Source: Octopus bimaculoides
Taxonomy: Eukaryota
Length of the DNA stretch: 40,199 nt
Assembly: GCF_001194135.2 (NCBI RefSeq)
Contig: NC_068984.1
Span: forward strand, 146,736,912-146,777,110
Direction of reading: 5' to 3'
This document shows, in pieces, positions 1-40,199 of the stretch. The notes beneath the pieces are model-generated. The model did not search any database. It saw nothing but the letters and a program-made list of their open reading frames with translations, and was not told the DNA's origin. The position numbers and the translations under genes were made by a program. Each line of letters starts with the position of its first letter. Position 1 is the stretch's first letter.

Positions 1-11335: not shown

Positions 11336-11342
11336 GCTACTA

Positions 11343-11621
11343 TGTGATGAAAACTCACACCATATTTTGCTGGGTATGAAGGAACGTGGCAGATATCCAC
11401 AGCCAGGAAGACTCAGGTGACACTTGTTTTACTGGTCATGCTTCAAAAACCCTGCGAAGAATTCTTGCAGTTCCAAGCAATTCCGATTTTTGTAGGTGTT
11501 CTACCTTCACACTTGCACCAATCTTTTTCAGCCATGTTGGTAGCTGAGTGCTGATACTTCCAAGTGCACCAATTACTATTGGTATCACATCTACTCTCTT
11601 CATTGACCACAACAACTTTTT
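11343..11621 (-). mobile_element. R4/Dong-like (RLE) non-LTR retrotransposon 3' end followed by (TAG)n
   Basis: Minus strand KKLLWSMKRVDVIPIVIGALGSISTQLPTWLKKIGASVKVEHLQKSELLGTARILRRVFEA* (stop at 11436-11438), then 3'UTR, then (TAG)n at ~11273-11342. Confidence 0.85.
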
Positions 11622-11644
11622 ATCCCCACCAAGGGGTTGTCCAC

Positions 11645-12153
11645 TTCACAGAAGACAATATGAGAAATATGAGTAAAAAGATAAGCAGTTGGAAAGCAGC
11701 AGGATCTGATGGTGTTTAGGGATTTCGGATAAAAAAAAATAAAAGAGTTCAGTAGTTGCCATAGATTGATCGCAGAGCAATTTAATGCATTGATTGATGG
11801 AGAAGAAGAAATCCCGGGTTGGTTGAGAAAAGGACGAATAGTGTTCTGTCTGAAGAATGCATCAAAGAGAAATGCTGCTGAAAATTACAGACCAATTTCC
11901 TGCCTCCCATTAATGTGAAAGTTAATGTCAGGAGGAATTGCAGAAGAACTACAAATTTCTTGATAAGAACGATATATTACCGACGGAACAAAAAGGCTGC
12001 AGAAGGAGATGTAGAGGTACCAAAGATCAACTATTGACAGACAAAATGGTTATGCAAGATTGTAAACGAAGGAGATCACATTTGGGAATGGCCTGGATTG
12101 ACTATCGCAAATCTTATGATGTGATTCCACATTCGTGGATCATCGAAGGCTGA
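11645..12153 (+). mobile_element. R4/Dong-like non-LTR reverse transcriptase fragment (N-terminal RT motifs), pseudogenised
   Basis: SWKAAGSDGV*GF...IPGWLRKGRIVF...NYRPISCLPLM*KLMS...[24 protein letters not shown]...[18 protein letters not shown] are typical motifs of RLE-clade RTs. Contains stops and frameshifts. Confidence 0.9.
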
Positions 12154-12154
12154 G

Positions 12155-12216
12155 ATACATTTTTATAATACATTTTTATAATACATTTTTATAATACATT
12201 TTTATAATACATTTTT
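12155..12216. repeat. 13-bp tandem repeat ATACATTTTTATA x ~4.8
   Basis: Units start at 12155, 12168, 12181, 12194 and 12207 (partial). Confidence 0.95.
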
Positions 12217-12297
12217 CTCGAGCGTCAAACTAATACACTCGCTTGTTGTTCATACACCTGTCTTCGTCTTTTGTTTTTTTCTGTAAATTCCAACTAT
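12217..12297 (+). mobile_element. Second copy of the ~90-bp dispersed repeat (see 9575-9663)
   Basis: CTCGAGCGTCAAACTAATAC...CACCTGTCTTCGTCTTTTGTTTTT aligns to the reverse complement of 9575-9663. Confidence 0.55.
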
Positions 12298-12410
12298 GTA
12301 AACGTATATTCAGACGAAGACTTTCAGTTTAAAGCAAAATTATATTTTGTTATACTTCGACATAAAAATAAGCATGAATATATAAGTTTTTGTGTGTGTG
12401 TATGTGTACG

Positions 12411-12441
<31 letters not shown>

Positions 12442-12924
12442 GCGCCCGTGTACATAACAAATTTGTCTTGTACCGTCGCGTATTCTTCTAGACACTCCAG
12501 CCAAATTCCATTGAAACCACATCATAGCCTGTTAAATTAGGAGAGAATATATTGGTTAATGAAATCTTATATATATGTATATATATATACATTATACATA
12601 CATACATACATACANNNNNNNNNNNNNNNNNNNNNNNNNNNNNNNNNNNNNNNNNNNNNNNNNNNNNNNNNNNNNNNNNNNNNNNNNNNNNNNNNNNNNN
12701 NNNNNNNNNNNNNNNNNNNNNNNNNNNNNNNNNNNNNNNNNNNNNNNNNNNNNNNNNNNNNNNNNNNNNNNNNNNNNNNNNNNNNNNNNNNNNNNNNNNN
12801 NNNNNNNNNNNNNNNNNNNNNNNNNNNNNNNNNNNNNNNNNNNNNNNNNNNNNNNNNNNNNNNNNNNNNNNNNNNNNNNNNNNNNNNNNAAACATGTTTT
12901 TCGGTCATTTTCTGATGAACAACG

Positions 12925-13072
12925 CTGCAGTTTCCGTCAACCAAATTCAGTCATAAGTCTGTGGTTGGCCAAGGGTTATAGTTGAAAACACTTACTCAAG
13001 GTACCATGCAGAGGGACTGAATGTGGAACCAAGTGCCTGGGAAGAAAACTTCTGAACCATACAGTCATGTGT
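12925..13072 (-). mobile_element. SINE family A, 5' half
   Basis: Reverse complement CATGACTGTATGGTTCAGAAG...GGTTCCACATTCAGTCCC...GGTACCTTGAGTAAGTG...GAATTTGGTTGACGGAAACTG. Confidence 0.65.
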
Positions 13073-13098
13073 TTACAGTTTTTGCTAAATCGAGTATT

Positions 13099-13181
13099 GT
13101 GTCCTACTATGTCTCAAAGGTGTCCTACTATGTCTCAAAGGTGTCCTACTATGTCTCAAAGGTGTCCTACTATGTCTCAAA
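13099..13181. repeat. 21-bp perfect tandem repeat GTGTCCTACTATGTCTCAAAG x4
   Basis: Units start at 13099, 13120, 13141 and 13162 (last unit lacks the final G). Confidence 0.95.
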
Positions 13182-13241
13182 ATAAATGCCAGATTGAAAT
13201 ACGTACTGAGGTCAGTATGATCAATTAAATTTTTGAAGGTG

Positions 13242-13303
<62 letters not shown>

Positions 13304-13960
13304 ATATATATATGTTTGTATATACATACGTATATATGTTTCGGCAAAAGATTGGCCCAGGCCATGTCTAATTTAATAGCACCATATATACATACATAAG
13401 AAAATAATATTGTGTGTGTGTGTGTGTATGTGTGTGTATGTGTATGCGTGTAGTTTATATAAACTGAATTTTGATCTCACGACTCAAGTTTGATGCCACT
13501 GCAGTCTTCAGGCCCATATGTATGTATACACACACACATCTATATATATATGTATATATATATCTATATATATGTAGGTATGTATGCACTTGGATTTGTA
13601 TACACGTATGTATATTATACACGCGCCAGCGCACACACACATACATATATATACATACATATACATACATATATATACATATATATACATACATACATAC
13701 ACACACACACGCACACACACACACATACACACACACATATATATATACATGCATAATGCATACCTATATATATATATATTTTTTTTTCTGTTCTAACAAC
13801 GCCTTCTGAAATAAGACAAAACGATATCTCCTGCCTGTCTGACATGTAAATACCAACGATCAATCACTAAAGGATAAAATTTACTAATCCTACATCCCAA
13901 ACCTCCTCCCCTCCCACCTCTCTCTTTCTCTCTCTTTCATTCCTACGCACTCTTTCGTTC

Positions 13961-14018
<58 letters not shown>

Positions 14019-14610
14019 NNNNNNNNNNNNNNNNNNNNNNNNNNNNNNNNNNNNNNNNNNNNNNNNNNNNNNNNNNNNNNNNNNNNNNNNNNNNNNNNNN
14101 NNNNNNNNNNNNNNNNNNNNNNNNNNNNNNNNNNNNNNNNNNNNNNNNNNNNNNNNNNNNNNNNNNNNNNNNNNNNNNNNNNNNNNNNNNNNNNNNNNNN
14201 NNNNNNNNNNNNNNNNNNNNNNNNNNNNNNNNNNNNNNNNNNNNNNNNNNNNNNNNNNNNNNNNNNNNNNNNNNNNNNNNNNNNNNNNNNNNNNNNNNNN
14301 NNNNNNNNNNNNNNNNNNNNNNNNNNNNNNNNNNNNNNNNNNNNNNNNNNNNNNNNNNNNNNNNNNNNNNNNNNNNNNNNNNNNNNNNNNNNNNNNNNNN
14401 NNNNNNNNNNNNNNNNNNNNNNNNNNNNNNNNNNNNNNNNNNNNNNNNNNNNNNNNNNNNNNNNNNNNNNNNNNNNNNNNNNNNNNNNNNNNNNNNNNNN
14501 NNNNNNNNNNNNNNNNNNNNNNNNNNNNNNNNNNNNNNNNNNNNNNNNNNNNNNNNNNNNNNNNNNNNNNNNNNNNNNNNNNNNNNNNNNNNNNNNNNNN
14601 NNNNNNNNNN

Positions 14611-15287
14611 CCGTGATATAATTCTTCCAAATTCCTTCTTAATATCATCAATGAATGCTTTCGCAGTATGGAGTAGTCTTTCATGCTCATTACTGTCTTT
14701 TCCATAGAGTTTTACTTTTTCAGTTTGGAATTCTTCTCAGGTTTGTATTTCTTTGTTTTTTTTTTTTCAGAAACGTGCAACTGATTTCAATTGTCTTAGT
14801 AGCTGCGTAAATAATTTCATTTAATTTAGTGAGATCTAGTTTTAGTTCTTGTATAATTTCCTTTGTTACATAGTCTCCAATTTTAATTTGTTTTCTATTT
14901 TGGACTGTATTTGAGAGTTTATGAAGTGATTCTTTATCATGCATATCGGCGCGGCTTACAACTTCAAGCTCATTCAGGATTTTCTGTTTCATTTCTATCA
15001 GACTTTCTATGTTCAGTTAATGTGTAGTCTTCAAATATTGTTTCTTTACCACTTTCCTCGTTATCTTTATCAAGTTCATTACAATTTATATCTCCAGACG
15101 TTTGCGTCTTCTGGTCAGATGGTAGTCCTTCAACTGAGACTCGTGGTGAGTTGCTCCCTTTATCTAGTTCTTCATTTCCTTTCTGTGCTCCGACTTGAAA
15201 ATTAAAAGTTTTGGTTGAAAATTTATTTTTACTGCTATTCGCTGGTGCCTCGGGAAAATAAGTTGACGAAAATACAGTTAGGGTCAT
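14611..15287 (-). mobile_element. Probable N-terminal (pre-RT) region of an R4/Dong-like element, frameshifted, running into a gap
   Basis: MKQKILNELEVV...LHKL...KEIIQELKLDLTKLNEIIYAATKTI followed by a Lys-rich stretch resembles the 'DLT.LN.LIYAAA' pre-RT region of R4-clade ORFs. Confidence 0.45.
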
Positions 15288-15484
15288 GACGAATGTCCTT
15301 CTAAAATTGGAGCAACATGCGTGCTAATTTGTGGACGTGCATAAATTACATTCACGTACACACATACACACATACACACACACCCCTGCCTTTTATATAT
15401 ACAGATATAGATATATTGATATATACATATATATTACATACACACACACACATACACACACACACACACATATATATATACATA

Positions 15485-15519
<35 letters not shown>

Positions 15520-15768
15520 GCTTGTTCATATATACACATGTGTTTGTGTGTGTGTGTGTGTTTTCCATATTGCATCACATACACACATCCGGTCTTCAAT
15601 TCTGTTCCCCGTGCACCGAAGAGAAGAGAGTAATTTCCATGCGAACAACATCCTTATCTTCAAGGCAGACATTCAGCAGACACAGAAACTTCGTTTCCTT
15701 ACAAAAGCATCTCACATTCCTGCATTCTACCGCCAATCTACCGTACAACCACCTACGGGCACTGCACG

Positions 15769-15791
15769 AACCCTAACCCTAACCCTAACCC
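15769..15791 (-). repeat. Short interstitial telomere-type repeat (TTAGGG) x ~4
   Basis: Plus strand AACCCTAACCCTAACCCTAACCC. Confidence 0.85.
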
Positions 15792-15834
15792 CAGTCCTCC
15801 CAAACGAATCATATTCTTGCATTTTTTAAAATGT

Positions 15835-16080
15835 TTTCCTTGTTTCAATCCCTGGAGTGCGGCCATATTGAGGCACCACCTTGAAATCGACTCCGTACTT
15901 ATTTTCGGTCAGATATTTATTTTAACGAACTCATTTTCGCCGAACTGCTAAGTTACAGGGAAATAAATAAATCAACACCGGTCACCAAACGGTGGGGGGG
16001 GGGGGCAAATACAAACACAAAGCTGATATATTTATTTACACGATGGGCTTCGATGCAGTTTCCGTTTATCAAATTAACAC
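15835..16080 (-). mobile_element. SINE family A, 3' portion
   Basis: Reverse complement contains CCTGTAACTTAGCAGTTCGGCGAAAA...TTCAAGGTGGTGCCTCAATATGGCCGCA; the body motif GGAAACTGCATCGAAGCCCATCG lies at ~16040-16065. Confidence 0.6.
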
Positions 16081-16496
16081 AGAAGGCACTGATCGGCGTG
16101 GGGCTAAAGCAGAAGATGCTTGCCCGAGATTCGGCGCAGTCGGACGAAACAGAAAACAGCGCGGTTGTAATGGGAGCTTCTTAACCATACAACCCGAGAA
16201 TATACGGTTTCAAATTTAGGGATAGGATCTAGAGTTTTGAATGGAAGGGGTAATCGATAACTTCGACTGCAGGATTTGATTTTGTAATTTATTTTGCCGA
16301 TCCCCAAAATAATCAAAGAAAGTTCAAACGGTAAAGATATTTTAGCAAATAACACCAGGTATTTTGCCCAATTCTGTAATGCACCACTCACCCTCCAGAT
16401 GACAGACAGACAGACAGATAGATAGATAGAGAGAGAGAGAGACAGATGGATGGATTAATAGATTGATAGATAAAGCAGATAGAAAGACGGATATAG

Positions 16497-16535
<39 letters not shown>

Positions 16536-16751
16536 TAGATAGATAGATAGATAGATANNNNNNNNNNAGATACATAGATACATAGATACATACAAACATA
16601 CAAACATACATACATGCATACAAACATACAAACATACATACATGCATACATGCATAGAGAAACAGATAGCAAGCTGGACCGAGCGAGGGAGAAAGTGTGT
16701 ACATGTCTGTATTTTTGTGTATGTGAGAGAGAGAAAAATAGAGAGAGAGAT

Positions 16752-16844
<93 letters not shown>

Positions 16845-17553
16845 TAGAGAGAGTTGTGTGTTGTGTTGTTATTTGGCTATGTTTATGATTTTGTCGAGCA
16901 GCTTAAGTGGTGTTATGTGCGAGAGATTGTTCTCTCGTCTGCATTCAGCACCTGAAGCTCTGAGATATCAATTTTTAAACAACACTGGCCACCTAGTGAG
17001 GTGCCGTTCCTCTAACATCAAAACCATTTACCACGACAACAAAATGGAGCGGCGATGGGGTGCGGTGGTGGTGGTGGTGGTGGTGGTGGGGGCTAGAATG
17101 ATGGAGGGGGATACTGAAGATTAAAAACATCATATACAAACAACAACGATAACAATAAAACAAAAGGCAATAAACAAAAGGCAAAAGAATAACATACAAA
17201 ACAATAAGAAAAGCAACAGCGTTTGTGTTTTTCCAATTTTTCTATATTTGTAACCTGTGAATTTTAATCACTTTGTCTTTCTTTTGTAGCCTGAAGGGTT
17301 TAAACACATGTGTAAATATGTATGTTACGCATAAGTGTGTGTGTGTGTGTGTGTAGACAAATATATATGTATATGTATATTTTTATATATACTTACTCAT
17401 ATGTATACAGCATACATATATGTGTGTATATATTCATATATAAGTTTGTATATATAAATATATACATACACAAATACATNNNNNNNNNNTATATATGTGT
17501 GTGTGTATATATATGTGTGTGTATATATATGTGTGTATATATGTATATGTATG

Positions 17554-17593
<40 letters not shown>

Positions 17594-17599
17594 CACACG

Positions 17600-17632
<33 letters not shown>

Positions 17633-18174
17633 GTATGTATATTCATATAGATGCACCGCCCACACCCACGCAAACATACACATGATACATAACCTAGTTG
17701 GCGCGGCTCATGGAAAGAAGCAAAGACTTAATAACTGGAATGTTCCATAATGAGAAACGCCACGTTGCCATATCACAAGGGAAGCATCGAAGGAGAAAGA
17801 AAGACAAGGAACACCTAATGAACCTTCGAAACCAATTCCAGTAATGACAAATACATTAGAAGAGGGAACATAGTTAGAATACAACGGCAAAGTCTAAGGA
17901 GAAAACCTAACATTGGCAAATAAGAAGAATTGAAGGATAATAACTTTTAGCCTCTGACGTACTTTCATTTCATTACTCACACGGCACACTCCTACACACG
18001 CGCACACACACACGCGCACACACACACGCGCACACACACGCGCGCACACACAGACATGCATGCAAATTTACATACACTCATATACACATACATACATACT
18101 GTCAGTGTTGGCTTCTACCGTCTCGTTTGTTGCCCCTTGCAATTTCTGTTGATAGTTCGGTGATTAGGTATCAT

Positions 18175-18335
18175 TCGATGCGTACAAGAAACTCGATTTG
18201 CGACCGCGAAATTTCGGGTTGTATTCAACTGCTCAGCGGCACCTTGGTCAAGCGTCTTCTATGGCTCCGTCCGGGCCAACCAATGGCTTGTGAGTGAATT
18301 TGGTAGCCGGAAACTGTGTCGAAGCTCGTCGTATA
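18175..18335 (+). mobile_element. SINE family A, 5' half
   Basis: GGCACCTTGGTCAAGCGTCTTCT...GGGCCAACCAATGGCTTGTGAGTGAATTTGGTAGCCGGAAACTGTGTCGAAGCTCGTCGTATA, then (CA)n. Confidence 0.7.
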
Positions 18336-18619
18336 CACACACGCGTACACACACACATGCACACACACACAAATGTGTGGTGTGGTGGTGTGTGTTTGTG
18401 TGTGTGTGTGAGTGTGTGTGTGTGTATGTGTGTGCGCGCGCCTGTGTGCCTGACATTTTGTCCACTTTCCCCCAAAAGGTCAAAATTTAACAAAAAAAAA
18501 TGTCTGAGTACTTTTTGTGTTTTCCATTTTAAAATGAAAAAAAAAATCAGCTTAAAAAATTTGTTTTTTTTTCCCACCGATTGTTTGAGAAACGGTGTTG
18601 GTTTGTTTAAAGAAATTAA

Positions 18620-18930
18620 TGGTTATGCAACACGGAGGTCATCGCATGTGAGGTAGAATAGACGATAAAGACCTCAGCAGCCAATCAACGTAAGGATGCG
18701 GATGCGACAAAATGCCCTTCCTGGAGCAGATTTAACAACCGTAAGTCCTCTTCAAATGTGCAGAAGATAGGTTTATGCTACAACACTAACCGGGCATGTA
18801 TGGTCCTAGAAAGAGAGCATCAAAGATTACATCATGTGGAGTGTCCTGGACAAGTGCTAGACTTACATTAACAAAATAAGAAAGTGCAAGCTATGACTGG
18901 CCCAGAAGAGAATTATCTTTAAAAATCCCT
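18620..18930 (+). mobile_element. Penelope-like element GIY-YIG endonuclease remnant (C-terminal)
   Basis: Frameshifted peptides RFNNRKSS / ATTLTGHVWS*KESIKDYIMWSVLDKC*TYINKIRKCKL*LAQKRII follow the PLE order R.NNHKSSF...ST.LS.YIW.LK...I.WSILDK..PY....C.LCL.EK. Confidence 0.7.
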
Positions 18931-19099
18931 CTTCATCAGGACCATTTTTTTCCAAGCCGGTCAGATCTAACGGGCAGTTCGTAGATACTCGCCAGTGCGA
19001 AACCAATCGATAAGACCCGTTGTAATGGATCTGTAACACTATAAATTTATTAATGTACAATGCTGCGTATATCTATCTATATATTTGAAAAATTTGAAT

Positions 19100-19205
19100 A
19101 GACGATCTGACGTCATGGTTACGGGCACTTTACCAAGGTGACACGTTGTGGTGTCGAACCCGGAGCATCGTGACTGCAACGCGAACTCCTTAACCATTCG
19201 GCTGT
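19100..19205 (-). mobile_element. SINE family A head (decayed)
   Basis: Reverse complement CAGCCGAATGGTTAAGGAGTTCGCGTTG...CCGGGTTCGACACCAC...CACCTTGGTAAAGTGCCC. Confidence 0.55.
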
Positions 19206-19337
19206 ACGATGTGGATGTGTATTTTGCGTGGGTGATAGTGACAAACAACAAAATCCTCGGAATATCGGCGTTCCGATGAAGGAATCAATGCAACGACGCA
19301 AGGATATTTCAACACCGGTGGTAGAGCATTTGAATGA

Positions 19338-19580
19338 AGGTGCGTGACCTGGGGGTTAGGATGTTGCACTTACGATCACGAGATTTTGGTTTCGATTCCC
19401 GGACCGGGCGACGCGTTGTGTTCTTGAGCAAAAAAAAACAAACACTTCATTTCACGTTGATCCAGTCCACTCAGCTGTAAATGAATAACCCTGCGATAGA
19501 CTGACATCCCGTTCATGGGGTGTGTTGCGATCTCGGTCACGTCTATGTCATAGAAATCAGTTAACCGGCCCGATGGCTTT
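19338..19580 (+). mobile_element. SINE family C, near full length
   Basis: B-box GGTTTCGATTCCC; body TTGAGCAA...CACTTCATTTCACGTTGATCCAGTCCACTCAGCTGTAAATG, then CCCTGCGATAGACTGACATCCCGT. These resemble conserved Meta- and V-type SINE bodies, but that assignment is unverified. Confidence 0.7.
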
Positions 19581-19910
19581 TAAAACTCGAAGGCAGTAAG
19601 GTCCAACAGAATGATGATTAAGATGACGATGATGATGTAAAATGTTTGGCCATTACGAGCAAAATGAAAAAGTAGAAAGAGAAGAAAAAAAAGAAGAAAG
19701 AAAATGGAAAGCAAAATCCTGAATATAGAATAATATACATTTCTGAAGAGACATTTTGAAGAATCACAGAGTGAAATATGCAGACGGCATTGAACCGGAA
19801 TTATTATTCGAATGACCTGCAGAAAATTTGCATTGAAATCTATCTTAGATGTTTCAGCTAACTGCTTGAAAGCATTTTTGCGTATTCATAAGCGAGTGTG
19901 GGCATCTGTC

Positions 19911-20011
<101 letters not shown>

Positions 20012-20162
20012 ATGTGTGTGTATGCGTGTATATATTTATATATACATATGTATATATACACACATACCTGTATATATATATATGTATGTGTAAAACTGCA
20101 TCTCTATATATTTATGCATTTACATACACACATGAGATTATACAATTTTAAGAATATAAATT

Positions 20163-20223
<61 letters not shown>

Positions 20224-20626
20224 ATAATTTTCTGTATATGCAATTTATTACTCATTTATTTATCTAATTAATCTGACATGATATTTATCAAATGTGAAAT
20301 TTTATCCGACATAAAAGAGATTTAATACTCACACGTATACAGAAAATGTAAGATTTGTAATAACACACACACACACACACACACACATTTGTATGTCTAT
20401 CTGTATGGGTGCATATGTATCTCTAATTTTTATTTAAACAAAACTTAAAACTCATATAAATATATGATATATTCACGTGTAAGATAAGAACAAAAGAAAA
20501 TAAATTCACGGCCAAAGTATGCTGTAAATGAAAACACATATTTAACACAACCCAAATATCTGCATTGGGCCGATATCGTTGAGATGATATTTCATATATA
20601 TACAGTATATATATACATATGTATGT

Positions 20627-20675
<49 letters not shown>

Positions 20676-21153
20676 NNNNNNNNNNNNNNNNNNNNNNNNN
20701 NNNNNNNNNNNNNNNNNNNNNNNNNNNNNNNNNNNNNNNNNNNNNNNNNNNNNNNNNNNNNNNNNNNNNNNNNNNNNNNNNNNNNNNNNNNNNNNNNNNN
20801 NNNNNNNNNNNNNNNNNNNNNNNNNNNNNNNNNNNNNNNNNNNNNNNNNNNNNNNNNNNNNNNNNNNNNNNNNNNNNNNNNNNNNNNNNNNNNNNNNNNN
20901 NNNNNNNNNNNNNNNNNNNNNNNNNNNNNNNNNNNNNNNNNNNNNNNNNNNNNNNNNNNNNNNNNNNNNNNNNNNNNNNNNNNNNNNNNNNNNNNNNNNN
21001 NNNNNNNNNNNNNNNNNNNNNNNNNNNNNNNNNNNNNNNNNNNNNATATATATATAGTAATGGGGATGCAAACAGGAAAGATTAAATGCAAAATAATATT
21101 ATTTATTATTAACAATATTATTAATATTGAGCAGACGCAACAGAGTGACTCAT

Positions 21154-21217
21154 GGGCTGAGAGTTTCGTGCGTTGGCACAAAGTCTCCTGAGTGCTAACG
21201 CACGAACCTCTCGGCCC
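21154..21217 (+). other. Isolated GC-rich 26-bp stem / 12-nt loop hairpin
   Basis: Arms 21154-21179 (GGGCTGAGAGTTTCGTGCGTTGGCAC) and 21192-21217 (GTGCTAACGCACGAACCTCTCGGCCC): 23 Watson-Crick pairs, 2 G-U pairs, 1 mismatch. Confidence 0.85.
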
Positions 21218-21401
21218 TCCTAAACATTTATATATTTATATTAAATTTTTGTTTTTATGTTCAGTTATAATAAAAAGAATTTACAATTATTTGATGCGTT
21301 AGTCTATACTTTTATAGAGTACAAATGTATTTTTATACAAGAATGCTGTTGACAATGACTTCGAAGGCGCAGTTAAGGCATATATATGTATGTGTGTGTA
21401 T

Positions 21402-22010
21402 AAGAACCCACAGTATAGTAGAAGCCATAGCCGCTCACAATAAAAAGGAGTACTGGTTGAATGTCCCAGTGAAGACCTCAATAAAATGTAAGCACAACAA
21501 ACCTGATATAATGGTTTGGGATAGAGAAGAGAAACTGTGTATAGTTGTGGAAATTAGCTGCCCAACAGATGTTAACGTAAAGCTGAAGATCAGTGAAAAA
21601 GAAAATACCTATGCTGAACTATTGAGAAATCTGAAGTTACTCCATCCAGATTACAAGTTCAGATTTGTACCTGTAATTATTGGGGGAAATGCCTAAATAT
21701 CAATCTTGAGAAAATAGGCTCTCAAAACCAGAAAGGAGAAAGCTAATTCGAAGACTACAGATCCAATCCATCACTGGAACTGTAAAAATCTGTAAAATTT
21801 TCCAGAAGTTTATCATTTAAATATATATGAGCTTGTCTAGATATGTAACTATATGCATGAGACTACATACATAAAACAAAACATACAAATCTGCACATGC
21901 ACTGACTCCAAATACTGCACTTAAACACACATGCATGCACAAATTCCAATGTAGGATCCTTGGGTCTAGGTTAGAAATCGGCTCTTTCTCTATTGACAAA
22001 AAAAATCTTG
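21402..22010 (+). mobile_element. RLE-type non-LTR retrotransposon 3' end (restriction-like endonuclease domain + 3'UTR)
   Basis: HNKPDIMVWDREEKLCIVVEISCPTDVNVKLKISEKENTYAELLRNL...FVPVIIGG shows the PD..D/E-x-K catalytic motif. After a frameshift it continues LIRRLQIQSITGTVKICKIFQKFII* (stop 21818-21820). The C-terminus differs from the copies at 6051 and 11343, so this is a different family. Confidence 0.85.
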
Positions 22011-22586
22011 AAATGTAATTAAATAATGAAATAGAAATCCTAAAGATATTGTTGGGAGATGGAAAGAGCAGTCACTCGCTAGATCCACCGAAGATCATGA
22101 GAAAGCTTAGGAAGCATGAACCAGTAGAAAATGAAGGATTATTGATTTTTACGTGTGTGATTTNNNNNNNNNNNNNNNNNNNNNNNNNNNNNNNNNNNNN
22201 NNNNNNNNNNNNNNNNNNNNNNNNNNNNNNNNNNNNNNNNNNNNNNNNNNNNNNNNNNNNNNNNNNNNNNNNNNNNNNNNNNNNNNNNNNNNNNNNNNNN
22301 NNNNNNNNNNNNNNNNNNNNNNNNNNNNNNNNNNNNNNNNNNNNNNNNNNNNNNNNNNNNNNNNNNNNNNNNNNNNNNNNNNNNNNNNNNNNNNNNNNNN
22401 NNNNNNNNNNNNNNNNNNNNNNNNNNNNNNNNNNNNNNNNNNNNNNNNNNNNNNNNNNNNNNNNNNNNNNNNNNNNNNNNNNNNNNNNNNNNNNNNNNNN
22501 NNNNNNNNNNNNNNNNNNNNNNNNNNNNNNNNNNNNNNNNNNNNNNNNNNNNNNNNNNNNNNNNNNNNNNNNNNNNNNNNNNNNNN

Positions 22587-22625
<39 letters not shown>

Positions 22626-23624
22626 TAGATGTACATAAATATATACATATATGCAGATGTACATATATGTGTGTGTACATAAGAATATATACATATACAT
22701 ATATCTGTACATAAATATAAACATATATGCATACACATACACATACACACACATACATATATATCCATACATCCACTGGGGTTGTGTATACCAAGCTAGA
22801 TAACATACATTAAACTAGAGATTAATCATGTTTCCAAGTGATATGTTGAAAGGCAATATCTCTCATCAAAGCCTAACTCTATCAATATCTATTTTCGGAC
22901 ATTAACAAGCCTTCGTAGAGAACATGTTTAAAATTACTTTAAACTATAATGACGGTTCAAGCTGAAATCCATTTTTTAAAAATAATCATGCCACTTCAGT
23001 TAAGCCGATTGCAATTCACATCAAATGGTTCCCATAGGAGGTGGCTGGAAACATTGAAAAAGGAACAGAAAAATTACAACGTTTAATAAAAATCAAGGCT
23101 ATTTTGAAACGTTTTAAACTCCATGGTGAATAAAGAATAATAACACGGATGTAAAATCTGTTCTGTTTTCTAATAAATAAGAAGAGCGGGGTGCAAACGA
23201 CTGCCCAATTACACCGGGATAATGTGGTGTTGGTGTTTGGTGTTTGTTAGATTGAGGGTCACTGATGTCATGAATCTGTCACAAATAGGACCCAGAAGCC
23301 TTGAGAACTGCGACCCGCCAATACTAGTGCACTTTCTAATGCCAGTTATGTTTCCCCCTGTTTAATACGAAATAAAGTTGAAATCTGTTCTTGCGCGTTT
23401 AACCTTGTTCTCTGTGTGTATTAATAGATAAATATATAAAGTATGATTATTTAAAAACGTTTAACATGTCTTACGATCGTCCACCGTTCCAAACTTCCTT
23501 CCTAAACTTCCTTCACCCTAAATGTTCGCATATGAATTGTTTCGAATCTAAGTCACAGAGACTTAAGAGGACTGAAAACGGCCGTAAATTTAATGTCGAA
23601 ATTTGATTGTACTTTAAGGTGGCC

Positions 23625-23780
23625 ACATGGCAGGATCGTTAGCACACCTGAGGTCAACTATACCTTTCACCGTTTCGGGGTCGATGAAATAAGTACCAGT
23701 TGCGTACTGGGTCGATGTAATCGACTCATCGCCACCTCCCCCGAACTTTCTGGCTTTGTGCCAAAATTTGAGACCAATAC
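23625..23780 (+). mobile_element. SINE family B, internally deleted
   Basis: TGGCAGGATCGTTAGCACAC|CTGAGGTCAAC...GGGGTCGATGAAATAAGTACCAG...GTGCCAAAATTTGAGACC. Confidence 0.75.
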
Positions 23781-23784
23781 TTGG

Positions 23785-23890
23785 ACATCGGAACGATGAA
23801 AGGCAAAGCTGACCTCAGCAGGATTCGAACTCAGGAAACAAAAATCCTAATCAATATTGTCCGTTCCTCATCGATTTCTGCATCGCCCTT
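23785..23890 (-). mobile_element. SINE family B fragment, inverted relative to its neighbour
   Basis: Reverse complement CTGAGTTCGAATCCTGCTGAGGTCAGCTTTGCCTTTCATCGTTCCG. Confidence 0.65.
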
Positions 23891-26333
23891 ACAGGATTGT
23901 TGCATTTGCATCCAAACCTTTCAGTCTCCAGAGCAAGGTTCGATCTCCTGACCCTGTGTTAAGCAACATCTTCTTTAATCAATCTGTCATTCACGCTTTT
24001 CTATTTTTTTTCATCTTTTCTTTTCTAGAATTTCCTCCTTTGCCCTTCTTCCCCCTCTCTCCTCCTCTTTCTCTCTCCCCCTCTCTCTCCCCACTCTCTC
24101 CCTCTCTCTCTCTCTCCCTCTCTCTCCCTCTCTCTCTCCCTCTCTCTCTCCCTCCCTCCCCCCTCTCTCTCTCCTTCCTGCCAGTAGGTGTGTGTGCGTG
24201 TATGTGTGTTCGTGTGTGTGTGTGATGTTTGTATGTAGATATACATATACATTCACATACACACGCACATGTATATATTTGTTTGCGTCGTAAGTGTGCT
24301 TGCGCCTGCGCAGACGGGCTTAGGTAAGAAGCGTAAAAGACAGAGAGAGAGAGAGAGAAAGAGAGAAAGAGAGAGAGAGAAGGGGAGAGAGAACAGCAAT
24401 ACTTAGAATGGGAAAGCGACGATAGAATTTTACACATAATTCAACTCAGATTAAACAAATTGCAATAAATCATCACCATCACCATCATCATCACCATCAC
24501 CATCGTCTTCATCATCATCATCATCATCATCATCTCGTCCTATACCATTGCTTTATTCTTTTTTCCTCTCCTTCTCTTTCCCCTCGTTTTCTATTCCTTC
24601 AGAAAATGTCATTGTTCCTGTGTCTGGAATGTTTCCAGAATGTTTTTTTTTTTTACCACGCACATGGAACAATGTTTCAAATAAACACTCTATCCCCCCC
24701 ACCACCTCTCTCTCTCTCTCTCTCTCTCATAGTGTTATCTGTATCTTTCTCTTCTGAGATTATCTACACTCGTACATATATATATATATATATATATATA
24801 NNNNNNNNNNNNNNNNNNNNNNNNNNNNNNNNNNNNNNNNNNNNNNNNNNNNNNNNNNNNNNNNNNNNNNNNNNNNNNNNNNNNNNNNNNNNNNNNNNNN
24901 NNNNNNNNNNNNNNNNNNNNNNNNNNNNNNNNNNNNNNNNNNNNNNNNNNNNNNNNNNNNNNNNNNNNNNNNNNNNNNNNNNNNNNNNNNNNNNNNNNNN
25001 NNNNNNNNNNNNNNNNNNNNNNNNNNNNNNNNNNNNNNNNNNNNNNNNNNNNNNNNNNNNNNNNNNNNNNNNNNNNNNNNNNNNNNNNNNNNNNNNNNNN
25101 NNNNNNNNNNNNNNNNNNNNNNNNNNNNNNNNNNNNNNNNNNNNNNNNNNNNNNNNNNNNNNNNNNNNNNNNNNNNNNNNNNNNNNNNNNNNNNNNNNNN
25201 NNNNNNNNNNNNNNNNNNNNNNNNNNNNNNNNNNNNNNNNNNNNNNNNNNNNNNNNNNNNNNNNNNNNNNNNNNNNNNNNNNNNNNNNNNNNNNNNNNNN
25301 NNNNNNNNNNNNNNNNNNNNNNNNNNNNNNNNNNNNNNNNNNNNNNNNNNNNNNNNNNNNNNNNNNNNNNNNNNNNNNNNNNNNNNNNNNNNNNNNNNNN
25401 NNNNNNNNNNNNNNNNNNNNNNNNNNNNNNNNNNNNNNNNNNNNNNNNNNNNNNNNNNNNNNNNNNNNNNNNNNNNNNNNNNNNNNNNNNNNNNNNNNNN
25501 NNNNNNNNNNNNNNNNNNNNNNNNNNNNNNNNNNNNNNNNNNNNNNNNNNNNNNNNNNNNNNNNNNNNNNNNNNNNNNNNNNNNNNNNNNNNNNNNNNNN
25601 NNNNNNNNNNNNNNNNNNNNNNNNNNNNNNNNNNNNNNNNNNNNNNNNNNNNNNNNNNNNNNNNNNNNNNNNNNNNNNNNNNNNNNNNNNNNNNNNNNNN
25701 NNNNNNNNNNNNNNNNNNNNNNNNNNNNNNNNNNNNNNNNNNNNNNNNNNNNNNNNNNNNNNNNNNNNCATAGCAGGCGTTCTCTCACTGGAGCACAGCA
25801 ATCTTTCGAACTTCTGTATCTACCTTAGAAGCTTTGTTCTTTGTTCGTGATGCTGACATCATAAAAATTTAGAAACTTCTAAAGAACGTTAAATGAAAGA
25901 ATTCATTTTTGAAACGGTGAATCTCAAAGTAGATAAATCTATAAATAATATTATGTACCTTCTGGGTTACGAAAAACCCCTTTGGATAGAAAAAGTCGAA
26001 AGCTGATTGTCGGACTGGAACCCTCATCTGAAACGTTCTCTTGAGGTTTCTAAATTCTTATGGCGTCAATACTATGCATTTCTCGCTTTTAAGAGCAGAG
26101 TTTCAAATAATTTGAAGACTTTCTTGGGTCGAATTGTTGGACTCATGTCATGTTTGTGCAGCTTTTGGTATTTTCTATCCAATGTTTTTTAATCGTTAAT
26201 TCGATAATTACTCGTCGTATTATTTTCACGTTCTCTTGATTTTCTGAAATAGAGAATCGCTGGGTAGAAATGGATAGAAGAAAGTAGATCAATGCCTTTT
26301 GAACTGAACTAAGTAGACTCAAGTAGAGCTGAG

Positions 26334-27005
26334 TTGAGTGGCAGAAAAACCGAGTTTATGTTATCATAGCTGAAGAGAAGAGTATATAAGAACATTAGCA
26401 GGGAGCATGACTACACGAAGAGGAGCGACGCAAGGAATTGTGGATCTCCTCAGGAGTGTTTCGTTTCCCACCTTAACTTCCCTGTTAATGTTAATGCTTC
26501 GGCCCTTAACTCTCATGGAGTGATTGAAGGAGTTATTGATCTCTGCAGAAAGCGAGAACTGCGTCAAGTAAATTGAAGCCGAGGAGAACTGAGGAGGTTC
26601 CTTCAAAGAATTCGTCAAATCAGGAATTGCTTATGACTCTTTCCGCATGAACACCGAACAAGAGACTTGAAAAGAAGCTTGATGGTGCAGACATGAGAAT
26701 GCTTCGAGCAGGTCTTAATCTTTCTTGGCAGCAACACTTAACAAAGCAGCGACTTTTATGGCCGTCTTCTTACCATCACTTCAATAATCAGCGAAAGCAG
26801 AAAATTTTATTCAGGACACTGATGGGGGCGCAATGAGGAAATATCTTGCTATCTCTTTTTCTGGAAACCCACGCATGGACGTTGAGATGTCAACAGGCCA
26901 AGTAGAGCAGATATGACTCAGCTCGGGGAAGGCTGGACATTTTCAGGTTGAAGAGATGAAGACAGGAAGGGAAGATTGGGACATCTGGCGTGGAAGAGTG
27001 GCATT
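26334..27005 (+). mobile_element. Decayed RTE-clade LINE, 3' RT/C-terminal region
   Basis: LSGRKTEFM (cf. INAKKTEFM); LEKKLDGADMRMLRAGLNLSWQQHLTKQRL; SGH*WGRNEEISCYLFFWKPTHGR. These match the RTE C-terminal pattern LEK.LDG.YTRMLRA.LN.SW.QH.T...LYG...AGHCWR..EE..S.LLLW.P.HG. Confidence 0.75.
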
Positions 27006-27539
27006 GATCCGGGCAAGTCACCCGATGTATATACTGAACCGATGGATAGATAGATAAAAAGATAGACAGATGGATAGTTAGATAGATAAATAGAACAGCA
27101 AATTTGGAAGAGCTGAGGATAACGTAGGCTTGAGATTAACTAAGCAAAGTCCAACAATATAAATGAGCTAATCAAGGTAGAACGCTTTTGAGTCTGGCTG
27201 AACCGACGTAAACCGAGTAGAGCTGACCATAACCGAATAATGACGAATGCAACCGAGTAGCAGTGAGCTGTTAAGCTTTAGTCAGACAGACTGAAGCCCT
27301 GCTAACAGAATTTATTGAAATGTCACACTTTAGCAGATGTTCGTGTGGCAAGGTTCCTTTTAAACCACACCTACCCACGTATCCAACACGCGCCTGCCTT
27401 CCTTACCTAGGCACCACTTCTTGCTAACCTTTCTGGCCGCCGCCCTCCACATCTGCACAAATGGTATATTTCAGCGCCTTATTAGCGAGGGGAGTGTGGC
27501 AGGTTGTACCCAAGTGAAGCATGTGGTGTCGAGGACTGA

Positions 27540-28190
27540 TCCTGCTGTTGTTGCTGTTGTTGTTGTTGTTGTTGTTACAGTTAAGCGCGTTGTACTATAA
27601 GGGCCACAGCCCCCACTCCTCCACTTCGCTATTCTGCTTTTCACTGTGTCTTTGCTTCATATTGTTATTGCTGTTATTCGGGAACGGCGGTGGCGGTGGC
27701 AAAGGGTGGTGGTGGTGGTGTTGATGGCGATGGTAGTGTCTGCGTTGGCAGCGGCGGTGACGGCGTCAGTGGCGCTGCTGTTTGTGGTGTTGGCGATGGT
27801 GTTGGTAGTAGTAGCAGAAGTAGTAGTGGTGGTAGTAATGAAGGATATCAGTTTTTAAAAAATTTCTTTGCACGGGTTTTTAGCCCCAACACCTCACCCC
27901 CACCCCGCTATGGTGGTGTCAAATGTGTTTGCAGTTATCTGGCTTAAAGTGGGTGGTAGTTGTGCTGGTGGTGTTGGTGGTGTTGGCGGTAGTGACAGTG
28001 GTGGCAGTGGTGGTGGTAGTAGTTGTGGTGGTGGTAGTAGTTGTATATGGTAACAGTGGAAATAATAGTGACAATGATAGTTGCCGTGTGTCGTATTGGG
28101 TGTTAGTGATGATTGCAGTATAGGTTGTGTTTACTGCAGTAGTGAAGTTGTTGTAGGAGTGGTAGTGGTGGCGGTGGTGAGGTTACTATC
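27540..28190. repeat. Degenerate (GTT/GGT/GTA) trinucleotide-rich region
   Basis: Directly visible. Confidence 0.85.
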
Positions 28191-28307
28191 GGGTTGCTGG
28201 TTGGCGGATAAGGTTAACGCGTGCCAGAGCGGCGGCCTTGCTGTAAGACAGAGATAAGTAATACAGAGGAGCTATCTCGAATGTCAGCCACAAGAAGAGG
28301 TCAGGTA

Positions 28308-28407
28308 GGGCGGAGGACGAAGGGCGAAGGGCGAAGGGCGAAGGGCGGAGCTAGTTTATGTTCGGTTACCATTGCAGGCTATCAGCTATTATGTTGTTTG
28401 GGCGGAG
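28308..28407. promoter_or_regulatory. Candidate GC-box cluster with a canonical G-quadruplex motif
   Basis: GGGCGGAG at 28308, 28343 and 28400; GGGCGAAGGGCGAAGGGCGAAGGG at 28322-28345. Function is inferred only. Confidence 0.35.
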
Positions 28408-28463
28408 CGAACTGATAGCGAGCAAAAGCGCAAAAGCAAATGAACTTAACAGCGGAGAGAGAA

Positions 28464-28496
<33 letters not shown>

Positions 28497-28811
28497 NNNN
28501 NNNNNNNNNNNNNNNNNNNNNNNNNNNNNNNNNNNNNNNNNNNNNNNNNNNNNNNNNNNNNNNNNNNNNNNNNNNNNNNNNNNNNNNNNNNNNNNNNNNN
28601 NNNNNNNNNNNNNNNNNNNNNNNNNNNNNNNNNNNNNNNNNNNNNNNNNNNNNNNNNNNNNNNNNNNNNNNNNNNNNNNNNNNNNNNNNNNNNNNNNNNN
28701 NNNNNNNNNNNNNNNNNNNNNNNNNNNNNNNNNNNNNNNNNNNNNNNNNNNNNNNNNNNNNNNNNNNNNNNNNNNNNNNNNNNNNNNNNNNNNNNNNNNN
28801 NNNNNNNNNNN

Positions 28812-28844
<33 letters not shown>

Positions 28845-28853
28845 GTCTTTCTG

Positions 28854-28888
<35 letters not shown>

Positions 28889-29139
28889 CTCTGTCCGTCC
28901 ATCCGTCCGTCCGTCCGCCCGCCCGCCCGCCAGTCCGTCCATCCATCCATCCACCCATCCATCCGTCCGTCCATCCGTCCGTCCGTCCGGCCATCCATCC
29001 ATTACTGTCGCAAGAAGACTAGAATGATTTGTGGTTCTGTTTTTTTCTTTCTCGAGCAATCAAGATGTCGATTACGAAGTTTCTTCTTTAATGTTTAAGT
29101 GTCCTAGATCAGAATTTTCCCTCTAAACAAGACGCCGGC

Positions 29140-29300
29140 CTCTTCCATTCTAGGTCATCGATGTTGAGGGAAGTCGGTTATATCGATCCCTTGAACTTGA
29201 GATGTATATTATCGAATCCAATTGGATGAAAGGTCAAATGTTGACCTCAGCAAGATTTGATCTCGGACTGTAAAATACCGGTCCTAACGGTTCAAGCAGT
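29140..29300 (-). mobile_element. SINE family B (old)
   Basis: Reverse complement contains CCGAGATCAAATCTTGCTGAGGTCAACATTTGACCTTTCATCC...GGGATCGATATAACCGACTTCCC. Confidence 0.5.
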
Positions 29301-29539
29301 TGGTGCCTTAATGTTTTAGTTCGTGGTTAGAATTTATCCAAGACTCTGATTGAAATGTTTGGTTCCAGATAAAATGGCTTGGAATCTACTGCAACACGAT
29401 ACAAAAACTTGTGATTTGAGGCAGCCACCATGATGAATTCCAAGAATAGTTTTTCCCATGGCGTTTAATTAGAGTTTTGTCAAGATGTTGGTATTTATCA
29501 TGGGATCTCTAACCTACTTAAGCTCTTCACTCCTTATGG

Positions 29540-29810
29540 TACATCGCCCATTGACGACTTTCCTGTACTGTTTTCAACTTTGGGGTCCCAAGTCGTGTTG
29601 GTTTTAAATTGCCATCGATGCTCCAGTAACTTTGCTTTTCCTTCTGGGTAGGGGTACTGGCCCTTCACAAACTCAATATTATTCTGGCCCTCCATACACT
29701 CAGTATTATTCTGGCCTCAATCCTTTGACATATCCTGTATGGCAAGCCCTACCTGGAGCTCGTGCCCCGCTGCCATAGCTCTCACGGTCAGTGGGGCACA
29801 CAAAACAAAC
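29540..29810 (-). mobile_element. RTE-like LINE 5' fragment (5'UTR + start of APE)
   Basis: Minus strand KAKLLEHRWQFKTN...VENSTGKSSMGDV (cf. IQEHR...KNS.NA..GGVG); homologous to 327-370. Confidence 0.5.
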
Positions 29811-30060
29811 TAGCACACTGCAACTCGGATTGGATCTTGCGATGGAATCGGGTTCTTGGTCATTGACATGATGTGGATGAATGGTGGATATTTATTGATT
29901 CTCTGAAAGTTAGTTTTAAAGCAGAAAATTTCATAATGGAAATGCATTCCTTGCACAAAACATTTCGGTTACATGACATCATGAGATTGTTTTTTGAAAA
30001 GATTCAGTTTCAGAAATAATGCATGTGGAATACAAGTGGATATCTCAAGGTCATTGTACC

Positions 30061-30098
<38 letters not shown>

Positions 30099-30135
30099 GG
30101 GAGAGAGAGGGAGGGGTGAATTAAAAACATGAGAA

Positions 30136-30540
30136 GTTGTTTATAAAATATTTACTTACGCACCGTCTAACATACTTTCTCTTAACAAAACATTATTAGT
30201 TACATAATGTAAATTACATAATCATAACGTATTATAAAACCTTCAAAGACATGTAATCTTTATACATAACATTACTGGGTCGTTGAATTGCTGACAAATG
30301 TAATCATCATCATCATCATCATCATCGAGAGAGAGAGNNNNNNNNNNGAGAGAGAGAGTGAGAGAGAGAGAGAGGGGGAGAGAGAGAGAGAGAGAAAGAA
30401 AGAGAGCGATCAACTGGAAGTCAACTCTCCGAAGATTTGATAATATGTTTTGATTGTCTAATTTACATTATATAGCTAGTAATCATATTTTGTTAATGAA
30501 ACTTACGTAAGATCGCGTAAATAAATATCTAATAAACAAC
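30136..30540. mobile_element. Fold-back (MITE-like) element with ~115-bp imperfect inverted arms
   Basis: Arms ~30136-30250 and ~30425-30540. Exact complementary blocks: GTTGTTTAT/ATAAACAAC (30136-44/30532-40), TTAACAAAA/TTTTGTTAA (30182-90/30488-96), ATAATGTAAATTA/TAATTTACATTAT (30204-16/30459-71). Confidence 0.7.
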
Positions 30541-31622
30541 CGTTTCGTTTATTTTCCACATCACCAGGTTCCGGATCCATTCCAAATGATACGAGCAGAA
30601 TAACGCGAACTGGAATACACATGCAGTTCTAAATACGGGTCATTTGTAGAGCAGTAACAGTTTGAAATTACACCGTCTATATCGAATTGGTAGTATGTAT
30701 GTGTGTGTATGTATGTGTGTATGTATGTTTACATATGAACCTACTTCTTGGTAACAAACGCAAATGAGGGCAGTAATTCCAGATTCTTCCCTCATTCACC
30801 AAATATAGCAGAAGAGGTTTCATGTAGTGAAAGTGTAGCAGAGCGAACGACGGTGCCCCAACATGGTCGCAGCTCTTGAGCTGAAAATAATATAGGATAA
30901 AGAATATATATATATATATGTATGTATGTATTTGTGTGTGTGTGTGTGTGATTTGTTAATCAGTTCGTTATAGTTGCAGTAAGTTATGGAAATAAGATGT
31001 GCCGCAAAATACAGTGAGCCACATTGAATGACATTCTTTTTTAAAATCATTTTGTATGGAACAATGAGAATCTTTAATGCAATATTCATAATATAGACTT
31101 AGTCTTGCAGCATTTCTTTGTATCGGCCCCGTCTCAAGTGTAATTGTTGAGAAGGTCGCCTGCGTGCGTCAATAGCTTTTCGCTTTGTAGCTCTTTCTAT
31201 TGATGCTTTTACCACTGAGATTCTCTAATCTTGCCTGTTAATGTTATCCAGCTGAGTGGCTTTACAGTAAAATGTTGTTTAATCAATCAAAGCCATAAGC
31301 CACTTAAAGCGGGTTTTGTTACCAGCACAATTGGTCTTGTCACCAACTGTTATAGAAGTATTATTGTGTAAAAATGCAGCTTTGTATTCAAATGCATATC
31401 GCCATTCTCTCAAATATGATAACACAATCGCTTTTGTATATAAATAATAAATAAATGATGCATCTAAGATTCTGATTGGTCAATGAAGGAGATAAGAACT
31501 GAAACATTCCATTGAATTCATCTAAGAGCCTTGCTAGACATTCTATGATATACATTAATACACATATACATACGCACAAACATATGTATATGTGTGCATG
31601 TGTGTGTGTATATATACACGTC

Positions 31623-31654
<32 letters not shown>

Positions 31655-31744
31655 CTGTAACTTGCCTGTTGAGGCGCCGATTTAGCTGAATAACTAAAAT
31701 AACTAATAGCTAATATATATGCATATCTTTTATGGTATATATTT

Positions 31745-31917
31745 TACTTTTTTCAGTCATTGTACTGAGGCCATGCTGGGGCACCGCCTTGAAAGGTTTC
31801 GTCGAACAAATAGACCCCATTACGTTGTTTTTTTTAAAAATTTGGTACGTATTCTTTCGTTGTCTTTTGTTGAACGGCTAAGTTAAGAGAAAATAAACAA
31901 AGACCGATTGTCAAACG
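31745..31917 (-). mobile_element. SINE family A, 3' half
   Basis: Reverse complement ...GGGGTCTATTTGTTCGACG...TTCAAGGCGGTGCCCCAGCATGGCCTCAGTACAATGACTGAAAAAAGTAAAA. Confidence 0.7.
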
Positions 31918-31951
31918 TGCAAGGATGACACATACACACACATACATACAA

Positions 31952-31990
<39 letters not shown>

Positions 31991-32037
31991 GAGAGAGTGA
32001 GAGAGAGAGAGGGTGGTGGTGAGTTAAAAGCGGGAGA

Positions 32038-32114
32038 TTGTTTATAAAACATTTACTTACACGCCATCTTACGTATGTTTCATTAACAAGATATCATTAA
32101 TTACATACTGTAAT
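32038..32114. mobile_element. Solo arm of the 30136-30540 fold-back family
   Basis: TTGTTTATAAAACATTTACTTACACGCCATCTTACGTATGTTTCATTAACAAG aligns to 30137-30190 (direct) and 30488-30540 (inverted). Confidence 0.7.
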
Positions 32115-32569
32115 AAACACACACACATATATAGAGTTATTAATTGCGGATTAATAATGCGGTCAAAACACTTCTTCAGGTTTTTGCTGATACAAATAAA
32201 CCGGGTTAACAAAAGGTTTAGTGATTGGCATTGAGCTCCAGGTAATCCTAAGGCGAGATTCGAAGACAAAGTCCATCACCTGTCGACTTTGTAAATCCAT
32301 GGTTGCATTACCAAATTAATGTTATTTTTCCACGGACTGATTTACAAGAATAACGGGCATAAATAGTAGGCTTCATACATTATTTCTGCATTATAGACAC
32401 AAATATTCTATATATAAAGTTGACAGGAGATCCGGCTGTTATGACGCGACTGGCTGTGTTTCACTGAAAGCTCAAAAACCACTTCGAAATCGCGTAATCC
32501 GGCAGTTCCGGCGCCCGTAGCGGATACAGATACTGCTGCTGTGACCATAAATTATCTTTTAGATTAGGC

Positions 32570-32870
32570 ACAGGCATGGCTGTGAGGTTCCGGGTTCAGT
32601 CTTGGGCAGGTACCTTCTACTAAAGTCTCGAGAATGGATTTGGAAAACAGGAACTGAAAGCAGTGTGTCTCTGTGGCAGTGTCTGTCCCACATTTGGTGT
32701 TGGTGTGTTTACATCCTCGTAATTTAGCGGTTCGGAAATGAAGACCGATAGCATAAGTACCAGGCTTTACAAATAAGAGCAGGGGTCTATTCATATGACT
32801 AACAATTCTTCAAGGTGGTGCCCCAGCATGACCGTAGTCTAATGACTGAAACAAGTAAAAGAATAAAAGA
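32570..32870 (+). mobile_element. SINE family A, internally deleted
   Basis: GGCATGGCTGTGAGGTTCCGGGTTCAGTC...GGAACTGAAAGCAG...TAATTTAGCGGTTCGG...TTCAAGGTGGTGCCCCAGCATGACCGTAGTCTAATGACTGAAACAAGTAAAAGAATAAAAGAA. Confidence 0.8.
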
Positions 32871-32938
32871 ATATATATATATATATATGTAAAACATACA
32901 ATATATAATATACTATAATATACACACGCACACACACA

Positions 32939-32982
<44 letters not shown>

Positions 32983-33036
32983 AATTTAATGTACACAGCA
33001 TAAAGACATATGCTACTAATAGACTAATAGTATATG

Positions 33037-33443
33037 TTTTGTTTATGCGCTTATTAGTCGCAGGATGTCGCCCAGGAAAATTCCCTTTAAGTCGTCGAGT
33101 GTTAAGAGATCACTGAAATGCTGAAACCAAGTGGCACCAGTAATGTTTGCATTATTAGAGCTGCTTCTAATTCAAAAGTTAATCTTGTTTTACTTGTGCG
33201 GTGTTGTTGCACATCAGCACATACACCTCAGACCAGTGAGATCGAATTCATTTTCAAGTCACTCCGTTAGACAATGCTGATGAGCTGAAATAGCGGCGAA
33301 ATATCGATATCCACTGATCTCGTTCATCTACAGAGCAAATAATTTCGCCTGGTTTTGAAGTATTCAGTGTTTTCTTTAACACTCTACTTTTAAAGGGACT
33401 TGCCCAGGATGATAGCCCGCAGCTAATAACGGCATAAACAAAA
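33037..33443. mobile_element. ~407-bp fold-back element with ~110-nt imperfect inverted arms enclosing a hammerhead ribozyme motif
   Basis: Colinear complementary blocks: 33037-48/33432-43 (12 bp), 33051-57/33423-29, 33082-90/33390-98, 33097-105/33376-84, 33111-17/33363-69, 33124-29/33350-55, 33146-50/33335-39. Confidence 0.75.
33272..33316 (+). ncRNA. Minimal type I hammerhead ribozyme motif (palindromic stem III, dimer type)
   Basis: Stem I CAATG (33272-76)/CACTG (33312-16), 4 of 5 pairs. Core CTGATGA (33277-83). Stem II GCTG-AAATAG-CGGC (33284-97). GAAA (33298-301). Stem III is the perfect palindrome ATATCGATAT (33301-10). Cleavage triplet AUC ends at C33311. Confidence 0.75.
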
Positions 33444-33455
33444 TTCATACATACA

Positions 33456-33497
<42 letters not shown>

Positions 33498-33719
33498 GCA
33501 CATACATATATCACATATATATATACACATATATACACATACATATATACAAATATATACACTACATATATACTCATACATATGTACATATACACATACA
33601 TACATATATGCATATATACTTATATATACATATGTATATATACATACATACAAATATATTTATATGCAGACAGAAAGATATAGATGGATAAATATATAGA
33701 TAGATAGGTAAATAGATAG

Positions 33720-33763
<44 letters not shown>

Positions 33764-34249
33764 AGGAGGCGTTAGATCGGCAAAGAGCAGAGATGCAGGG
33801 AGGTGGAGGAAGAGACAAAGTAAGAAAGAGAGAGAGAAAAAGGGAGGGGGTGTGGGGACTGCAGACATTTAATGGAATATCTCGAGGAAAGCAATATGCC
33901 TGAAGCCGGTGTAAGAAGAAAGAGAGAGAGAGGCGTTCGAAAGAACAGAGGAAACGAGAGACGATAATGGCCGCGAGAGAAAGAATGGGAGAAAGGCAAC
34001 AACGAAAGACTGATATGGCTGAATGGGATTGGGGAAAATACCACCGTATTATTCAGTGATGTGTCTATGTGTGTGTGTGTCTATGTGTGTGTGTTTCTAG
34101 CACTGGCTGGTTATCAATCACTCTTTGTCTTACTTCACGTTTATTATTTCCTCTTGTCTCTTCAACCACGCAACTATTTTGACTCTCTTCTACCTCACTC
34201 TTCTTTCTCCCGTTTTATATATGTGTGTGTGTGTGTGTGTATGTATTTG

Positions 34250-34281
<32 letters not shown>

Positions 34282-34369
34282 TAAAGAAACACATGTGGGT
34301 GTTTGTATGCATTTGTATACATGCATGTGCGAGCATGCGCGTGTATGTGTATGAGCATATATTTATGCA

Positions 34370-34420
<51 letters not shown>

Positions 34421-35305
34421 ATATATATATATAAAAGTTATGAAGGGTAATGGAGTCAACCAGACCCGAATGATACAGGTAATACCAAGTAAGTGCTGTA
34501 TACCGACTAGTTTTGCCCCAGAGGTGGTTGCAACATGAATGGGGAATATAACATGGGTCGTGTATTAGCGTGTGTATATATAAAAAAGAATGAGATAAAG
34601 ATAAAGAGACCAATGGCATAAATAAATTTATATTTTATGTATATGTATATATANNNNNNNNNNNNNNNNNNNNNNNNNNNNNNNNNNNNNNNNNNNNNNN
34701 NNNNNNNNNNNNNNNNNNNNNNNNNNNNNNNNNNNNNNNNNNNNNNNNNNNNNNNNNNNNNNNNNNNNNNNNNNNNNNNNNNNNNNNNNNNNNNNNNNNN
34801 NNNNNNNNNNNNNNNNNNNNNNNNNNNNNNNNNNNNNNNNNNNNNNNNNNNNNNNNNNNNNNNNNNNNNNNNNNNNNNNNNNNNNNNNNNNNNNNNNNNN
34901 NNNNNNNNNNNNNNNNNNNNNNNNNNNNNNNNNNNNNNNNNNNNNNNNNNNNNNNNNNNNNNNNNNNNNNNNNNNNNNNNNNNNNNNNNNNNNNNNNNNN
35001 NNNNNNNNNNNNNNNNNNNNNNNNNNNNNNNNNNNNNNNNNNNNNNNNNNNNNNNNNNNNNNNNNNNNNNNNNNNNNNNNNNNNNNNNNNNNNNNNNNNN
35101 NNNNNNNNNNNNNNNNNNNNNNNNNNNNNNNNNNNNNNNNNNNNNNNNNNNNNNNNNNNNNNNNNNNNNNNNNNNNNNNNNNNNNNNNNNNNNNNNNNNN
35201 NNNNNNNNNNNNNNNNNNNNNNNNNNNNNNNNNNNNNNNNNNGTAGATGGTGGGTGTGTGGGGTGTCATTTGGAATGGATGAAGGGAAATCTGAAAGGTG
35301 TGTGC

Positions 35306-35377
35306 GAAGAAGAAGAAGAAGAAGAAGAAGAAGAAGAAGAAGAAGAAGAAGAAGAAGAAGAAGAAGAAGAAGAAGAA
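35306..35377. repeat. (GAA)24 microsatellite
   Basis: Perfect run, directly visible. Confidence 0.95.
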
Positions 35378-35645
35378 TGATGATGATGAAGAAAAAGTTG
35401 GAGAAAACAGCGATAGTAAGAGTACAGAGATGACAGAAGAGAAATGGCGAATGAAGAGGAAGAACAAAATGTCTTCCATTTAACTATGAAACTTAATAAA
35501 TAAGTAAATAAATAAATAGAAGTTAACCAAAAAAAAAGAAGAAAAAAATAGTGTTTTAACATTTACACAGCATTCGAAATATCTCCGACCTCTCCCCAGT
35601 CCCAAATCTCGCCATACCATTTTATCAACTTCTGTCGGTAATTGT

Positions 35646-35721
35646 CCAATGACGTCAGAATTATGTCAGGGAATATTGACGTCATTTGCTCTTCAACCAA
35701 TCAATCGCTTGCTCTTTATAA
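35646..35721. promoter_or_regulatory. Candidate cAMP-responsive promoter/enhancer: two palindromic CREs, two CCAAT boxes, TATA-like element
   Basis: TGACGTCA at 35650-57 and 35677-84; CCAAT at 35646-50 and 35697-701 (AACCAATCA); CTTTATAA at 35714-21. Function is inferred only. Confidence 0.45.
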
Positions 35722-35814
35722 CTCCAACCATTGCAACTTGGCTTCTTTTAATTTTGGTTCATGTACCTATTCGTAAATGAAATGGAAAATATGCATCGCT
35801 GCTCGATTCATCGA

Positions 35815-36120
35815 TAAGGGCTTGATCTGTGAATCGCTGTACCCGACATCGCGGCTGGGCTCGTCGGTGAGAGTTTGGTCTTTGGCCCCCTCCCCCAAAA
35901 TTTCATGCCTTGTGCCTAGAGTAGAAAAGAATATTTACTTTAAGCGAGGCGGAACTGTTGGCACACCGAGCGAAATGCGTCTCGGCATTTCGTCCGTTTT
36001 TACGGTCTAAGTTCAAATTTCGACGAGGGTGTCATTAAAAGAAGTACTAGCAGAACACAGGAGTCGATGTAATCGACTTACTACCTGCACCTTGTTGGCC
36101 TTTTGCCCAATTTGAAACTA
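35815..36120 (+). mobile_element. Two tandem SINE family B pieces (tail ~35815-35930; deleted copy ~35945-36120)
   Basis: GGCACACCGAGCGAAATGCGTCTCGGCATTTCGTCCG...AAGTTCAAATTTCGACGAGG...AAGTACTAG...GTCGATGTAATCGACTT. Confidence 0.65.
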
Positions 36121-36459
36121 GTATTCACTTTAAACCCTTTTAAAGACATGTCTATTACGTAGGTTATCACTGACTTAAGCATTGCAGTAATGTTTTCAAC
36201 TGCGATAGAAAAATGCTTTTGAGTTGTGAGGGTGCAGACCAAACGCTCGAATTCCCAACCATCTTCTACATTATCTCATTTGAAGAGCAAAGAAAGAGGA
36301 TATTGCGTAAGGCAATCGCTGATTGGGCCTTCTAGATCAAAACATCTGTTGAGACTATTCTTCAAGAATAGAATGTTTATAAACACAACGATCCGGAAAC
36401 TGAAGTACCATAAAATCAACATAAGAAATAATTGCTTCTAACGTAGATACAAAAGCTTG

Positions 36460-36640
36460 ACATTTTGGGACGGAGATCTATCGATTACATCGATCTCAGT
36501 GCTCAACGGGTTCGTAATTTACTCCGTAACAATGAACGGCCAAGTCTACTTTGCCAGCATTTGAACTGTAAACATAAAGTTAGAAGGAATGCTGCGAAAT
36601 ATTTTTTCATTCTGTCAGCTCGCTGCCTTTCAACACCTTA
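36460..36640 (-). mobile_element. SINE family B (decayed)
   Basis: Reverse complement contains CAGTTCAAATGCTGGCAAAGTAGACTTGG...GATCGATGTAATCGATAGATC. Confidence 0.55.
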
Positions 36641-36699
36641 AATAATGCAAATTTCTACCTTTTTTTAAAATGAAATAATGCATTTATATAGGCCAAGAC

Positions 36700-36885
36700 C
36701 TGTAATTTGGAAGAGGGTTACGAGCGATTAAACCGATCCTGGTATTTGACAGGGGTTTTATTTTAGCATCTCGAGAAGAATAAAAGGTAAAGTTGAACGC
36801 AGCAGAATTTGAACTCACAATATGAAGGTCGTGGTTAAATATCACTGTACATTTTGACCGACGTTCTAATACACCAGCGAATTCA
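36700..36885 (-). mobile_element. SINE family B (decayed)
   Basis: Reverse complement contains GTTAGAACGTCGGTCAAAATG-like head, GAGTTCAAATTCTGCTGCGTTCAACTTTACCTTT and AAATACCAGGATCGGTTTAATCG. Confidence 0.55.
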
Positions 36886-37004
36886 GTGTGTCCTGCTGAT
36901 ATGGCGAATTATGTTTTTCTTTCTATGAAATAATGGTTTTCAACAAAAACACGACACTTGTGACTTCCAAACTCTCCAGATTGAAATCCAATGGATTATT
37001 AATG

Positions 37005-37175
37005 TTTGAAGCGTTTTCGAAAAGGGAGACAAATCGACAGCCTCAAGACACTCTAGCTTCGCAAGAGGCCGCCATTGTCCAGGGGATGTCTAAAATGAAT
37101 AAGGACCATTTAGAGCAGAATTATCCACGATTCTGGTGCCGCATTGAAACAGTCATCGAAGGTGAAGGCGGATTC
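37005..37175 (+). mobile_element. Tc1/mariner (maT-like) transposase C-terminal remnant, second family
   Basis: AFSKRETNRQPQDTLASQEAAIVQGMSKMNKDHLEQNYPRFWCRIETVIEGEGGF matches the pattern ERETN..PHNT..SL.AAI......MNKDHL..AC.RF..RIE.VI.AEGGF. No TIR visible. Confidence 0.7.
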
Positions 37176-38436
37176 CCTAGGCACAAAGGACTGACATTGG
37201 GTGAAGTGATAAGTTTGTCAATTAAAACGAACTTGGTTGGTATTTTGTTCTATCAAACTCGGACAAAATGCCATGTAATATTTAATTACGACTCTTTATA
37301 TTCTAACTTCCCTTTCGTCTTTCTCAGATCGACTAAATAGATATCAGTCGATTTAATCAAATATTGAATTAATATAATCCAGTACTTAGATCGATACAGT
37401 CGAATATGCGACTCTTCCTCTCCTCAACATTTGGCTTTGCGCCGATGTTAGAAACCGTTATTATTAGCAATGTAATGTCACTGAAAACTGTGTTTTCTTA
37501 TACCATATTCCTGGCAAATAATTTTAATCCTCACCCCTCTTCCACCCTGCCAGACATTCCATATTTTCAGGTGTCGTCTGTCTTAACTAAATAACATATT
37601 AGATTTAAAGCAAAATTCGTTTTGATTACTCAGAAAACTAGCGCTGACAAATATCATCTCAGCAGATCGAATTAGCTTTGAAGAGTTTGAAAACAAGCTT
37701 CTTCTCTTCTTTGATTCTTTCAATCTTCTCGCGTTGTAGTCTGTTGCTATCCAAGTTTTGAAGTTGGAATATAGAAGATATTATATTAATGTCTGGTTAA
37801 AATATATTTTGTTATACAATATTGTTGACTTGGCAGAAAGTATTACTTAAATCAACATTTAGTTTCGAATTCACTCAATCCTGTATATCAATCCTCGTTT
37901 ATCACTGCTTCATTTATCACTAATCTTTGATAACATGATACGTTCATTGTGAACCTTTTACGTTTATCATGAATTGATCTGAGACAAGACTGGTTGGAGA
38001 TCAGTCAAAGATTCTGCTTGGACAGTAAGAGCCCACCCCAGCGACCATCCACGCCACTCACAACAACGAAATCTATTTTTCCTGTAGGCTCTATTATTCA
38101 TTTATTACTGAATAATTTCATTCAATCACTCATACCATGAGAAACGAAGACGGATTTACTGCTCGTGTTGTGCGTGTGATCCAGCGCAAAACAAGACAAG
38201 CTCCAGAATTGTATTTCTTAATTGTTATCGAGCAAACGCTGTAGACAAGGCGGGGTGGAGGTGGCGGATGTGCTTACGACCAGCAAGCGATGGCATAAAG
38301 CGGAAAAACAGTCTAACTTCGTTCTCATAAGATTGAGGGAAAGTCATGAACATCACGATGTCTCATTTGACCATATATACAGCAACACAGTTTTCCACCA
38401 CCATTCGAAAAGAAACCAATATTTTAAAGACATCGG

Positions 38437-38650
38437 CAAGCTGGCAGGATAGTTAGCACGCCGGACAAAATGTCAAGCGCTATTTCGTCCGTCTTCATGT
38501 TCTGAGTTCAAGTTCCGCCGAGGTCAATCTTTGCCTTTCAGCCTTTCAGGGTCGATGAAATAAGTACCAGCCGAGCACTATGGTCGACGTAATTGACTTG
38601 TCCTCTCCCTTGAAATTGCTGGCCTTGTGCCAAAATTTGAAATTGTTATT
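38437..38650 (+). mobile_element. SINE family B, near full length, with (ATT)-like tail
   Basis: A-box-like GCTGGCAGGATAGTTAG; B-box-like GAGTTCAAGTTCC; body GGGTCGATGAAATAAGTACCAG; 3' GGCCTTGTGCCAAAATTTGAAA-TTGTTATTATTATT. Confidence 0.8.
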
Positions 38651-38654
38651 ATTA

Positions 38655-38880
38655 TTGTGAAAGCACGTGATCCAGAGGTTTGGTTGTTGTACTCACGATC
38701 GCTCGATTCCCAAACTGAGCAGTGAGTGGTGTTCTTGAACAAAAACACTTCATTTCACGTTATTTTGCGATCATTTCGACGAGTGGCACACTTGTGCACC
38801 TGTACAGACAACGCCGATTTGATGGAGGGAGCGAGTGAGCTAATATGCGGCGCATACATTTGATAACCACAAGCAAATCA
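38655..38880 (+). mobile_element. SINE family C (decayed)
   Basis: GTTGTACTCACGATCG...CGATTCCC...GTGTTCTTGAACAAAAACACTTCATTTCACGTT. Confidence 0.6.
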
Positions 38881-38908
38881 TTTTGGCAGGTCGTTCGACA
38901 GGAGAGTC

Positions 38909-38972
<64 letters not shown>

Positions 38973-39029
38973 GNNNNNNNNNNNNNNNNNNNNNNNNNNN
39001 NNNNNNNNNNNNNNNNNNNNNNNNNNNNN

Positions 39030-39103
<74 letters not shown>
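38909..39103. repeat. (TTA)n microsatellite spanning a gap
   Basis: Directly visible. Confidence 0.95.
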
Positions 39104-39106
<3 letters not shown>

Positions 39107-39107
39107 G

Positions 39108-39315
39108 AGAGCTGGCAAAATCGTTAGCAGACTGGACACAATTCTTAGTGGTATTTGTTTCTGCTCTATCTTCTGAGTTCTAATCACGCGAGGGTGACTT
39201 AACCGTTCATCTTTTCGAGCTCGATAAAATAAGAAGTACCAGCACTGTGGTCCATGTAATCGACTTCCCCATCCCCTCAAAACTCCTGGCCTTGGGCCAA
39301 AATAGAAAAGATTAT
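39108..39315 (+). mobile_element. SINE family B
   Basis: GAGCTGGCAAAATCGTTAGCAGACTGGACA...TTCTGAGTTCTAATC...AAGTACCAG...GTAATCGACTTCCCC...GGCCTTGGGCCAAAATAGAAA. Confidence 0.7.
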
Positions 39316-39695
39316 TTTCTGGCAGCCAGTAGCTAGTGTTGCCTGGTTTCATAAACGACTTAAACACATTAAATTCGCGATGAAACTAATATTTCTGTAT
39401 CCGACCTTAAATTTGATTTTCATTCTGTTTACAGAAAGATCTGCGTAATGATTGGTATATATTTCAGATGAAAGTTAATACCGAGGAATATAGTACAGTG
39501 AAGAAAATTGTTTAATACAAAGAAAACTGATATAACACATTAATTTTAAACGTGTCTTAATTAGAAGAGGAATAACATGTGAAGAAAGAGTATACAAACA
39601 AAATGATATCACAATATTATAAGTAAATAGATAAAACCGTATCAAAATCTCCCTAGACACGCAAGGTATATAATATAGTGTATTATAAACATAAA

Positions 39696-39696
<1 letters not shown>

Positions 39697-39768
<72 letters not shown>
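39697..39768. repeat. (TCTA)18 tetranucleotide microsatellite
   Basis: Directly visible; similar (TCTA)n runs at ~13243-13300 and ~34372-34418. Confidence 0.95.
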
Positions 39769-40063
39769 ATATGAAAGCGTTACGACTCGTGATATAGTTT
39801 GTATATATTACAGGCTTGTATGTATTATGTTTTTAACGGTATTTATTAAGCATGAGGTTCAAATCGGGTTAGCTCAACCTCAACAGATGCGGTATTTCTC
39901 AATTCTAGTTGTGTAAATTCATTTTTTAAAATAATGTTTTTTAAAAATTGGTCGTTTTAAACACACACCTAACAGCCTAACTACCAACCTACCTACTTAC
40001 CTACCAACTAATATCTTCTCCCTCTCCACCTCTCTCACTCTGTCTGTCTGTCTGTCTGTCTGT

Positions 40064-40132
<69 letters not shown>

Positions 40133-40199
40133 CACACACGCATATATATATGCACATATACAGGTATCTCACTATAGGACATGTGTGTGTATATATATG

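What the first reader, a model, noticed from the sequence alone, without database searches (positions are those of the whole stretch)
33272..33316. Near-intact minimal hammerhead ribozyme with a self-complementary stem III
Seen: every hammerhead element is present in the correct order on the + strand. These are CUGAUGA, a 4-bp stem II closed by G-C (one G-U), GAAA, the 10-nt perfect palindrome AUAUCGAUAU as stem III, an NUH triplet (AUC, predicted cut after 33311) and stem I with 4 of 5 pairs. Established: minimal type I hammerheads with palindromic stem III are typical of Penelope-like elements and cleave as dimers; type I hammerheads also define animal non-LTR retrozymes. Inference: this locus encodes, or recently encoded, a self-cleaving RNA. 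No PLE coding sequence is adjacent, so it would be a non-autonomous unit.
Basis: partly seen in the sequence, partly recalled or inferred. Interest (0 to 1): 0.85.

Follow-up and report, generated by a model that had tools for sequence, protein, structure and literature searches.

The report
Decayed hammerhead ribozyme relic in retroelement fragment
A complete hammerhead self-cleaving RNA motif really is present and is too good to be chance, but it looks like an old, weakened leftover of a Penelope-like/retrozyme mobile element in an invertebrate genome, which is an ordinary kind of finding.

Summary
My descriptor finds only this site in the window. Chance expectation is about 6.5e-4 per window, or 1.6e-5 if the palindrome is required.

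Rfam does not call it: the best match is Hammerhead_HH9 at 17.6 bits against a threshold of 52. The hammerhead fold is also strongly disfavoured, at +1.3 kcal/mol against an MFE of -12.6.

The motif lies in a 417-bp non-coding unit (33035-33451). The outer ~95 nt of this unit are inverted repeats, 78% identical (K2P 0.26), and the unit is flanked by (AC)n and (AT)n microsatellites. This matches published Penelope-like element insertions: a 5'-truncated copy, an adjacent inverted truncated copy, microsatellite targets, and a hammerhead near the 3' end.

There is no RT/GIY-YIG ORF, no tandem partner and no second copy in the window. No relatives could be retrieved, so covariation is untested.

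Most likely this is an old, probably inactive type-I hammerhead relic of the Penelope-like/retrozyme lineage. It is a new member of a known kind and of low interest.

The parts
32922..32974 (.). (AC)n microsatellite on the left flank. An AT-rich stretch (32875-32924) lies before it and about 60 nt of AT-rich sequence follow it, up to the unit.
   Evidence: TRF; sequence
33035..33129 (-). Left arm of the inverted repeat. I read it as an inverted, heavily 5'-truncated copy of the element's 3'-terminal ~95 nt.
   Evidence: Self-BLAST minus-strand hit, E=1e-15; local alignment 33035-33129 vs 33451-33350, 78% identity over 91 aligned nt; MAFFT
33130..33264 (+). Unique inner segment upstream of the hammerhead. 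It has no ORF, no tRNA-like part and no Pfam domain.
33265..33322 (+). Full extent of the hammerhead-like domain as aligned to Rfam HH9. It includes distal helix I pairs C33265-G33322 and G33266-C33321 and an internal loop UUAG/UCU.
   Evidence: cmscan alignment, 17.6 bits
33272..33276 (+). Helix I, 5' strand (CAAUG). With A33271 it forms the nominal 6-position helix.
33277..33283 (+). Catalytic core box C3-A9 (CUGAUGA)
33284..33297 (+). Helix II hairpin: GCUG / CGGC (G10.1-C11.1 closing pair, one G.U), loop AAAUAG
33298..33301 (+). Core box G12 A13 A14 A15.1 (GAAA)
33301..33310 (+). Helix III, AUAUCGAUAU. In a monomer it forms 3 A-U pairs plus the tetraloop UCGA. Between two copies it forms a 10-bp duplex.
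33311..33311 (+). C17. The predicted cleavage lies between 33311 and 33312.
   Evidence: Position in the motif. This is inferred, not assayed.
33312..33316 (+). Helix I, 3' strand (CACUG)
33350..33451 (+). Right arm of the inverted repeat. I read it as the 3'-terminal part of the + strand copy. The predicted cut site lies about 140 nt upstream of this end.
33459..33665 (.). (AT)n-rich microsatellite on the right flank
   Evidence: TRF

Best explanation
The locus is an old relic of a metazoan type-I hammerhead ribozyme. It was carried by a retroelement of the Penelope-like element (PLE) / non-LTR retrozyme lineage.

Proposed history (inferred): a PLE-type reverse transcriptase-endonuclease cut an AT/AC-rich microsatellite and primed reverse transcription from the 3' end of the element RNA on both DNA strands. 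This left a 5'-truncated + strand copy of about 310 bp (33141-33451), which includes the hammerhead about 140 nt from its 3' end. It also left a shorter inverted copy of about 95-105 bp (33035-33140) abutting it head to head. Hence the terminal inverted repeats and the missing ORF.

Since then both arms have diverged (K2P 0.26). The hammerhead has kept all core nucleotides but carries two mismatches in helix I and one G.U in helix II.

If the locus is transcribed, cleavage would fall after C33311. Helix III is only three A-U pairs, so cleavage would need pairing of the palindrome with a second copy. No neighbouring copy exists, and a competing helix sequesters the 3' strand of helix II. The most likely present state is therefore inactive or barely active.

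Shown here: the motif, its non-randomness, the inverted-repeat and microsatellite context, the absence of an ORF or tandem partner, and the unfavourable fold. Inferred: the retroelement origin, the integration mechanism and the loss of activity.
For: - Motif: complete and unique in the window.
- Chance: expectation is 6.5e-4 per window, or 1.6e-5 with the palindromic helix III. That is about 1-50 chance sites in a genome of about 2.7 Gb. Invertebrate genomes with these elements carry thousands of copies: about 5000 in mussel and more than 6000 in a coral (PMC7229834).
- Rfam: the best match is a hammerhead family (HH9, E=0.081 locally). The alignment extends to a distal helix I and an internal loop.
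- Architecture: it matches the 'canonical metazoan type I' description, with helix I of 6 bp, helix II of 4 bp, a short helix III with a palindromic loop, and G10.1-C11.1 (PMC4209133). Invertebrate helix III is typically 2 bp plus a tetraloop (PMC7229834).
- Context: the 417-bp unit is 40% GC, with inverted outer arms, flanked by (AC)n and (AT)n.
- Literature on PLE insertions: they are 5'-truncated, often have an adjacent inverted 5'-truncated copy that creates inverted repeats, favour (TA)n/(CA)n microsatellites, and carry the hammerhead near the 3' end (PMC8557442). The Anolis PLE cleaves and extends both strands at AT-rich DNA. Its hammerhead cut site is at +26 and reverse transcription starts at +111-118, plus a 30-40 bp tail (PMC11167929). 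That geometry is comparable to the 140 nt seen here.
- Retrozymes: they derive from PLE pLTRs and also occur as solo monomers (bioRxiv 10.64898/2026.07.22.740005).
- Age and decay: arm divergence K2P 0.26; hammerhead fold +1.3 vs MFE -12.6 kcal/mol; double-hammerhead -13.7 vs -31.8 kcal/mol.
Against: - No homologous copy could be retrieved. The window has none. A six-frame protein search gave nothing. Metagenome and viral scans gave nothing. The one hit in the prokaryote-genome scan is a chance match. So there is no covariation, no family consensus and no demonstrated link to any PLE.
- No RT or GIY-YIG remnant lies within about 3 kb.
- The Rfam score is far below the gathering threshold.
- The hammerhead is of the canonical type, not the min-HHR usually seen in metazoan PLE pLTRs (PMC4209133).
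- Terminal inverted repeats of about 95 nt are also what a MITE or foldback DNA element looks like.
- The source organism was not identified with the tools, so the prior abundance of hammerheads in this genome is unknown.
Confidence: 0.6

Rival explanations
1. Chance motif. The 417-bp unit is a MITE or foldback-type DNA element, or two unrelated repeats in inverted orientation. The hammerhead-like string in its unique core arose by chance and never made a ribozyme.
For: - About 95-nt terminal inverted repeats bound a short non-coding unit.
- The hammerhead fold is essentially absent from the predicted ensemble, and local folding z-scores are about 0.
- Rfam scores it 17.6 bits against a threshold of 52.
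- Helix I is imperfect.
- A looser descriptor gives 0.16 chance hits per window, so weak look-alikes are common.
- If many windows were screened, a hit expected at 1e-4 to 1e-3 per window will turn up.
Against: - The strict descriptor expectation is 6.5e-4 per window, or 1.6e-5 including the palindromic helix III that real metazoan hammerheads have.
- No target-site duplication is recognisable.
- Microsatellite flanks together with outward-facing inverted 3' ends are typical of PLE insertions (PMC8557442).
- The similarity to HH9 extends outside the descriptor, into the distal helix I and internal loop.
Confidence: 0.22
2. Still-functional ribozyme. The locus is a live solo retrozyme-like or domesticated hammerhead. 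It self-cleaves after C33311 in vivo, either helped by proteins or by pairing its palindrome in trans with transcripts of other copies.
For: - All 15 core positions, G10.1-C11.1 and the AUC triplet are intact despite about 13% divergence per arm. The chance of this under neutrality is roughly 0.1; this is my estimate.
- The 10-nt perfect palindrome is preserved.
- Metazoan hammerheads with weak helix III cleave as dimers, and the Anolis PLE hammerhead appears to be protein-assisted (PMC4209133, PMC7229834, PMC11167929).
- The unit RNA is highly self-paired (z = -7.6), like retrozyme RNAs.
Against: - There is no tandem or nearby second hammerhead.
- Helix I has two mismatches in six positions.
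- The competing helix 33264-33269/33291-33296 wins by about 14 kcal/mol in the monomer. The double-hammerhead is 18 kcal/mol above the dimer MFE.
- Single min- or weak-helix-III motifs show little or no cleavage in vitro (PMC4209133, PMC7229834).
- There is no evidence of transcription.
Confidence: 0.12
3. Rod-shaped RNA gene. The whole 417-nt unit encodes a long hairpin or rod RNA, for example a precursor of small RNAs or a viroid-like or retrozyme-like circle. In this reading the inverted arms are selected as RNA structure rather than being two DNA copies.
For: The predicted fold is a long imperfect hairpin of -142.5 kcal/mol with z = -7.6. The unit size and GC content (417 nt, 40%) fall near the retrozyme range (PMC7229834).
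Against: - Only the outer ~95 nt pair. The inner ~220 nt, including the hammerhead, do not form a rod.
- Any inverted DNA duplication gives the same z-score.
- No tandem repeat is present to release a circle.
- There are no homologues with which to test compensatory change.
Confidence: 0.05

Closest known systems
Canonical metazoan type-I hammerheads of non-LTR retrozymes and satellite transcripts (newt satellite 2, Schistosoma Sm-alpha, coral, mussel and axolotl retrozymes)
   Same: Type-I topology and an intact 15-nt core. Helix II of 4 bp with a 6-nt loop, a nominal 6-position helix I, and a very short helix III capped by a palindromic tetraloop, which implies dimeric action. The host unit is AT-rich, a few hundred bp long, and its RNA is strongly self-paired (PMC4209133, PMC7229834).
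   Different: There is no tandem repetition; it is a single copy in 40 kb. Helix I has two mismatches. The loop nucleotides do not match the conserved loop1-loop2 contacts well enough for Rfam (17.6 bits). The unit ends in inverted rather than direct repeats.
Hammerheads in pseudo-LTRs of Penelope-like elements (min-HHRs; Cervera & de la Pena 2014)
   Same: G10.1-C11.1 and palindromic 15.2-16.2/loop 3. Most genomic copies are solitary and lie in truncated elements. The insertion architecture has an adjacent inverted truncated copy and microsatellite targets, and the hammerhead lies 100-150 nt from the 3' end (PMC4209133, PMC8557442, PMC11167929).
   Different: [quoted passage not shown] Here helix II is 4 bp, with no bulge and a real helix III. 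No RT/GIY-YIG ORF and no direct pLTR are nearby.
Rfam Hammerhead_HH9 (RF02275), the intronic hammerhead of amniotes
   Same: It is the best-scoring Rfam family. The alignment covers the core, helix II, helix III, helix I and the distal CG pairs, with CGUUA matching the consensus.
   Different: The score is 17.6 bits against a gathering score of 52. The host genome is not amniote-like: it is microsatellite-rich, about 37% GC, and carries invertebrate-type LINE fragments. It is not a member.
MITE / foldback DNA transposons
   Same: A short non-coding unit bounded by about 95-nt imperfect inverted repeats.
   Different: No recognisable target-site duplication and no second copy in the window. Known MITEs are not defined by a hammerhead.

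Membership tests
Hammerhead ribozyme (type I) | Conserved core: C3 U4 G5 A6 N7 G8 A9, G12 A13 A14, A15.1-U16.1, and H17 not G | tested here: met
   CUGAUGA 33277-33283, GAAA 33298-33301, A33301-U33310, C33311
Hammerhead ribozyme (type I) | Three helices around the core in type-I order, with helix I open and helices II and III closed | tested here: met
   Helix II has 4 bp including one G.U. Helix III has 3 A-U pairs plus the loop UCGA. Helix I has 4/5 pairs (4/6), plus 2 distal pairs. All three helices are weak.
Hammerhead ribozyme (type I) | Reaches the curated Rfam gathering score of a hammerhead family | tested here: not met
   No hit at gathering thresholds. The best is HH9 at 17.6 bits against 52.
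Hammerhead ribozyme (type I) | The hammerhead secondary structure is thermodynamically accessible | tested here: not met
   +1.3 kcal/mol vs MFE -12.6; ensemble fraction about 2e-9; double-hammerhead -13.7 vs -31.8. Nearest-neighbour models ignore tertiary contacts and proteins, so this lowers the chance of activity but does not exclude it.
Hammerhead ribozyme (type I) | Covariation in helices I-III among homologues | not testable with these tools
   No homologue was retrievable.
Hammerhead ribozyme (type I) | Site-specific Mg2+-dependent self-cleavage | not testable with these tools
   Needs an in vitro transcription assay.
Non-LTR retrozyme | Tandem repeats of about 150-450 bp, each with a type-I hammerhead (at least 2 hammerheads) | tested here: not met
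   TRF shows no such repeat. Self-BLAST shows no direct copy. There is one hammerhead in the window.
Non-LTR retrozyme | Canonical type-I hammerhead in an AT-rich, highly self-paired unit of a few hundred nt | tested here: met
   417 bp, 40% GC; fold z = -7.6. The pairing comes only from the terminal arms.
Penelope-like element | ORF with an RT domain and a GIY-YIG endonuclease | tested here: not met
   No such fragment appears among stop-to-stop ORFs of the window. Ten flanking fragments gave no Pfam hit. A 589-N gap at 34654-35242 could hide sequence.
Penelope-like element | Insertion architecture: 5'-truncated copy with an adjacent inverted 5'-truncated copy, giving inverted repeats, in a microsatellite or AT-rich target | tested here: met
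   Arms 33035-33129 / 33451-33350, 78% identical; (AC)n and (AT)n flanks. Criteria are from PMC8557442 and PMC11167929. This is compatible with a PLE but not specific to one.
Penelope-like element | Sequence homology to a known PLE pseudo-LTR | not testable with these tools
   No repeat library and no copy of the source genome were available.
MITE | Terminal inverted repeats plus target-site duplication, in a multi-copy family | tested here: inconclusive
   Inverted repeats are present. No target-site duplication is recognisable in the AT-rich flanks. Copy number is unknown.

The most novel reading that the evidence does not exclude
The 417-bp inverted-repeat unit belongs to an undescribed invertebrate (possibly cephalopod) family of hammerhead-bearing hairpin retroelements. 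In this reading the units are solo, retrozyme-like and mobilised by PLE enzymes. Their RNA folds into a long hairpin and self-cleaves by pairing the AUAUCGAUAU palindrome in trans, rather than through tandem copies.
Probability: 0.07. Interest if true: 0.55.

Novelty: new member of a known kind. Interest (0 to 1): 0.25.

Why it matters
If the reading is right, this is one more dispersed, decaying hammerhead of the Penelope-like/retrozyme lineage. It has modest value as a marker that the source genome once hosted hammerhead-bearing retroelements. From my recollection of its SINE-like repeats, the source may be an octopod. I found no paper specifically describing hammerheads in cephalopods. The locus also shows on a small scale the 'inverted truncated copy plus microsatellite target' signature of PLE integration. 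It would matter more only if a genome-wide search revealed a conserved, transcribed family built on this unit.

Tried and rejected
1. Rfam at gathering thresholds over the whole window gave nothing. Rfam at E<=10 over the whole window gave 281 hits, essentially all microRNA-family models landing on (TG)n/(TA)n microsatellites, which are artefacts.
2. A second hammerhead on the minus strand. The reverse complement of 33158-33215 starts GCUGAUGUGC but lacks A9 and GAAA, and MAFFT does not align it with the + strand motif. Rejected.
3. Alternative register. Helix III could close at U33363 with H33364 and helix I 3' strand CAGUG 33365-33369, leaving a 55-nt loop. It is weaker, so I did not adopt it.
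4. Paralogue and homologue hunts.
 - Self-BLAST found only the inverted arm.
 - A six-frame concatenated protein query of the unit gave no hits.
 - Exact-ORF look-ups gave none.
 - DNA patterns found nothing in metagenomes or viral contigs.
 - One hit in a Lewinellaceae MAG has no helix II. About 0.6 chance hits are expected there, so it is chance.
5. Organism identification.
 - LINE and Tc1-like fragments hit RVT_1 proteins at 60% identity or less; named hits include Penaeus indicus, Paramuricea and Amphimedon.
 - SINE-like peptides gave no hits.
 - A literature search for the SINE strings found nothing.
 - The octopod attribution rests on my memory only.
6. tRNA-like part of a SINE: none.
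7. PLE ORF: none. The six-frame Pfam call failed on stop codons, so I used stop-free fragments instead.
8. The long 'inverted repeats' I1-I22 are runs of N, not sequence.

Full report
**What is in the sequence.** The window is a draft eukaryotic scaffold. It has 16 runs of N totalling 4,905 bases, about 37% GC, and more than 100 microsatellite or minisatellite arrays. It also holds fragments of LINE reverse transcriptases and a Tc1-like transposase.

- CAAUG (helix I, 5' strand)
- CUGAUGA (core)
- GCUG-AAAUAG-CGGC (helix II hairpin)
- GAAA (core; the last A starts the palindrome)
- AUAUCGAUAU (palindrome, helix III)
- C (C17), then the predicted cut
- CACUG (helix I, 3' strand)

Helix II has the canonical G10.1-C11.1 pair and one G.U. 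Helix I has 4 of 5 pairs, or 4 of 6 if A33271/A33317 are counted. In a monomer helix III can form only three A-U pairs around a UCGA loop.

**Is it more than chance?**
- A descriptor with the same tolerance finds this site and no other on either strand. The tolerance was CUGANGA; a 4-bp helix II with G-C closure; GAAA; helix III of at least 3 bp; UH; and at least 4/5 pairs in helix I.
- It found none in 400 dinucleotide shuffles and none in 30 Mb of first-order Markov sequence.
- The window contains 16 CUGANGA cores. Planting the core in flanks sampled from the window gives 4.7e-4 to 6.5e-4 expected sites per window. This drops to 8.8e-5 for a helix III as compact as observed and to 1.6e-5 for a fully palindromic one.
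- Scaled to a genome of about 2.7 Gb, that is roughly 50, 7 and 1 chance sites.
- Much looser criteria give 0.16 hits per window. It is the quality of this particular site that matters.

**Rfam.** Nothing is reported at the curated thresholds. In a 301-nt search the best match is Hammerhead_HH9 at 17.6 bits (gathering score 52, E=0.081), aligned over 33265-33322. The alignment adds two distal helix I pairs and an internal loop UUAG/UCU, where the family has UUAC/UAC. Rescaled to one family over the whole window, that E-value is about 3e-3. By Rfam's standard it is not a member of any curated hammerhead family.

**Would it fold and cut?**
- The predicted MFE of 33262-33325 is not the hammerhead. 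CCGUUA (33264-33269) pairs with UAGCGG (33291-96) and removes the 3' strand of helix II. Folding z-scores of the local segments are -0.55 to +0.63.
- The hammerhead secondary structure evaluates to +1.3 kcal/mol against -12.6 for the MFE. That is about 2e-9 of the ensemble.
- The double-hammerhead is the form in which the palindromes of two copies make a 10-bp helix III. It evaluates to -13.7 kcal/mol against -31.8 for the dimer MFE.
- These models ignore tertiary contacts and proteins. Even so, published single motifs with a weak helix III cleave poorly or not at all (PMC4209133, PMC7229834).
- There is no second hammerhead, tandem repeat or direct copy nearby to supply a partner.

**Surroundings.** The motif sits inside a 417-bp, 40%-GC non-coding unit (33035-33451).
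- The outer ~95 nt of the unit are inverted repeats. Self-BLAST gives a minus-strand hit with E=1e-15. Local alignment of 33035-33129 against 33451-33350 gives 78% identity and K2P 0.26.
- The inner ~220 nt, including the hammerhead, are unique.
- The unit RNA would fold as a long hairpin (z = -7.6), but only through these arms.
- The unit is flanked by (AC)n on the left and a long (AT)n-rich array on the right.
- No target-site duplication can be recognised.
- There is no tRNA-like part and no Pfam domain in ten flanking ORF fragments. The window's stop-to-stop ORFs contain no RT or GIY-YIG remnant other than LINE fragments far away.

**Interpretation.** The published description of canonical metazoan type-I hammerheads fits this motif better than the 'minimal' PLE variant does.
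- Canonical: helix I of 6 bp, helix II of 4 bp, helix III of 1-2 bp capped by a small palindromic loop, acting as dimers.
- Minimal PLE variant: long helix II, a bulged nucleotide after A9, and no helix III (PMC4209133).

Canonical type-I hammerheads define non-LTR retrozymes. Their units are 170-400 nt (350-390 bp in mussel), AT-rich and highly self-paired (PMC7229834). Retrozymes are now argued to be non-autonomous derivatives of PLE pseudo-LTRs, and they also occur as solo monomers (bioRxiv 10.64898/2026.07.22.740005).

PLE-type insertions have these published features:
- They are typically 5'-truncated.
- They often have an inverted 5'-truncated copy immediately adjacent, which creates inverted repeats.
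- They favour (TA)n/(CA)n microsatellites.
- They carry the hammerhead near the 3' end (PMC8557442).
- The purified Anolis PLE cleaves and extends both DNA strands at AT-rich sites. Its hammerhead cut site is at +26, and reverse transcription starts at +111-118, with an optional 30-40 bp tail (PMC11167929).

All of this reproduces what is seen here. Two copies have their 3' ends facing outward into microsatellites. The longer copy reaches back far enough to include a hammerhead whose cut site is about 140 nt from its 3' end. The shorter copy is too short to include one.

The 26% divergence between the arms dates the event as old. Under that much decay, an intact 15-nt core is a roughly 1-in-10 outcome (my estimate), and two helix I mismatches are expected.

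I therefore read the locus as an old, probably inactive hammerhead relic of the PLE/retrozyme lineage (confidence 0.6).

**Rivals.**
- A chance motif inside a MITE-like or foldback element (0.22). This is favoured by the inverted repeats, the sub-threshold Rfam score and the poor fold. It is disfavoured by the chance statistics, the palindromic helix III and the microsatellite flanks.
- A still-active hammerhead working in trans or with protein help (0.12).
- A selected rod-shaped RNA gene (0.05).

None can be excluded, because no related copy could be obtained:
- A six-frame protein search of the unit gave nothing.
- Exact-ORF look-ups gave nothing.
- DNA pattern scans of metagenomes and viral contigs gave nothing.
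- The single match in prokaryote genomes is a chance hit without helix II.

Covariation, family consensus, linkage to PLE ORFs, transcription and cleavage all remain untested.

**Source organism.** The tools did not identify it. The LINE fragments match RVT_1 proteins of marine invertebrates at 60% identity or less. A SINE-like repeat present several times (for example 32560-32870) resembles, from my memory only, the abundant SINE of Octopus genomes. Searches meant to confirm this found nothing. Cephalopods are reported to carry only ancient PLE (Naiad) remnants (PMC8557442). I found no paper specifically describing cephalopod hammerheads.

**Verdict.** This is a new member of a known kind, ordinary in significance, and worth only a quick genome-wide check.

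Noticed in passing
window 32560-32870; also about 8870-9060, 3320-3440, 30790-30960, 31700-31880: Several diverged copies, in both orientations, of a SINE-like repeat containing ...GTTTACATCCTCGTAATTTAGCGGTTCGG... and ...CCAGCATGACCGTAGTCTAATGACTGAAACAAGTAAAAGA. From memory it resembles the abundant Octopus SINE. Copies often end next to microsatellites.
   Followed up: partly
window 11439-12150, 14723-15016, 21295-21693: Broken fragments of a non-LTR (LINE) retrotransposon on both strands. The concatenated translations hit PF00078 (RVT_1) proteins with E down to 1.9e-75 at 60% identity or less. Named hits come from Penaeus indicus, Paramuricea clavata and Amphimedon.
   Followed up: partly
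window 36900-37337 (+): A 146-aa open fragment ending ...RFWCRIETVIEGEGGFPRH. By eye it looks like the C-terminus of a Tc1/mariner transposase, but it has no Pfam hit.
   Followed up: partly
window 13099-13181, 12155-12216, 6938-7016: Perfect (100% match) minisatellites: 21 bp x 4 (GTGTCCTACTATGTCTCAAAG), 13 bp x 4.8, and 33 bp x 2.4.
   Followed up: no
whole window, e.g. 18333-18427, 34217-34285, 19996-20064: At E<=10, Rfam reports 281 sub-threshold matches. Nearly all are mir-297/466/3149-type models landing on (TG)n/(TA)n microsatellites. These are low-complexity artefacts, not microRNA genes.
   Followed up: yes
window 4031-4796, 9145-9574, 14019-14610, 20676-21045, 22164-22586, 24801-25768, 28497-28811, 34654-35242 and 8 shorter runs: Sixteen assembly gaps make up 12% of the window. 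The long 'inverted repeats' and many 'ORFs' reported by the mechanical tools are runs of N/X. The 589-N gap 1.2 kb downstream of the unit could hide relevant sequence.
   Followed up: yes
window 33360-33369: An alternative 3' half for the same hammerhead core. U33363/U33364 could serve as U16.1/H17, and CAGUG 33365-33369 as the helix I 3' strand (also 4/5 pairs), giving a 55-nt helix III loop.
   Followed up: partly
window 33113-33126 vs 33277-33290; minus strand of 33206-33215: Short echoes of the core: CTGAAATGCTGAAA in the left arm resembles CTGATGAGCTGAAA (79%), and GCTGATGTGC lies on the minus strand. Neither forms a hammerhead, so both are probably chance.
   Followed up: yes
L001 1731-1769 (-), Lewinellaceae MAG JAHELJ010000039.1: The only exact match to CTGATGAG-N(10-18)-CGAAATATCGATAT in 596 Gb of prokaryote genomes. 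It has no helix II. About 0.6 such matches are expected by chance.
   Followed up: yes
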